Assembly (NCBI GenBank): GCA_963828495.1
Contig: CAWHFJ010000010.1
Coordinates: 1-57,414 of the forward strand
Length of the DNA stretch: 57,414 nt
DNA from: Candidatus Omnitrophota bacterium
Lineage (GTDB): Bacteria; Omnitrophota; Gorgyraeia; Zapsychrales; Fredricksoniimonadaceae
Direction: 5' to 3'
This document shows positions 1 to 57,414 of this stretch, in pieces; positions within the stretch are counted from its first letter, which is position 1, and the number at the start of each line of letters is the position of its first letter. The notes below the pieces were generated by a model. That model was not told the DNA's origin, did not search any database, and worked only from the letters and a program-made list of their open reading frames with translations. The position numbers and the translations under genes are program-made.

Positions 1-264
1 TCCGTGTCGGGTCACCGACGGTGCTTCAATTCGCCGCTGATAATCAACCGTTACTTGGCTGTAGCGGACACATCCCCGAGTCGCCTTACCATGATGGTGG
101 GAAATGGATTGCCCATGTCGGAAAAACGGTATGGCTGCAACCCGGCCAGATTAATTTCAAACTCCATTATGTGAATTTGGAAATTACCGGAGACTTTTCC
201 ATCAACTCAATCCGTCACAGCATTTTCGGCAAGGAAGCATGAACCAAATGGAAATGAAACTCAA

Positions 265-822
265 ATGAGTGAAAAGAAAACCACCGGCTGGCAGAATATG
301 CGCCGGCAATTGGACAACAGGTCGAAACCCGTGCTAATCGCGTTGGTCAAAGACCTTCACGATGCTTCGCCGGATAATCGCGATTTTCTTCTGGCCCGCT
401 TTCAGGTGGAAGACGATGCCGGCGCGGCCTTGGAAAAATACCGGCGCAAGATCGTGGAACAGTTCTTTCCGGCGCGCGGCGATGGAAAACTCAAACTGGC
501 CGAGGCGCGCAAGGCCATCCGCGATTATCGCAAGGCCACCGGCAATCTGGCCGGCACAATTGATTTGATGTTGACCTATGTGGAGAACGGCACCGAGTTC
601 ACGCATGAATTTGGCGACATTAACGAGTCCTTTTACAACAGTTTGGAATCCGTGTTGACCGAGATGGCGCAACTGCTCATGCGCGAAGGGAAAGAACTTT
701 ATCCGCGCTTTCGTGAGCGGATTCGGCGGTTGGCAATTCTCGTGGACGGCATCGGGTGGGGCTATGGTGATGCCGTGCGTGATCAAGTGTTTCAACTCGA
801 AAACGAACTGGCTGGCGAATGA
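265..822 (+). CDS. Conserved hypothetical protein (DUF6155-like, helical)
   Basis: 185-aa ATG-started ORF with natural protein composition; KLKLAEARKAIRDYRKATG and GWGYGD motifs resemble that family (recall, not searched). Confidence 0.55.
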   Translation: MSEKKTTGWQNMRRQLDNRSKPVLIALVKDLHDASPDNRDFLLARFQVEDDAGAALEKYRRKIVEQFFPARGDGKLKLAEARKAIRDYRKATGNLAGTIDLMLTYVENGTEFTHEFGDINESFYNSLESVLTEMAQLLMREGKELYPRFRERIRRLAILVDGIGWGYGDAVRDQVFQLENELAGE

Positions 823-1058
823 GGCCGCTTTCGGAAATCTTATTAGAATTCGCCCAACCCCGGTTGGGTGATAAACCGGATGAGGACCGGTTTCGTGCCG
901 TCATGGATCAGGTGGTTTTGTTGTGGAATCTGGCGCTGGTGCCGCCAACGGAACAAGACCTTTACTGGAAACAGATTTGGAAGATGGACCGGAATGAAAC
1001 CGCCCTAAGTGGCGTGAGCGTCGCGTGCCCGCAGGACAAATCCGCACTTTACTTTTAG
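819..1058 (+). CDS. Short hypothetical protein, possibly truncated
   Basis: ATGA overlap with upstream stop; 79 aa; C-terminus looks degenerate. Confidence 0.35.
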   Translation: MRPLSEILLEFAQPRLGDKPDEDRFRAVMDQVVLLWNLALVPPTEQDLYWKQIWKMDRNETALSGVSVACPQDKSALYF

Positions 1059-1084
1059 CCGTCTAAAAGTAAATTAGTCCTGCA

Positions 1085-2218
1085 ATGATTCAACGGCCAT
1101 TCTGGACTGACCGGCTCGTCGCCGCGTGGAAACAGGCATCCATTGTCTGGCTGACCGGGCCGCGGCGGGCGGGCAAGACGGTGCTGGCACAGAGCCTGCC
1201 GGACGCGGAGTTTCTCAACTGCGACCTGCCCAGTGTGGCGGAACGGCTGCGCGACCCGGAAAGTTTTTTCCGGTCGGTGAAAAAAAAGTTCGTGGTATTG
1301 GACGAAGTGCACCAGCTTCCCGATCCGAGCCGGCTGCTGAAGATTGGCGCGGATGCTTTTCCCAAGTTGAAAATCCTGGCGACGGGTTCTTCCACGCTCG
1401 CGGCCACGCAAAAGTTCCGCGACAGTCTGACGGGGCGCAAGCGGGTGGTGGAGCTGGTGCCGGTGTTGCATGAGGAATTGCCGGCCTTCGGCGTGGCGGA
1501 TTTGCGGGAGCGCTTGTTGCGCGGCGGTCTGCCGCCCGCCCTGCTCGCGAAGGAACACAATCCAGAATTCTACGCCGAGTGGCTGGACTCCTACTTCGCG
1601 CGCGATGTGCAGGAGCTTTTTCGGCTGGAGAAGCGCGCCGGTTTCCTGCGCGTGCTGGAATTGTTGATGCGCCAGAGCGGCGGAATGCTGGAAGTGACGA
1701 AGTTGGCCGTTGAAAGCCAGATTAGCCGGCCTGCGGTCACGAACTGGCTGGAGGTTTATCAGATCACGCATGTGGCGCATCTGGTGCGGCCGTATTCGGC
1801 GGGCGGGCGGCGCGAGATCGTCGCGCAGCCGAAAGTGTTTGGATTCGACACGGGGCTGGTCTGCCACGCGCGCGGCTGGGATCATCTGCGGACGGAGGAT
1901 TGCGGCGTGTTGTGGGAGCATCTCGTGCTGGACACACTCATTGCCGCCGGAGCGCCGAAAATTCATTTCTGGCGCGACAAACAGCAGCGCGAAGTGGACT
2001 TCGTCGTGCCACACGGGCGCGACGCGGTTGACGCCATCGAATGCAAATGGAACCCCGAAGCCTTCGAGATGCGCGGACTGGCGGCTTTTCGTGAACAATA
2101 TCCAAAAGGAAAAAACTACGCCGTCAGTCCGTTGAACGGCCCGTCGTATGAGCGTGTTCAGGGTGGGCTGAAAATCTCGATTGTTTCACCGGAAGAATTG
2201 CGTCAAGCGATGGCCTGA
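1085..2218 (+). CDS. AAA+ ATP-binding protein with DUF4143 C-terminal domain
   Basis: Walker A GPRRAGKT, Walker B VVLDEVH, TGSS motif, C-terminal FWRD..REVDFV..AIECK nuclease-like motif. Confidence 0.85.
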   Translation: MIQRPFWTDRLVAAWKQASIVWLTGPRRAGKTVLAQSLPDAEFLNCDLPSVAERLRDPESFFRSVKKKFVVLDEVHQLPDPSRLLKIGADAFPKLKILATGSSTLAATQKFRDSLTGRKRVVELVPVLHEELPAFGVADLRERLLRGGLPPALLAKEHNPEFYAEWLDSYFARDVQELFRLEKRAGFLRVLELLMRQSGGMLEVTKLAVESQISRPAVTNWLEVYQITHVAHLVRPYSAGGRREIVAQPKVFGFDTGLVCHARGWDHLRTEDCGVLWEHLVLDTLIAAGAPKIHFWRDKQQREVDFVVPHGRDAVDAIECKWNPEAFEMRGLAAFREQYPKGKNYAVSPLNGPSYERVQGGLKISIVSPEELRQAMA

Positions 2219-2490
2219 TCGTGTGGGCAGGTTGCGCTGTTTCATCTCCGCACATAACGGCGGAACAGCTTGAGGCAACCAGACTTCGGCTGCTTGCTTT
2301 CGCCGTAGAAGAACTGGAACAATTTGCGAAGTTGTCTTAAAAACTTGCACCCGACTTGTAACCCATCGGGAAAAATTTGGATTTTATGAGAAGACGAGAG
2401 TTGACACGAAAAAGTGAATAATGACCAATGAAAATCACCCTTGAGTTTTCGGTTGAACTATGAAATTTGAAAGTCCAGATTGCAGGCGTG

Positions 2491-2528
2491 AGCCAGCCGC
2501 CGGTAGCGGTGGCTTGGGATTGTTAGGC
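2491..2528 (+). other. Possible degenerate integron attC right half
   Basis: Hairpin AGCCA(G)CCGC..GCGGTGGCT with a bulged G, then GTTAGGC (GTTRRRY) at 2522-2528 just before a small ORF. Confidence 0.3.
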
Positions 2529-2545
2529 GCATGATCCATTAATTG

Positions 2546-2809
2546 ATGATTATCAAATTCATTCTTTTGGCGGCTTTGGTTCGTTTGTTGCTCGCGACCG
2601 ACAAGCCGTTTCTTTGTTCCGGCATTTATGCCGGCGTTGCTTTTTTGTTGGGTCTCATCTTTGGCAATCCATTTCTGGTTGTTTTGATTCATGCTTCCAT
2701 CAGTTTTTTGCTGGCGAGCGTTTATTTCTGGTCGCTGGATAAGTTGGATGGTTCAGAAGTTTTGTGGTGGCTGGTTGCCATCGTCGGGATTGTGATTGGT
2801 TTGGTATGA
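2546..2809 (+). CDS. Small integral membrane protein (cassette-like)
   Basis: 87-aa strongly hydrophobic ORF, AT-richer than its flanks. Confidence 0.6.
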   Translation: MIIKFILLAALVRLLLATDKPFLCSGIYAGVAFLLGLIFGNPFLVVLIHASISFLLASVYFWSLDKLDGSEVLWWLVAIVGIVIGLV

Positions 2810-2843
2810 CAGCTGCCTCCTAATTTCAGGACAACTGCAAGCT

Positions 2844-3311
2844 TCAATAGCGGATCTTGTCCGGCTTGTCCCGCCATTCCTTGAAAACTTTCAGCGCCTC
2901 GCCGCGCAGGAGTTGTCGCATTGGAATTTTGCGGCGCGAAGCCGGTCGCGCCATTTCGCGGCAAATCAAATCGTCGTCAAAGCCGACGGCCGCCGCGTCG
3001 CGCCGCGCGCCGGCGTAGAAAATGTTCCCAATGCGCGCCCAGTAAATCGCCGCCAGACACATTGGACACGGCTCGCAACTGGTGTAAATCTCGCAGTCCT
3101 CCAGCCGGAAGGTCTTGAGCCGGCGGCATGCCTCGCGGATGGCCGTCACCTCCGCGTGAGCCGTCGGATCGTTCGTGGAAGTCACGCGGTTCCAACCGCG
3201 CCCGACGATTTTGCCGCGCCGCACCACGACCGCGCCGAACGGCCCGCCGTCTCCGCGCCGCATTTTTTCGAGCGAGAGCCGAATGGCCGAACGCATGAAT
3301 TCCATTTTCAC
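2844..3311 (-). CDS. guaD: Guanine/nucleoside deaminase (cytidine deaminase fold)
   Basis: GGPFGAVVV, NDPTAHAE, SCEPCPMC zinc motif, GFDD. Confidence 0.85.
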   Translation of the reverse strand: MKMEFMRSAIRLSLEKMRRGDGGPFGAVVVRRGKIVGRGWNRVTSTNDPTAHAEVTAIREACRRLKTFRLEDCEIYTSCEPCPMCLAAIYWARIGNIFYAGARRDAAAVGFDDDLICREMARPASRRKIPMRQLLRGEALKVFKEWRDKPDKIRY

Positions 3312-3542
3312 CGGGATATTTTAATCACGGATGGCCCCGGATGCACACGGATTTTACGGCTTTAACGCGGATTTGTCCCGCCGGTTATGAAAAGCACACG
3401 ATACCGCGCAATTTGACTCGCCCGGGCGCGCGGCACCGCGTGTTGCCAGCGTCAACACGCAGACGGTTGCGCGGATGGATTTTTTTATTCCGACGGTTTT
3501 ATTATTTTCAATTCTGTGAATTTTGTAAATTCTGTCTAAAAT

Positions 3543-4085
3543 GTGAGCGTTGTGAAGAACATCGTTTATTTTGATTTGGAAACGCAGAAAGCCGCGGAGG
3601 AAGTCGGCGGCTGGAGCCACATTTCAAAAATGGGCATGAGCGTCGGCGTCACGTTCGGCACCGCGCGCGGCGATTACAAAATTTACGGCGAGCAACAGGT
3701 GAACGACCTCATCGCGGATTTGCAGCGCGCCGATCTCGTCGTCGGCTTCAACAATCTGCGGTTCGATTACGAGGTGCTGCACGGCTACACGTCGTTCGAT
3801 CTGCGCCAGTTGCCGACGCTCGACATGATGGTGGAACTGCAAAACAAATTGAACCACCGGCTCTCGCTCGACTCGATTGCGACGGCGACCTTCGGCGTCG
3901 AGAAAACAGCGGAGGGCTTGCAGGCCATCCGCTGGTTCAAGGACGGCCGGCTCGCGGAAATCGCGGAGTATTGCTGCTTCGACGTAAAAATCACCAGGCT
4001 CGTCCACGAATACGGCCAGCGTCACAAGCAACTGCATTACAGCAATCGCTTCGGCAAGAAAATGACCGTGCCGGTGAGCTGGTGA
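3543..4085 (+). CDS. RNase H-like (YprB/DEDD-type) exonuclease domain protein
   Basis: YFDLET, GFNNLRFD and EYCCFDV acidic motifs of the DEDD/RNase_H_2 fold. Confidence 0.75.
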   Translation: MSVVKNIVYFDLETQKAAEEVGGWSHISKMGMSVGVTFGTARGDYKIYGEQQVNDLIADLQRADLVVGFNNLRFDYEVLHGYTSFDLRQLPTLDMMVELQNKLNHRLSLDSIATATFGVEKTAEGLQAIRWFKDGRLAEIAEYCCFDVKITRLVHEYGQRHKQLHYSNRFGKKMTVPVSW

Positions 4086-4459
4086 ATTGGCGAATGACGT
4101 GGCGGGCCGGCACCTGATGCATTGTTGCCGCACCAGCCCGTCTTCGACTGGTGGAATGGCGCGCGAGAGAGGACTTGAAACGTGATTTACATTTCGCGTT
4201 GTTGCTAAAAAACTCAAAAATAGGCTGTCTCCATTCGCGAAAACAGGCTTCCTGTTATTTTGCCATCGAACCAAAATGCAAGGATGCGCAAAATTTCTGT
4301 CAGCAAATGTCAGCAGACTTTCCCTTTCAAACCTTGTTTGCCGATTCTTCTACCGCGGCCTTCGCCGCATCCATCAATTCCCGCAACTGTCCGTGCCGGG
4401 GCGCAAAAAAACATACACCCACTACGACACCAACACCACCCAAAATCAAAAGTTCGTCG

Positions 4460-4504
4460 TGTAGTTTTCAAAAGCGGAAAAGAGTGTGCGAGCAAAAGCG
4501 GAAA
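4460..4504. mobile_element. Probable IS terminal end with tandem transposase-binding repeats
   Basis: TGT at 4460, then CAAAAGCGGAAA twice (4469-4480, 4493-4504), immediately downstream of the stop of a transposase-like fragment. Confidence 0.4.
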
Positions 4505-4507
4505 GAT

Positions 4508-4880
4508 TTAGAAGGCCGGAATAAGGAGGACAAAGGGTTTGGCTTTTGGATCAGGGGCATGGCGGAGGTAATAGAGGTCGCCATCCGCGCGTAAGCAGCG
4601 AATGACGATGGAACGCGGTGGAGCCTCAATGGCCTGACGCTGGGAGCCAGCGGGAACTTTGCCGTCGTCGCCGACGCGGACGCGGGATTGCTGGCTCCAG
4701 ACAAACGGCCACCAGGGACAAGCCGGGACGGGCCGCAGCATGGAGCGTTTTTCTGCAACGGCTTGAGTTTTGGCGGCGAGCGGGGTGGTGCCCCGTTCAC
4801 GATGGATTTCGTGTTGGTTGACGTGGGGCAGGAGTTGGTCGAGCAAACGGTTGGCCCCTTCGAGTTCGTGGATGGGCGTC
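4508..4880 (-). pseudogene. C-terminal fragment of a putative transposase
   Basis: NQHEIHRE.GTTP resembles the N..R.H..LG.TP end of integrase-core DDE transposases; no N-terminal part. Confidence 0.4.
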
Positions 4881-4942
4881 GGCTCGTTGGAGTCAATGCG
4901 CAATGCGACTTCCTCTTCTCCCATATCCGACATAGAATCTAA

Positions 4943-6006
4943 CAGAGCAATCGAGGAAAACCTGGCCTTTCAAGAAATGATTTCAGGACCGCCAAACTGG
5001 ATTGTTTTCGCGACATCATTGGGGCGCTGTTTGAATACAAGGCCCGCCATGAAGCCAATGCCAGGGAGAATTTCCAACTAACGGCCATCGGCAAAAAGAT
5101 TTGGGAAACGCTAGACTTTGCGATTGGTCGCCGAGCCATGGTGGTATTGGATGGACTGGAAGGGCGCGGCAAAAGCGAGGCCGTGAAAGCCTGGTGCGCC
5201 TGGCACTTGGGCACGGCGCGATTTGTCAGCTTGAAGGGGATCGCCAGCACACGCTCGGCATTTCGAGAAGTCTCCAAGGCGCTCGGCACTACGTCCAGTT
5301 ACACGCGGAAGGCTCCCGAAATACAGGCACGCATCGAAGACGTGCTGGAGCGCTCCAGGCTGATGCTTGTGGTGGACGAGGCGCATTTCCTGTTCAACCA
5401 AAGCCGCCGCATGTATTCACGGCCGGAACTGGTGGACTGGATTGACACGGCCATTTGCAATCAAGCGTGCCAATCGCACTCGTGACAACGCCACAATTCA
5501 TTGTCTGCATGACGCGCGCCGCTGACCAGGTGGAATGGAACTTCCGCCAGTTTCGCCGGCGCGTCAAACGATGGGAGAAACTGCCGGCGGCCAACTCGGA
5601 AGAGGACATCAAATCCGTCGCGAGGAGCGTTTTCAAAAAAGCCGACGCGCGAGCGATTTCAAAAATCGTCGGCTACGCCCTGTTAAGCAAACGCGATCTG
5701 TCGGCTGTTGACGACCTGGCGGATGAAGTGCGCACCATGCTTGGCACGGATGATTCGAGCAAGGCAACCGTGGATCACGTTCACCGTGCGATTTACGATT
5801 TCCTTTTGCCGAGCGACAAAACTTTTTTAGAGGGCATGGAGGTAGCGCGACAGACTCGCCGCACGTCGTTTCACAAACCGTTGTCTCCAGAGCCAGCGGA
5901 AGAGCCGCTGGAACCGGCACAGGAAGAAATCCGGGGTGTCTCGCGCGGCATCGCGCCGGGGTGGGCAGCGGGGCGGACCGGCGCGTCGAGGATCCGGCCG
6001 CATTAA
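4943..6006 (+). pseudogene. AAA ATPase (MuB/TniB/ExeA-like), frameshifted near 5460, N-terminus missing
   Basis: Walker A GLEGRGKS, Walker B LVVDEAH; frame open from 4943 without a start; continues in ORF 5455..6006 (VPIALVTTPQF). Confidence 0.6.
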
Positions 6007-6029
6007 TTGCGGCTTAAACCAGCTTCTAA

Positions 6030-7418
6030 TAATACTAGGTTAAGTAATCATTGACAGGGTGTCGGCCTTTTGGATATGCTTTCTGCGTGAAAGCAAACCA
6101 GATGGCCGCCTTGGACAAACGTTTGGATGGATTCCTGCAAGATTTGCTGGCGCCGCTGGGGCGGAGCGAGCGACGGCATTGGGCGAAGGTCTATTTACAG
6201 GGATTACTGTTGGACGGCGATCGTAAATCCATAGAACCGATGGCCGAGCGCATTCAGGGCGCCGAGGTGCAGGCCTTGCGGCAGTTTGTGGGTCAAAGTC
6301 CCTGGGCCGTGGCGGAAGTGCAACGGCGGCTGGCCGAGCAGATCGTCGATGAGTTGAGTGAACCCGAAGTGTGGATGATTGACGAGACTTCTTTCCCCAA
6401 GGCTGGAGATTCTTCGGTCGGAGTGGCGCGACAGTATTGTGGTGCCTTGGGCAAAGTGGCCAATTGTCAGGTCGCGGTGAGTTTGCATTGGAGCACGGCG
6501 CAAATGAGTTGTCCTTTATCCTGGCGGCTTTATCTGCCACGGCTGTGGTTGGAAGATCCGCAGCGCCGGGCGTTGGGAAAGATTCCGCCCGCTCAGGTTT
6601 ATCAGAGCAAAACCCAACTTGCCTTGGAACTGATTGACCAAGCATTGCAATGGGAAGTGCCGCGATTGCCGGTGGTGGCCGATTCGGCTTATGGCAACGA
6701 TTTTGACTTTCGTGCCGCCTTGCGGGAGCGTGGGCTGGCTTATGGCGTCGCGGTGGAACCCAATTTGAAAGTCTGGTTGGAAGACCCCAATAACATTAAG
6801 CTTCCGGCCCGCAAACGCACTGGCCGCCCGCGTCAATTTCCTCGGTTATCAGACCTGCCTGCTGCGCTGGACTTATTGACCGCAGCTCAACAACTGCCCG
6901 CCTACGCTTGGCGAACCGTCATTTGGCGTCAAGGCAGCAAGGGGGCGATGAGTTCTCGCTTTGCCAAAGTAAAGGTGTGGGCGGCGCACGGTTGGAAGCG
7001 GCAAGAACATCCGCCCCGCGTGGCTGAGTGGCTCTTGATCGAATGGCCCAGCAATCAGGAGCACCCGACGGATTACTGGCTCGCGCAATTGGGAAATCAA
7101 CCCGTGGGACTGCGCCGACTGGTGCGGACGGTTCGCGCGCGCTGGCGGGTAGAGTTGGACTATCGCGAAATGAAGGAAGAATTGGGATTGGATCATTATG
7201 AAGGACGCCACTGGCTGGGCTGGCATCATCATGTGACACTGGTATCGCTGGCATTTGCCTTTCTGCGAAGCGAACAAAGCCGCAGTAAAAAAAACTTCTG
7301 GCTGGACGTTGCCGATGATGCGGCGGCGACTGCAGGTTGGGTTGATTCGACTGACCGGCCGGTGCCCGTGGTGCCTGACGACCTTTGAAAACTCTTGTTG
7401 ATACTTAACCTAGTATTA
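6030..7418 (+). mobile_element. Complete IS701-family insertion sequence (1389 bp)
   Basis: Perfect 17-bp TIR TAATACTAGGTTAAGTA (6030-6046) / TACTTAACCTAGTATTA (7402-7418); 4-bp target duplication CTAA (6026-6029, 7419-7422). Confidence 0.92.
6087..7388 (+). CDS. IS701-family DDE transposase
   Basis: IDETSFPKAG..SVGVARQYCG..GKVANCQVAV, VVADSAYG, RWRVELDYREMKEELGLDHYEGR; TTGACA-N18-TATGCT just upstream suggests a GTG start at 6087. Confidence 0.92.
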   Translation: MKANQMAALDKRLDGFLQDLLAPLGRSERRHWAKVYLQGLLLDGDRKSIEPMAERIQGAEVQALRQFVGQSPWAVAEVQRRLAEQIVDELSEPEVWMIDETSFPKAGDSSVGVARQYCGALGKVANCQVAVSLHWSTAQMSCPLSWRLYLPRLWLEDPQRRALGKIPPAQVYQSKTQLALELIDQALQWEVPRLPVVADSAYGNDFDFRAALRERGLAYGVAVEPNLKVWLEDPNNIKLPARKRTGRPRQFPRLSDLPAALDLLTAAQQLPAYAWRTVIWRQGSKGAMSSRFAKVKVWAAHGWKRQEHPPRVAEWLLIEWPSNQEHPTDYWLAQLGNQPVGLRRLVRTVRARWRVELDYREMKEELGLDHYEGRHWLGWHHHVTLVSLAFAFLRSEQSRSKKNFWLDVADDAAATAGWVDSTDRPVPVVPDDL

Positions 7419-7551
7419 CTAATACCCGGTTAATCCGGGGTTGAATCTACGGTTTTACACCCGCCAAAAGGGTGCGCAATTTCCCTGCCTTCACTTTCGG
7501 GACTTGGAACTCTCGCAAACCGGACAGATTCACCGCGCTTTTACAAATCAC

Positions 7552-7590
7552 AGGGTATCCCCGCCGCGGGGAAGGGTGCGGGGATACCCT
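7552..7590. repeat. Perfect 13-bp inverted repeat (REP-like hairpin)
   Basis: AGGGTATCCCCGC-N13-GCGGGGATACCCT. Confidence 0.5.
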
Positions 7591-7787
7591 AAAGCGGTTC
7601 AATTCCCGTCGCCTCCACCAGGCATTGGAGCGACGCCTTGTCCTTGAAAAAAGGTTCGAGCGGCCCGATACAAATGCACCAACCTTCGCTCTCCACTGCG
7701 AGCTTCCTTCGGTCCGGCAAGCCAGCATGAATCATTTGAGGCTTCCGAAAAAATGCGAAGACTGCCGCACCAAAGCGAAAGCGGGAT

Positions 7788-8675
7788 TCAACAAACCACG
7801 CGCAATTTTTCGCGTTCCACTGAAAATTTCACGGGCAAATTCCCGGCAAGCTCGCCGTCCAGTTCAAAAGATGCCGCTGCGTCACTCGACAATTCAAACG
7901 TCACCGTGCGAAACCGCCGCACCAGCTTTTCCGGCAATTTCCGCCGCGCGACCAAACCCGGCGCGCAACGCAGCAGCACCGGCCAGTTGACGCGCGGCAA
8001 AACGCAAATCTCCAGCATCCCGCCGCACAAACAGGAGTGCGGAAAAATTTCAAACGGCCCGCCGTAAAATTTCCCGTTGCCGATCAAAACCAGTTCGCCG
8101 ATGAATTTTTCTCCGCCCGCCTGCGCGGTAATTTTGGGTTTTGTCTCGCGCAGCGCCTTCAGCCCGGCGATGACATAGGCCAGCGGCCCGACCTTTTTCT
8201 TGTGCTGCCAGTCCACGAGTTCAATCGCCCGCGCATCAAGCCCCGCGCCGGCGAGTTGGACAAAATAACGCCGCCCGGTCCTGCCGTTGGCGGAAAATTC
8301 CGCTCGCGGCAGGTCAATTTTCATTTCGCTGCCACGCCGCAATACGTCCCAGGCATGTTCGAGCCGGAGCGGAATTTTGAGTTCGCGCGCAAAAACGTTC
8401 ACCGTGCCCAGCGGCAGCACGCCGAGCCGCGCCCGCGCAAAGCCGTCCGGCGCGTCGCCGAGGCCGTTCAGGACTTCGTTGATGGTTCCGTCGCCGCCGG
8501 CGGCCGCAATCAAATCGTATCCTTCGCCGATCGCCTCCGCCGCGAGCCGCCGCGCGTCGCCCGGCGCGGCAGTGGCCTTCAACGCGCATTGTGCACCGAT
8601 GAAGTCGAGTTGGCGGCGAAAATGCCGGGCTCTGTTGCCGCGGGCCGCCGGATTGAAGATGACGCAGATGCGCAC
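7788..8675 (-). CDS. Diacylglycerol kinase family lipid kinase (YegS/BmrU-like)
   Basis: IFNPAARG, AAGGDGTINEV, LPLGTVNVFAREL, ELDGE motifs. Confidence 0.9.
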   Translation of the reverse strand: MRICVIFNPAARGNRARHFRRQLDFIGAQCALKATAAPGDARRLAAEAIGEGYDLIAAAGGDGTINEVLNGLGDAPDGFARARLGVLPLGTVNVFARELKIPLRLEHAWDVLRRGSEMKIDLPRAEFSANGRTGRRYFVQLAGAGLDARAIELVDWQHKKKVGPLAYVIAGLKALRETKPKITAQAGGEKFIGELVLIGNGKFYGGPFEIFPHSCLCGGMLEICVLPRVNWPVLLRCAPGLVARRKLPEKLVRRFRTVTFELSSDAAASFELDGELAGNLPVKFSVEREKLRVVC

Positions 8676-8757
8676 AGACGCATGATTTTGGCATGGGAAG
8701 TTTTAGTCGAGGAGAAAGCGAATTGCATTCGGCGCGTTTTTTCCCGAAACTGGCAGT

Positions 8758-9066
8758 GTGAACGACTCGAAACACTGGACGGTTCCCAAATGGCCGTTTC
8801 TTCTCGGCGACGCGCTGCTGCTCACCGCCGCGTATTTTTTTATCCAACTGGCTCCGCGCCCGGTTGACCGCTGGGAAATCGTCACCGCCGCCGCGTGCGT
8901 CGCGCTCGGCGCGGTTCTCGGCGCGATGCCGTTCATTCTGGATTACCGCGCCATTGTCAAAGTCATTGAAGCCGGCGCGCTTGGCTCCATCGGCGAAAAA
9001 ATCCAGAACCTCGAAAAGCTGGCCGCGCAAATCAGCGCCGCGACAGCCGAATGGACGAACGCGCAG
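8758..9066 (+). CDS. Membrane protein N-terminus, truncated at segment junction
   Basis: Two hydrophobic helices, then coiled-coil-like sequence; frame runs into unrelated sequence after WTNAQ. Confidence 0.5.
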
Positions 9067-9187
9067 GTGCTCCGGCATTCCGGAACACCACGACGCCGTG
9101 CTCAGCGAAGAGGAGCAGGCGAGCAACGCCCAGGTCATGATCTGTTGCGCCGGCTGCAAGAGCGAGCGGCTGGTCCTCGATATGTAG
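9067..9187 (+). CDS. C-terminal fragment of PDR/VanB-type 2Fe-2S oxidoreductase
   Basis: GIPEHHDAVLSEEEQASNAQVMICCAGCKSERLVLDM* is the typical VanB C-terminus. Confidence 0.75.
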
Positions 9188-9282
9188 CTTCGGCTGCGAA
9201 TTGCCCGGGGCTCGACCCGCCGGTCGACGCTGCGATAGAGTGCGGTCCGCGCCGCGGATCGTTCCGTCAAAGTCGTCGTCTC

Positions 9283-9778
9283 ATGAACGAAAAGCTCGAC
9301 ATTACGCTCAATATCAACGGCCAGGATTATCCCGGTGCGCGTCGAGCCTCGCCGCACGCTGGTCGACGCCATCCGTGACGATTGCGGCCAGACCGGCACG
9401 CATATCGGCTGCGAGCATGGGGTCTGCGGCACCTGCACCGTCATCGTCGATGACGAGGCGGTGCCGATCCTGCCTGATGTTCGCGGTCCAGGCCGACGGC
9501 AAGAAAATCCGCACCGTCGAGGGGCTCGCCAATGGCGACGAACTCTCCGTGCTGCAGCGTGCCTTCATCGGAAAATCACGGGTTGCAGTGCGGCTATGTG
9601 CACGCCGGGTTTCCTGATGCTTGCGACAAATGTGCTCGAGCGAGACCCGCATATCGGCGACGAGGAACTGCTCGACGTGCTGTCGTCCAATCTTTGCCGC
9701 TGCACTGGCTACCAGAACATCATCAAGGCGGTGCGCGCCGCGGCGGCGCAACTGCGCGAGGCGGCAAGCCCGGCGTGA
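9283..9778 (+). CDS. CoxS-like (2Fe-2S) small subunit of a molybdenum hydroxylase, frameshifted
   Basis: GTHIGCEHGVCGTCTV, GLQCGY/CTPGF and NLCRCTGYQNI spread over several frames. Confidence 0.85.
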
Positions 9779-9915
9779 GCCGGTCTCCCGTCCCGGCCTC
9801 GATAGCTTGTTTCGAAACCTGGCCGCCTTGCAACGGCGAGGGCGGTTGCCCTCTCCGGGCAATTACGCTAAGTCCGCAAAATCTGCCGCTTTCAGCCGGA
9901 TCAGGGAGAATTGGA

Positions 9916-10068
9916 ATGGCCGATCACGGTGAAGTCACCTACGCATTGGCGACTGGCAACGACTATGCTGCGCATGAGCAGACCTACCGCGGCTTCATCA
10001 GGCTGGTGAAAGTCTCGGTGATCACCATTGCGATCATCCTCCTCCTGATGGCCTATTTCCTGGTCTGA
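9916..10068 (+). CDS. aa3-type cytochrome c oxidase subunit IV
   Basis: 50 aa; DYAAHEQTYRGF motif plus one TM helix; GGAG RBS; position before pntA as in Rhizobiales. Confidence 0.75.
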   Translation: MADHGEVTYALATGNDYAAHEQTYRGFIRLVKVSVITIAIILLLMAYFLV

Positions 10069-10097
10069 CCCATCCCAATTCGAACCACTCCTGTGGG

Positions 10098-10220
10098 ATC
10101 CGAGCCTTGGTCGGATCCGAGCCTGCTCGCATCCAAGCCTGCTCGCATCCAAGCCTGCTCGCATCCAAGCCTGGTTGCATCAAAGCCTAGTTGCATCAAA
10201 GCCTGGCCTGATCGAAGCCT
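10098..10220. repeat. Tandem repeat, about 8 units of 16-17 bp (ATCCAAGCCTGCTCGC consensus)
   Basis: Units start at 10098, 10115, 10131, 10147, 10163, 10179, 10195, 10211. Confidence 0.85.
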
Positions 10221-10285
10221 CGGCACGAGCGACCTCAGCCCGACAATCGGGTCCGACAATCGACCGTTCCGCCGGGGGAGGAACT

Positions 10286-11409
10286 ATGAAGGTCGCAGTA
10301 GCTGCCAAACGAAGCGGGCGAGCCGCGGGTGGGCGCGACGCCCGAAACGGTCAAGAAGATCGTCGGCCTGGGTGCCGATGTCGCGGTCGAACCCGGTGCC
10401 GGCTCAAATCCGGAATCCTCGATACCGACTTCACGGCTGCCGGCGCTGCCGTCTCCGCGGAGGCGTTAACGGCGCCGATATCGTGCTCCGGGTCCGCGCC
10501 CAGAGGCCGCGGAACTTCCCGGCTGAAGCAGGGCGTTATCGTCGTCGGGATCATGGATTCGTTCGGCCATGAGACGCGCTGCGCGCCATCGCGGGCGCAG
10601 GCGTGACCGGCTTTCGCCATGGAGCTTTTGCCGCGCATCACCCGCGCCCAGGTCATGGACGTGCTCTCCAGCCAGGCCAATCTCGCCGGTTACCGCGCCG
10701 TGATCGACGCCGCCGCGGAATACGGCCGGGCGCTGCCGATGATGATGACGGCCGCCGGCACGGGGCCGGCGACGAAAGTGTTCGTCATGGGTGCCGGCGT
10801 CGCCGGACTTCAGGCGATCGCGACCGCGCGCCGGCTCGGCGCCATCGTCACCGCGACCGATGTGCGCCCCGCCGCCAAGGAACAGGTCGAGAGTCTCGGC
10901 GCGAAATTCATCGCGGTCGAGGACGAGGAATTCAAGGCGGCCGAGACCGCCGGCGGCTACGCCAAGGAAATGTCGAAAGACTACCAGGCCAAGCAGGCGG
11001 CGCTGGTCGCCGAGCACGTCAAGAAGCAGGACATCGTCATCACGACCGCGCTGATCCCGGGCCGGCCGGCGCCGCGGCTGATCACCAAGGAGATGGTGGC
11101 GTCGATGCGGCCGGGCTCGGTGGTCGTCGATCTCGCGGTCGAGCGCGGCGGCAATGTCGAGGGCGAGGCCGGACCAGGTCGCCGAGGTCAGCGGCGTCAA
11201 GATCGTCGGCTATCGCAACGTGCCGGCCGGCTCGCGCCACGGCATCGAGCCTCTACGCCAAGAACCTCTACGCATTCCTCGAAATCCTGATCGACAAGAA
11301 GACCAAGGCGCTTGCCGTCAACTGGGATGACGACATCGTCAAGGCGACCGCGCTGACGCGCGACGGCGCCGATCGTGCATCCGAACTTCGAGCCGAAGAG
11401 CGCGCGTGA
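10286..11409 (+). CDS. pntA: NAD(P) transhydrogenase alpha-1 subunit, multiple frameshifts
   Basis: MELLPRITRAQVMDVLSSQANLAGY, GAGVAGLQAIATARRLGA, DIVITTALIPG; end coordinate approximate. Confidence 0.9.
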
Positions 11410-11457
11410 GATAAAGTTCGCGGCCCCGCCGCCGTCTGGGGAGAGGGAGAACTGAGA

Positions 11458-11850
11458 TTGCGCCGTAATGATAACGCTCTCGATCCTCGGCCAGCTCGAT
11501 ATCATCGCCGGCGCGCACGCGGCGCCGGCGCATCGGCAAGCGACGTCGTCGATCCGTTCGTGTTCCGGCTGTCGATCTTCGTGCTGGCGGTGTTCGTCGG
11601 CTATTACGTGGTGTGGTCGGTGACGCCGGCGCTGCACACGCCGTTGATGTCGGTGACCAATGCGATCTCCTCGGTGATCGTGGTCGGCGCGCTGTTGGCG
11701 GTCGGTGTCGCGCTTGCCGGCGACGATACCGGTCCGCTGTGGGCGCGCGTCCTCGGTTTCGTCGCGCTCGTCTTCGCGTCGGTCAATATATTCGGCGGCT
11801 TCCTGGTGACGCAGCGCATGCTCGCCATGTTCCAGCGCAAGCAAAAATGA
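11458..11850 (+). CDS. NAD(P) transhydrogenase alpha-2 (membrane) subunit
   Basis: [31 protein letters not shown]; N-terminus probably frameshifted. Confidence 0.88.
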
Positions 11851-11866
11851 CAAGAAGGGCAGCCCA

Positions 11867-12927
11867 ATGAGCGCCAATATCGTTGCGCTGTGCTACCTCG
11901 TCGCCGGCGCGCTTTTCATCATGGCGTTGCGCGGGCTGTCGAACCCGAAACCAGTCGCCGCGGCAATCAGTTCGGCATGATCGGCATGGCGATCGCGGTG
12001 GTGACGACGCTCGCCTCGCATCCGCCGGTCGAGCGGCCGCCTGGGCGCTGGTCGTCGGCGGCATGGCGATCGGCGGCGGCATCGGCGCCGTCATCGCGCG
12101 GCGCGTGCCGATGACCTCGATGCCGGAATTGGTGGCGGCGTTCCACTCGCTGGTCGGCATGGCGGCGGTGCTGGTCGCGGCGGGCGCGCTCTACGCGCCG
12201 GCGGCCTTCGGCATCGGCAGCGAAGGCGCCATCCACGGCCAGAGCCTGATCGAAATGTCGCTCGGCGTCGCCATCGGCGCCATCACCTTCACCGGCTCGG
12301 TGATCGCGTTTCTGAAGCTCTCCGGCCGGATGAGTGGCGCGCCGATCATGCTGCCGGCGCGGCACTTCATCAATATCGTGCTCGGGTTGAGCTCGTCCGC
12401 TAGTCGTCTGGTTCTTCAAGGCGCAGCAGCATGTCGCGTTCTGGCTGATCGCCGGCGTGTCGTTCCTGCTCGGGGCGCTCATCATCGTGCCGATCGGCGG
12501 CGCCGACATGCCGGTCGTGATCTCGATGCTCAACTCCTATTCGGGCTGGGCCGCGGCCGGCATCGGCTTCACGCTCGGCAATTCGGCGTTGATCGTAACC
12601 GGCGCGCTGGTCGGATCGTCGGGCGCGATCCTGTCCTACATCATGTGCAAGGGAATGAACCGGTCCTTCCTCTCGGTGATCCTTGGCGGCTTCGGCGGCG
12701 AGGTATCGGGACCGGCGGCGGCGGCCGGCGACCGGCCGGTGAAGATCGGCTCGGCGGAAGATGCCGCCTTCATTCTCAAGAACGCCGGCAAGGTCATCAT
12801 CGTGCCGGGCTACGGCATGGCGGTGGCGCAGGCGCAGCACGCGCTGCGTGAAATGGGCGACAAGCTCAAGGCCGAAGGCGTCGAGGTCAAATACGCCATT
12901 CATCCGGTGGCGGGGCGCATGCCCGGC
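11867..12927 (+). CDS. pntB: NAD(P) transhydrogenase beta subunit, frameshifted and truncated at junction
   Basis: [51 protein letters not shown], then an abrupt switch to AT-rich sequence. Confidence 0.9.
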
Positions 12928-13820
12928 GTTTATGCGACAACAATTCTTTCTCAATGGCCTTATTCACAGAACAAGAAATACTCGCTTTAAAGGTCAACGT
13001 AGACGGGCGTATAAACGATATATGATTGGTGATGACGAGATTGCGTTGATTCGTAACACGCTATCCAGCATTGAAAGTTTTTCTGAAAGAGAAGCTAATG
13101 CAAGGGCAGTTGAAAGCATTGGATATTTGCATGAAATTCGTAATAGCATAGGGATTGTGCTAGATTGGAGTCAGAAAATTATTGCGCAACAAACTGGAGG
13201 GAACTTCGAATCCCAACTTGAAAAGGCAGATATAAACATACAAAACCTATTTCGATCCATTAACTTATTACAGGAACAAACAAATTTGTGTGATGTGATT
13301 GCTAACCCTGCAGCGATAACTTACGGTGCGAAGTGTTCGTATAATTTGGCGGGATTTGTGTATAAACTCGTGAAACTTTTTGAGCCTCGTGGGGCGCAAA
13401 AAGGCTGCCAAATTCGAAAGAATGGGACTGGGAATATCGATGTTTTTACATTTAATTCTTTTAAACTCCTGCCGTTAATTTTAATTGATAACGCAATTAA
13501 ATATAGTATTCCAGGACGAGAGATTGTTGTTGACCTAGACGATGTTGACGACAAGATTATCTTCTCGGTATTCTCTTGATGGATTAATAATTCCTGCGAA
13601 CTTGAGAGAAAAGATATTTGAGAAAGGTTTTAGAGCTCCTGAAGCAAAAAAGATCGAAAGTAAAGGTATGGGATTAGGCCTTTATGTGGCCCGTTAAATT
13701 GTTGCTGCTCACGGGGCGATCATTTCATATGAATGTGTAGCACATCAAGGCAACGAAGGAAGGAATAGTTTTATTATAAGCACACCAAAAGACACGTTTA
13801 ATGCCTCACTTGATGCGTAG
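12928..13820 (+). pseudogene. Sensor histidine kinase C-terminal part (partial, disrupted)
   Basis: H-box YLHEIRN, N-box LIDNAIKYS, G2-box GMGLGLYVA in a shifted frame with an in-frame stop. Confidence 0.65.
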
Positions 13821-13990
13821 GATTATCTTCAGTCTATTTTAAAAAAGGGGACGTGTAATATTTCCTGTAATAACATTTACAAAAAAATCTATATTGATAT
13901 ATTAATATTAAGATATAATCAATATTATTATTGTTTTGTTATCAATAAATATCATTGACAATATTTTTGTTTTTGTTAATATCATCTATA

Positions 13991-14010
13991 GAAATTGATA
14001 CGTCAATTTC
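13991..14010. promoter_or_regulatory. Palindrome upstream of integrase
   Basis: GAAATTGA-TACG-TCAATTTC in a very AT-rich tract. Confidence 0.3.
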
Positions 14011-14086
14011 TCGATTATCCCCCCAATCGGTATAGCAGAAATCCCCCAAGCGTTTAACTCCCTCAATTATCTATGGTATAGCTCCC

Positions 14087-15268
14087 ATGGACCAGCAAAT
14101 CATACCTATATTTAGCTCTACGGAAATCCTAGAAGCTAAATTTAAACTCGCCAAAGAATCTGGGGCTTATGCTCAAGATGTGGAATATTTCCTAACAATA
14201 GAATTCCTACTAAGTTATAAAGGAAGTAAAGATACCTTCGCAACCTACCGCAGTGAACTAGAAAAGCTATTCTTATGGACAAGGACGGTTGCCAAAAAGA
14301 CAATTAAAACCCTTGGCCGTTGTGAAATCGAAGAGTTTATTGATTTCTGTAAGAAACCCCCTTTATCATGGATCGGACCACAAAAGGCATTTAGATTTAT
14401 CAAAAAAGGAGGGAAGCTAACGCCAAATCTTAATTGGCGGCCTTTTGCGTGTAAATCCGGATCAATTTATAAACTTTCAGATTCAGGTATAAAAGTTCTA
14501 TTCGGAGTACTCAATAGTTATTTTGGCTTTCTTATCCAACAAGAATATATAACTGTTAATCCCGTTATGCTTATAAGACAGAAAAAAAGATTCTTACGAA
14601 CAACACAAGAACTTCCGCGAATCAGGAGAATATCAAATACGGCTAAAAATTATTTGATTGCGGAAGTTGAAATGATGGCTCGTGAGGATCCTCAAACTCA
14701 TGAGAGGACTCTTTTTATTATCAAAGCGCTGCTTTCCATGTATCTGCGCGTATCCGAACTTACTGAAAATGATCGTTGGATCCCTAAAATGAAAGATTTT
14801 TATAGAGATTCTGAAGATCGTTGGTGGTTTTATACAATAGGGAAGGGGAACAAAGAAGGGGAAATCTCAGTCAGTGATGAAATGTTGAGTGCTTTAAAAC
14901 GATATCGCATTCATTTAGGTTTGTCCCCGCTGCCATCCATTGACGATGAAAGTCCTCTAATTTATAAATACAAACATATCAATACCGGCATCAAAAGCAC
15001 CCGGCAAATTCGGGGAATAGTCCAAAAATGTTATGATCGAACCATAAGTTCATTACTCAAAGATGGAAAAACAGAAGACGCTAATGAGTTAAAGCATGCG
15101 ACTGTCCACTGGTTAAGGCACACAGGAATTTCGGAAGATATTAAGAGCGGCCGTCCAAGGGAACATGTAAGAGATGATGCAAGGCACAGCTCAAGTGTAA
15201 TTACTGATAGATATGTGGACATTTCAAAGGCGGAAAGACATAAATCTGCAAAGGATAAAAGAATTTAA
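14087..15268 (+). CDS. Tyrosine recombinase/site-specific integrase
   Basis: Catalytic set YLRVSE, GKGNK, HWLRH, ARH, DRY; SAM-like N-terminal domain (TFATYRSELEK). Confidence 0.9.
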   Translation: MDQQIIPIFSSTEILEAKFKLAKESGAYAQDVEYFLTIEFLLSYKGSKDTFATYRSELEKLFLWTRTVAKKTIKTLGRCEIEEFIDFCKKPPLSWIGPQKAFRFIKKGGKLTPNLNWRPFACKSGSIYKLSDSGIKVLFGVLNSYFGFLIQQEYITVNPVMLIRQKKRFLRTTQELPRIRRISNTAKNYLIAEVEMMAREDPQTHERTLFIIKALLSMYLRVSELTENDRWIPKMKDFYRDSEDRWWFYTIGKGNKEGEISVSDEMLSALKRYRIHLGLSPLPSIDDESPLIYKYKHINTGIKSTRQIRGIVQKCYDRTISSLLKDGKTEDANELKHATVHWLRHTGISEDIKSGRPREHVRDDARHSSSVITDRYVDISKAERHKSAKDKRI

Positions 15269-15278
15269 TTGCAATTTG

Positions 15279-15294
15279 GTAACTTATATGTTAC
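15279..15294. promoter_or_regulatory. Putative TA operator
   Basis: GTAAC-N6-GTTAC palindrome just after TTGCAA and upstream of the toxin start. Confidence 0.45.
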
Positions 15295-15312
15295 TTTTTA
15301 GATAGGGCTTGT

Positions 15313-15636
15313 ATGATTAAGATTGAAGAATATATAACTATAGATGGAAAAAGCCCTTTTGCTGACTGGTTTAACAGCCTTGATTCTCATGCAGCAAATA
15401 AAGTAAATGTTTATTTGACTCGTATTGAGCAAGGGAATTGTTCGAATTTAAAACCTATTAATGGTGCTTTTCAAGAAGTGATTATTGACTGGGGGCCGGG
15501 TTATCGGGTTTATATTGGTAAAGATGGAGATAAATTAATCATTCTTTTGGGAGGCGGAACAAAGAAACATCAGCAAAAAGATATTGACCATGCCCAATGG
15601 CTTTGGGATGAATATAAGCAGCGTAAAAAAGGTTAA
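15313..15636 (+). CDS. Type II TA toxin, RelE/HigB-like (addiction module killer type)
   Basis: GKSPFADWFNSL, IDWGPGYRVY, ILLGGGTKKHQQKDI. Confidence 0.85.
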   Translation: MIKIEEYITIDGKSPFADWFNSLDSHAANKVNVYLTRIEQGNCSNLKPINGAFQEVIIDWGPGYRVYIGKDGDKLIILLGGGTKKHQQKDIDHAQWLWDEYKQRKKG

Positions 15637-15641
15637 AAACG

Positions 15642-15959
15642 ATGACAATTACACGTAATTTCAAAGAAACAGTCCAAGCTCGTGCCTTACGAGACAAGAA
15701 ATTCCGCGAAGGGATTCTTCGTGAAAGTATAGAATGCATGCTTTCAGGAGATATTAAAATAGGTAAAGCGTTGTTGCGTGATTATATTAATGCAACTGTT
15801 GGCTTTGAAAAACTGTCTAGATTGACCCATAAAGACCCTAAAAGTCTGATGCGTATGTTTAGCGTTACCGGAAATCCAACAGCTAATAATCTTTTTGAGG
15901 TGATCCATATATTACAAGAAAAAGAAGGCGTTCACTACGAATTACAAACTGTTAAATAG
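15642..15959 (+). CDS. Cognate HTH antitoxin/transcriptional regulator
   Basis: LLRDYINATVGFEKLS..KSLMRMFS..GNPTANNLF; follows the toxin. Confidence 0.8.
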   Translation: MTITRNFKETVQARALRDKKFREGILRESIECMLSGDIKIGKALLRDYINATVGFEKLSRLTHKDPKSLMRMFSVTGNPTANNLFEVIHILQEKEGVHYELQTVK

Positions 15960-16068
15960 GAGAATTAAAATCGTCACCGGGGATTAATTTAATTCTTATT
16001 TCTTTATTGCACATGTTATAATATCTAAATATAAACATGTGTATAATTATGAGAAAAGAAATATCTTT

Positions 16069-16608
16069 ATGACCGAACGTTCGGTTTTTCATCTTATTTC
16101 CGATTTCACCCATGAGCAGGGGGTTCCGTGTGTTTTAATTGGCGGGTTTGCCATTAATTATTACAAAGTGACCCGTCAAACGGCTGATGTAGACTTTTTA
16201 ATTACTAAAGAAGGTTTTGATAAGATCGTAGGTCTTTTTGAGAAAATGGGATATAAAACATCTTTATCACAGGAGAATTTTGCCCAGCTCGAAAGTAGCC
16301 GCATTTCGCTCTTAGATGTAGATTTTATGTTTGTAGATAAAGATACACTTACGAAAATTATGAAAGAAGGAAAGCAGTTTAAAATCGTCGGCCAAACGTT
16401 TATTGTTCCGTCTTTATACCATTTGATCGCTTTAAAACTGCATTCAATAAAATATAATCCAAAGATTCGTCTAACTACGGATTTCCCTGATATTATCAAT
16501 TTGATTCGAATTAATGAGGTAAATGTTAAGGATAAAGAATTTGAAGAAATATGCCTGAAATACGGATCTGCTGATCTATATAATAAGATAATTGAGGCAA
16601 TAAAATGA
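16069..16608 (+). CDS. Polymerase-beta-like nucleotidyltransferase family protein
   Basis: LIGGFAINYY..TRQTADVDF (GG..R.T.D.D), LIALKL; upstream inverted repeat CACATGTT/AACATGTG (16010-16041). Confidence 0.75.
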   Translation: MTERSVFHLISDFTHEQGVPCVLIGGFAINYYKVTRQTADVDFLITKEGFDKIVGLFEKMGYKTSLSQENFAQLESSRISLLDVDFMFVDKDTLTKIMKEGKQFKIVGQTFIVPSLYHLIALKLHSIKYNPKIRLTTDFPDIINLIRINEVNVKDKEFEEICLKYGSADLYNKIIEAIK

Positions 16609-16778
16609 AGATGTTAAAATTACCTATTATTAAAGGGAATACTTCTAAAACTAAAATTCTTTCAATGGATGAGTATATTAAATTTATTCAATTTAATTTA
16701 CAGCAGGCCTTTGATAAAAAAGCTTATGCAAAATGGAAAAAGATGAGGATTGTTAATGTTGCATTCAGCATTAAATGA
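16605..16778 (+). CDS. 57-aa basic protein translationally coupled to the nucleotidyltransferase (not in ORF track)
   Basis: ATGA overlap; MKMLKLPIIKGNTSKTKILSMDEYIKFIQFNLQQAFDKKAYAKWKKMRIVNVAFSIK. Confidence 0.6.
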   Translation: MKMLKLPIIKGNTSKTKILSMDEYIKFIQFNLQQAFDKKAYAKWKKMRIVNVAFSIK

Positions 16779-16875
16779 ATAGGTATAGATGATTTTGTGT
16801 TTAAGGGGTAAATTCGGTGGGTTGTGGTGGATGCGTGCGGTTTGGGTTCTTTGATAGGTGATATTTGGATGCGTA

Positions 16876-16902
16876 TGGATTCCCGCTTTCGCGGGAATGA
16901 CA
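16876..16902. repeat. REP-like palindrome (TGGATTCCCGC-TTTC-GCGGGAATGACA)
   Basis: Hairpin; related copy at 17791-17817; extra GGGAATGACA at 16914. Confidence 0.75.
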
Positions 16903-16998
16903 AAGCGAAAGTTGGGAATGACATAAGTTTTGTAGTAAACCCTCAACAAGGATGATCCAATGGGATGGGAAGGCGCTGATTAAGCTGTAGGGCGTAAA

Positions 16999-17037
16999 GA
17001 GATTGCTTCGCCCTAAAAAACAGGGCTCGCAATGACA
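16999..17037. repeat. REP-like element GAGATTGCTTCG...CTCGCAATGACA
   Basis: Imperfect hairpin of a widespread intergenic repeat type. Confidence 0.6.
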
Positions 17038-17056
17038 CTCTTTTCCCCATCTAACA

Positions 17057-17084
17057 ACTTCCTATAATATATGTTATGTTAAGT
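17057..17084 (+). other. dif: dif site (XerC/XerD recombination site)
   Basis: ACTTCCTATAA-TATATG-TTATGTTAAGT has the 11-6-11 layout, close to B. subtilis XerC arm ACTTCCTAGAA and E. coli XerD arm TTATGTTAAAT; genes converge on it from both sides. Confidence 0.85.
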
Positions 17085-17105
17085 ATACACACATAGGAAA
17101 GCCCC

Positions 17106-17786
17106 TTATTCAGCCCATGCCAGTAAATGCCCGTTTTGTTTTAGCCAACGCTCATCCTGCCTGTAATCCGGTATAATTTGGGCTACTTCTGCCCAGAATT
17201 TATGCGAATGGTTCTTCTCTTTGAGATGCATCAGTTCATGCACAATGACATAATCTACCACTCTAGGCGGCGCCATAATCAGCCTCCAGGTGAAATTTAA
17301 GGTGTTTTTATGCCCACAGGACCCCCAACGGGTCCTGGCCTCATTAATCTTGATGATGTGACCTTTCAACCCGGTTTCCCGGGCATAATCCTCAACTCTT
17401 TGGGTTACATAATCCAATGCCTGGGATTTATACCAATTCTCCAGATGCTTTTTAGCATTAGGCAAAACAACCTGGGATATCTTTAAATCCCCATCAAAAA
17501 CCACCGCTTTAGGCAAATCATCAGATATAACCAACGGATAAACCTTGCCTAAGAACAAAAATTCTTCACCGGGTTGGAATTTTCTGACCTTAATTTTACT
17601 TTGTCTTTGCTTAAAATAATCCTGTTTGGCTTTAATCCAGGATTCTTTTTGACGAATGAGCCTGTGGATCAAACCTTCAGAAGCAAAAAATGGCGCACGC
17701 ACAATCAAACGCGCCTCATCGGTTATTTGCAAACCAATGGTTTTCCGGTGACTGCGGATCAGTTTATCTATCGGGATATCAGGCAT
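17106..17786 (-). CDS. YgjP/DUF45-like zinc metallopeptidase-family protein
   Basis: RTRWGSC, LNFTWRLI, VHELMH (HExxH), NHSHKFW. Confidence 0.85.
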   Translation of the reverse strand: MPDIPIDKLIRSHRKTIGLQITDEARLIVRAPFFASEGLIHRLIRQKESWIKAKQDYFKQRQSKIKVRKFQPGEEFLFLGKVYPLVISDDLPKAVVFDGDLKISQVVLPNAKKHLENWYKSQALDYVTQRVEDYARETGLKGHIIKINEARTRWGSCGHKNTLNFTWRLIMAPPRVVDYVIVHELMHLKEKNHSHKFWAEVAQIIPDYRQDERWLKQNGHLLAWAE

Positions 17787-17789
17787 GGA

Positions 17790-19370
17790 CTAGATCCCCG
17801 CTTTTGCGGGAATGTCATCACTACGGAGTTCCGATGGCAAATACATGTTTTCTTCAGTCATAAAATAAAAATCCGCGGCCAATACTCCTGAATAACATTT
17901 TTCTTTTTGTACAGGATCTACGTCTTCGGGCAGGTTTTTCCAGTGGCGCCAATACAAACGAGTATACATGGCTTTGCAAGCATTCCTCTCCAAGGCCCTA
18001 TGAAAAGAATATAACTGATACGGGTCTACTGTGCCTTTAAAAATACTCACAAAACTATACCCGGCACGGTTTAGATTTTGATGTTTGAAAGCCGCTATGC
18101 GATACGTACTGAAAACCAACCCGTTAAGCACAAATACAAGGGCTAAGATGACAGACCATTGGCCAAGCCATTGATAATGAGAAAAAACAAACTGCAGGAA
18201 GAAAACCAAAGAAAAAATGTAAATTAAGGAAAAAAGACTGCCGTAATACCAAATCCCCCATACTTTGGCATTCTGAGACAATTGAAAGGTTTGAAAGAAA
18301 CAATACCCTATCATCAGCAAAATGCCCGCAGCCATCAGTACAAGAAAAATACTCTGCTGGCGGTCACTTTGAGGTAAAGCTTTAAAAAATAAAAAAATCA
18401 TTAACAAAACAACTGCCACGTACATGATCTGAACGCCCAACAATAAAGGATACGCTGATAATTGTCCGTAATTGATTAACAGGTGTGGATGATCGGCAAA
18501 CAAAAATTTTGTATTTTGCCAAAAAAGATTCCAATTCGGCCAAAATAAAGATTTAAACGAGGGATAACATTCATAGTTATTGAAATGAATCCATACCCCG
18601 CGGACCAACCAATGCACATACGGCATGAAAAATTTGATGGTGACCCCATAAACCAAAGGCAGCATAAATAATGTCCCCAATAACCCATACCGCCTATCAT
18701 GCCACAATTGCAACCACAAACGATGGAACAATACAATAGCCATGACATACAAGTAAACCCCTGTTTCATCAGAAAGAAACCCCAAAAACAAAGACAGAAA
18801 ACCCGCCCATAAAACACCCCGCCCTCCCCCTTTGTGAAGGTGTGGGGGTGGCTTTACGCCCAAAGAAAAGAAATACATGGCCAACACACCAAAGAAATTG
18901 ACCAAATTCTTGGCCGGATGGAACAACATCACCAAAGGCCCAAGGAAACCGACGGACGCGATATAAATACAAACTCCCATCAAAGCGACAAAAGAAAAAC
19001 AGCCCATGTTCACAAAGGTGCGCCATAAAAGCCACGGCAGAAGAATGAACATCAACGGCCATTGTAAGGATAAAGACGGATGCGGCGGGATTATATCCCA
19101 AAGGGACGCGCGCCACTTGGTATCTATGACCTCAATCAAATTAGACAGCGGACGCGATAAACGATCGGCATTAAGCTCAATCACATCAATATGAAGAAAT
19201 TTGCTCCAATCCTTGCCTTCCCAATGAGAGCCATTGGATAAAATCCATTGATGCACGGCGAATTTTTCGGGATTCATCCAGGCTAAATCATAATTCAAAA
19301 GAAAAAGAAAAATAAAAAGGTATTCCGCTAATAGAACGCCCCAAAGGCCGAGAGTAATTTTTTTATTCAT
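17790..19370 (-). CDS. Polytopic membrane protein (possible GT-C glycosyltransferase)
   Basis: 526 aa, many TM segments, RPLS motif in the first loop, SDETG; stop codon supplied by a REP-like hairpin. Confidence 0.65.
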   Translation of the reverse strand: MNKKITLGLWGVLLAEYLFIFLFLLNYDLAWMNPEKFAVHQWILSNGSHWEGKDWSKFLHIDVIELNADRLSRPLSNLIEVIDTKWRASLWDIIPPHPSLSLQWPLMFILLPWLLWRTFVNMGCFSFVALMGVCIYIASVGFLGPLVMLFHPAKNLVNFFGVLAMYFFSLGVKPPPHLHKGGGRGVLWAGFLSLFLGFLSDETGVYLYVMAIVLFHRLWLQLWHDRRYGLLGTLFMLPLVYGVTIKFFMPYVHWLVRGVWIHFNNYECYPSFKSLFWPNWNLFWQNTKFLFADHPHLLINYGQLSAYPLLLGVQIMYVAVVLLMIFLFFKALPQSDRQQSIFLVLMAAGILLMIGYCFFQTFQLSQNAKVWGIWYYGSLFSLIYIFSLVFFLQFVFSHYQWLGQWSVILALVFVLNGLVFSTYRIAAFKHQNLNRAGYSFVSIFKGTVDPYQLYSFHRALERNACKAMYTRLYWRHWKNLPEDVDPVQKEKCYSGVLAADFYFMTEENMYLPSELRSDDIPAKAGI

Positions 19371-19738
19371 TAATTATGCTGAACTAAAACAGTTTTGGCT
19401 GGACGACGTTGGAATTTTAAATTGACATATTTGACAGCGACATGATAATAGCCGCTTTTGTTGCGGGAAGAACGGACAACTTTGCCGTAACCATTAAAAA
19501 TATCGAGAATCCCGGACATGACAACCTGAAGCTCAATAACATCACCCAGATGATAAGGTAAAGCACTCACAAAAAGCAACCCGGAAATCGACATATTCTC
19601 CGTAGTGGCTAATTGCCACATAGAATCAACCTTACGGTTATTGTGCCTGACTAACTTATGACGCACGGTGATAATACGCTTGGTGCGCACACTATCACGG
19701 CGGTCCTCAAAAGAATCACGTTTAATGCTCATATACAC
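19370..19738 (-). CDS. PilZ-domain protein
   Basis: DRRDSVR (RxxxR), NMSISG. Confidence 0.75.
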   Translation of the reverse strand: MYMSIKRDSFEDRRDSVRTKRIITVRHKLVRHNNRKVDSMWQLATTENMSISGLLFVSALPYHLGDVIELQVVMSGILDIFNGYGKVVRSSRNKSGYYHVAVKYVNLKFQRRPAKTVLVQHN

Positions 19739-19841
19739 ATTGTATTTTCTTTATACTTTCCGTCAATAAAATTATTTTATCTTATTGAAATTTGGAATAT
19801 GTTATAATAGAAAAGTTCAATCACCCAACCTAAGGACGCTT

Positions 19842-20294
19842 ATGCAAATCATCGAATACCGTCGTTTTATCCGTCACCCGCTGTGTTTACCCCTCTCCTT
19901 TAAAATTATTGAGAAAAATCTCAAAAAAGACCGGAAAAACATCCGTTCCCGTACGAGTAATGTCAGCTTAGGGGGATTGCTGTTCCCCTCTAAACATCCG
20001 GTTAATCCTAAATCCCAAATTGAAATCAAAATGCCTTTTGAGAACAAGATCTTTAATATCAAGGCCCAGGTTGTCCGCTGTATGCGCAATTCAGACACAA
20101 AACTTTATGATATCGCTGTGAGCTTTTTAAGAATGCAAGAAGCTTTTAAAGCTAAAATGATCGAACAGATCTATCTGATCGCCGGTTACAGGGACCTGCT
20201 GAGCTTACAAGCAGGTAAAGAAGTTTCCCTGGAAGAGGCCTCCCGCCGATGGATCAAACGGTATTCAGAAAGATTCAAAAGGCTTTACTGGTGA
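19842..20294 (+). CDS. PilZ-domain protein
   Basis: YRRFIR (RxxxR), NVSLGG; ATG at 19842 with AAGGA RBS. Confidence 0.75.
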   Translation: MQIIEYRRFIRHPLCLPLSFKIIEKNLKKDRKNIRSRTSNVSLGGLLFPSKHPVNPKSQIEIKMPFENKIFNIKAQVVRCMRNSDTKLYDIAVSFLRMQEAFKAKMIEQIYLIAGYRDLLSLQAGKEVSLEEASRRWIKRYSERFKRLYW

Positions 20295-22528
20295 TCCCTA
20301 CACAAAGGATACTGCTGCCACCGCCAAGGCGGACAATAAATTAATTCCGCTTGTTTGTTTTCAGGATGCACCCAAAAACCCGTCTGAAACCCATTCACAT
20401 CAAATGCGCGTACCGGTTTATCGTCAACCAATACCCGCCAGTAAGAATTTAAAGTTGAAGCTACGACCAACAACGCATCCTGCCTTGTTGAAATACCCAG
20501 ACGCATATAATCGCTTTGATAATCATCCATATAAACACCATCACCGGCAGATCGCCCCTTAGTCGGCGCCCATTCTTGCAATTGAACGAATGCAATCTTT
20601 TGCGCGGCTAATGCCAACTCCTGTTGAGTTAACAGAGGAAATTGCCCGGATGGCCATGGCAACACATGGGCCGCTAAATAAACTCTCGGCAAGGATCCTT
20701 GCAAATAATAAACATATAAAGGCCTGCGATAACCATAATCTTTAACAAGACAACCGATATATTGCCAATAATTATGCAGAACTTTAAAATCCATTTGTGA
20801 AGGAGCCAATATCCTTTGCGTGCAAGCCATGGGTTGACCGGGATCTTGTATGACCGCCTCTAATCCGGGCATCGGATACAAAGGATGATGGGAAATAATC
20901 CAATGGACATTAGTTAACTTAAGCGCATCAGGGTTGACCAGTACAGGCAATGGTACGGAAAAATTCAGGCGCTGATAATGTTCTTTAACCGGTATCGGTA
21001 TGGATAAAAATCCTTCGTTATTAGCGCCGCGCAAACTGGGCAGCATAGCGCTAAACCACCAAAAATAAAGCTTACGCTTATCAATGAGAGGCGTATAGCC
21101 AAGCATGGATTCAAGCCCCTGATACTGCCCCCAAAAATGCACGTCGTTGGTATCATCAATACCCACCACCCGCACCGGAGTGGGTGTTATTTCCTTGAGC
21201 AGAGAACTTATCGATGTATCTGTCAATGCCGCCCAAGTGCCGGACGGATAAGAACTATCCAGATCAAACCATAATGAATCCATCCATGCGAAAGCAATCA
21301 GCACCCAGCATACGCAAAAAATTAATACCCGTGACGCAATACCCCCCAGATGCCAGCGGTTGGCAATGGCTTGTTGAATTTTGTCCATAAAAAAAATCAC
21401 CGCCAGCCACATCCAGGCTTCATTGCCTTGATACAGCAACTCCCAGCGAAAAGCCGGCATAATTTTTAAACTTTGAAAGACATAGGCGCAGGCCCCAACA
21501 GCACAAAATCCTAAAAATACACCTAATACTTGTCGGACAATCTTCTGTCGGTAAATCTTTAAAATAGCGCCGATAATGCCAAAAATTAAAAGCAGAACAA
21601 TATCCGGTAATAAATAAAAAGTCCTTAAATCCACGGAGTGACGGTAAACTTCTGCCCGGCCTGTAGTGGCAAATAAGAATTTCATCGCTAAAAATTGCGG
21701 TAGAAGGATCAACACAAAAGCCAAAATAATCAACAGATTGGCTTGAAGAACCTTCCAGAAGCTTCCCTTACCCCAAAATACCAGGCCCCATAGGGTGACA
21801 GTGACTAAAAGGGGCGGTAAATTATGAAATGGAAGCCCGGAACTCAAGGCTAAAGCCAATCCCACTAACAAAGATATAATGCTAAATTTATAGTTCTGAT
21901 AAAAACGCGTCAGTCCATAAATACCGACGATAATAACGGCAAATCCATGTCCGTCAACAATATGAGCATCCGGGTATATGCCTGTCCAATAGCCTTCTGT
22001 GATAACCGCAATCGTGGCGCCTATATAGGCCATCCATCGGCGTACACCTAAAAATTCAGTTTGTATTTTCCAGGAAAAAATAAATACCAGAAATACATTA
22101 ATCCCCATGACCCATAGATACAGTTGATAAGGTTCTTTTAAAAATAAAGCATAAATTCTTTCCAAGGCCAACGGATGGCAATTAGGCAAGAGCCAGCGGT
22201 CCATGCCTCCCAATAAACCATTGGTCCAATTAATGGAATCCCCTTGATGAGATGCGGATAAGTACGTTTGTAACGTCACCGAGGAATCATCAGAGCCGCC
22301 ATGAGGCGCGTTGTGCCCCAACATCCAATAAGGAGCAGAAAAAACAACAAATAAGGTCAATGCGGCGATCCATACTCCTTTATTGTTATTTTGAGTACGG
22401 ACGACGGGTGAAGACAATTGCGGTTGAAGCTTCTCAAAATAATAGATAGCTAAGCTGCTCAGAATAACGAGAGGGAAAAACCATATTTGACGAAAAAGGC
22501 TTTCAACAATAGGAATGGTATCGATCAT
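20285..22528 (-). CDS. YfhO-like polytopic membrane protein (GT-C fold)
   Basis: 747 aa, multi-TM; C-terminal LLVVAST...WRVLVDDKP...VNGFQTGFWV...ELIYCP typical of YfhO-like tails. Confidence 0.65.
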   Translation of the reverse strand: MIDTIPIVESLFRQIWFFPLVILSSLAIYYFEKLQPQLSSPVVRTQNNNKGVWIAALTLFVVFSAPYWMLGHNAPHGGSDDSSVTLQTYLSASHQGDSINWTNGLLGGMDRWLLPNCHPLALERIYALFLKEPYQLYLWVMGINVFLVFIFSWKIQTEFLGVRRWMAYIGATIAVITEGYWTGIYPDAHIVDGHGFAVIIVGIYGLTRFYQNYKFSIISLLVGLALALSSGLPFHNLPPLLVTVTLWGLVFWGKGSFWKVLQANLLIILAFVLILLPQFLAMKFLFATTGRAEVYRHSVDLRTFYLLPDIVLLLIFGIIGAILKIYRQKIVRQVLGVFLGFCAVGACAYVFQSLKIMPAFRWELLYQGNEAWMWLAVIFFMDKIQQAIANRWHLGGIASRVLIFCVCWVLIAFAWMDSLWFDLDSSYPSGTWAALTDTSISSLLKEITPTPVRVVGIDDTNDVHFWGQYQGLESMLGYTPLIDKRKLYFWWFSAMLPSLRGANNEGFLSIPIPVKEHYQRLNFSVPLPVLVNPDALKLTNVHWIISHHPLYPMPGLEAVIQDPGQPMACTQRILAPSQMDFKVLHNYWQYIGCLVKDYGYRRPLYVYYLQGSLPRVYLAAHVLPWPSGQFPLLTQQELALAAQKIAFVQLQEWAPTKGRSAGDGVYMDDYQSDYMRLGISTRQDALLVVASTLNSYWRVLVDDKPVRAFDVNGFQTGFWVHPENKQAELIYCPPWRWQQYPLCRDHQ

Positions 22529-23630
22529 AAACCAAATTTTTTATAGGGAAGATCAAAGGTCTCAGCCACTTCCTTGATAGTTAAATGCCCTTCCGTCATA
22601 TTTAAAGCCGTGCGGATTTCATGAGAGTCCTTGACTAATTTTTTATAACCGTCGTTGGCGACTTTCAGAATATAAGGGAAAGTCGCATTAGCCAAAGCAT
22701 AGGTGCTGCAACGCGGCACAATGCCGGGCATATTAGCGACACAATAGTGCACCACCCCATCAACGACATAAATGGGATTTTCAAAAGTCGTAGGCCGGGA
22801 GGTTTCCACTGACCCGCCTTGGTCTATGGCTACATCAACGATTACAGCGCCTTTTTTCATCTGGGAGAGCAGCTTGCGGTCAATCAGACAGGGGCTTTGG
22901 CCCCACGGACTGAAACACACAAGATAACCAAATCCGCCTTAAGCACAGAGGCGCGAATGTTGTGCGGATGGCTTATCAGCGTATGGACATTGCCGGGCAT
23001 GACGTCTGCCAAATAACGCAAGCGGTTTAAATTAATATCCAAAACCGTGACATTCGCCCCTAACCCCGCTGCCATTTTACAGGCATTGCGCCCCGGCTGT
23101 TCCCGCCCCGATAATGGTCACTTCCGCCGGAGAAACACCGGGAACGCCCCCTAACAAAATCCCCCTGCCTTGCATCGGATCTTGTAAATATTTGGCCCCT
23201 TCCTGTACGGCCATACGGCCGGCCACTTCAGACATCGCCATCAAGCAAGGCAATTCCCCCTGCTGGGTTTGAAGGGTTTCATACGCCAGCGCTGTAATGC
23301 GACACTCCAGCATGGCCTCGGTCAGCGAACGGCTGGATGCAAAATGAAAATAGGAAAATACGATCTGGTCTTTTTTAAAAATTTATATTCAGAAATTTGG
23401 GGTTCCATGACCTTGACGATCATGTTTGCCTGGGAATAAACGAGCTCGGGCGTATCGACAATTTCTCCCCCCACCGTCTCATAATCAACGTCGGTAATGC
23501 CGCTCATTTGACCGGCATCACGCTGGATAATGACCTGATGTCCTGCGTGCACCAAAGATTCGACACCTTCCGCCAAAAGGCCGACACGATATTCATTGTT
23601 CTTGATTTCTTTAGGTACGCCTATAATCAT
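22525..23630 (-). CDS. ald: Alanine dehydrogenase, several frameshifts
   Basis: MIIGVPKEIKNNEYRV, MSEVAGRMAVQEGA, DVAIDQGG, HYCVANMPG across four ORF pieces. Confidence 0.9.
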
Positions 23631-23646
23631 ATTTAATGGGGACCTA

Positions 23647-25020
23647 TCATGTCCTGCGGACGGACAAGGTATCAAACTCTTCGGAAGTCAAGAATCCTAA
23701 AGCGACCGCTGCTTGCTTGAGGGTTATATTTTCAGCGAACGCTTTTTGCGCCACCTTAGCGGCATTATCATAACCGATACGCGGATTTAAGGCGGTCACT
23801 AACATCAATGAATCATCCAGATGTTTTTTGATATGGGGTCTGTTGGCTTGAATGCCGATAATGCAATTGTCAGTCAGACTTTCACAGGCATCAGATAAAA
23901 GCCGTATAGAATTAAGGACATTAAAAATAATGACCGGTTTATAGACATTGAATTCAAAATTACCGCTTGAGCCGGCAATGGTCACTGCCGTATGATTACC
24001 AAATACCTGCGCGCAAACCATGGTCATGGCCTCGCATTGGGTGGGATTGACTTTGCCGGGCATGATCGAAGAACCCGGTTCATTTTCCGGTAAATGCAAT
24101 TCCCCGATGCCTGAGCGCGGGCCTGATCCCAACCAGCGGATATCATTGGCAATTTTCATTAATGAAACGGCCAACGTATTTAAAACACCGCTTAGTTCCA
24201 CCATAGTGTCGTGACTAGCCAAGGCTTCAAATTTATTGCGAGCGGTTTTAAAAGGTTTACCGGTGATTTGAGCTATTTTTTCTGCGGATTTAACGGCAAA
24301 TTGCGGATGCGTATTAAGCCCCGTACCGACGGCGGTACCGCCTAAAGCCAATTCATACAGACGTGGCAAAACCGCTTCAATACGCTCAAGGCCGCTATTG
24401 AGTTGCTGCACATATCCGGAAATTTCCTGTCCCAAAGTCAAAGGAGTGGCATCCATTAAGTGGGTGCGTCCAATCTTAATAATATCTTTGAACTCTATTT
24501 CTTTTTGTTGTAAGGCATCCCGTAATTTTTTAATCATGGGGATCAATCGGCGGTGGATCTCTTCAACCGCGGCAATATGCATGGCCGTTGGAAAAACATC
24601 ATTGGAAGACTGGCCCTTATTGACATCATCGTTGGGATGAATGGGATTTTTGCTGCCCTTAACCCCGCCGGCTAATTCAATGGCACGGTTAGAGATCACC
24701 TCATTGGCGTTCATATTTGTCTGCGTGCCTGAACCGGTTTGCCAAACAACCAAGGGGAAATGGCTATCGAGTTTGCCTTCGATAACTTCATCGGCCGCGC
24801 GAACAATTAAATCTGCTTTATCGGCCGTTAAAACCCCTAATTCTTGATTGGTTATGGCTGCGGCTTTTTTGAGGATCCCTAAAGCACGGATGAATTCTTT
24901 GGGGAATTTGTCTGTGCCGATTTTAAAATTCTCCAGCGAGCGTTGGGTTTGAGCACCCCAATACTTATCCGCAGGTACCCGGACTTCCCCCATGCTGTCG
25001 GTTTCTATACGATAATCCAT
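23647..25020 (-). CDS. fumC: Class II fumarate hydratase
   Basis: [31 protein letters not shown]; last codons probably frameshifted. Confidence 0.95.
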
Positions 25021-25022
25021 GA

Positions 25023-25880
25023 TCAACCTTTTTTAACAGGAACAATCCCGGCCAGTTCCCCGATCACATTGACCAATTCACTATTAATCGGGACTACAAC
25101 TTTAGTATTTTGGGACAAAGATTTCTCCACCGCTTCTAAGCGGCGTAAAAGCTGGGCGTTGCCTACAAAATATTTATCCGCCGCCTCATTCACTAAACGG
25201 ATAGCCTCAGACTCACCTTCGGCCTGCAAAATCCTGGCTTGTTTGACCCCTTCCGCTTTTTTAATTTCTGCCCGTTTTTGGCCGTCAGCTGCGGTTTCTG
25301 TCGCGGTGGCAAAATCAATCGCGGCAATTTTTTCATTTTCCGCTTTAACAACCTTGTTCATGGTTTCCTGGACGTCTTTGGGCGGGTCGATCTCTTTAAG
25401 TTCCGTGCGGACGATTTCCAATCCCCAATTGGCGGTTTCACGTTCCAATATAGTATGTAAATCGGTATTAATACGGCCGCGTTCACTATTGGCACTTTTT
25501 AAAGTCATGGTACCGATGATATTACGCAAAGTGGTGCGCGCCAGATTGACGATCTGATATTGATAATTGCCGACATTGTATTGGCACTTCTTAACGCTAT
25601 CCTCATCGGGTTTGACTTTAAAATAAACCTGGGCATCGACTTTAGCATTTAAATTGTCATTAGTAATGATCTCCTGCGTTTCAGCGTTAACCAATTGCTC
25701 GGTGATATTGACAATGTACAAATTTTCCACCAAAGGGATGATCCAATTAAATCCCATATTGGCAAAACGATTGTATTTTCCAAGACGCTCGATCAACCCC
25801 CGGGAAGTCGGACGAACAATGCGGATACCCGCAAAAAAGAAAAACAACACGCATAAAAAAGGAATAAGTATAGTTTCCAT
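25023..25880 (-). CDS. SPFH/band 7 (stomatin-like) protein
   Basis: N-terminal [32 protein letters not shown]. Confidence 0.88.
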
Positions 25881-25889
25881 AATAATCTC

Positions 25890-27285
25890 CTAAGTTATTC
25901 AATAAATAACGGGTCAATAAACGCACGCCGGCGCCGGTGGCACCGTGACCGTAATACATGCGGCCTTGCCCATCTGCCCAAGCGCTTCCGGCTATATCCA
26001 AATGGGCCCAAGGTGTACCTTCGGTAAACTGGTGCAAAAATTCTGCCGCGGTAATCGCTCCGCCTCCTTTAATAGTGCTGGTGTTCTTTAAATCCGCAAT
26101 AGGCGACTTGATATATTCTTTACTTTCGGAATAAACCGGCATGCGCCAAATACGGTCATCGGTTTCATTGGCAGCCTCTATCAATTGAGAGGCTAATTTA
26201 TCATTATTAGAAAACAATCCCGAGTAATCAAACCCTAAGGCCACCACACAAGCCCCGGTCAAAGTCGCCAGGTCAATCATTTTAGCCGGTTTGTAATTGC
26301 CAACGACATAGGCCAAAGCATCGGCTAAAACCAGGCGGCCTTCAGCGTCGGTATTTCCGATTTCAACGGATTTACCGGCATATCCGGTTATCACATCACC
26401 CGGTTTATAGGCGGCAGGACCGATGGAATTTTCAGCGATACCTAAAACAAACAATAAATTCTTTTTGATACCGAGGCTCAAAACATTTTTTAAAATACCG
26501 CATACAGCGGCGGCCCCGGACATATCCATCTTCATGGTTTCCATACTGCCGGTAGGTTTTAAATTCAACCCTCCGGTATCAAAGGTTAGGCCTTTACCGA
26601 TAAGAGCGGTATAACCTTCATTTTTCTTGCCGCCATTATAACGGACAATGATGAGTTTAGGCTCCTTATTACTGCCCTGATTAACCGCCAGATGGAGATT
26701 AAGTCCCTTGGCTTTTAATTCTTTGCGGTTGAGGATTTTTAGACTAATATTTTTTTTGCCCTTAATAAGACTCCGCACTGTTTTTTCCAAATAAGCCGAT
26801 GTAATGGTGTCTGCATTATCATTGACCAGGTCACGAGCAAAAGCTGACACCTTGGGCAATCAGCCACCGCTCTGTGTAAAATTCTTTTTAGCTTCGACAG
26901 CAATGGTCACCTGCTTGATTTTAACAGTTTCGTCATCCTTATCTTTAGATTTATATTTATCCCAAACATAAGAACCGATCGACACGCCTTCGATAATAGC
27001 ATGGATCGTCGCGCTATCTTTAGCGTGAGGGATGATTTCTACGGTTCTGGCTTTTTTCAGATAACCGGATAACAAGGCCTTACGCACGTGTATACGCACA
27101 TCGGTTAAAGATAACTTAGCCGCTTTCCCTAAACCGACAAATACAAAGGACCTGTGGCCGTTAAGGATGGGGAAAATCTCTCCTTTTTCTAATGCCTTTT
27201 TAAAACGCGCATGGGTTTGACCCGCCGTCAAAAGCACTACCACAGCGTCTTTGTCATATTTAGCCTGAGGACGAAATGAAATCAT
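25890..27285 (-). CDS. pepA: Leucyl aminopeptidase (M17), frameshift near 26860; true stop uncertain
   Basis: GKGLTFDTGG, MKMDMSGAA, NTDAEGRLVLAD, WAHLDIAG. Confidence 0.9.
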
Positions 27286-27293
27286 ATTAACTC

Positions 27294-28583
27294 CTAACGT
27301 TTTTCTATCGGCACATAGTCTGTTTTACGCGCACCCGTATAAATTTGCATCGGTCTGCCTATTTTGGTCGTCGGGTCCTGGATCATTTCTTTCCAGTGGG
27401 CGATCCATCCGGGCATACGGCCTATAGCAAACATGACCGGAGACATGTTCGGAGGTATGCCCACAGCCCTAAAAATAATACCGCTATAAAAATCGACATT
27501 AGGATACAATTTACGTGAAATAAAATACTCATCTTTAAGGGCGGCCTCTTCCAGGCGCTTGGCCACATCCAGTAAGGGATCATGGATACCTAATTTATTA
27601 AGCAAATCGTCGGTGCACTGTTTAATGATCTTGGCCCTGGGGTCAAAATTCTTATAAACCCGATGGCCAAAACCCATGAGACGTGAAGGGTCATTTTTAT
27701 CTTTAGTTTTAGCGATATATTTATCTACATCCCCGCCCTCTTTCTGGATTAATTCCAGCATCTCGATGACGGCTTGGTTAGCTCCCCCATGTAAAGGCCC
27801 CCATAAAGCGCAAATCCCCGCGGAAATCGAAGCGTATAAATTCGCGCGCGAAGAACCCACTAAACGCACGGTGGATGTGGAACAATTCTGTTCATGGTCC
27901 GCATGTAAAATAAACAGCACTTGCATGGCGCGCACCACTTCATCGTGTATCTTGTAAGGATGCGTCGGTGAAAAAAACATCATGTTGAGAAAATTAGGCA
28001 CATAGTGCAAATCATGCCGGGGATAAATAAAAGGCTCACCGATGGATTTCTTATACGAAAAAGCGCAAATCGTACGCACTTTGGAAAGCAATTGGACCGC
28101 GATATGGTCTATTTCTTTGGGAGTGGGATTCTCTTTGATTAATTCCGGATAGTAAGCGGACAAGGCGCAGACCATGGCTGAAAGGCTGGCCATGGGATGC
28201 GTTGTCGCCGGATAAGCGTCAAAGAAATTCTTCATGTCCTCATGGATCATGGAATGTTCATTAAACGCCGAAGAAAAATCATCCAGCTCTTTTTGATTAG
28301 GCAGACGCCCATAGATCAGCAGAAAAGCCGTCTCGACAAAAGTGGACTTTTCAGCTAACTGTTCTACCGGAATGCCGCGATAGCGCAGGATCCCTTTGTC
28401 TCCGTCGATATAAGAAATAGCGCTTTTGCAGGAACCGGTGTTACCAAAAGACGGGTCCATGGTAATAAACCCTGTTTGAGAACGCAATTTGGTAATATCG
28501 AAAGCTTTCTCCCCCTCAGTACCGACAATAACAGGACATTCCAGGATTTTCCCGTCAATATTGACTTGAACATGGTCCGCCAT
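27294..28583 (-). CDS. gltA: Citrate synthase (type II)
   Basis: HADHEQNCST, GPLHGGANQ, MGFGHRVYK, YPNVDFYSG. Confidence 0.96.
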   Translation of the reverse strand: MADHVQVNIDGKILECPVIVGTEGEKAFDITKLRSQTGFITMDPSFGNTGSCKSAISYIDGDKGILRYRGIPVEQLAEKSTFVETAFLLIYGRLPNQKELDDFSSAFNEHSMIHEDMKNFFDAYPATTHPMASLSAMVCALSAYYPELIKENPTPKEIDHIAVQLLSKVRTICAFSYKKSIGEPFIYPRHDLHYVPNFLNMMFFSPTHPYKIHDEVVRAMQVLFILHADHEQNCSTSTVRLVGSSRANLYASISAGICALWGPLHGGANQAVIEMLELIQKEGGDVDKYIAKTKDKNDPSRLMGFGHRVYKNFDPRAKIIKQCTDDLLNKLGIHDPLLDVAKRLEEAALKDEYFISRKLYPNVDFYSGIIFRAVGIPPNMSPVMFAIGRMPGWIAHWKEMIQDPTTKIGRPMQIYTGARKTDYVPIEKR

Positions 28584-28629
28584 AAAAGTCCTCTCTTTCT
28601 AAAAATTAATGCTGACAAAAACCCCCACT

Positions 28630-29376
28630 TCAGAGATCACAGGCCTTTACTTTATCTAAAAATACCTGATCCGTCAAATCCGAATGTATGGGAGTGACGG
28701 TAATGAACTTGTTCTTTAAGGCGTAGGTATCGATGGTATTATCATTTTTATGCGCCGGCATTTGGGAGCCCATCCAATAGTAATACTTATTATGGGGGCT
28801 TTTGCGTTTTTCAAAAACTTCATGAATGGGCTCTGTTCCCTGGCGGGTTAAACGCACACCTTTGGGTTTGCCCACCGGTACGTTGACGTTAAAAAATGTC
28901 CCTGAAGGCAACTTATTTTTATAAACCCATTTAGCCAATTTAGCGGTAAACTTGGCAGCTATGGAAAAATCCAGATTATCAAAAGAGTCCAATGAGACGG
29001 CAAAAGAATTGATACCCATCAGGGCCCCTTCGCGTGCCGCGGAAACTGTCCCCGAATAAAATACGCTGCAGCCGTCATTGGCGCCGGCATTGATACCGGA
29101 AATGACCATATCGGGCTTTTGACCTTTAAAAAGCACACTCACAGCCCATTTGACACAATCCGCCGGCTTGCCACTCATGGCATAACCATCAAAACGATGT
29201 CCGGGAGAAACTTTTTTGACAAACAACGGATAAAAAAGCGTGATCCCGTGTCCCACCGAGCTTTGCTCGCAATCAGGTGCGACGAGAGTCACATCAGCGA
29301 ATTTGATGAGTTCTTTATAAGCGGCATAAATACCTTCCGCGTAAATACCATCATCATTGGTCAGTAGGATACGCAT
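28630..29376 (-). CDS. surE: 5'/3'-nucleotidase SurE
   Basis: [36 protein letters not shown]. Confidence 0.95.
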   Translation of the reverse strand: MRILLTNDDGIYAEGIYAAYKELIKFADVTLVAPDCEQSSVGHGITLFYPLFVKKVSPGHRFDGYAMSGKPADCVKWAVSVLFKGQKPDMVISGINAGANDGCSVFYSGTVSAAREGALMGINSFAVSLDSFDNLDFSIAAKFTAKLAKWVYKNKLPSGTFFNVNVPVGKPKGVRLTRQGTEPIHEVFEKRKSPHNKYYYWMGSQMPAHKNDNTIDTYALKNKFITVTPIHSDLTDQVFLDKVKACDL

Positions 29377-32066
29377 TATTTTGCCAATTTTCTTAAAACA
29401 GTTTGCAAGATACCGCCATTGCGCAAATATTCGACTTCTACCGGCGTGTCTGTGCGGGCTATGACACTAAACTCACCTCTATGGCCGTTGGCAAAAGTCA
29501 CCGCAATCCTTATTTCCTGACGAGGTTTTAATGTGTCATCCAGGTTAATAAAATCGAAAGTCTCATCCCCTTTTAATCCTAAAGAAGCATAATTTTCACC
29601 TGGTTTAAACTGACAGGGTAAAATACCCATGCCGCACAAATTACTGCGGTGAATGCGTTCAAAGCTTTCCGCAATGACAGCCTTCACCCCCAGCAAAGCA
29701 GGGCCTTTGGCTGCCCAGTCACGGGAAGAACCGGTGCCGTATTCCTTGCCGGCCAACACAATCAGAGGCGTATGCGTTTCTTTATATTTCATGGCCGCCT
29801 CATATATAAACATTTTTTCGGCCGAAGGCCAATACGTGGTCCATGGCCCTTCGCAACCCTGCGCAATTAAATTGTGCAAACGGATATTGGCAAAAGTGCC
29901 GCGGATCATCACTCTATCATTACCGCGACGGGCACCATAACTGTTAAAATCTTTTGAGTCCAACCCCTTACCCTTAAGATATTTTCCCGCAGGAGAATCT
30001 TGGGCAATGGAGCCGGCCGGTGAAATATGGTCGGTTGTAATAGAATCCGCCACCATCACCAAACATCTGGCCTGTTTAATGCCCTCCAACGGATCGACTT
30101 GTAACTTTATACCCGTAAAATAAGGAGGTTTTTGGATATAGGTGCTTTGAGCGCTTCCAGTTAAAAAGATCAGACCGGCTGTTTTTAATGGCATTCCAAT
30201 CTTTATTGCCGCGGTCTACATTTTTATAACATCGACGGAAAATAGAGGCTTTAACAAACTTGGCGCAAACCTTGGCAATTTCTTGATGGGTCGGCCAAAT
30301 GTCTTTCAGATACACCGGTTGGCCTTTTTTATCCATGCCTAAAGGTTCGTGGGTCAAATCAATATCCACCCGCCCGGCCAAAGCAAAGCGACCACCAAAG
30401 GAGGAGACGCCAAAAAATTGGCTTTGGTATACGGGTTAATACGGCCTTCAAAATTACGATTACCGGAAAGCACTGCGGCCGCAACCAGATTGCTTTTGGG
30501 TGATCGCCTGGGCCACAGGCTTCAGGCAAAGGTCCGGAATTACCGATACAAGTCGTACACCCATAACCCACGATATTAAATTTAAGTTTTTCCAAGAAAT
30601 TTCATGAGTCCGGCTTTTTTCAAATACCCTTCAACCGCCTGTGAACCCGGCGCAAAAGAAGTTTTGACATACTAGGGCGGGCTCAAGCCTTTTTCCACAG
30701 CTTTTTTGGCCAAAAGCCCGGCGGCGATCAAGACCGAAGGGTTGGAAGTATTGGTACAACTGGTAATGGCCGCAATCACAACAGCGCCATGACCAATAGT
30801 TCATGGCCATTTTGCACATTGCCGTACGGCAAATCTTGAGGAAGGCCATACCGGGATGATATCCGTATAAAGTTTGGGGAAAATTGGTTTTTAAATCTCT
30901 TAAAGGGACCCTATCTTGCGGGCGTTTGGGGCCGGCCAAACAAGGCTCTACAGTGGACAAATCCAATTCAAACACATCAGAATAAAGACATTCCGCGGAT
31001 TTTGCACTGTAAAACAATCCCTGGGCTTTATAATATTTCTCCACCAAAGCTACTTCCTGAGCGCTTCGCCCGGATAATTTCAAATACTCAAGCGTCTTTT
31101 CATCAACAGGAAATAAACCGATCGTAGCCCCGTATTCCGGCGCCATGTTGGCGATCGTAGCCCTGTCCGGCAGGGATAAATATCGTAATCCTTCCCCAAA
31201 AAACTCCACAAATTTTTCCACCACGCCTTTTTTACGTAAAATCTGGGTAATGGTCAGGACTAAATCGGTCGCCGTCACTCCCTCTTGAAGTTTACCTTTA
31301 ATACGAAAACCGACCACTTCCGGTAAAAGCATATCAATGGGCTCGCCTAACATGACAGATTCAGCTTCAATCCCGCCTACTCCCCAGCCCACAATGCCAA
31401 GGCCATTGATCATGGTGGTATGCGAATCCGTACCCACTAAACTGTCGGGATAAGCTACATTTTTTAATCCGATTTTCTTTTTTAAAACGCCTTTAGCCAA
31501 ATATTCCAGGTTGACCTGATGCACAATACCGGTGGCCGGCGGCACTACCCTGAAATTTTGTAAAGCATTCTGACCCCATTTGAGAAATTCATAACGCTCT
31601 TTATTGCGGTCGAATTCCAGACGCACATTTTGGGCCAGGGCTTGACTTGTACCAAAACGGTCGACTTGCAGGGAATGGTCGATCACAAGATCACATGGCA
31701 CCTGGGGATTGATTTTTTCTATGTCGCCCCTTAAATGTTTCATGGCGTCGCGCATGGCAGCGATGTCGACGATACAGGGAACGCCGGTAAAATCCTGCAA
31801 GATGACCCGGCCGGGTTTAAAGGCGATTTCATCTTTTTTTTCATTGGGTTTCCAATGGGCTATGGTGTCGATATCTTTTTGAGTCACTTGATAACCATCA
31901 AAGTTACGCAAAGCGCTCTCTAAAAGGATACGGATGGAAAACGGCAGTTTAGATATATCCAGGCCCCGGGTTTTGGCAAATTGAGGCAAAGAATAGATAG
32001 TATGGGAGAATTGACTTCAGCTTTTTCACAACGATTTTTTATCAAAGGGGATCATATGCGCTTCAT
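29376..32066 (-). CDS. acnA: Aconitate hydratase A, multiple frameshifts
   Basis: [47 protein letters not shown] across pieces. Confidence 0.93.
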
Positions 32067-32072
32067 TATAAG

Positions 32073-32780
32073 CTATATCGACGCCGCGTCAATAAGGAAT
32101 AAGGCAGGTTTTTTATCAAAATTGAGAGAATTTTTCTTCCATTCTTTGATGCGCATGGTCTTGATGATTTGATTAGAAGAGGTAATATCACAGGCCACGC
32201 AAAGATGGGTTTGATCATGGCAAGTCCCCAGAATGTCTTCCAGAATATTTTGATTACGGTACGGGGCCTCCATAAAAATTTGGGTTTGTTTTTCTTTTAA
32301 AGAACGTTCTTCGAGCTGCTTTATTTTTCGCGTTCTTTCCTGACGGTCACGGGGTAAATAACCGTTAAAAGCAAAATTCTGTCCGTTGAGGCCGGAGGCC
32401 ATTAAAGCCATCACAATGGAACACGGCCCCACCAAAGGCATAATATCTACGTGATGGCGATGGGCCAACAAGACCAAATCAGCGCCGGGATCTGCCACGC
32501 ATGGGGCACCGGCTTCTGAAATAATGGCCCCATCCCCTTCTTGAAGAATTTTGATGTACTCCTCAACCTGTTTAGAGGTGGTGTGTTCATTAAGATCATA
32601 AAAACGGCTCTCGCCAAGGGGGAATTGCGCATTTAATCTTTTAAGCAGGCGACGGGCAGATTTGGGTTCTTCGACAAAAAAAATACGCACATCATGAATT
32701 TCCCGGGCAATATATTCAGGAAGCAAATGCCGCTCTTCTTCATTGATCGTATTAGGGATTAAATATAATTTAGGCCTCAT
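32073..32780 (-). CDS. Tetrapyrrole-methylase-family SAM methyltransferase (RsmI-like)
   Basis: [51 protein letters not shown]. Confidence 0.85.
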
Positions 32781-34213
32781 TGAGAATCTTTGCCCCATGT
32801 CTTTTCCAGATAGGACTCGCGCCCGGAATTATCGTGGTACGAATTATATTGAATCGCACTTTTTTGGTAATATTTCTGATGATAATCTTCCGCCGGATAA
32901 AATGTTGACGCCGGTAGAATTTGAGTCGCAATAGGTTGATGAAAACGGCCGGAAGCGTTCAGGGCCCCTTTAGACTTCTCTGCCAGGCGTTTTTGTTCTT
33001 CATTGTGGTAAAAAATCACGGTCCTGTATTGCGTGCCTTCATCCACAAACTGGCCGTTCATCTGGGTGGGGTTAATATTATGCCAGTAGATGTTCAGGAT
33101 TTTTTCATAGGAAACCACCTGTGGGTCGAATTCTACCTGAATGGCTTCAGCATGACCGGTTGTGCCTGAAGAGACTTCCTCATAAGTGGGATTGGGAGTA
33201 GTCCCGCCGGTATAACCCACGGTCGTTTTCTTGACCCCTGGGGTATGGTCAAAAAAAGGCTGCATGCACCAAAAGCATCCGCCGGCAAAAGTCGCTTTTT
33301 CTAAATGCGGGTCCTTCAGCGCAACCCCCTGCTCTGAAGGTACGAATTTTAGGGCCACTGAATTGATACAATATCGCTTGCCTGTCGGTGCCGGGCCGTC
33401 ATCAAAGACATGCCCCAGATGCGCCCCACAGCGCGGGCAATACACCTCAATACGGGTCATACCAAGAGTTTTGTCCGTCAAATAAGCCATATTTTTCTCA
33501 TCAATGGGCTTGGTAAAACTGGGCCAGCCGGTTCCCGAGTCAAATTTATCCTCTGATGAAAATAAATCCAGACCGCAGTCAACACATTGATAAATGCCTT
33601 TGCGATGATTGTTGACATATTCTCCGATAAATGGCCTCTCAGTCCCTTTCCGGCGGGTCACATGATATTGCAAAGGAGTCAATATTTTCTTCCATTCTTC
33701 TGATGTCTTTTCTATCTTGGAGGTTTGAATATAAGATTGAGTGGCGGCATCATAAACCTCAATAGTATTTTGAGTTGTCATAGCTAATCCCTCCAATGCT
33801 TGCAATACTTGAGAAAATTCTTTAGAACTCGCAGCCCCTATGATCCGGGAATCTTTGACTTCATGACCATGGCTATCCAAAAAAACAACTGTCGGCACGC
33901 CGTCAATTTCATATTCCTGGATAATACTTTGCACTTTTGGCTCATCCATATCAGTCACATCCACCCGCAAGGCGGTCACTCGAGCCAATTGAGCTATAAT
34001 GGAAGGATCTGAAAAAACGGTTTGGTCTAATTCATGACAACCGGGACACCAGTCCGCATAAAAATCAATGACAACAGGTTTTTTTTGGTTGATGGAATTT
34101 AGCACCGCCTGCTTGCTGTAAGGCTTCCAAACAGATTGTCCTTGCTCCAAACCCACCTGCCGGCATGAGGTCAAAACAACGATCAGAAATATTAAACCAA
34201 TTAAATTTTTCAT
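32777..34213 (-). CDS. msrAB: Lipoprotein thioredoxin-MsrB-MsrA fusion
   Basis: Lipobox LTSC; [10 protein letters not shown]; Msr[30 protein letters not shown]; Msr[21 protein letters not shown]. Confidence 0.9.
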
Positions 34214-35107
34214 TTAACAACCGGTACCGTTGGTCACGCAAATATCATCGCCAGCTTTTGATACAACACCGGCCGCACTAACTGTAGGGGAGACAACGGG
34301 CGGCGGATTATGTACTAAAAAGCCATCTGCGTAATACTCATGACTGCCGTCTAATTGCGGGTTATAAACAACCACATCCTTGAATATTTTGAATGCAATC
34401 TTTTTCAGCCGTATTAACCCGGTGCGACCAACCAATCCGTCCCCCACTTGAAGTAGACCCACGTTAATTCCCGAATGTTGCTTTTGAGCTGTTTTAGGAT
34501 TAAGCGCCTTCCAGCCATGATCCGTCATAAAAAGATGGTCATCCGTCACAAAATATCTGCCCCCGTTAAAAGCATAGATCTTCCTGTCTTCTTTGGGCAT
34601 GACTTTAAAATGAACAAACTTATTGCGTGCTTGCTGTGAACCTAATAGCACATCCCCCGCTTGCAGGCTTTCAATGGCCTTCGTATGTCCATTGGCCAGC
34701 AGGACCTTCGTCCCTGATATAAAACACCCCCATTGACCATTCGGTCCCATAGAACCAATGACATAATATTGTCCATTCGCGGAAAGGTAATAATTATACT
34801 CCGTTGCAGGTGTAGGATTAAAAGGATCATAGAGTGGACTGGTAATGACCTGTGGTGTGGCCGAGACTAAATAATCAGCTCCCAGTGTAGTTGTCGCAGA
34901 ACCGGGAGTTCCGGGATAGGTAGACGGCGATGAATTGCTATAATACGACTCCACTGCCGCCTGAAGAGTTTGCAACTCAGCTTTGACCTGGGTTATTTGA
35001 CCTGCTTGCTGCATACCACTCATGCGCGGGATGGCAATACCAATAAGTATCGCCAGCACAGAGAGAACAATCACTAATTCTAGGATCGTAAAAGCTTTTT
35101 TGTTCAT
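34214..35107 (-). CDS. GspG/type IV pilin-like protein with internal Hint domain, copy 4 (+1 = Pro)
   Basis: MNKKA|FTILE prepilin motif, Pro22; Hint 34307-34726 (CFISGT..TDDH..VYN..LVHN), followed by PPPVVS. Confidence 0.88.
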   Translation of the reverse strand: MNKKAFTILELVIVLSVLAILIGIAIPRMSGMQQAGQITQVKAELQTLQAAVESYYSNSSPSTYPGTPGSATTTLGADYLVSATPQVITSPLYDPFNPTPATEYNYYLSANGQYYVIGSMGPNGQWGCFISGTKVLLANGHTKAIESLQAGDVLLGSQQARNKFVHFKVMPKEDRKIYAFNGGRYFVTDDHLFMTDHGWKALNPKTAQKQHSGINVGLLQVGDGLVGRTGLIRLKKIAFKIFKDVVVYNPQLDGSHEYYADGFLVHNPPPVVSPTVSAAGVVSKAGDDICVTNGTGC

Positions 35108-35115
35108 ATGGCTTC

Positions 35116-36009
35116 TTAACAGCCAGTACCATTGGTCACGCAAATATCATCGGCAACTTTTGTTACAACACCGGTCGTACTAACTGTAGGGTAGGGAGGA
35201 TGGATCGTATTATGTACTAAAAAGCCATCCGCGTAATACTCATGACTGCCGTCTAATTGCGGGTTATAAACAACCGCATCCTTGAATATTTTGAATGCAA
35301 TCTTCTTCAGCCGTATTAACCCGGTGCGACCAACCAATTCGTCCCCCACTTGAAGTAGACCCACGTTAATTCCCGAATGTTGCTTTTGAGCTGTTTTAGG
35401 ATTAAGCGCCTTCCAGCCATGATCCGTCATAAAAAGATGGTCATCCGTCACAAAATATCTGCCCCCGTTAAAAGCATAGATCTTCCTGTCTTCTTTGGGC
35501 ATGACTTTAAGATGAACTACCTTATTACGTGCTTGCTGTGAACCTAATAGCACATCCCCCGCTTGCAGGCTTTCAATGGCCTTCGTATGTCCATTGGCCA
35601 GCAGGACCTTCGTCCCTGAGATAAAACACCCCCATTGACCATTCGGTCCCATAGAACCAATGACATAATATTGTCCATTCGCGGAAAGGTAATAATTATA
35701 CTCCGTTGCAGGTGTAGGATTAAAAGGATCATAGAGCGGACTGGTAATGATCTGTGGTGTGGCCGATACTAAATAATCAGCTCCCAGTGTAGTTGTCGCA
35801 GAACCGGGAGTTCCGGGATAGGTAGACGGCGATGAATTGCTATAATACGACTCCACTGCCGCCTGAAGAGTTTGTAGCTCAGCTTTGACCTGGGTTATTT
35901 GACCTGCTTGCTGCATACCCTTCATACGCGGGATGGCAATACCAATAAGTATCACCAGCACAGAGAGAACAATCACTAATTCTAGGATCGTAAAAGCTTT
36001 TTTGTTCAT
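35116..36009 (-). CDS. GspG/type IV pilin-like protein with internal Hint domain, copy 3 (+1 = Thr)
   Basis: Same architecture; Hint 35209-35628, followed by TIHPPY. Confidence 0.88.
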   Translation of the reverse strand: MNKKAFTILELVIVLSVLVILIGIAIPRMKGMQQAGQITQVKAELQTLQAAVESYYSNSSPSTYPGTPGSATTTLGADYLVSATPQIITSPLYDPFNPTPATEYNYYLSANGQYYVIGSMGPNGQWGCFISGTKVLLANGHTKAIESLQAGDVLLGSQQARNKVVHLKVMPKEDRKIYAFNGGRYFVTDDHLFMTDHGWKALNPKTAQKQHSGINVGLLQVGDELVGRTGLIRLKKIAFKIFKDAVVYNPQLDGSHEYYADGFLVHNTIHPPYPTVSTTGVVTKVADDICVTNGTGC

Positions 36010-36019
36010 ATGGTCTCCT

Positions 36020-36910
36020 CTAACAGCCTGTTCCATTGGTCACGCAAATATCATCGGCAACTTTTGATACAACACCGGTCGTACTAACTGTAGGAGGAGA
36101 GGTGGGCACATTATGTACTAAAAAACCATCCGCATAATACTCATGACTGCCGTCTAATTGCGGGTTATAAACAACCGCATCCTTGAATATTTTGAATGCA
36201 ATCTTTTTCAGCTGTATTAACCCGGTGCGCGTAACAACTTCGTCCCCTACTTTCAGCTGGCCCACTTTGATTCCTGGATGTTGCTTTTGAGCTGTTTTAG
36301 GATCAATCGCCTTCCAGCCTTCCTTGGTCATAAAAAGATGGTCATCCGTCACAAAATATCTGCCCCCGTTAAACGCATAGATCTTCCTGTCTTCTTTCGG
36401 CATGACTTTAAGATGAACAACCTTATTACGTGCTTGCTGTGAACCTAATAGCATATCCCCCGCTTGCAGGCTTTCAATGGCCTTCGTATGTCTATTGGCC
36501 AGCAGGACCTTCGTCCCTGATATAAAACACCCCCATTTACCATTCGGTCCCATAGAACTAATGACATAATATTGTCCATTCGTAGAAAGGTAATAATTAT
36601 ACTCCGTTGCAGGTGTAGGATTAAAAGGATCATAAAGCGGACTGGTAATGATCTGTGGTGTGGCCGATACTAAATAATTAGCTCCCAGTGTAGTTGTCGC
36701 AGAACCGGGAGTTCCGGGATAGGTAGACGGCGATGAATTGCTATAATACGACTCCACTGCCGCCTGAAGAGTTTGTAACTCAGCTTTAACCTGGGTTATT
36801 TGACCTGCTTGCTGCATACCCTTCATACGCGGGATGGCAATACCAATAAGTATCACCAGCACCGAGAGGACAATCACTAATTCTAGGATCGTAAAAGCTT
36901 TTTTGTTCAT
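36020..36910 (-). CDS. GspG/type IV pilin-like protein with internal Hint domain, copy 2 (+1 = Val)
   Basis: Same architecture; Hint 36110-36529, followed by VPTSP. Confidence 0.88.
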   Translation of the reverse strand: MNKKAFTILELVIVLSVLVILIGIAIPRMKGMQQAGQITQVKAELQTLQAAVESYYSNSSPSTYPGTPGSATTTLGANYLVSATPQIITSPLYDPFNPTPATEYNYYLSTNGQYYVISSMGPNGKWGCFISGTKVLLANRHTKAIESLQAGDMLLGSQQARNKVVHLKVMPKEDRKIYAFNGGRYFVTDDHLFMTKEGWKAIDPKTAQKQHPGIKVGQLKVGDEVVTRTGLIQLKKIAFKIFKDAVVYNPQLDGSHEYYADGFLVHNVPTSPPTVSTTGVVSKVADDICVTNGTGC

Positions 36911-36918
36911 ATGGCCTC

Positions 36919-37809
36919 TTAACAGCCAGTACCATTGGTCACACAAATATCATCGGCAGCTTTTGATACAACACCGGTCGTACTAACTGTAGGGGATGAA
37001 ACAACCGCATTATGTACTAAAAAGCCATCCGCGTAATATTCATGACTGCCGTCTAATTGCGGGTTATAAACAACCACATTCTTGAATATTTTAAACTCAA
37101 TCTTTTTCAGCCGTATTAACCCGGTACGAGTAACAACTTCGTCCCCTACTTTCAGCTGGCCCACTTTAATTCCCGAGTGCTGCTTTTGAGCTGTTTTAGG
37201 ATCAAGCGCCTTCCAGCCATGATCCGTCATAAAAAGATGGTCATCCGTCACAAAATATCTGCCCCCGTTAAACGCATAGATCTTCCTGTCTTCTTTCGGC
37301 ATGACTTTAAGATGAACAACCTTATTACGTGCTTGCTGTGAACCTAATAGCATATCCCCCGCTTGCAGGCTTTCAATGGCCTTCGTATGTCTATTGGCCA
37401 GCAGGACCTTCGTCCCTGAGACAAAACACCCCCATTTACCATTCGGTCCCATAGAACCAATGACATAATATTGTCCATTCGTAGAAAGGTAATAATTATA
37501 CTCCGTTGCAGGTGTAGGATTAAAAGGATCATAGAGTGGACTGGTAATGATCTGTGGTGTGGCCGATACTAAATAATTAGCTCCCAGTGTAGTTGTCGCA
37601 GAACCGGGAGTTCCGGGATAGGTAGACGGCGATGAATTGCTATAATACGACTCCACTGCCGCCTGAAGAGTTTGTAACTCAGCTTTGACCTGGGTTATTT
37701 GACCTGCTTGCTGCATACCCTTCATACGCGGGATGGCAATACCAATAAGTATCACCAGCACCGAGAGGACAATCACTAATTCTAGGATCGTAAAAGCTTT
37801 TTTGTTCAT
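36919..37809 (-). CDS. GspG/type IV pilin-like protein with internal Hint domain, copy 1 (+1 = Ala)
   Basis: GAGGAGG RBS; Hint 37009-37428 (C128-N267), followed by AVVSS. Confidence 0.88.
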   Translation of the reverse strand: MNKKAFTILELVIVLSVLVILIGIAIPRMKGMQQAGQITQVKAELQTLQAAVESYYSNSSPSTYPGTPGSATTTLGANYLVSATPQIITSPLYDPFNPTPATEYNYYLSTNGQYYVIGSMGPNGKWGCFVSGTKVLLANRHTKAIESLQAGDMLLGSQQARNKVVHLKVMPKEDRKIYAFNGGRYFVTDDHLFMTDHGWKALDPKTAQKQHSGIKVGQLKVGDEVVTRTGLIRLKKIEFKIFKNVVVYNPQLDGSHEYYADGFLVHNAVVSSPTVSTTGVVSKAADDICVTNGTGC

Positions 37810-37826
37810 ATGCCCTCCTCACTGAA

Positions 37827-37835
37827 AGTATATCA
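37827..37835 (-). promoter_or_regulatory. Putative extended -10 promoter of the pilin-Hint array
   Basis: TGATATACT (TGn-TATACT) on the minus strand just upstream of the RBS. Confidence 0.35.
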
Positions 37836-37931
37836 TAAATTTACCATTCCCACGAATAATTGCAAACCAATTTAATGAAATGATAAATAACTGTTGCGAC
37901 GAAAAACTGCCGGATGTAGTATAGAAAACCT

Positions 37932-39470
37932 ATGAAAGTGGTGATCCTTAATCCATCCTTTGGGGATGATTTTGTACGGGTAGCCCGTTGGGCTGCCAAA
38001 TCCCGCGGACGTGTTCAACGCCATCCCGAATATTTGCTGACAGCCGCGCAAGTCCTCATTGATGCCGGGCATGACACTCATTTTATTGAGGCTGCCGCGC
38101 GTAATTTTACCCAAAAAGAATCTGTTGAAACAACCATAGCCCTCCAACCTGACCTTTTAGTCATCCATGCGACCACCCCTTCTATTTATGCGGACATTGA
38201 AGGTGCCCGTATCATTAAAGATAAAACCAAATGCAAAGTGGCTTTTGTGGGCCAGCATGCCACCGCTGAAGTGGACAATACCTTTGACATAGGCCGAGGG
38301 GTCGTGGATTATATTTTGCCACGCGAATACGATTATACGTTGCGTGACCTGGCAGGTGGCCTTGCGGACGATAAAAATTTGGGGCTTTGCTGGCTTTCCA
38401 ACGGAAAAGTGATAAAAAATATGCCCCGCGCTGACATCGATGTCAACGAGCTCCCCTTTCCCGCGTGGCACCTCATCCAGCCCGAATGGTATCCTGACGC
38501 CGGTAAAAAATTCCCTTTTTTGACTTTAATGACCGGCCGCGGCTGTAATAATGCCTGCACTTTCTGCCGTGACCCTCAGTTGATGTATGGCTATAAATTA
38601 CGCAGTCGCAAAGCCGAACTGGTTATCGCTGAAATGGAATATGATTTAAAGCTTTTTCCCCAAATCCGCGAGATCATGTTTGAAACAGACACCTTTGCCG
38701 CTGACCGCCAGAATGTCATTGATGTCTGCAATTTGATCATTGCCAAAGGCCTTCATAAAAAGATCAGCTGGTCATGCAATATGCGTGTGAACACGGACTT
38801 AAGCCTTCTGCCTTTAATGCGTCAAGCCGGCTGCCGTATGTTGATGACCGGTTTTGAATTTGGTACCGATGAAAATTTACGCGTTGTTCGTAAAGGCGGC
38901 GTTTCTATTGATATGGCCCGTGCCTATGCCAAAGAAGCTCACCGGCTGGGATTTACCGTTCATGGTTGTTTTATGTTCGGCGCTCCCGGCGAAACCAAAG
39001 ACAGTGCGCGTCAAACCATTGAATTTGCCAAGTCCATGCCTTTGGACACTATTCAGTTTACCGGGATAGCCTGTTATCCGGGCACGTCACTGTATCAATG
39101 GGCCAAAGAAAATAATTACCTATTAGCCCGTGATTGGAAAGACTGGCTGACCGAATGCGGCGAACAGCGCACGTTGCTTTCCTATCCTCAATTTTCCCAT
39201 AAAGATATCGACGAGTATATTGATATAGGTCTCAAAGAATTTTATTTAAGGCCGAAACAGATATGGCGCATGTTTATTGCTATTCATTCCATGGGAGATT
39301 TCCTGCGCAAATTATACGGATTGAAAGCTTTTGTGCATTATTTCACTCAAAAAATGTTTAGAGTCCTCCCCGCCAAACGCCCGGATGAAAAACCAACACC
39401 AAAATTTCTAAAGCGCACGGTACGTGTGCGCCCCAAACAAAACATCCCTGTATTGACACCTGTGCATTGA
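37932..39470 (+). CDS. B12-binding-domain radical SAM protein (HpnJ/BchE-like)
   Basis: GRGCNNACTFC (CxxxCxxC), N-terminal cobalamin-binding-like region, GAPGET, YPGT. Confidence 0.85.
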   Translation: MKVVILNPSFGDDFVRVARWAAKSRGRVQRHPEYLLTAAQVLIDAGHDTHFIEAAARNFTQKESVETTIALQPDLLVIHATTPSIYADIEGARIIKDKTKCKVAFVGQHATAEVDNTFDIGRGVVDYILPREYDYTLRDLAGGLADDKNLGLCWLSNGKVIKNMPRADIDVNELPFPAWHLIQPEWYPDAGKKFPFLTLMTGRGCNNACTFCRDPQLMYGYKLRSRKAELVIAEMEYDLKLFPQIREIMFETDTFAADRQNVIDVCNLIIAKGLHKKISWSCNMRVNTDLSLLPLMRQAGCRMLMTGFEFGTDENLRVVRKGGVSIDMARAYAKEAHRLGFTVHGCFMFGAPGETKDSARQTIEFAKSMPLDTIQFTGIACYPGTSLYQWAKENNYLLARDWKDWLTECGEQRTLLSYPQFSHKDIDEYIDIGLKEFYLRPKQIWRMFIAIHSMGDFLRKLYGLKAFVHYFTQKMFRVLPAKRPDEKPTPKFLKRTVRVRPKQNIPVLTPVH

Positions 39471-39518
39471 TTTGCTATATTTGTAGGCTATAAACTAACA
39501 TTTTGGAAGGAGTTTTAT

Positions 39519-39800
39519 ATGGCACACGTTGTGGCTCAACCTTGTATCAAATGTAAATATACAGACTGTGTTACCGTTTGTCCCGTGGATTGCTTTCGCG
39601 AAGACGCAGAAATGCTCGTCATTGACCCGGAAGTATGTATTGATTGCGGCGCGTGTATTCCGGAGTGCCCTGTTGCAGCCATTTTTGCTGATGCTGATCT
39701 GCCTGCAGAATATAAAAGCTTTGCAGCGTTAAACGCCACCAAAGCCAAAGAATTACCGGTTATTACCCAGAAGAAACCCCCCTTAGCACCTCCAAAATAA
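39519..39800 (+). CDS. Ferredoxin (FdxA-like)
   Basis: [30 protein letters not shown]; AAGGAG RBS. Confidence 0.93.
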
Positions 39801-39803
39801 TCT

Positions 39804-40358
39804 CTAAAGGGCGAGGATATTATTAATAGCAAAAATATACCACAGGTTGGCAGCCACGTGGGTGCCCTGCTTTATTTGCTCTAACAGAAAATTTTGAGCA
39901 CCCTGACGGGTCACCAGGCAGACCTGAATATCTTCCGAATCCTCCAGTTCTTGCACGGGATTTTGATTGGCAGGCAGTTGTTCATCGACTTCAACATAAA
40001 CAATTCTGGCGCTGTCATTGATAAGAGCAGCCCCTGTTTTTAAAACAGGGCTGACATCGACAATCTTACCGACATACCCGGTCTCTTCTTTTAATTCTAC
40101 CAAAGCATGATTGGGATCATTAAATCCTAAACCTGCCGGAAAAGCCATAATATACCCATCAATGGCCGGACGATATTGTTTGATCAGAATAAAACGTTGG
40201 GAAGGCATCAGACGGGCGACGATCACAACACCAACATTTGAACGTGTGCGATGAACTGTCTCCCAAGTGAGTTTCTTACCTTGCTTGTTTTGGTAGATAG
40301 TTTCATGGACTGAAAGCCATTGCCCTTTATATAGGGTCTTCTCGTCGATTTTTTTCAT
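39804..40358 (-). CDS. NUDIX hydrolase (ADP-ribose pyrophosphatase-like)
   Basis: KQYRPAI..FPAG..ELKEETGY. Confidence 0.85.
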   Translation of the reverse strand: MKKIDEKTLYKGQWLSVHETIYQNKQGKKLTWETVHRTRSNVGVVIVARLMPSQRFILIKQYRPAIDGYIMAFPAGLGFNDPNHALVELKEETGYVGKIVDVSPVLKTGAALINDSARIVYVEVDEQLPANQNPVQELEDSEDIQVCLVTRQGAQNFLLEQIKQGTHVAANLWYIFAINNILAL

Positions 40359-40613
40359 ACTGCAGTAATCTCATCTGCCAGCAAAAGAACATTGTGTTGC
40401 GGGGTCACTTCTAAAATACCGCTGGTGATCTCATACGCTGTGACCTGACCGTCTTTGCGCACACGGGCATGGCCTCTTTTTAAAGTCGCCATCAAAGGCG
40501 TATGCCGGCTATAGACTCCAAAACTTCCCTCTGTTCCGGGTACAGAAATAGAATCAACAGTGCCGTCAAAAATTTTACCAACCGGGTGAAACTATGGACA
40601 GTTGAAAACTCAT
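40355..40613 (-). CDS. atpC: ATP synthase epsilon subunit (short form; one frameshift; not in ORF track)
   Basis: MSFQLSIVSP/GKIFDGTVDSISVPGTEGSFGVYSRHTPLMATLK...ITSGILEV..LLADEITAV*. Confidence 0.85.
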
Positions 40614-40615
40614 AT

Positions 40616-42033
<1,418 letters not shown>

Positions 42034-42044
42034 AAATAACCTTT

Positions 42045-42915
42045 CTATTTCAGCGCTTCTGCTCCGGATATGACTTCAATTAATTCCGTTGTGATCCCCG
42101 CTTGCCGCGCACGATTGCGCAACAGCGTGTAGCGGTCAATTAAATCTACCGTATTCTGGGACGCTTTATCCATCGCTGACATGCGTGCCCCGTGTTCACC
42201 GGCCGCATTTTCCAGTAATACAAAGAAAATTTTAAAACTCAAAAATTTAGGGATTAAGAATGAAAATATCTGGGTTTCTTGAGGTTCATACGTATAGTAG
42301 GCGTTGGGGAACCGCATGTCATTGCGGACTAAAACAGACGGCTCCAAAGGCAATATTTTTTCAATCACCGGCGTTTGGGACAAAGGCCCGTTAAAATGAT
42401 TGTAGGCCAAATAAATTTCGTCGTATTCTTCTTTGATAAACGCGGTTGTCATATCTTGGGCGACGTTTAAGGCGTCATTGAAATCCGGCTTAACCGTGAT
42501 ATTTTCATAATATTTCCGGATGCGCGCGCTACGGCGAAAAGACATATACCCCCGGCGCCCGCAAAAACTCATGTCCATGGTGGCGTACTTATGACGATTG
42601 TCTTGTGCCCAGCTTCTTGGTTTTTCGAATCAAATTATTATTAAAAGCGCCGCACAGCCCCTTGTCTGAAGTAAATAAAATGATCAAAGCCCTTGTCGCT
42701 GTTTTTTGTATTTTAAACAACGGATGATTCTCCGAGCCTGCCCTGGCAAGGCGCGCTATGAGTTCGGAGAGCTTGGCCGCATACTCCTTAGCATTGATTT
42801 GCGCCTTATAGGCCTTCTTGAATTTGCTGGCCGAAACCATTTTCATGGTTTTGGTCATCTTGCCCATATTTTTCAGCGAAATAATTTTCTTATTATATGC
42901 TTTGATACTGATCAT
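42045..42915 (-). CDS. atpG: ATP synthase gamma subunit, frameshift near 42590
   Basis: [33 protein letters not shown]. Confidence 0.93.
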
Positions 42916-42921
42916 ATGCGT

Positions 42922-44436
42922 TTATGCCTTAAATGTGCTTTTGACCTCTTCCAACAATTTTTTCAACGCCGCCTTGACCTCATCGGTCATGGTCAAACTT
43001 TTATTAAATAACTCTACAAACCCGCCATACCGGCTGTCTATCTGAACGGATAAATACTCTTCAAAATCGCGCACACGATTGACCGGCATGTCGTCTAGAA
43101 AACCGTTAGTCCCCGCAAAAATAATAGCCACCTGCTTGGCCACCGGTATGGGCATGTTAATGCCCTGTTTGATGACTTCCATTAAACGCCTGCCGCGATC
43201 CAGTTGTTTACGGGTCGCCGGGTCCAAATCAGAAGCAAATTGCGAGAAAGCGGCGAGCTCTCTGTATTGGGCCAAATCCAGACGCAAGGAGCCGGCTGTC
43301 TGTTTCATCGCTTTAACCTGGGCGTCGCCTCCGACACGGGAAACTGAAATACCGGGGTTGATGGCCGGACGCTGACCCGCGTTAAAAAGGTCGCCTTCCA
43401 GGAAAATTTGTCCGTCGGTAATGGAAATCACGTTAGTCGGTATATACGCCGACACATCACCTTCCTGGGTTTCGATAATAGGCAAAGCGGTCAGGCTCCC
43501 CGCACCTTTTTGATCGGAGAGCTTGGCCGCACGCTCCAGAAGACGGCCATGCAAATAAAAAATATCTCCCGGATAAGCTTCCCGGCCCGGCGGACGGCGC
43601 AGCAAAAGCGACAACTGCCGATACGATTGGGCGTGTTTAGTCAAATCATCATAAATGACTAACGCATGTTTGCCATGATCACGATAATATTCAGCCATGG
43701 CGCAACCCGCGTAAGGCGCCAAATATTGCATAGGGGCAGGGTCAGAGGCCGTGGCCGCAACAATAGTGGTGTACTCCATGGCCCCGAACTTGCGTAAAGT
43801 TTCATAAACCTGGACCACCGTCGATCTTTTTTGGCCGATAGCCACATAAAAACAGTATACGCCTTGGCCTTTTTGATTGATGATAGTATCAATAGCCAGG
43901 GTGGTCTTGCCGGTTTTGCGATCGCCGATAATCAATTCCCTCTGTCCGCGGCCGATGGGTGTCAGGGCATCAATGACCTTGACTCCAGTTTGTATGGGCT
44001 CATGCACGTTTTTACGGTCAATGACACCCGGCGCTTTAACTTCAATAGGCTGCATGATATTGGCTATAAACCCGGGTTTGCCATCGATAGGAACGCCTAA
44101 AGCATCCACAATACGGCCTAAAAGACATTCCCCGGCAGGAACAGAAGCGATTTTACCGGTGCGTTTGACTTCATCCCCTTCCTTGATATGCGTGTCCTGG
44201 CCAAATATAGCGACCCCCACATTACTCTCTTCCAAATTCAAAACAAGGCCCTGAATACCGCCGGAAAATTCTATCAACTCTCCGGCCATAACATTATCCA
44301 GCCCATAGACACGCGCGATACCATCGCCGACATTGAGCACAGTGCCGACTTCATGGGTTTGCACTTTACTGGTAAAATCAGCTAATTGCTGTTTGAGAAT
44401 GGAAGATATTTCATCCGCATTTAAATGTTCTGACAT
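42922..44436 (-). CDS. atpA: ATP synthase alpha subunit
   Basis: [20 protein letters not shown]. Confidence 0.97.
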
Positions 44437-44456
44437 ATGATCCTTTTGTAAATCAG

Positions 44457-44984
44457 TTATATGGACTGTTGAAGAAATCCATTTAATTGGTTTTTAAAAC
44501 TATAATCATACACTTGGCCCTGAGCATAAATACGAAAGCCGCCCAACAAAGAAGGCTCCAAATCCCACCGGGTAATCATGCGCTGGTGAAATTTATCCTG
44601 TAGATGTTGATTGATAAAAATTTTGTCCCCTTCTTTGAGGGGGAATGCCGTTTTAACAAGGGCGCGCAACTGATGAGTGCTGGATAAGTATAAACCGTCA
44701 AAAGATTCAATGATCTCCTGCAGCATATTCAGACGATTTTTGTGCATAATAAATAATAAAAACCTGTACACCACATCCGGGATTTTTCCTTCAAATAAAG
44801 CTTTTAAAATGGCCCCGCGCTCCTCGAAAGAAAACAAAGGATTTCTCAAAAACCACCTAAAATCTTTCAGATCAACCATTAAACTGGCGATATGCGTCAA
44901 AGCCGCTTGCGCAATTTCCAGGTTGTTTTGTTCCTGGACGGTGTCAAACAGTGCTTTGGCATAACGATTGGCAGTTTGGCTCAT
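44457..44984 (-). CDS. atpH: ATP synthase delta subunit
   Basis: [14 protein letters not shown]; operon position. Confidence 0.88.
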
Positions 44985-44996
44985 AAGGGATTAGTT

Positions 44997-45521
44997 TTAT
45001 AAGTCCTTGATGGCTTGATTAATTAAATTACGGTTCTTTTGGGTATCTAAACTTTCTTTCAGGATTTTCTCAGCCAAAGTGACTGCTGTCTGGACACTTT
45101 CTTTTTTAAGTGCTTGACGCACACTTTCACGCTCTCCCTGGATTTCCTGATGAGCATTGACGATAATTTCTTCAGCGTTTTTCTTGGCCTTCTGTTCAAT
45201 TTGACCGGCCAGTTCATGGCCCGTTTGACGGGACTGCTCGATGATCGTATTGGCCTTATCCTTGGCTTCATCAAGGATTTTGGCCTTGGCTATTTCCATC
45301 TGGGCTAATTGCTCTTTGATCTTGTCCGCATCTTGAAGAGATTTACGGATATACTCTTCCCGTTTCTTCAACCCCTCCAAAATAGGTTTCCAGGCAAATT
45401 TTTGCAGAATAAAAAGAAGAGCAAAGAACGTCACCCAGGTTAAAATAACCATGAGTGTTTCAGGCGTCAAAAGACCAGAACTCCCCCCGGATGCGGCATG
45501 CCCCATAGCTGTATTTTCCAT
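44997..45521 (-). CDS. atpF: ATP synthase b subunit
   Basis: TM plus KFAWKPILEGLKKRE coiled coil. Confidence 0.9.
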   Translation of the reverse strand: MENTAMGHAASGGSSGLLTPETLMVILTWVTFFALLFILQKFAWKPILEGLKKREEYIRKSLQDADKIKEQLAQMEIAKAKILDEAKDKANTIIEQSRQTGHELAGQIEQKAKKNAEEIIVNAHQEIQGERESVRQALKKESVQTAVTLAEKILKESLDTQKNRNLINQAIKDL

Positions 45522-45558
45522 TGCCTTGATCCTTATTAGATAAACGGCCTATACAGTA

Positions 45559-45795
45559 TTACGATTGAAGCGCTAAAAAACAAAATACCGCGCACAATAA
45601 AGCCACCCCTTCAACTAAAGCAGCACCGACAAACATAAGGGTCTGAATTTTATCGGATTGCTCAGGCTGACGGGCAATACCGTTTAAAGCGGCCATGACG
45701 ATCATGCCCACGCCAAGACCGGCGCCGATCGAACACAGGCCAAACCCTATGCCGACAAAGAGTCTGCCTAAATGAGCTATTTCAAAAGATTGCAT
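45559..45795 (-). CDS. atpE: ATP synthase c subunit
   Basis: GAGLGVG, ARQPE, LVEG. Confidence 0.95.
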   Translation of the reverse strand: MQSFEIAHLGRLFVGIGFGLCSIGAGLGVGMIVMAALNGIARQPEQSDKIQTLMFVGAALVEGVALLCAVFCFLALQS

Positions 45796-45811
45796 ATTGT
45801 TTCCTTTCTGT

Positions 45812-46576
45812 TTAATGTTCCGGATGATACATTTGACCTATGAAAACAGCCGATAATAACACAAAAATATACGCTTGTAAAAAAACAATCAACAGCTCCA
45901 ATAAAGATATGCCTACGGCCAAAATAACGGCCGGCAGGGCCCACAGGCCGAACATGACCACCATGCCCAGCAAAGATAAAATGAGCATATGCCCGGCCAA
46001 CATATTAGCAAAAAGACGGATCATTAAGGCAAATGTTTTTATAAACATACTGACAAATTCCATCAGAAAAATAAAGGGCAATATAATTTTAGGCACACCG
46101 GCAGGCATAAAGGCTTTGACAAAACCTCCAAAGCCGTTTTTACGCACAGTATCTGCCGTCATAAAATAAAACGTGATCAGGGCTAAGGGCGCCGTGACAC
46201 TGATATTGGCCGTAGCTGTTTCAAATAAAGGAATTTGCCCCAGAAGGTTCAGCCCCAGAATAAAGAAAAACATGGTGCACAATAACGGGGTCAAACGCTC
46301 CCCTTCCTGCTCTCCTAAAGAAGGAATAGCAATGCCATCCCGCACAAATTGAACAAAGGCTTCCAAAAGATTGGTCAAGCCCGAGGGCACCCTGTCTTGA
46401 CGCCGATAAAACACGCAAAAAACAACTATTAAAATCAACGCACAAACAATCAGCATAAGGCCATGCAAAGGCAGGAAAGCCGGCAATGGAATGGGCCTCA
46501 AAAACGGCAGATGCCATTCATGGGAATTCATGACATGGCTCATGATATATTCAGTTAAATTAAAAGCATGATTCAT
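45812..46576 (-). CDS. atpB: ATP synthase a subunit
   Basis: IRLFANMLAGH, FLQAYIF. Confidence 0.93.
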   Translation of the reverse strand: MNHAFNLTEYIMSHVMNSHEWHLPFLRPIPLPAFLPLHGLMLIVCALILIVVFCVFYRRQDRVPSGLTNLLEAFVQFVRDGIAIPSLGEQEGERLTPLLCTMFFFILGLNLLGQIPLFETATANISVTAPLALITFYFMTADTVRKNGFGGFVKAFMPAGVPKIILPFIFLMEFVSMFIKTFALMIRLFANMLAGHMLILSLLGMVVMFGLWALPAVILAVGISLLELLIVFLQAYIFVLLSAVFIGQMYHPEH

Positions 46577-46776
46577 CGTCTTAAAACCCTCCAAACTTCA
46601 TAAACACAGTACATAATGCCTAAAAAAGCCCCCACGAGCGTACAAACCGCAAACGTATGAAATTTTTGGTCCAGCCACCAGCCTGCCCAAGTCAAAAATA
46701 CAATCCCGCCGCCTATGCTCCAAAGTCGTGACAAAAGAGCATAATCAGGACGATGGTCAGGAGATTTATCCGGCAT
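46573..46776 (-). CDS. AtpZ/AtpI-family small membrane protein
   Basis: GWWLDQKFHT motif, two TM helices, first gene of the atp cluster. Confidence 0.75.
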   Translation of the reverse strand: MPDKSPDHRPDYALLSRLWSIGGGIVFLTWAGWWLDQKFHTFAVCTLVGAFLGIMYCVYEVWRVLRR

Positions 46777-47821
46777 ATAAAAAGAAATCGGAATTGGGGT
46801 TATTCTGTAATTTTAAAATTTTATTATTAAACTCCAGGATTTTCCGGCGGATGATGGCCTCGACTTGGGGCAGGGCCATCTCACGCTTTTTCATACTGTT
46901 GTCCACAACCTCACCTAAATCGTCGATAGAACTTAAAATAACCCCCGGCAAGTTTTTGACCCGGGGGTCAATGTTACGCGGCATGGAGATATCCATCAAA
47001 ACCAACGGACGCCCTGCACGCATTTTCATTATATGGGCGATTTGCTCATAATCCAGAATAAAATGCGGAGCGCCCACGGCGCAAAAACAAACGTCGACCT
47101 CGCTTAAAATATCTTTAATGTCCCAAAAACAAGCCGCAACGGCCTTATATTGGGCCGCCAGATGTTCGGCTTTTTGGCCGGTACGGTTCATCAAATATAT
47201 TTTTTTAACTCCCAGATGATGAAGGTAATTAAGGGCCATTTCCCCCATTTTACCGGCACCGATGACCAAAAGTGATTTGTCCTGCAAATGACCGATAATT
47301 TGTTCCGCCCTATTAATCGCCGCCCAACTAACCGACGAGCCTCCATGACCGATGGCTGTTTCGTGTTGGGCTTTTTTACCGGTGCGTATAGCTATTTGAG
47401 TTAAAATATTAAAGTAACGCGATAAAGTGCCTAACTGACGGGCGCGCTCAACCGCGCTTTTAACTTGGCCTAAAATTTGTGTTTCTCCCAGTATCAGGGA
47501 TTCCAGGCCGCAAGCCACCCTCAAGAGATGATCCAAGGCCTGGGGCCCTTCATAAACATAAATATAAGAAGAAACATCAAGGCCAACACTGATCTTTTTA
47601 ATTTTAGTCATTAAAGCAATGACAAAAGAAGCGTCGAGGGACGTGTCCACCCGCTTTAAATAAACTTCAACCCGGTTACAGGTGGAAAGCACAAACGCTT
47701 CCGTGACTAACGGATGATTTTTAAGTTCGCTTAACAGCAAATCCTGCTGGTGGGGATTTAAATAAAATTTCTCCCGGATTTCGATGGGCGCTGTTTTGTG
47801 GCTTAAACCGACGATTAACAT
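46766..47821 (-). CDS. hemA: Glutamyl-tRNA reductase (short C-terminus)
   Basis: GLSHKTAP, LSTCNRVE, GETQILGQVK, GAGKMG, DISMPRNID. Confidence 0.93.
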   Translation of the reverse strand: MLIVGLSHKTAPIEIREKFYLNPHQQDLLLSELKNHPLVTEAFVLSTCNRVEVYLKRVDTSLDASFVIALMTKIKKISVGLDVSSYIYVYEGPQALDHLLRVACGLESLILGETQILGQVKSAVERARQLGTLSRYFNILTQIAIRTGKKAQHETAIGHGGSSVSWAAINRAEQIIGHLQDKSLLVIGAGKMGEMALNYLHHLGVKKIYLMNRTGQKAEHLAAQYKAVAACFWDIKDILSEVDVCFCAVGAPHFILDYEQIAHIMKMRAGRPLVLMDISMPRNIDPRVKNLPGVILSSIDDLGEVVDNSMKKREMALPQVEAIIRRKILEFNNKILKLQNNPNSDFFLYAG

Positions 47822-47833
47822 AAAAAATCGGAC

Positions 47834-48256
47834 TTAGGACTCTTTGCGGTAAAAATTAATGAGGTCTAGAAACAGATTTGGATTAAACGCACCTAAATAT
47901 TCTTTGGCCCCGGCTTCCTCTGTGGCAATTTTCATGTACTGCACGGCCATCATCTGGGCCCGAATGGCGAAATGGTCCTGGGCTACCGGGTTGGGGACAT
48001 AGTACGTCAGAATAGCTGTCTTTCTAAAAGAAGGCAGGCTTTTAAGTTTCCTGATCATTTCATCAGCAGGGATCTGGGGCATAAGAAGATCGATAAAAAT
48101 AATGTCCGGAGTGCATTTGAGGGCATCTTGCAAAAGCGCCTCGCTATCGGAACAATAATAGCCGCTCCATTGCGGCATCTTGTCGAGTAGATTCTTGCAA
48201 GAGGTCAAGACTTCCTGAGTGCCGCTAATAAGAATTTTAGTTTTCTGGTCCAGCAT
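47834..48256 (-). CDS. Single-domain response regulator (atypical receiver)
   Basis: PDIIFIDLLMP with phospho-acceptor Asp; usual acidic pair and KP motif absent. Confidence 0.65.
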   Translation of the reverse strand: MLDQKTKILISGTQEVLTSCKNLLDKMPQWSGYYCSDSEALLQDALKCTPDIIFIDLLMPQIPADEMIRKLKSLPSFRKTAILTYYVPNPVAQDHFAIRAQMMAVQYMKIATEEAGAKEYLGAFNPNLFLDLINFYRKES

Positions 48257-48438
48257 CTGGTATAACCCTGTCTATAAAACAAAAAATTGTAAACTCAATA
48301 AAACTTTTAAATTGGAACATCTAATATGAGTATAACCGATATAAAAGAATAAAACAACATCAAGTTCCAAAAATTTGGGAAGATTAGCGAAGAGCTAAAT
48401 GCGATTTTTAAAGGAGCAGGACCTTGTCCATGCGCCGG

Positions 48439-49602
48439 CTATACCCGCCAGCTAAAATAAGGCCAAAGATTCTGGTTTTTATGGCTGTCATACTCAATAA
48501 AGCCATCGGCTTGGGCCAAAGCCACAAAATCACCGGACCCGGCAATGGGGACTAAACGTCCTTGAGAAACCGGTAAAAATTGGGTTAAATCAGATTGAAT
48601 ATTAATTTTATCATGGACAGCCATATATTCCTGTTTGACCTCCAAACCGCTGGCTTTTCTTAAATAAGGAATAACATAACGGTAGGCGCAGATTTGGGTC
48701 GATACGGGATTGCCCGGCAAAGCAAAAACCGGTTTACCATTTTTAGCAATCCCAAACCAAAAAGGTTGTCCGGGTTTTTGGGAAACTTTATGAAAAATTT
48801 GTTTAATGCCCAGTTGCCCAAGAACACTGGGGACATAATCAAATTCTCCCATGGATACTCCGCCGCTGAGTATCAATACGTCGAACTTACTTAAAATATT
48901 TTTAATGGTTTCCAGCATGTGTCTTTGATTATCACGCAGATGAAAAATTTGGGTCTCGCCCAGTTGGGCCTGGGTCAATAAAGCCCGTAGCGCATAGGCG
49001 TTGGACATACGGGTTTGATACTGTTTAATAGGCTTATGAATATCCACCAGCTCATCCCCTGTAGAAATCACCGCAATTTTAGGAATGGCGCTTACCTTGA
49101 TTTTGACTTTTCCCACACTGGCGGCAACCCCGATATGCGGCGCCCACAGACGAAGTCCGGACTTTAGCAACACTTCCCCTTTTTTACCGTCAGCCGCCTG
49201 AAAACGAATAAACTGGTTCTTCTTAACCATCGTCCAATCTCTGGCCTGTGCCGTGTCCCCCTCCAGATTAATTTGTTCAACGGGGATCACACAGTCACAA
49301 CCTTTAGGGATGACGGCCCCGGTCATGATATGCACGCCATGGGCAATATTTTTTAAAGCCTTAGGCGCAATGCCCGGCGGCACAACAGCTTCCACAGGGA
49401 ATGTCCGTGCCCCTTTTTGCCAGGAGTCAAAAACAATGGCCATGCCGTCCGTCAGGCTTTTATTAAAAGGAGGTTGGTCTCGGTCGCTTTGGATATTTTC
49501 GCGCAATACGCGTCCGATGGCTTTTTCTAGAGGGACAATTTCAAAAGGAAAAAGTTTGGCATGATGCAGAATAAGTCTGTAGGCTTCTACAGGAGCAAGC
49601 AC
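48439..49602 (-). CDS. moeA: Molybdopterin molybdotransferase
   Basis: STGDEL, SGGVSMGEFD, LPGNPVS. Confidence 0.93.
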   Translation of the reverse strand: MLAPVEAYRLILHHAKLFPFEIVPLEKAIGRVLRENIQSDRDQPPFNKSLTDGMAIVFDSWQKGARTFPVEAVVPPGIAPKALKNIAHGVHIMTGAVIPKGCDCVIPVEQINLEGDTAQARDWTMVKKNQFIRFQAADGKKGEVLLKSGLRLWAPHIGVAASVGKVKIKVSAIPKIAVISTGDELVDIHKPIKQYQTRMSNAYALRALLTQAQLGETQIFHLRDNQRHMLETIKNILSKFDVLILSGGVSMGEFDYVPSVLGQLGIKQIFHKVSQKPGQPFWFGIAKNGKPVFALPGNPVSTQICAYRYVIPYLRKASGLEVKQEYMAVHDKINIQSDLTQFLPVSQGRLVPIAGSGDFVALAQADGFIEYDSHKNQNLWPYFSWRV

Positions 49603-49646
49603 ATCAATATTATCTCACAGATTACGCAGATAGCAAGTGTGGCCTA

Positions 49647-50612
49647 TCAACCACATGCCTCAATCAAATACCCCTCTTTCTTATCATATCCGTTGAGCTT
49701 CAAAATCGAAGTCACTAGTCTGCCTTTTTTATTCTTGTTGCTTTTTTGAATATAAACCAACAAGTTGACTGCTTCCGCTATAGCCTCAGGCACACAAACA
49801 ACCCCAGATTCCATCATTAATTGTTCTAATCGTAAAAGCCCGCTTTGGGCGGAATTCGCATGCACGGTGCTTACACCCCCCGGATGGCCGGTATTCCAAG
49901 CCTTAATCAGCGAATACGCCTCTTTACCGCGCACTTCGCCGATGATAATTCTATCCGGCCTTATACGCATACAATCAAAGATCAAATCATTCATTGTTTT
50001 TGTCGGTGATACTCCGCATAGTCACAGAATCTTTGACATTGCATTTGAGTTCCTGAGTATCTTCAATAATGATAATTCTATCGTCGGGATGTGTCCGGCA
50101 ATGCAATCCAAAATCGCATTACAGAATGTTGTTTTACCTGATTGCGTGCCGCCCACGACCAAAATGGACATTCTTTTTCCCACAGACTCTTTTATTATTA
50201 TCTCTTGCTGTGCTGTTAATATTTCGTCTTTTACATAATCTTCCAATGGGATGACCGACCCCGCGCGTTTTCTGATAGCAAACGCCGGATATGACACGAC
50301 CGGTGGGATAAAAGCTTGAAATCGGAATAATTTAAACTCATCATTGATTTCAACCCAGAGTTCCCCTCCAAAACTGGGATTCTTATACGTGATGATTTCA
50401 TCTGATACGCTGGCGACCGTGTTAATCAAATTTTTCGCCGCCGCAGCCGTCATTAACCCATATTCGTGTTTACCTTTATAGCCATCGACCCACAAGGTCC
50501 CGTCAGGATTAAGTAAAATTTCATAAATCTCTTCATCCGCAAGTGCCGATAAAACAAGCTGACCTAAATCTTGTTTTAATTTATTTTGCGTCCGCGAGTG
50601 TTCCCTCAGCAT
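49647..50612 (-). CDS. trbB: P-type conjugative ATPase TrbB/VirB11, frameshifted near 50050
   Basis: EILLNPDG, GGTQSGKTT, RPDRIIIGEVRG, AWNTGHPGG.STVHAN. Confidence 0.88.
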
Positions 50613-50770
50613 CTTTGATCTCCTCCAACACAATGTCTTTCATAACAATGATCTTAAATTTATACCCCGGATCAATGATCAGCGTCGGTTGAACATCCAT
50701 GTTTTTCTGTAACGTCTGCCCGCTGACATCCGCCAGCTTTTGGCCAACACTGGCCGCGACAGTCTCCCTG
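50581..50770 (-). CDS. C-terminal fragment of TrbI/VirB10 (not in ORF track)
   Basis: Translates to SVGQKLADVSGQTLQKNMDVQPTLIIDPGYKFKIIVMKDIVL, the VirB10 C-terminal motif; cut at junction. Confidence 0.75.
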
Positions 50771-51953
50771 GTTCGCCATGGCGGTGATGTCCCTTGCGGT
50801 TAATGAGGACTCCCGAATCGTGCAACGTCGCCGCGGCTTCCAGAATTGTCCTCGATTCAAGATCCAGCCGATGATAAGGCCAAAGTTTGTCGAAAAGCTG
50901 CAATGCCAGGGAGCGAACTTGTTGCGCATGTTTTAGATCGCAGTGCACGCGGCACGCGAAGGATTCCGCCCCGGCGAGGATGACCTGCGAGTGCTTTCGC
51001 TGTTCCGGAGTAGGCGCTGGGGGCAACATTTGAGCGGCCGCCAAATTGTAAAGCAATCCTTCGCGCACGCCCACGCGCGGCGTAATCATTTGCTGAAGCC
51101 GCAACCAGCGGGCCACCGTAACGAGGACGATGGCCGGACACCCATAACTTCGGAACGGTCCGGACGTACGCCGAAGAGGCTCATTCGTCCTTCGACGTCG
51201 AGCTGGAGGATCTGCCAGAGCCGGTCGTTCAGCAGTCTGGGACTCAATGTCGCTAATCCGCCCACCCGGGTGCCGGGAGCAATCGTCGCGAGGGTCTCGG
51301 CATTTCCTCCGCAGGCGACAGCGAGGGATGTGGCGATGCGGGGTCTGTTCGGAACCGCGCTCTGTAGACGGACCACACATGTGAACGGATTTCATTCGCA
51401 GTGTTCTCATGGATCACGCCCTGCGCCTTGAAGGCTTCCATCAGGCGCACCGTGCAGAGGCAATCCGGTACTTTCCTGCAGTACTCCGTTCCGCAGTACG
51501 TTCAGCTCGAGGCTGCCTCCGCCGAGATCGAGAATGAATCGTGGCGAATCGTAGTTGCGCATCGCGCGAAGCGCAGCCAGGCAGACTAGACGGGCTTCTT
51601 CATCTCCTGAAATAATTTCGAGATTAATCTGTGCGTACTGGCGAATCCGCTCGATCAAAACATGGCGGTTGCCTGCTTCGCGTGCGGCGCTGGTGGCGAC
51701 GGCACGATAGGCCGTGACGCCATGCCGGTCCATGATTTTCCTGAATTCGCGAAATGCGGCTGTCGCGTCGCGAGGGTCTGCGATCAAGTAGTCCGGAAGT
51801 GAACGCCGAATGCCCAAGCCGCACGGGAGCGCGCACCGATTCCACGATCTCCCATTCGTCAATGGAGCGCACATTGGAGACAATCAGGCGGAACGCGTTC
51901 GATCCCGCGTCGATCGCGGCCAGGTGGATAGGTTTGGGTAGTCTCAGCGCCAC
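50771..51953 (-). CDS. ppx: Ppx/GppA exopolyphosphatase, frameshifted, truncated at junction
   Basis: AAIDAGSNAFR, VATSAAREA, DLGGGSLE, GVREG, HD-domain LHDSG..HHRHG. Confidence 0.88.
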
Positions 51954-52736
51954 AGTGAGGCCAGTGCTGCCGATGGCCTGTAATGAGTCCGTGTAATCCC
52001 AAGATGGCTGGCGATCCGTTTCCGGAGTTCCGTATTCACAGCGGCCACACTGGCCTCGCCATCCATCGCAAGAAATCCGTGCTGCTCGGAAAGCATCTCG
52101 AATTCCTTCTTAATTTTTGCCTGGTACATGATGAACGATTGGAACAAATCGTCGGAAAGCGAAAGGTCGCGTCCCGATTCCCAGTAGCTGATCGTGTGAG
52201 ATTTTCTGAATTCGCGTTCAAACGCCGCCTCCGGCCGCACATTCAACCAGAACGTCAATCCGGCCGCAGGGCCATTTCGTAAAGCCCGTTCAATATTCGC
52301 GCTGAATGCCACGCGCGGCCGCCCGCGCAATCGAGTATAAGAAATACCGGTCCGCGAGGACAACAAAATCCGAACGAAGTGCGGGAATGATACGGTGTCC
52401 GAGCTGGTCGTAAAAATCGGTCGCGTACATTAACGTAAGCGTCATGCGCGTGATCGTGTTTTCGGCCAGCAGGGCGTCAATGTCTTTTGCGACCAGGCCG
52501 GACCTCCGCAGCCCCATCGTTTCCACGGCGAAGCCTTCCGATTCCAGCCATTCGGTGAGCAGAGCGATTTGCGTCGAGCGGCCGGACCGTCCATGCCTTC
52601 GATCACAATCAGCGAGCCACCGAATACCCGTCTTCAACGGCCGGCAGGGTAGCCCGTAGTTGCGCGGCGTCGCTCCGGGGGGTGCGAGGTCAGGTTTTTC
52701 ATGGTTGCCTTTTCGGCTCTTCCCAGTTGTCTTCAT
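51944..52736 (-). CDS. Thymidylate-kinase-like protein 2, frameshifted
   Basis: GSGRSTQ P-loop variant, YATDF, VLADRY, SYWESGRDL. Confidence 0.75.
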
Positions 52737-53506
52737 GGAAGGGGCCTCCGTCCCGCCCGCTTCGGAGCGAATCGTGACAGATCGATGCGCGACTTTACGA
52801 ACTGGCGCATCTGCTTCTGGAGTTTGTTCACGGGAAGCGTTCCGTCCATCACCACAAAGTGGTCGGATTCGATCATTTCGTCGTACTGCGCGAGAATACG
52901 GCCCTGAAAAATCCGGAAGCTTTCCGCGCGGTCCAGCGAAAGATTCAGGTCCATTCCGGCTTCATAATGCTTGAGTTTGGGGCGCCCGCTCATGATGCGG
53001 TTGACGGCCACGTCCAGAGGGGCGCGAAAGTAAAATGTGATGTCGGGGACGGGAGCGAACCGGTAAAGATTCCTCAGCCATCGTGGAGAACAATTGCGCG
53101 CAACGTCCCGCGCAAACGCCGTGTAAACATACCTGTCCGCCAGAACCAGATACCCGCTGTGCAGGAGCGGGAGAATTTGCCGTTCGCAGCGGTCTGCAAA
53201 ATCGGCGGCATGGAGCAGTGAAAATGTTGTGGGAGTCAGTAACCGCCGCTGTTTCCCGCGCCGGGTGGCGGATTTTACCAGAGGAGAAGAATTCCATTCC
53301 GTGAAGTGCAAACGATAACCGCCAATTTCCAGCCACCGTTTGAGCAAATAAAGCTGGGTGCTTTTTCCCGACCCGTCAATCCCTTCCACGACGATCAATG
53401 CCCCCGGGTAACCGCGGGCGGGCTCGAGCAATTGGGAGGCCTGGCTCGGGGCCTCCGCCGATTCAGTCAATGCGGAGTCGGTAGCTGAATCCGTGCGTGA
53501 GGCCAA
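52733..53506 (-). CDS. Thymidylate-kinase-like protein 1
   Basis: VEGIDGSGKSTQ, HAADFADR, LADRY, YEAGMD; TTG start at 53506 with GGAG RBS. Confidence 0.82.
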   Translation of the reverse strand: MASRTDSATDSALTESAEAPSQASQLLEPARGYPGALIVVEGIDGSGKSTQLYLLKRWLEIGGYRLHFTEWNSSPLVKSATRRGKQRRLLTPTTFSLLHAADFADRCERQILPLLHSGYLVLADRYVYTAFARDVARNCSPRWLRNLYRFAPVPDITFYFRAPLDVAVNRIMSGRPKLKHYEAGMDLNLSLDRAESFRIFQGRILAQYDEMIESDHFVVMDGTLPVNKLQKQMRQFVKSRIDLSRFAPKRAGRRPLP

Positions 53507-53632
53507 ATAAGTTTCTCCGCTGCGTATTATACGCACAGAATGTAAATTTATGGTTACAAGAACATGATGCCGTGATGAACGCGCCTCCCACCGCCAGTTG
53601 CAAAAGCGTTCTTGCCAAGGCAAACTATTTCC

Positions 53633-54627
53633 GTGAGTACGTACGACGTAATCTGCATCGGCGCGGGACCCACGGGGCTGGCATGCGCCATTGAAGCCAA
53701 GCGCGCAGGGATGCGTCCGCTGGTGATCGACAAGGGCGCGCTCTGCAATTCCATTTATCATTATCCGGTGAACATGGTGTTTTTCACCACGCCGGAGCTT
53801 CTGGAGATTGGCGACATTCCTCTTACAAGCGCGGCAGAAAAACCGACTCGCGTGGAAGCCCTCAAATATTACCGCAAATGCGTCGAGCACTTCGGGCTGG
53901 ACATGCGCCTCGGACATCGGGTGGAAAAGGTCGAAGGTTCGGACGGGCGATTCATCGTGCATACGCGGGCCGAGCGGGGAATTGTCGAGCAATTTCACGC
54001 CAAAAAGATTGCAGTCGCGACCGGATACTACGACCTGCCGAATCGTCTTGGTATTCCGGGGGAAGACTTGCCCCACGTTTCCCACTACTACACGGAACCG
54101 CATCCCTTCTGGCGGCAAAACGTGATCGTCATCGGCGGAAAAAATTCGGCCGCCGAGGCAGCTCTGGACCTCTACCGGTCGGGTTCCAACGTCACGATGA
54201 TCCACCGCAAGGCAGAACTCGGCTCGACGATCAAGTATTGGGTTCGTCCGGATATTGAAAATCGCATCAAGGCCGGCCAGATTCGCGCGCTCTTTGAAAC
54301 CGTGGTGAAACGCATTGAGCCAGGACACGTCTGGATCGCCAACGGATCGGGTGAAACGTCATTGCCCGCCGATCAAGTCTTCGCATTGACCGGCTATCAC
54401 CCCGATTTCGAATTCCTGCGCTCGATGGGCATCGCGCTGGATCGCGCAACAAACAGCCCGTTATGGACCCGCAAACACACGAAAGCAATGTGCCGGGAAT
54501 CTATGTCGCTGGAGTCGTCATCGGCGGGAATCACACCAGCGAGATATTCATCGAGAACGGCCGCTTCCACGGTAAACAGATAGCCGCTGCGCTAGCGGGC
54601 AAGCTGATCCCTTCCAACGCTTCTTGA
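53633..54627 (+). CDS. YpdA-family flavin disulfide reductase, frameshift near 54450
   Basis: IGAGPTG, YPVNMVFFTT, IGGKNSA, IKYWVRPDIENRI, FIENGRFHG in the shifted frame. Confidence 0.88.
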
Positions 54628-54703
54628 ATTCCGTTACCGATTCCTGGCCGATCGAGAATCTCCGATTTGCCGCCCAACCTCGACTTTGTTAGACTAGCTG
54701 GCG

Positions 54704-55165
54704 ATGTCATCGATGATCAAAGAAGCTGGCGAAACATTCGTTACGTTGGTGAAGGGCTTCAGCGTGACGTTCCGCAATATGCTCCGGAAAACCGTCACCG
54801 AAAACTACCCCGAAGAGCCGGTCCATTTTCAAGCGCGGTATCGTGGTATCCACGTCCTTCATCGAGATGAAAACGGTCTGGAAAAGTGCGTCGGCTGTTT
54901 CCTGTGTGCTGCCGCTTGCCCCGCGCGGTGCATCTATATCGAAGCCGCGGAGAACACAGACACGCAACGCATCTCCGCCGGAGAACGCTACGCCAGCGTT
55001 TACAATATCGACTATTCAAGGTGCATCTTTTGTGGCTATTGCGTGGAGGCCTGTCCCACCGATGCCATCACGCACGGACATGGTTTTGAGCTGGCCACTT
55101 CCAACATCAATGCGCTGATTTACCGCAAAGAGAAGCTTCTGGAAAAGATCCAGTCGGCCACGTAG
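54704..55165 (+). CDS. nuoI: NADH-quinone oxidoreductase subunit I
   Basis: RYRGIHVL, CVGCFLCAAACP, CIFCGYCVEACP. Confidence 0.93.
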   Translation: MSSMIKEAGETFVTLVKGFSVTFRNMLRKTVTENYPEEPVHFQARYRGIHVLHRDENGLEKCVGCFLCAAACPARCIYIEAAENTDTQRISAGERYASVYNIDYSRCIFCGYCVEACPTDAITHGHGFELATSNINALIYRKEKLLEKIQSAT

Positions 55166-55440
55166 ACGCACTCCCTGTTTTTTTCAAGAATCCAAGCACG
55201 ACCGGCTGATCGCCGGATGTTTCCGCCGCCAGAGCGGCCCTGCCACACGGCGTAACCAGTCCCCCCCCACGCGCAGTGAGCTGCACCGTAACTAAATTCC
55301 CACCTACTTTTTTCAGGATTTCAATTTTCCGAGCGGTTGACTTTACGACCCAGAGGTACCGGGAACTTTGGTGTCCGGACCGAGGAAGAACGAAGCTGAA
55401 AGAATTGCAGGGTAACTGCAACCCATTGTGCGGATTAAAA

Positions 55441-55485
55441 TGGCGGGGCCGACGAGACTCGAACTCGCGACCTCCTGCGTGACAG
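55441..55485 (-). repeat. att site: duplicated 3' half of tRNA-Asp(GTC)
   Basis: Reverse complement CTGTCACGCAGGAGGTCGCGAGTTCGAGTCTCGTCGGCCCCGCCA; 55440-55482 identical to 57372-57414; diverges from tRNA beyond the anticodon loop. Confidence 0.9.
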
Positions 55486-55795
55486 TTGTTGCCATCCCAT
55501 TTCGCTACTGAGTGCTACCGTCTGCTATAGTGTCGAATCTCTGCGCCAATAGCGGCGATTTCCGCTTTTGTCCATGTGCTACCGTCTACGACGGTTCTTA
55601 ACGGTTCTTGTTCGAAGTGGGGCACAAAATGGGGCACAGTGGATTTTGTCCCGCGCAATGTGACTCTGCCGCGAGAAATGCCGTTTCCCGCGCACAGGGG
55701 GGGCTGGCGGACGATTGTTAGCGAGGTGCGGCTCTCTCACCCCATTTTTTGCCATGGATGGCGAGCAAGACTCGAATTCACGGTCAATAACTCTC

Positions 55796-56041
55796 TCAGT
55801 TGCGGGCGCGTTTCTTCGGGATGCCACTATCTACACCCTTGAGAAGTTCACTGACGGTGATGCCTAAACCGTGGGAGATTTTTACAAGTGTCTTGAGAGA
55901 GGGCACCCGCCTGCCTTGTTCTATCCAGCCGACGGCCACGCGATGCAAGCCTACTTGGTCAGCGAAGGCTTCTTGAGAGAACCCCCGTTTCTTCCGTAGT
56001 TCCCGCATTCGTTTTGCCAAAGCGATGAGCACTCGTTGCAT
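55796..56041 (-). CDS. XRE-family HTH regulator
   Basis: RELRKKRGFSQEAFADQVGLHR..IEQGRRVPSLKTL. Confidence 0.85.
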   Translation of the reverse strand: MQRVLIALAKRMRELRKKRGFSQEAFADQVGLHRVAVGWIEQGRRVPSLKTLVKISHGLGITVSELLKGVDSGIPKKRARN

Positions 56042-56136
56042 TCCGCATAGTCTGGGAGTAGCATCTCTTCCGGTCCACAAACAGTAAGTTGACATACGGA
56101 ACGTTGAGCACAGCACGCAGTGGGGGTCCGAAAGTC

Positions 56137-56547
56137 ATGAAACGCGCCTTCATTTCCGCAATTGTGTTGGCCGTCATATTCACAGGGTGCAGTGGTGATA
56201 TTCACCTCTACGATTTGCAGACTGGCGCGAAGAGCGCATTCAAGTATCACTACAAGGCAAACGGAAGCCGGGGAACCATGAATGGATCGCTGGCTGACGG
56301 TGAGTCGTTTATTGGCGAATATAGCTTGGTAACGAATGCTGTCGTCGGGTGGGGTTCAATTTATGGGGCAGGGGGAACGGCCAGCGGTACTGCAATCGCT
56401 ACAGGAGGAACGCGATACGGGGCAGCAGTGCTCACCGGGAGCAAGCAAACGGTGCTCGAATGCGAATTCACAGTTGGCGGGTTAAGCGCTCACGGAACGG
56501 GCACGTGCAAAACCAACCGTGGCGACACCTTTCGAATGATGTTCTAA
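56137..56547 (+). CDS. Small Gly/Thr-rich lipoprotein
   Basis: MKRAFISAIVLAVIFTGC lipobox; Cys pair (LECEF, GTCK). Confidence 0.75.
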   Translation: MKRAFISAIVLAVIFTGCSGDIHLYDLQTGAKSAFKYHYKANGSRGTMNGSLADGESFIGEYSLVTNAVVGWGSIYGAGGTASGTAIATGGTRYGAAVLTGSKQTVLECEFTVGGLSAHGTGTCKTNRGDTFRMMF

Positions 56548-56561
56548 GACTGAAACGCTAG

Positions 56562-57362
56562 GCGGCAGACATTGGTAGTTATCAGGGGAAAAGAAAGGGG
56601 GCGGGGGCTGCCGGGCGCACGGTCAATCTTGAAATCGCCGTGCTTCGCGCCATCATGAGGAAGTCGAAACTTTGGGGCGCAATTTCGGATGACGTTCAAA
56701 TGCTGAAAGAGCGTCGCGACGTGGGCCGTGCAATCACCCCAGAGCAAGAAGCCTTATTGCTGAGAGTGGCAAGCGAACCCCGATACCGCGATTCTGCGCT
56801 TTATCCCATCGTTGTGCTGGCCCTCAATACCGCGATGCGCTCAAACGAAATCAAGACCTTGCGATGGTCCCAGGTTGACCTACTCCATAGGTCGCTGATT
56901 GTTGGGAATAGCAAAACCGATTCGGGAAGCGGTCGCCTTATCCCATTGAATCAATCTGCTATTGCGGTGCCGGTGACGTGGGCTAGCCGCACGCCAGAGG
57001 CAAGCCCGGAGCATTTTGTCTTTCCGGCCTGTGAGAATCACAAGATCGACCCTACAAGGCCAATAGCGAGTTTTAGAACCGCGTGGCGCAATGCGACGAA
57101 GAAGGCAGGATTGCCGGGGCTGCGGTTTCACGATATGCGGCACACAGCGATTACCAAGCTGGCGGAGTCCATGACAAGCGAGCAAACCATCATGGCGATT
57201 TCCGGACACGTGTCGCGCCGGATGCTGGAGCACTACTCGCATATTCGCATGGATGCGAAGCGGACAGCGGTTGAGGCTATCTCACAGCCCATTTCTGAGG
57301 GGAGTGGGGCACAGAATTGGGCACAGTCGCAAGAATCACAAAAAGCGACTGCCCCTAGCTGA
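56562..57362 (+). pseudogene. Tyrosine integrase, N-terminally truncated
   Basis: AMRSNE, KT, HDMRH, SGH, HY catalytic residues intact; integrase-like frame (DIGSYQGKR..RTVNLEI) starts right after an in-frame TAG with no start codon. Confidence 0.8.
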
Positions 57363-57372
57363 TTGAAAAATA

Positions 57373-57414
57373 TGGCGGGGCCGACGAGACTCGAACTCGC
57401 GACCTCCTGCGTGA
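57373..57414 (-). tRNA. tRNA-Asp 3' part (gene extends beyond window)
   Basis: T-arm GTTCGAGTC and CCA end; anticodon GTC inferred from the duplicated copy. Confidence 0.75.

Follow-up and report, generated by a model that had tools for sequence, protein, structure and literature searches.

The window (the whole stretch of DNA analyzed, 57,414 nucleotides) carries on its minus strand, from 34214 to 37809, four consecutive intact open reading frames of 296 to 297 amino acids, arranged in tandem and numbered here c1 to c4. The genes, their parts, and the gene that adjoins them are as follows:

36919..37809, minus strand: c1 pilin-Hint-tail gene, 296 aa, start MNKKAF; head (residues 1-127) at 37429-37809, tail (residues 268-296) at 36922-37008
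37009..37428, minus strand: Hint (BIL-like) insert of c1, residues 128-267, recognized by motifs and profile matches
36020..36910, minus strand: c2 pilin-Hint-tail gene, 296 aa; head at 36530-36910, tail at 36023-36109
36110..36529, minus strand: Hint insert of c2, residues 128-267
35116..36009, minus strand: c3 pilin-Hint-tail gene, 297 aa; head at 35629-36009, tail at 35119-35208; junction with c2 bridged by a contig
35209..35628, minus strand: Hint insert of c3, residues 128-267
34214..35107, minus strand: c4 pilin-Hint-tail gene, 297 aa; head at 34727-35107, tail at 34217-34306; bridged by contigs to c3 and to the downstream gene
34307..34726, minus strand: Hint insert of c4, residues 128-267
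32777..34213, minus strand: lipoprotein-like thioredoxin-MsrB-MsrA fusion, possibly in the same operon; its ATG comes right after the c4 stop (Pfam Thioredoxin, SelR, PMSR)

Compared pairwise, the four copies are 92.2-95.9% identical in DNA and 88.9-94.9% identical in protein. A repeat search finds four copies spaced 899-902 nt apart; TRF reports no repeat at the array, because its longest period (500) falls short of the repeat period of about 900 nt. Purine-rich spacers of 8, 10, and 8 nt separate the genes, and a GGAGG-like ribosome-binding site lies upstream of c1. All copies follow one plan: a head (residues 1-127) ending in ..GxWG, a Hint domain of 140 amino acids (residues 128-267), and a tail of 29 (c1, c2) or 30 (c3, c4) amino acids ending in DDICVTNGTGC. 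The Hint motifs occupy the same positions in each: C128 (in CF[VI]SGTKV), T188-D-D-H191, VYN at 247-249, and H266-N267. An insert of 140 amino acids leaves no room for an endonuclease. The six columns that follow the HN all differ among the copies. A sequence-only reading of this DNA had described four intact tandem genes for pilin-like proteins, each with a class III signal and, after residue 127, an endonuclease-free Hint domain of 140 aa and a tail of 29-30 aa running to CVTNGTGC. Each of these features was found in all four copies, the signal as KKA/FTILE with Glu5 and Pro22 in the numbering of the mature protein.

The head is that of a type IV pilin. In all four copies its N-terminus, MNKKA/FTILELVIVLSVLVILIGIAIP, has a short basic leader, a predicted cut before Phe, Glu at +5, and a hydrophobic helix of about 20 residues. 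The residue before the cut (-1), usually Gly in class III signals, is Ala in c1-c4 and Gly or Ser in their homologues. Profile searches agree with the pilin assignment made earlier from the letters: c1 passes TIGR02532 (17.5 bits, cut-off 16.3), and its N-terminus also matches GspG, PilA, and ComG models. With PF07963 (N_methyl), c4 alone passes (22.5 bits, cut-off 21.2), the other three scoring 19.1-19.2. When a profile of the whole proteins (A1) was compared by hhalign with 16 Hint-less pilins, the head matched with 100% probability (E 3.2e-67, 122 columns).

The genome itself, a 1.8-Mb Omnitrophota genome 72% complete, encodes a Hint-less pilin on another contig (C11) that is 73% identical to the head and nearly identical over the N-terminal 58 amino acids. 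It lies in a cluster, all on one strand, of genes encoding, in this order, PilO-like, PilM/N, Hint-less pilin, GspF/PilC, PilB/GspE, response regulator, secretin, three minor pilins, and a giant pilin. Judged by sequence, the heads of c1-c4 are paralogues of the major Hint-less pilin of this type IV filament cluster. The genome has three matches above cut-off to Peptidase_A24 (prepilin peptidase), 18 to T2SSE at E<=0.001 (15 of them above cut-off), and matches above the cut-offs to T2SSF and secretin. For the major pseudopilin GspG, the score with TIGR01710, 34.5 bits, falls short of the equivalog threshold of 88.85. In view of this miss, the PilM/N/O-type genes on C11, and a secretin there that scores better as PilQ than as GspD (all under the cut-offs), we keep the assignment at type IV filament pilin only.

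The 140-aa insert is a Hint domain, closest in sequence to BIL domains. No single Pfam Hint model reaches its cut-off on the four copies (Hom_end_hint scores 24.6-29.5 bits, gathering score 32.1). Every one of the 23 family members, however, matches Hom_end_hint at E<=0.001. Other models of the Hint clan match fewer, PT-HINT (PF07591) giving weak matches to 8 of the 23 at that threshold. Against the PDB, profile A1 finds BIL2 of Tetrahymena thermophila BUBL (6TMM/6Y75, E 3e-10) and 2LWY (E 2.9e-7), the structure of the Clostridium thermocellum BIL. A profile of the Hint domain only (A5) matches both over their full length, with E 7.5e-18 and 2.1e-10, and matches canonical inteins more weakly (E 1e-7 to 1e-2). 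C128, T188, H191, H266, and N267 are invariant in alignments of 23 (A1) and 24 (A4) sequences, whose members are 51-95% identical to the first sequence of each. Hint-family profiles and invariant catalytic residues thus bear out the earlier call of a Hint domain and place it with the BIL kind. An Atlas model of homologue P0020 (pLDDT 0.72) gives TM scores of 0.50-0.55 to Hint_2 and PT-HINT clusters, a lead only.

The residue after the HN (+1) varies among the 25 pilin-Hint proteins: Pro in 6, Ala in 6, Val in 5, Arg, Ile, and Ser in 2 each, Asn and Thr in 1 each. In c4 it is Pro, and among c1-c4 only c3 has Ser or Thr (Thr). Lys, the +1 residue in 116 of 138 domains of the wider Hint family, occurs in none of the 25 pilin-embedded ones. 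The sequence marks of a type A BIL are found here: an invariant terminal HN, no conserved +1 nucleophile, 140 aa without an endonuclease, and a location in the variable region of an exported protein. The +1 position sets the domain apart from canonical inteins, since it is not conserved and just 3 of the 25 proteins have Ser or Thr there. Nor is the layout that of a PT-HINT polymorphic toxin: no toxin domain follows the Hint, only 29-30 aa whose homologue in Hint-less pilins is the C-terminus. Each gene, then, almost certainly encodes a pilin with a BIL-type Hint insertion.

In Hint-less pilins (P0035, P0044, P0049, P0031, the C11 pilin, G216 L140, and G429, the last from the same genus as the window genome), the head runs straight into I..GVV..(DD)ICVTNG.GC, across a loop that varies in length and sequence at the insertion point. 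Since head and tail are contiguous in these relatives, the Hint has been inserted cleanly in a loop that varies. Head plus tail come to 156-157 aa in c1-c4, compared with 146-165 aa in most Hint-less relatives. Four residues of the tail, C289, N292, G295, and C296, are invariant across the Hint-bearing set; the Cys-loop tail is missing from a few related pilins, among them the G305 pilin, which ends ..AGDISF, and P0042. About 25 homologues of the pilin-Hint genes were found, in metagenomes only, and none in 167 other genomes of the order. They often lie in tandem arrays or within pilus clusters: a giant pilin gene followed by two pilin-Hint genes (L119), a pilin-Hint gene followed by minor pilins (L126), five tandem copies (L120).

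Could the array be an assembly duplication, or the Hint insertions non-functional remnants? The aconitase and ATP synthase genes in the window are frameshifted, the genome is incomplete, and coverage in public runs is low (depth 2-6). Against this, the copies differ at 4-8% of their bases and have distinct linkers after the HN, all four frames are intact, and arrays recur on unrelated metagenome contigs. In addition, Logan contigs from four soil-metagenome runs of one study match the array with 0-4 mismatches and no indels, and they span the c2/c3 junction (35591-36176), the c3/c4 junction (34836-35182 and 35056-35206), and the junction of c4 with the downstream gene (34041-34320), though one of the four runs may be the source sample of the window assembly. 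In those runs, no Logan contig covers the c1/c2 junction. The bridged junctions back multiple copies. Among the four copies dN/dS is well under 1 (0.10-0.37 in the head, 0.22-0.37 in the Hint), so purifying selection acts on both parts. We conclude that the genes are four genuine copies subject to selection; an artefact or decay is scarcely credible.

What might such a protein do? The Hint is probably catalytically active and probably absent from the assembled subunit. We favor a reading, held with evenly balanced confidence, in which c1-c4 would encode pro-pilins that cut out the Hint and join head to tail again. The Hint would interrupt the pro-pilin between the last strand of the head (..YYVIGSMGPNGxWG) and the C-terminal segment (..GVVSK..DDICVTNGTGC). 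The class III signal and hydrophobic helix would insert the protein in the inner membrane, leaving the globular part in the periplasm. There, Cys128 would carry out an N-to-S acyl shift at Gly127-Cys128, producing a thioester, and cyclization of Asn267 would cut the bond between HN and the +1 residue, freeing the alpha-amine of the tail. No +1 nucleophile would be required, because the tail amine itself would attack the thioester, the route proposed for type A BILs. The result would be a joined precursor of 156-157 aa, leader still on, matching the Hint-less paralogues in size and layout, with hydrolysis by-products to be expected. The Hint would be discarded, and the joined pilins would be cut by prepilin peptidase and polymerized, together with the C11 Hint-less pilin, by the machine encoded on C11. 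Most differences among the four products would fall in the loop just past the junction, yielding four surface variants.

Whether rejoining would be the main outcome is close to a toss-up. It is weakened by Pro, whose amine is less suited to ligation and which stands at +1 in 6 of the 25 proteins, c4 included. Cys128 could also be trapped as a disulfide by the two tail cysteines in an oxidizing periplasm. The sequence-only reading had allowed either excision of the Hint or shedding of Hint plus tail; excision is favored by the contiguous head and tail of Hint-less relatives, and the invariant tail residues argue against simple shedding. For type A BILs in general, the accessible text of PMC4031507 describes a C-terminal His-Asn, no +1 nucleophile, and splicing as possible through amine attack on the thioester, while one review holds them unable to ligate (PMC7765530).

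The array Hint is like type A BILs in its length (~140 aa), in having Cys1, TxxH, and C-terminal His-Asn with neither an endonuclease nor a conserved +1 nucleophile, in its site (the variable region of an exported non-housekeeping protein), and in its full-length match to 2LWY. It differs in that its host is a type IV pilin, its insertion splits a fold contiguous in paralogues, and its activity is predicted. Type A BIL domains were reportedly studied by Amitai (2003) and Dassa (2004). Described BILs sit in adhesin- or toxin-type proteins, to go by the accessible parts of PMC7765530 and PMC4031507. BIL2, the best solved match, aligns over the whole domain, including blocks A, B, and G; unlike the array Hint, it is eukaryotic and has ubiquitin-like flanks, the N-terminal one conjugated to lysines (PMC8616854, accessible part), whereas the array flanks are two parts of one pilin. 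Modular pilins, such as Streptococcus sanguinis PilB and those in an InterPro survey (PMC8179133, as far as accessible), similarly combine a class III signal, a pilin module, and a non-pilus domain. There the extra domain follows the pilin module and is retained as the functional part, whereas here it lies inside the pilin and is a putatively self-removing Hint; neither "Hint" nor "intein" occurs in the main text of the survey (PMC8179133).

Canonical class 1 mini-inteins (gp41-1, DnaB, DnaX) share with the array the Hint motifs, Cys1, a terminal HN, and the existence of uninterrupted host homologues. The array Hint departs from them in its rare Ser or Thr at +1, its lack of a homing endonuclease, a host that is no conserved housekeeping enzyme, and a sequence nearer to BILs. 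Likeness to PT-HINT amounts to the weak PF07591 matches and to two clusters in the ESM Atlas annotated N_methyl plus PT-HINT (397-423 aa, mostly Bacillota where a phylum is given, feature scores 0.79-0.81, a lead by annotation). Unlike PT-HINT toxins, the array proteins have past the Hint no toxin domain but the pilin's own C-terminus. BIL domains in secreted proteins and modular pilins were known beforehand; the array brings the two together, an arrangement that the literature search did not turn up. The earlier claim that a tandem pilin-Hint system is undescribed stands insofar as the literature search found none, and is tempered by the two Atlas clusters that share its annotated combination.

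Few bacterial surface proteins have been studied as much as the subunits of type IV filaments, whose known maturation comprises leader cleavage, methylation, glycosylation, and similar modifications. We know of no self-splicing or self-cleaving step in it, and the literature search likewise gave no match. If the proposal is true, the array would show intein-like chemistry at work in nature on a structural protein that is exported and anchored in the membrane, and one could test whether BIL domains splice in vivo, whether such chemistry runs in the periplasm, and whether it gates pilus assembly or makes subunit variants. Its small size (297 aa), clear catalytic-dead controls, and natural "already spliced" paralogues make it an attractive model, and it would give the cell surface of Omnitrophota, whose biology is poorly understood, a concrete feature open to experiment.

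Other fates of the Hint must be weighed against excision and rejoining. Perhaps it only cuts, at its N-terminus, its C-terminus, or both; the subunit would then be the 127-aa head, or the head with a non-covalently held tail, and the Hint would be shed with or without the tail. We consider this unlikely. It would accord with the lack of a +1 nucleophile, the frequency of Pro there, the few related pilins without a Cys-loop tail, and the behavior of type A BILs in vitro, where cleavage products outweigh splicing (PMC4031507, accessible part; PMC7664689). But four tail positions are invariant in all Hint-bearing homologues, the tail is the normal C-terminus of Hint-less pilins, and a head ending at Gly127 would miss a segment kept by nearly all relatives. 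Or perhaps an amine from elsewhere resolves the thioester at Gly127 (a Lys of a neighboring subunit, another protein, or the surface of a target cell), so that the pilin head becomes covalently cross-linked or attached, as BIL2 does with its N-terminal flank. BIL2, the closest solved relative by sequence, forms an isopeptide bond that moves the N-flank onto other proteins, according to its authors (PMC8616854, accessible part), and Lys is common at +1 in the wider Hint family. Its complete absence there from pilin-embedded Hints, the lack of an identified candidate acceptor, and a conserved tail better explained by rejoining in cis make this quite improbable.

It is very doubtful that the Hint stays in place and is displayed, in the manner of modular pilins, on a subunit that is scarce or sits at the tip, or that assembly is capped or blocked by unprocessed subunits. 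Sterically, a loop could take up a Hint fold, whose N- and C-termini are near each other, and the same genome encodes an 802-aa pilin that combines FN3 modules with a Hint. Grafted domains are widespread in modular pilins, with 264 architectures given in the accessible part of PMC8179133. However, an inert module would not need a full catalytic set (C1, TxxH, HN), invariant and under purifying selection, and c1-c4 are paralogous to the major pilin, whose assembly helix is nearly identical to theirs, and not to minor pilins. Distinctly unlikely is a Hint that acts as a chemically active pilus checkpoint or warhead and not as a mere passenger, through extracytoplasmic, possibly redox-gated splicing that licenses pro-pilins for assembly or through resolution of the Gly127 thioester by Lys in trans, as in BIL2. 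As a warhead, it would cross-link subunits covalently or tether the pilus to the surface of host or prey; if true, this would be sortase-independent covalent chemistry in a type IV filament, in a lineage suspected of host-dependent life. As a checkpoint, it would rely on the adjoining thioredoxin/Msr system to keep Cys128 reduced. Between the array genes and the thioredoxin-Msr gene, the minus strand showed no terminator-like site. A thioredoxin/MsrB/MsrA neighbor is present as three genes in L122, and in G216 a DsbD-like/MsrB/MsrA set adjoins the pilus cluster.

The window carries four consecutive genes on its minus strand, each with the conserved start MNKKAF and each encoding a pilin head, a Hint domain and a short tail:

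36919-37809, minus strand: pilin-Hint gene c1, 296 aa
36020-36910, minus strand: pilin-Hint gene c2, 296 aa
35116-36009, minus strand: pilin-Hint gene c3, 297 aa
34214-35107, minus strand: pilin-Hint gene c4, 297 aa

The ORF listing bears out the claim of the sequence-only reading that a tandem array of four intact ORFs occupies 34214-37809, and the features on which that reading drew are present in every copy: the class III signal (KKA/FTILE, with Glu at +5 and Pro at +22), a head ending at residue 127, the Hint positions C128, T188-D-D-H191, VYN 247-249 and H266-N267, and a tail of 29-30 aa with the end DDICVTNGTGC. Purine-rich spacers of 8, 10 and 8 nt separate the copies, which are pairwise 92.2-95.9% identical in DNA and 88.9-94.9% in protein. 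A repeat search of the window recovers the four copies at a spacing of 899-902 nt; Tandem Repeats Finder missed the array because the longest period it considers is 500, against a period of about 900 nt. A promoter and terminator scan found fewer promoter-like sites (10) than the 12.6 expected and fewer terminator-like sites (2) than the 6.0 expected; the minus strand of the array has no terminator-like site, a result compatible with a single operon that adds little else. Rfam and tRNA scans of the window gave no matches.

The four frames are intact despite frameshifts in neighbouring genes of the window, and independent contigs bear part of them out. Four soil-metagenome runs from a single study, one of them possibly the window's own source, yield Logan contigs that match the array without indels and at 0-4 mismatches, spanning the c2/c3, c3/c4 and c4/downstream-gene junctions and leaving that of c1 and c2 uncovered. 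Of the datasets listed for the array, none is RNA. That the array is an artefact, as the damaged neighbours might lead one to suspect, is hardly credible.

The pilin signal of the head is recognized by TIGR02532 (prepilin-type cleavage/methylation domain), which scores 17.5 bits on c1, above its cut-off of 16.3. Models for GspG, PilA and ComG also match at the N-terminus of c1, with scores below their cut-offs, and among the four copies Pfam N_methyl exceeds its cut-off in c4 only. Named relatives of the head are Candidatus Omnitrophota/Omnitrophica. The source genome (1.80 Mb in 26 contigs, 72% complete, with the window as contig C10) has three Peptidase_A24 matches over cut-off and many T2SSE ATPases, T2SSF platform proteins and secretins, and a single strand of another contig, C11, holds a complete type IV filament cluster. 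In rising coordinate (the reverse of transcription) this cluster runs PilO-like, PilM/N fusion, a 151-aa Hint-less pilin, GspF/PilC, PilB/GspE, response regulator, secretin, three minor pilins (one LamG/TafC-like) and an 802-aa giant pilin. By NCBIfam its proteins are equally close to T4P and T2SS equivalogs, and c1 failed the GspG equivalog test (34.5 bits against a cut-off of 88.85). Since all these scores lie below the cut-offs, we class the system as a type IV filament and refrain from calling the pilins GspG.

Between the C11 pilin and the head of c1, protein identity is 73%, with the first 58 residues almost the same, yet over that N-terminal stretch (the first 180 nt) the DNA is only about 77% identical. 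The likeness is therefore attributable to selection on the protein and not to recent gene conversion from C11. This, together with the start codon, RBS-like spacer and intact frame of every copy, led us to reject the idea that the array consists of silent pilS-like cassettes.

By its sequence, the middle domain is a member of the HINT superfamily. No Pfam model of the Hint clan reaches its gathering score on c1-c4 (the best, Hom_end_hint, gives 24.6-29.5 bits against 32.1), but at E<=0.001 Hom_end_hint matches all 23 members of a whole-protein alignment of pilin-Hint homologues, with Vint matching 11, PT-HINT 8, Hint 8 and Hint_2 4. Against PDB sequences that alignment finds Tetrahymena BIL2 (6TMM/6Y75; E 3e-10) and the Clostridium thermocellum bacterial intein-like domain (BIL) 2LWY (2.9e-7). 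A profile of the Hint alone matches both over the full domain (7.5e-18 and 2.1e-10), followed by 8W20 (7.5e-9), while canonical mini-inteins reach just 1e-7 to 1e-2. In the Hint-only alignments the catalytic blocks of BIL2 and 2LWY are matched by Cys1, TxxH and the C-terminal ..YYADG.LVHN, and C128, T188, H191, H266 and N267 are invariant in alignments of 23 and 24 homologues (51-95% identity to each alignment's first sequence). An ESM Atlas model of one homologue, P0020 (pLDDT 0.72), resembles Hint_2 and PT-HINT clusters at TM 0.50-0.55, a lead that may point to the Hint fold.

The residue directly after the terminal His-Asn, +1, varies: of 25 pilin-Hint proteins, 6 have P there, 6 A, 5 V, 2 each R, I and S, and 1 each N and T. 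Canonical class 1 inteins, defined by a +1 nucleophile, are thereby excluded. A PT-HINT toxin was rejected as well, the toxin domain of such proteins being missing from c1-c4, and so was sterol transfer of the Hedgehog type, there being no region past the pilin tail. Type A BILs, according to PMC4031507, end in His-Asn, have no +1 nucleophile, may splice through attack of a freed amine on the thioester, and give mostly cleavage products. The Hint of c1-c4 shares the C-terminal His-Asn and the lack of a conserved +1 nucleophile, and fits a type A BIL in every sequence-level feature examined. We are all but certain that the parts, a pilin and a BIL-type Hint, are rightly identified.

What does the domain interrupt? 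In Hint-less Omnitrophota pilins the head (..YYVI.S.G...) passes through a short variable loop directly into I..GVV..(DD)ICVTNG.GC. This contiguous layout is found in the homologues P0035, P0044, P0049 and P0031, in the C11 pilin, in a pilin of the same-family genome G216 ending ..LSISNTGVVLKIGDDICVTNGSGC and three tandem pilins of that genome, and in three pilins of the same-genus genome G429. In c1-c4 the Hint is flanked by these same two parts, and head plus tail amount to 156-157 aa, against 146-165 aa in most Hint-less relatives. Tail residues C289, N292, G295 and C296 do not vary within the Hint-bearing family, and in the Hint-less set conservation at the matching positions is 90% or higher. 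A comparison by hhalign of the pilin-Hint profile with 16 Hint-less pilins gives 100% probability and E 3.2e-67, over the head; the tail, lying past a 140-column insert, is absent from the alignment output. Our main argument is the logic of exteins, as for inteins: head and tail would belong together in the mature product.

The sequences show the architecture, conserved catalytic residues, purifying selection, and flanks homologous to pilins that are contiguous, and on this basis we propose a course of maturation. The protein would first be inserted in the membrane. Cys128 would then form a thioester with Gly127, and cyclization of Asn267 would free the amino group of the tail, whose attack on the thioester would yield a joined pilin precursor of 156-157 aa (151-152 aa after loss of the five-residue leader) and a free Hint, accompanied by by-products of hydrolysis. 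The C11 machine might use the joined pilins alongside its own. We consider it likely that the Hint is active and absent from the assembled subunit; that rejoining of head and tail is the main outcome we would put at about an even chance.

Several considerations count against rejoining. Pro occupies +1 in 6 of the 25 pilin-Hint proteins, and the periplasm is an oxidising environment. Type A BILs mainly cleave in vitro (PMC4031507, PMC7664689), and one review says that they cannot ligate (PMC7765530). The Pro at +1 and the behavior of type A BILs would favor cleavage that leaves head and tail unjoined, an outcome that we nevertheless judge unlikely given the layout shared with contiguous pilins. 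Trans-conjugation, as in BIL2 (PMC8616854), draws on analogy with the best PDB match of both profiles, set against the same layout, and seems quite unlikely. The Hint might instead be kept as a module of the pilin. The host protein agrees with the concept of modular pilins laid out in PMC8179133, but in c1-c4 the module sits inside the pilin and is predicted to remove itself; with the catalytic set invariant, its retention is improbable indeed. Full-text searches of the literature turned up no account of any pilin that contains a Hint, BIL or intein domain; outside their scope lay the 264 modular pilin architectures listed in Dataset S1 of PMC8179133, among which N_methyl with Hint may occur.

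The homologues obtained by a word-indexed search number 20 at full length (47-91% identity, coverage of 99% or more), besides fragments, and all are from metagenome data (JGI, ENA, Logan or GEM); among the members listed for 7 homologue clusters, none of 13 is named and none comes from NCBI or UniRef. An exhaustive search of representatives gave 7434 matches at E<=0.001, mostly to the Hint domain alone. The hosts of this Hint family (P0051-P0189) reach 4119 aa and contain as many as 7 matched stretches, and Hints are arrayed head to tail in P0021 and P0023. Outside pilins +1 is Lys in 116 of 138 Hint domains, as against none of the 25 embedded in pilins. A contig scan with the 23-sequence alignment, for which N-terminal pilin patterns were chosen, kept 80 loci, all of which match the head only, no further than residue 146. 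Among 400 other Omnitrophota species genomes across the phylum, with five candidates scored in each, none matched head plus Hint. A profile of the Hint C-terminus plus tail found the junction, among 168 genomes of the order (16 of the same genus, and many incomplete), in the source genome only, four times. In metagenomes the same profile gave 21 loci, 10 of them covering the junction, including the following:

L119: a 1327-aa giant pilin, then two pilin-Hint genes; their surroundings are syntenic with C11
L120: five consecutive pilin-Hint genes in 4.4 kb
L122: the window's order of pilin-Hint, thioredoxin, MsrB, MsrA, methylase and aconitase, the last intact at 911 aa
L126: a pilin-Hint gene, then minor pilins

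From this survey, the family is real, recurrent, narrowly distributed, and in some relatives physically tied to pilus clusters. The bare combination of pilin signal and Hint may exist elsewhere, uncharacterised, since two ESM Atlas clusters (68 members of 423 aa and 52 of 397 aa, mostly Bacillota where the phylum is known) are annotated with N_methyl (98-100%) and PT-HINT (99-100%). Graded as a lead only (feature scores 0.79-0.81), they are possibly an independent pilin-Hint architecture in another phylum.

Among c1-c4, dN/dS ranges over 0.10-0.37 for the head and 0.22-0.37 for the Hint, and lies at 0.33-1.15 for the tail; all six columns directly after HN differ. Synonymous divergence climbs along the gene, from 0.03-0.10 in the head through 0.05-0.19 in the Hint to 0.14-0.44 in the tail. 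Copies c3 and c4 are 98-99% identical across 300 nt of the Hint, yet their linkers after HN are unrelated. We infer that head and Hint evolve in concert and that loop and tail escape homogenisation or are exchanged. A recent foreign origin of the Hint was rejected, its GC content (0.44) being equal to that of the head; the domain has no endonuclease and shows no sign of homing. In a tree built from 163 Hint domains, selected by their motifs among the proteins retrieved for this analysis, 22 of 25 pilin-embedded Hints fall in one group with a fragment (P0017) and one long pilin, although support for the joint clade is low (0.61). Neighbouring Hints in the tree belong to giant pilins and to Cys-rich secreted proteins. 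The Hints of c1-c4 group together, as do the copies from each other contig. This grouping suggests one or a few insertion events, with tandem duplication or homogenisation probably following within individual lineages. In or beside the pilus clusters of G216 (L139:7665-9058) and G429 (L154:8489-12945) lie two or three Hint-less paralogues of the major pilin, so the multiplicity of pilins is older than the insertion of the Hint, or independent of it.

At the base directly following the stop codon of c4 begins a 478-aa lipoprotein-like thioredoxin-MsrB-MsrA fusion (32777-34213, minus strand). At L122 (1261-2857) thioredoxin, MsrB and MsrA are separate genes after the pilin-Hint gene, and in G216 (L139:211-2453) a set of DsbD-like/thioredoxin, MsrB and MsrA adjoins the secretin of a pilus cluster with Hint-less pilins only. 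Because of the last case a Hint-specific role of this neighbour was rejected; the redox/Msr genes may be linked to the pilus system, without the link being specific to the Hint.

Other genes of the window are damaged. The aconitase (29376-31989, minus strand) is broken into four or more frames, the beta subunit of ATP synthase (40616-42033, minus strand) is divided between two overlapping ORFs, and the gamma subunit (42045-42578, minus strand) looks truncated at 177 aa, its homologue at L140 having 292 aa. The likely cause is local misassembly where coverage is low, unless the genes are pseudogenes. The contig ends (1-13000 and 50000-57414) are GC-rich, 0.53-0.65 against 0.37-0.48 in the middle, and may represent mobile DNA, foreign DNA or a chimera of the assembly. 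Besides an AAA_14/DUF4143 gene, the following are assigned to them:

6051-7388: DDE_5 transposase, in a GC-rich end
14087-15268: phage-type integrase
56640-57362: phage-type integrase

The 802-aa giant pilin of C11 (39795-42203, minus strand; L155:10795-13203) consists of a full pilin module ending CVTNGSGC, a Cys-rich region, two FN3 modules, a Hint and two more FN3 modules, and its relatives include 1327-aa versions such as that at L119. Its Hint (residues 459-598, with Val at +1) is of the same family as those of c1-c4; if it processes itself, the distal FN3 modules could be released.

Follow-up and report, generated by a model that had tools for sequence, protein, structure and literature searches.

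The prepilin gene at positions 36919..37809 (minus strand) of the window, a 57,414-nucleotide stretch of DNA that forms contig C10 of a Candidatus Omnitrophota genome (1.8 Mb in 26 contigs, 72% complete), appears from sequence and structure prediction to carry a BIL-type Hint domain in an intein-like position inside an exported pilin, which would be a new arrangement. With a probability of about one half, this type-A BIL-like Hint excises itself after export and leaves the pilin head with its docked tail, the two parts being either religated through the freed alpha-amine or left as a nicked pair. BIL domains are cleavage modules in variable secreted proteins, and inteins are splicing parasites of conserved cytoplasmic enzymes; the window protein would combine the two kinds, with BIL chemistry (no +1 nucleophile) at a fixed intein-like site of an exported fold, both halves of which are under selection.

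Four such genes lie head to tail on the minus strand at a spacing of approximately 900 nt, and their products of 296-297 residues are 91-95% identical. Copy 1, the first of the four paralogs and the gene studied here, encodes 296 residues and a stop. Residues 1-127 (37429..37809, minus strand) comprise the leader, the mature N-terminus and the head, as delimited by TIGR02532, TIGR01710 and the structural model, and residues 128-267 (37009..37428, minus strand) form the Hint, as delimited by Pfam profiles, alignment and fold. These are followed directly after Asn267 by a variable proline-rich linker, AVVSSPTV (residues 268-275; 36985..37008, minus strand), and by the conserved pilin tail (...TGVVSKAADDICVTNGTGC) with its C289-x6-C296 pair (residues 276-296; 36922..36984, minus strand). 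Reading the codons directly places Cys128 at 37426-37428 and Asn267 at 37009-37011. An earlier note on this DNA had covered 36919-37540, which corresponds to residues 90-296 and the stop; the strings that it quoted (LYDPF, EYNYY, YYVIGSMGPNG and the tail) and its placement of the Hint at residues 128-267 are present in the open reading frame.

The remaining copies, which the earlier note had missed, are also on the minus strand: copy 2 at 36020..36910 (296 residues from the ATG; Hint at 36110-36529), copy 3 at 35116..36009 (297 residues; Hint at 35209-35628) and copy 4 at 34214..35107 (297 residues; Hint at 34307-34726). The residue after the terminal Asn (+1) is Ala, Val, Thr and Pro in copies 1 to 4, so that a nucleophile is missing in three of the four, another feature absent from the earlier note, and copy 3 is the only one with a possible nucleophile. 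The stop of copy 1 and the ATG of copy 2 are separated by 8 nt that include GAGG. The tails comprise 29-30 residues (29 after Asn267 in copy 1) and end in DDICVTNGTGC, and the stretch after Asn267, with a one-codon indel, is the most variable among the copies. An assembly artefact or a pseudogene was considered and rejected, given that all four frames are intact and purifying selection acts on them, and that independent contigs carry arrays of this kind. Public reads gave only short contigs (shares of at most 0.33), among which no joints, no Hint-less allele and no array-spanning piece were found.

The N-terminal part of the protein resembles the major pseudopilin GspG. A short leader, MNKKA, precedes the mature N-terminus FTILE with Glu at +5 (E10), and the residue before the Phe is Ala rather than Gly; the long α1 helix spans residues 8-57 in the model. 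LYDPF is found at residues 92-96, followed by EYNYY and YYVIGSMGPNG before Cys128, and ...KAADDICVTNGTGC appears after Asn267; the GspG-like head ends with YYVIGSMGPNGKWG at residue 127. The earlier note compared these strings with DPW..Y.Y..S.G.DG..D.DI, which it gave as the motif of a stabilising, Ca2+-binding loop in major pseudopilins of the type II secretion system. The prepilin N-terminus of copy 1 scores 17.5 bits against TIGR02532, above the cut-off of 16.3, and 19.2 bits against PF07963, for which the cut-off is 21.2 and the extended copies 2-3 reach 21.1-21.2. The match of copy 1 to the GspG profile TIGR01710 (residues 5-127 on profile positions 2-122 of 134; E 1.8e-8) amounts to 34.5 bits, which is below the cut-off of 88.85.

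The kinship with GspG, EpsG and PulG (PF08334, TIGR01710; PDB 4lw9 and 5wda) lies in the prepilin N-terminus with Glu5, the long α1 helix and the small β head, whereas the C-terminal C-x6-C pair and the TIGR01710 score under the cut-off set the window pilin apart. PF08334 (T2SSG) is not among the Pfam matches of the window protein at E <= 0.1; it matches 30 of 61 Hint-free homologs at E <= 0.01, among them P0211 (23.3 bits; cut-off 21). GspG was not found by phmmer against the PDB with the C-terminal 81 residues of P0250 or with 123 residues of P0211, and a profile of the Hint-free pilins reaches PulG only up to profile position 119. Additionally, the operon of the Hint-free paralog in the same genome contains PilM, a secretin, a response regulator and a MshEN-type ATPase, unlike the classical gsp operon.

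Homologs that lack the Hint show what the protein would look like without it. A word-indexed search returned 50 relatives, including approximately 25 Hint-carrying pilins from Omnitrophota metagenomes and many Hint-free pilins of 145-190 residues that end in the same C[VI]TNGxGC as the window pilin, and a second search with P0191 as the query, which is this genome's own Hint-free paralog and lies on contig C11, added approximately 80 more. A pattern scan of genome contigs, with patterns taken from the N-terminal helix, yielded almost solely Hint-free pilins. In an alignment of 111 rows (78 Hint-free pilins, 26 Hint-carrying pilins and seven Hint-only rows), the motifs of the head and the terminal C[VI]TNGxGC are common to Hint-free and Hint-carrying pilins, far beyond chance, the Hint slot of the 78 Hint-free pilins holds 0-9 residues (mostly 2), and the alignment is continuous across the junction. 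Close pairs exist that differ essentially by the Hint, such as the Hint-carrying P0020 compared with the Hint-free P0117 and P0248.

The C-x6-C end is a family-wide feature, shared by 25 of the 26 rows with a Hint and by 63 of the 78 without one, whereas the D286-D287 pair preceding I-C occurs in 23 of the former and in only 12 of the latter. The proposals of the earlier note that the Hint sits in the equivalent of the GspG Ca2+ loop and could serve as a switch for assembly are thus conjectural. With the Hint notionally removed, the loop from G121 to G279 has a median of 18 residues, compared with 13 in the Hint-free relatives, and the surplus of approximately 5 residues is the variable proline-rich stretch directly after Asn267. 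The comparison supports the view that, without the Hint, the remaining protein is colinear with its normal relatives; its size would be 296 - 140 = 156 residues, as the earlier note had calculated, with the C289-x6-C296 pair at its end.

An AlphaFold2 model based on the 111-row alignment has a pLDDT of 93.0 and a pTM of 0.74 and replaced a run with 23 Hint-pilins only, which gave a pLDDT of 52. The tail blocks have values of 91-97, with tail strands modelled at residues 280-282 and 288-291, and the block at the N-junction (residues 121-130) reaches only 76. In a structure comparison (VIA) against approximately 48,000 PDB representatives, the best pilin matches of the model are EpsG of V. cholerae (4lw9_A; Z 7.8, rmsd 3.0, 94 aligned residues, model 31..296 on chain 26..133) and PulG (5wda_A; Z 7.4, rmsd 3.9, 119 aligned residues, model 1..296 on chain 1..130), although Z values under 8 are middling and may reflect only a common arrangement. 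The aligned ranges suggest that the tail overlies the C-terminal end of the GspG fold and that the alignment passes over the Hint; these ranges, rather than the coordinates, point to contacts between head and tail. Because the Hint-free homologs align through the junction and the EpsG and PulG alignments of this confident model run to residue 296, the tail is, as judged from homology and modelling, the pilin's own C-terminus and not cargo. The earlier note had proposed exactly this, and had pointed to Hint-less orthologs and a superposition on GspG as the places to look; 78 homologs align across the junction, and the modelled tail, judged by the aligned ranges, appears to pack on the head.

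The Hint itself is recognized more clearly by fold than by family profiles. All Hint-type Pfam models score below their cut-offs (Hom_end_hint 25.8 bits, cut-off 32.1; Hint 20.9 bits, cut-off 29.7), whereas the fold is strongly supported by Foldseek (E 1e-11) and by VIA (Z 19.2). The best PDB sequence match is 6tmm/6y75 (E approximately 8e-7, 24-25% identity); Foldseek ranks 6y75 first (1.1e-11), followed by the C. thermocellum BIL domain 2lwy (4e-8), with inteins below, and the VIA order is 6tmm (Z 19.2, rmsd 2.3, 145 aligned), the gp41-1 intein (17.4), 2lwy (16.5, rmsd 1.9, 127 aligned) and the DnaB intein (15.7). The key residues of copy 1 are Cys128 in block A, Thr188..His191 in block B, His256 in block F and His266-Asn267 in block G, and C128, T188, H191, H256, H266 and N267 are invariant in all 23 aligned Hint-pilins, the most divergent of which are 51% identical. 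A homing endonuclease is absent. Across these 23 sequences, the window copies included, the +1 residue is A, V, P, R, I, N, K, S or T, with Ser or Thr in only three.

The same composition extends to a wider family. A profile search of 1.84 billion representatives gave 481 proteins at E <= 1e-30, and the best 150 of these are mostly large, many with several Hint copies. Among 248 full-length Hint domains from 161 proteins, 247 start with Cys and 235 end with His-Asn, whereas the +1 residue is Lys in 167 and Ser, Thr or Cys in only 12. Back-to-back Hint arrays are present in P0023, P0063, P0089 and P0118, and the same Hint also stands between unrelated modules. Because the +1 nucleophile is absent in most members, the domain is, by its sequence and predicted fold, probably not a canonical intein, and it fits the description of a type-A BIL domain.

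In PMC4031507, type-A BIL domains (Amitai 2003 and Dassa 2004, as cited there; structure 2lwy) are described as having a C-terminal His-Asn and no +1 nucleophile, and as able to splice through a thioester, Asn cyclisation and attack of the freed amine on the thioester; their products, according to the same source and to PMC7664689, are predominantly N- and C-cleaved rather than spliced. The window Hint shares with them the Hint fold, the N-terminal Cys, the T..H of block B, the His-Asn, the missing +1 nucleophile, the missing endonuclease, and hosts that are exported and variable. It differs in that it splits a conserved fold, always at the same site; both its flanks are conserved and homologs with an empty site exist, whereas BIL domains are described in variable regions. 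The best match in both sequence and structure, 6tmm/6y75, is the BIL2 domain of the BUBL1 locus of Tetrahymena thermophila (PMC8616854). An amine is reported there to resolve the thioester, with coupling of the N-flank of BIL2 to amines and Lys isopeptide bonds to several substrates. BIL2 itself is eukaryotic and cytoplasmic, with ubiquitin-like flanks and isopeptides to Lys side chains, whereas the flanks of the window Hint are two parts of one pilin.

In the proposed mechanism, the insertion site would be the last surface loop of a GspG-fold pilin, between ...GPNGxWG and the final strands. The prepilin would enter the membrane, its globular part would be exported, and head and tail would fold together with the Hint looped out. 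An N-to-S acyl shift at Cys128 could then convert the peptide bond of Gly127 into a thioester, and cyclisation of Asn267 would release the tail. Because the tail would stay docked on the head, the α-amine of residue 268, whichever residue this is, would come to lie next to the thioester. Its attack would amount to nucleophile-free splicing; alternatively, the thioester might be hydrolysed, which would leave a nicked two-chain pilin. The free Hint would be lost, and the product of approximately 156 residues (before leader removal) could be assembled like the Hint-free paralog. Both this order of steps and a gating of assembly by the Hint are conjectural.

Several points weigh against self-excision with religation. 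Without a +1 nucleophile, the chain could be rejoined solely by the route described for type-A BIL domains, which is reported to yield mainly cleaved products (PMC7664689 and PMC4031507). Pro at +1, present in copy 4 and four other relatives, would be expected to suit neither Asn cyclisation nor aminolysis well, and the exported Cys1 may become oxidised outside the cytoplasm. The longer loop, the lower confidence of the model at the N-junction and the position of the array apart from the pilus operons were also counted against self-excision. The claim of the earlier note that excision rebuilds a normal pseudopilin is supported in one part, in that removal of the Hint leaves a protein colinear with its relatives, and is not supported in another, in that three of the four copies, and 20 of the 23 aligned full-length relatives with the window copies included, lack the +1 nucleophile that intein splicing requires.

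Cleavage without rescue of the tail is a simpler reading of the same chemistry. The Hint would act as an autoprotease that cuts at Gly127 and/or Asn267, Hint and tail would be discarded or released, and the working pilin would be the tail-less head. Cleavage products are reported to dominate for BIL domains, and the wider family places its Hints between unrelated modules or in tandem, as in the four proteins named above, where only cleavage makes sense. However, the tail is conserved like the head: pN/pS among the four copies (Nei-Gojobori counts summed over six copy pairs) is 0.26 for the head, 0.30 for the Hint and 0.28 for the tail, compared with 1.29 for the 7-codon linker after Asn267, which has few sites. 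Both the Hint and the tail are under purifying selection among the four copies. A discarded piece should not keep a host motif, yet the tail end C[VI]TNGxGC is also that of 63 of the 78 Hint-free pilins, and the tail is modelled within the sheet of the head. That the tail is conserved, matches the C-terminus usual in the family and is modelled as part of the sheet favours self-excision over cleavage and discard, which is considered unlikely.

The Hint could instead remain unprocessed and be displayed as a module on the surface or tip of the pilus, like the bulky domains of modular pilins. In the model, its termini are close together and a looped-out insert appears sterically compatible with the head fold, and operons of this type also encode giant pilins that bear FN3 and lectin-like modules. 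An inert module needs no Cys1, T..H or His-Asn, whereas these catalytic residues are invariant in the 23 sequences, and permanent display seems an improbable account of the domain.

A further possibility is that the Gly127 thioester is resolved by an amine from elsewhere, for instance a Lys on an adjacent subunit, or an amine on a molecule of the cell surface or on a protein of a host or prey, which would create a covalent pilus or a covalent adhesion. The nearest solved relative, BIL2 of BUBL1, is reported to make Lys isopeptide bonds (PMC8616854); Hedgehog attaches cholesterol through the same first step (PMC7664689); and Omnitrophota have been proposed to attach to hosts by type IV pili (PMC10066038). 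Against this, no Hint-specific conserved Lys is seen by eye in the head or tail of the 23-row alignment, no target is known, and the amine nearest the thioester would be that of the protein's own conserved, docked tail, which renders transfer to an outside partner highly doubtful.

A canonical class-1 intein, which would rebuild the intact pseudopilin by four-step splicing through a +1 Cys/Ser/Thr branched intermediate, deserves hardly any weight: although blocks A, B, F and G are all present, the splitting of a conserved host fold with empty-site homologs is typical of inteins, copy 3 has Thr at +1, and the gp41-1 and DnaB inteins are structurally close, the +1 residue is A, V or P in the other three copies and non-nucleophilic in 20 of 23 Hint-pilins and 236 of 248 domains of the wider family, a homing endonuclease is absent, and the host, a pilin that is exported, is unlike the cytoplasmic proteins of replication and repair in which inteins reside. 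The likeness to class-1 mini-inteins (gp41-1, Npu/Ssp DnaB) concerns the size of 140 residues, the four blocks, the insertion in a conserved protein and the intein-free alleles; the difference is that most Hint members lack the +1 Cys, Ser or Thr and that the host is an exported structural protein.

Returning to self-excision with a retained tail, a stronger form would hold that the pilin needs extracytoplasmic, nucleophile-free splicing to mature, or that its Gly127 thioester forms covalent bonds. Such a requirement is quite improbable. If it were true, the Hint would be a one-shot activating group and not a passenger, which gates assembly or locks the pilus covalently; a covalent lock on a neighbouring subunit or on a host or prey surface would be the BIL counterpart of sortase-built and thioester-domain adhesins. 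If the tail must be rejoined or retained, the protein would be a natural case that requires nucleophile-free ligation or a nicked two-chain pilin, and self-excision would add an undescribed self-processing step to the biogenesis of type IV filaments. The domain would also offer protein engineering a compact, naturally extracytoplasmic module for ligation or cleavage. A full-text literature search, at the level of titles and abstract openings and with few subscription journals covered, returned no description of a Hint or BIL domain in a pilin, and the words 'hint' and 'intein' have 0 occurrences in the Omnitrophota survey PMC10066038.

The history of the insertion was traced on a tree of head and tail columns with 102 rows, of which 24 carry the Hint and 78 lack it; it excluded two fragments truncated at the N-terminus and the seven Hint-only rows. 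On this tree, Hint presence needs 5 changes, of which well-supported branches alone force only 1, and an AU test speaks against placing all Hint carriers in one clade (p 0.0215, lnL difference 56.4), a result that is weakened by long branches, for example that of P0025. When the 248 Hints were placed on a FastTree, the 27 from the pilin site, without exception, grouped with 17 Hints from other contexts in one supported clade (97), within which the context appears to change 3 times. Copy 1 has a Hint that shares 59% identity with that of a giant pilin encoded by this genome, and 56-79% with Hints at the pilin site in other proteins. From these trees, the AU test and the identity comparisons, the Hint was likely gained repeatedly at one site, or precisely lost from it, in either direction; loss could occur, for example, by conversion from Hint-free paralogs. 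Hint-pilins were found in 1 of 401 sampled genomes of the phylum, the 400 others giving no match at E <= 1e-40 with this query when at most 5 candidates per genome were scored; the trait is rare, and would thus be a lineage-specific curiosity unless a function is shown.

The genome encodes machinery for pilus assembly, with 3 prepilin-peptidase matches, many T2SSE ATPases and several secretins, and the window array sits apart from the pilus operons. On contig C11, the genes follow the order giant pilin, minor pilins (one with a Laminin_G_3 domain), secretin, response regulator, MshEN-type ATPase, T2SSF, the Hint-free pilin and a PilM-like gene, so that the Hint-free paralog lies between the T2SSF and PilM genes. 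The giant pilin comprises 802 residues from the ATG (an 803-codon frame); it begins with a pilin head that contains CVTNGSGC internally, continues with a Cys-rich region and two FN3 domains, and closes with the Hint and two further FN3 domains. On L092, a metagenome contig, a 1327-residue homolog of the giant pilin is followed directly by at least two Hint-pilins up to the contig end, and contig L090 carries five Hint-pilins in a row, one of them cut. The gene orders of L092 and L090 therefore show that tandem arrays of Hint-pilins recur and that, in a relative, they are part of this pilus operon.

A B12-binding radical SAM gene lies divergently upstream of the window array. A reading of the array and this gene as a RiPP locus, with tandem precursors, was dropped, since the supposed 'core' is the pilin family's own C-terminus; additionally, the radical SAM gene is absent from the related arrays on L090 and L092, both of which are short or cut contigs. 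One 151-nt metatranscriptome contig maps to 37651-37801, a region common to all copies, and so does not prove transcription. A gene for a thioredoxin-MsrB-MsrA fusion (32777..34213, minus strand) begins immediately behind the stop codon of copy 4; it may be co-transcribed with the array and may be connected with the pilins; in L016, another Omnitrophota MAG, MsrB and MsrA are located between the pilin genes and a secretin.

The Hint family of the window pilins is also found in two giant pilins, one of 802 aa (803-codon open frame; positions 39795-42206, minus strand, of C11, the contig of the source genome G000 that carries the pilus operon of the Hint-free paralog) and one of 1327 aa (2935-6918 of L092, a metagenome contig with a related Hint-pilin array). 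In both, the pilin head carries a CVTNGSGC-like motif at an internal position, and the proteins also have a Cys-rich region and FN3 repeats. The Hint domain is located between FN3 modules, with Val or Ala as the residue directly after its final Asn (+1). Additionally, four proteins from the profile search (P0023, P0063, P0089 and P0118) are arrays of Hint domains from this family placed back to back: each domain ends in His-Asn-Lys, and the next Cys1 follows within a few residues. Of the 248 full-length Hint domains extracted, 167 have Lys at +1.

In the window Hint-pilin copies, the residue preceding the mature Phe is Ala (Ala5, codon 37795-37797 in the window). Gly is the usual residue at this position of prepilin-peptidase sites, and the alignment reveals Gly or Ser in homologs of the window pilins. 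A 151-nt contig from the wetland metatranscriptome run X17 maps with 2 differences to 37651-37801, a stretch common to all four pilin copies, and could have arisen from DNA carry-over.

Directly after the last Hint-pilin copy lies a gene for a thioredoxin-MsrB-MsrA fusion (32777-34213, minus strand), the N-terminus of which appears lipoprotein-like by eye. In L016, another Omnitrophota MAG, MsrB and MsrA are encoded as separate genes (7556-8554) between the pilin genes and the secretin; the gene neighbourhood in these two loci suggests that pilins and methionine-sulfoxide/thiol repair may have a conserved link. On the other side of the array, a gene for a B12-binding radical SAM protein of 512 aa (37932-39470, plus strand) is divergent from the pilins across a 122-nt spacer; no connection with the pilins was found, and the gene is missing from the two related arrays observed, L090 and L092, which are on short or cut contigs.

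Several housekeeping genes of the window are seemingly split into adjacent ORFs (29376-31989, 40616-42033 and 42045-42915). Judging by eye from the translations, an aconitase-like gene is divided into three ORFs, and the genes for ATP synthase beta and gamma are each divided into two. Frameshifts, pseudogenes or sequencing errors could explain these splits; the four pilin copies are intact. One in-frame TGA lies within a match to the T2SSE-family ATPases (90 bits; 49755-50369, minus strand).
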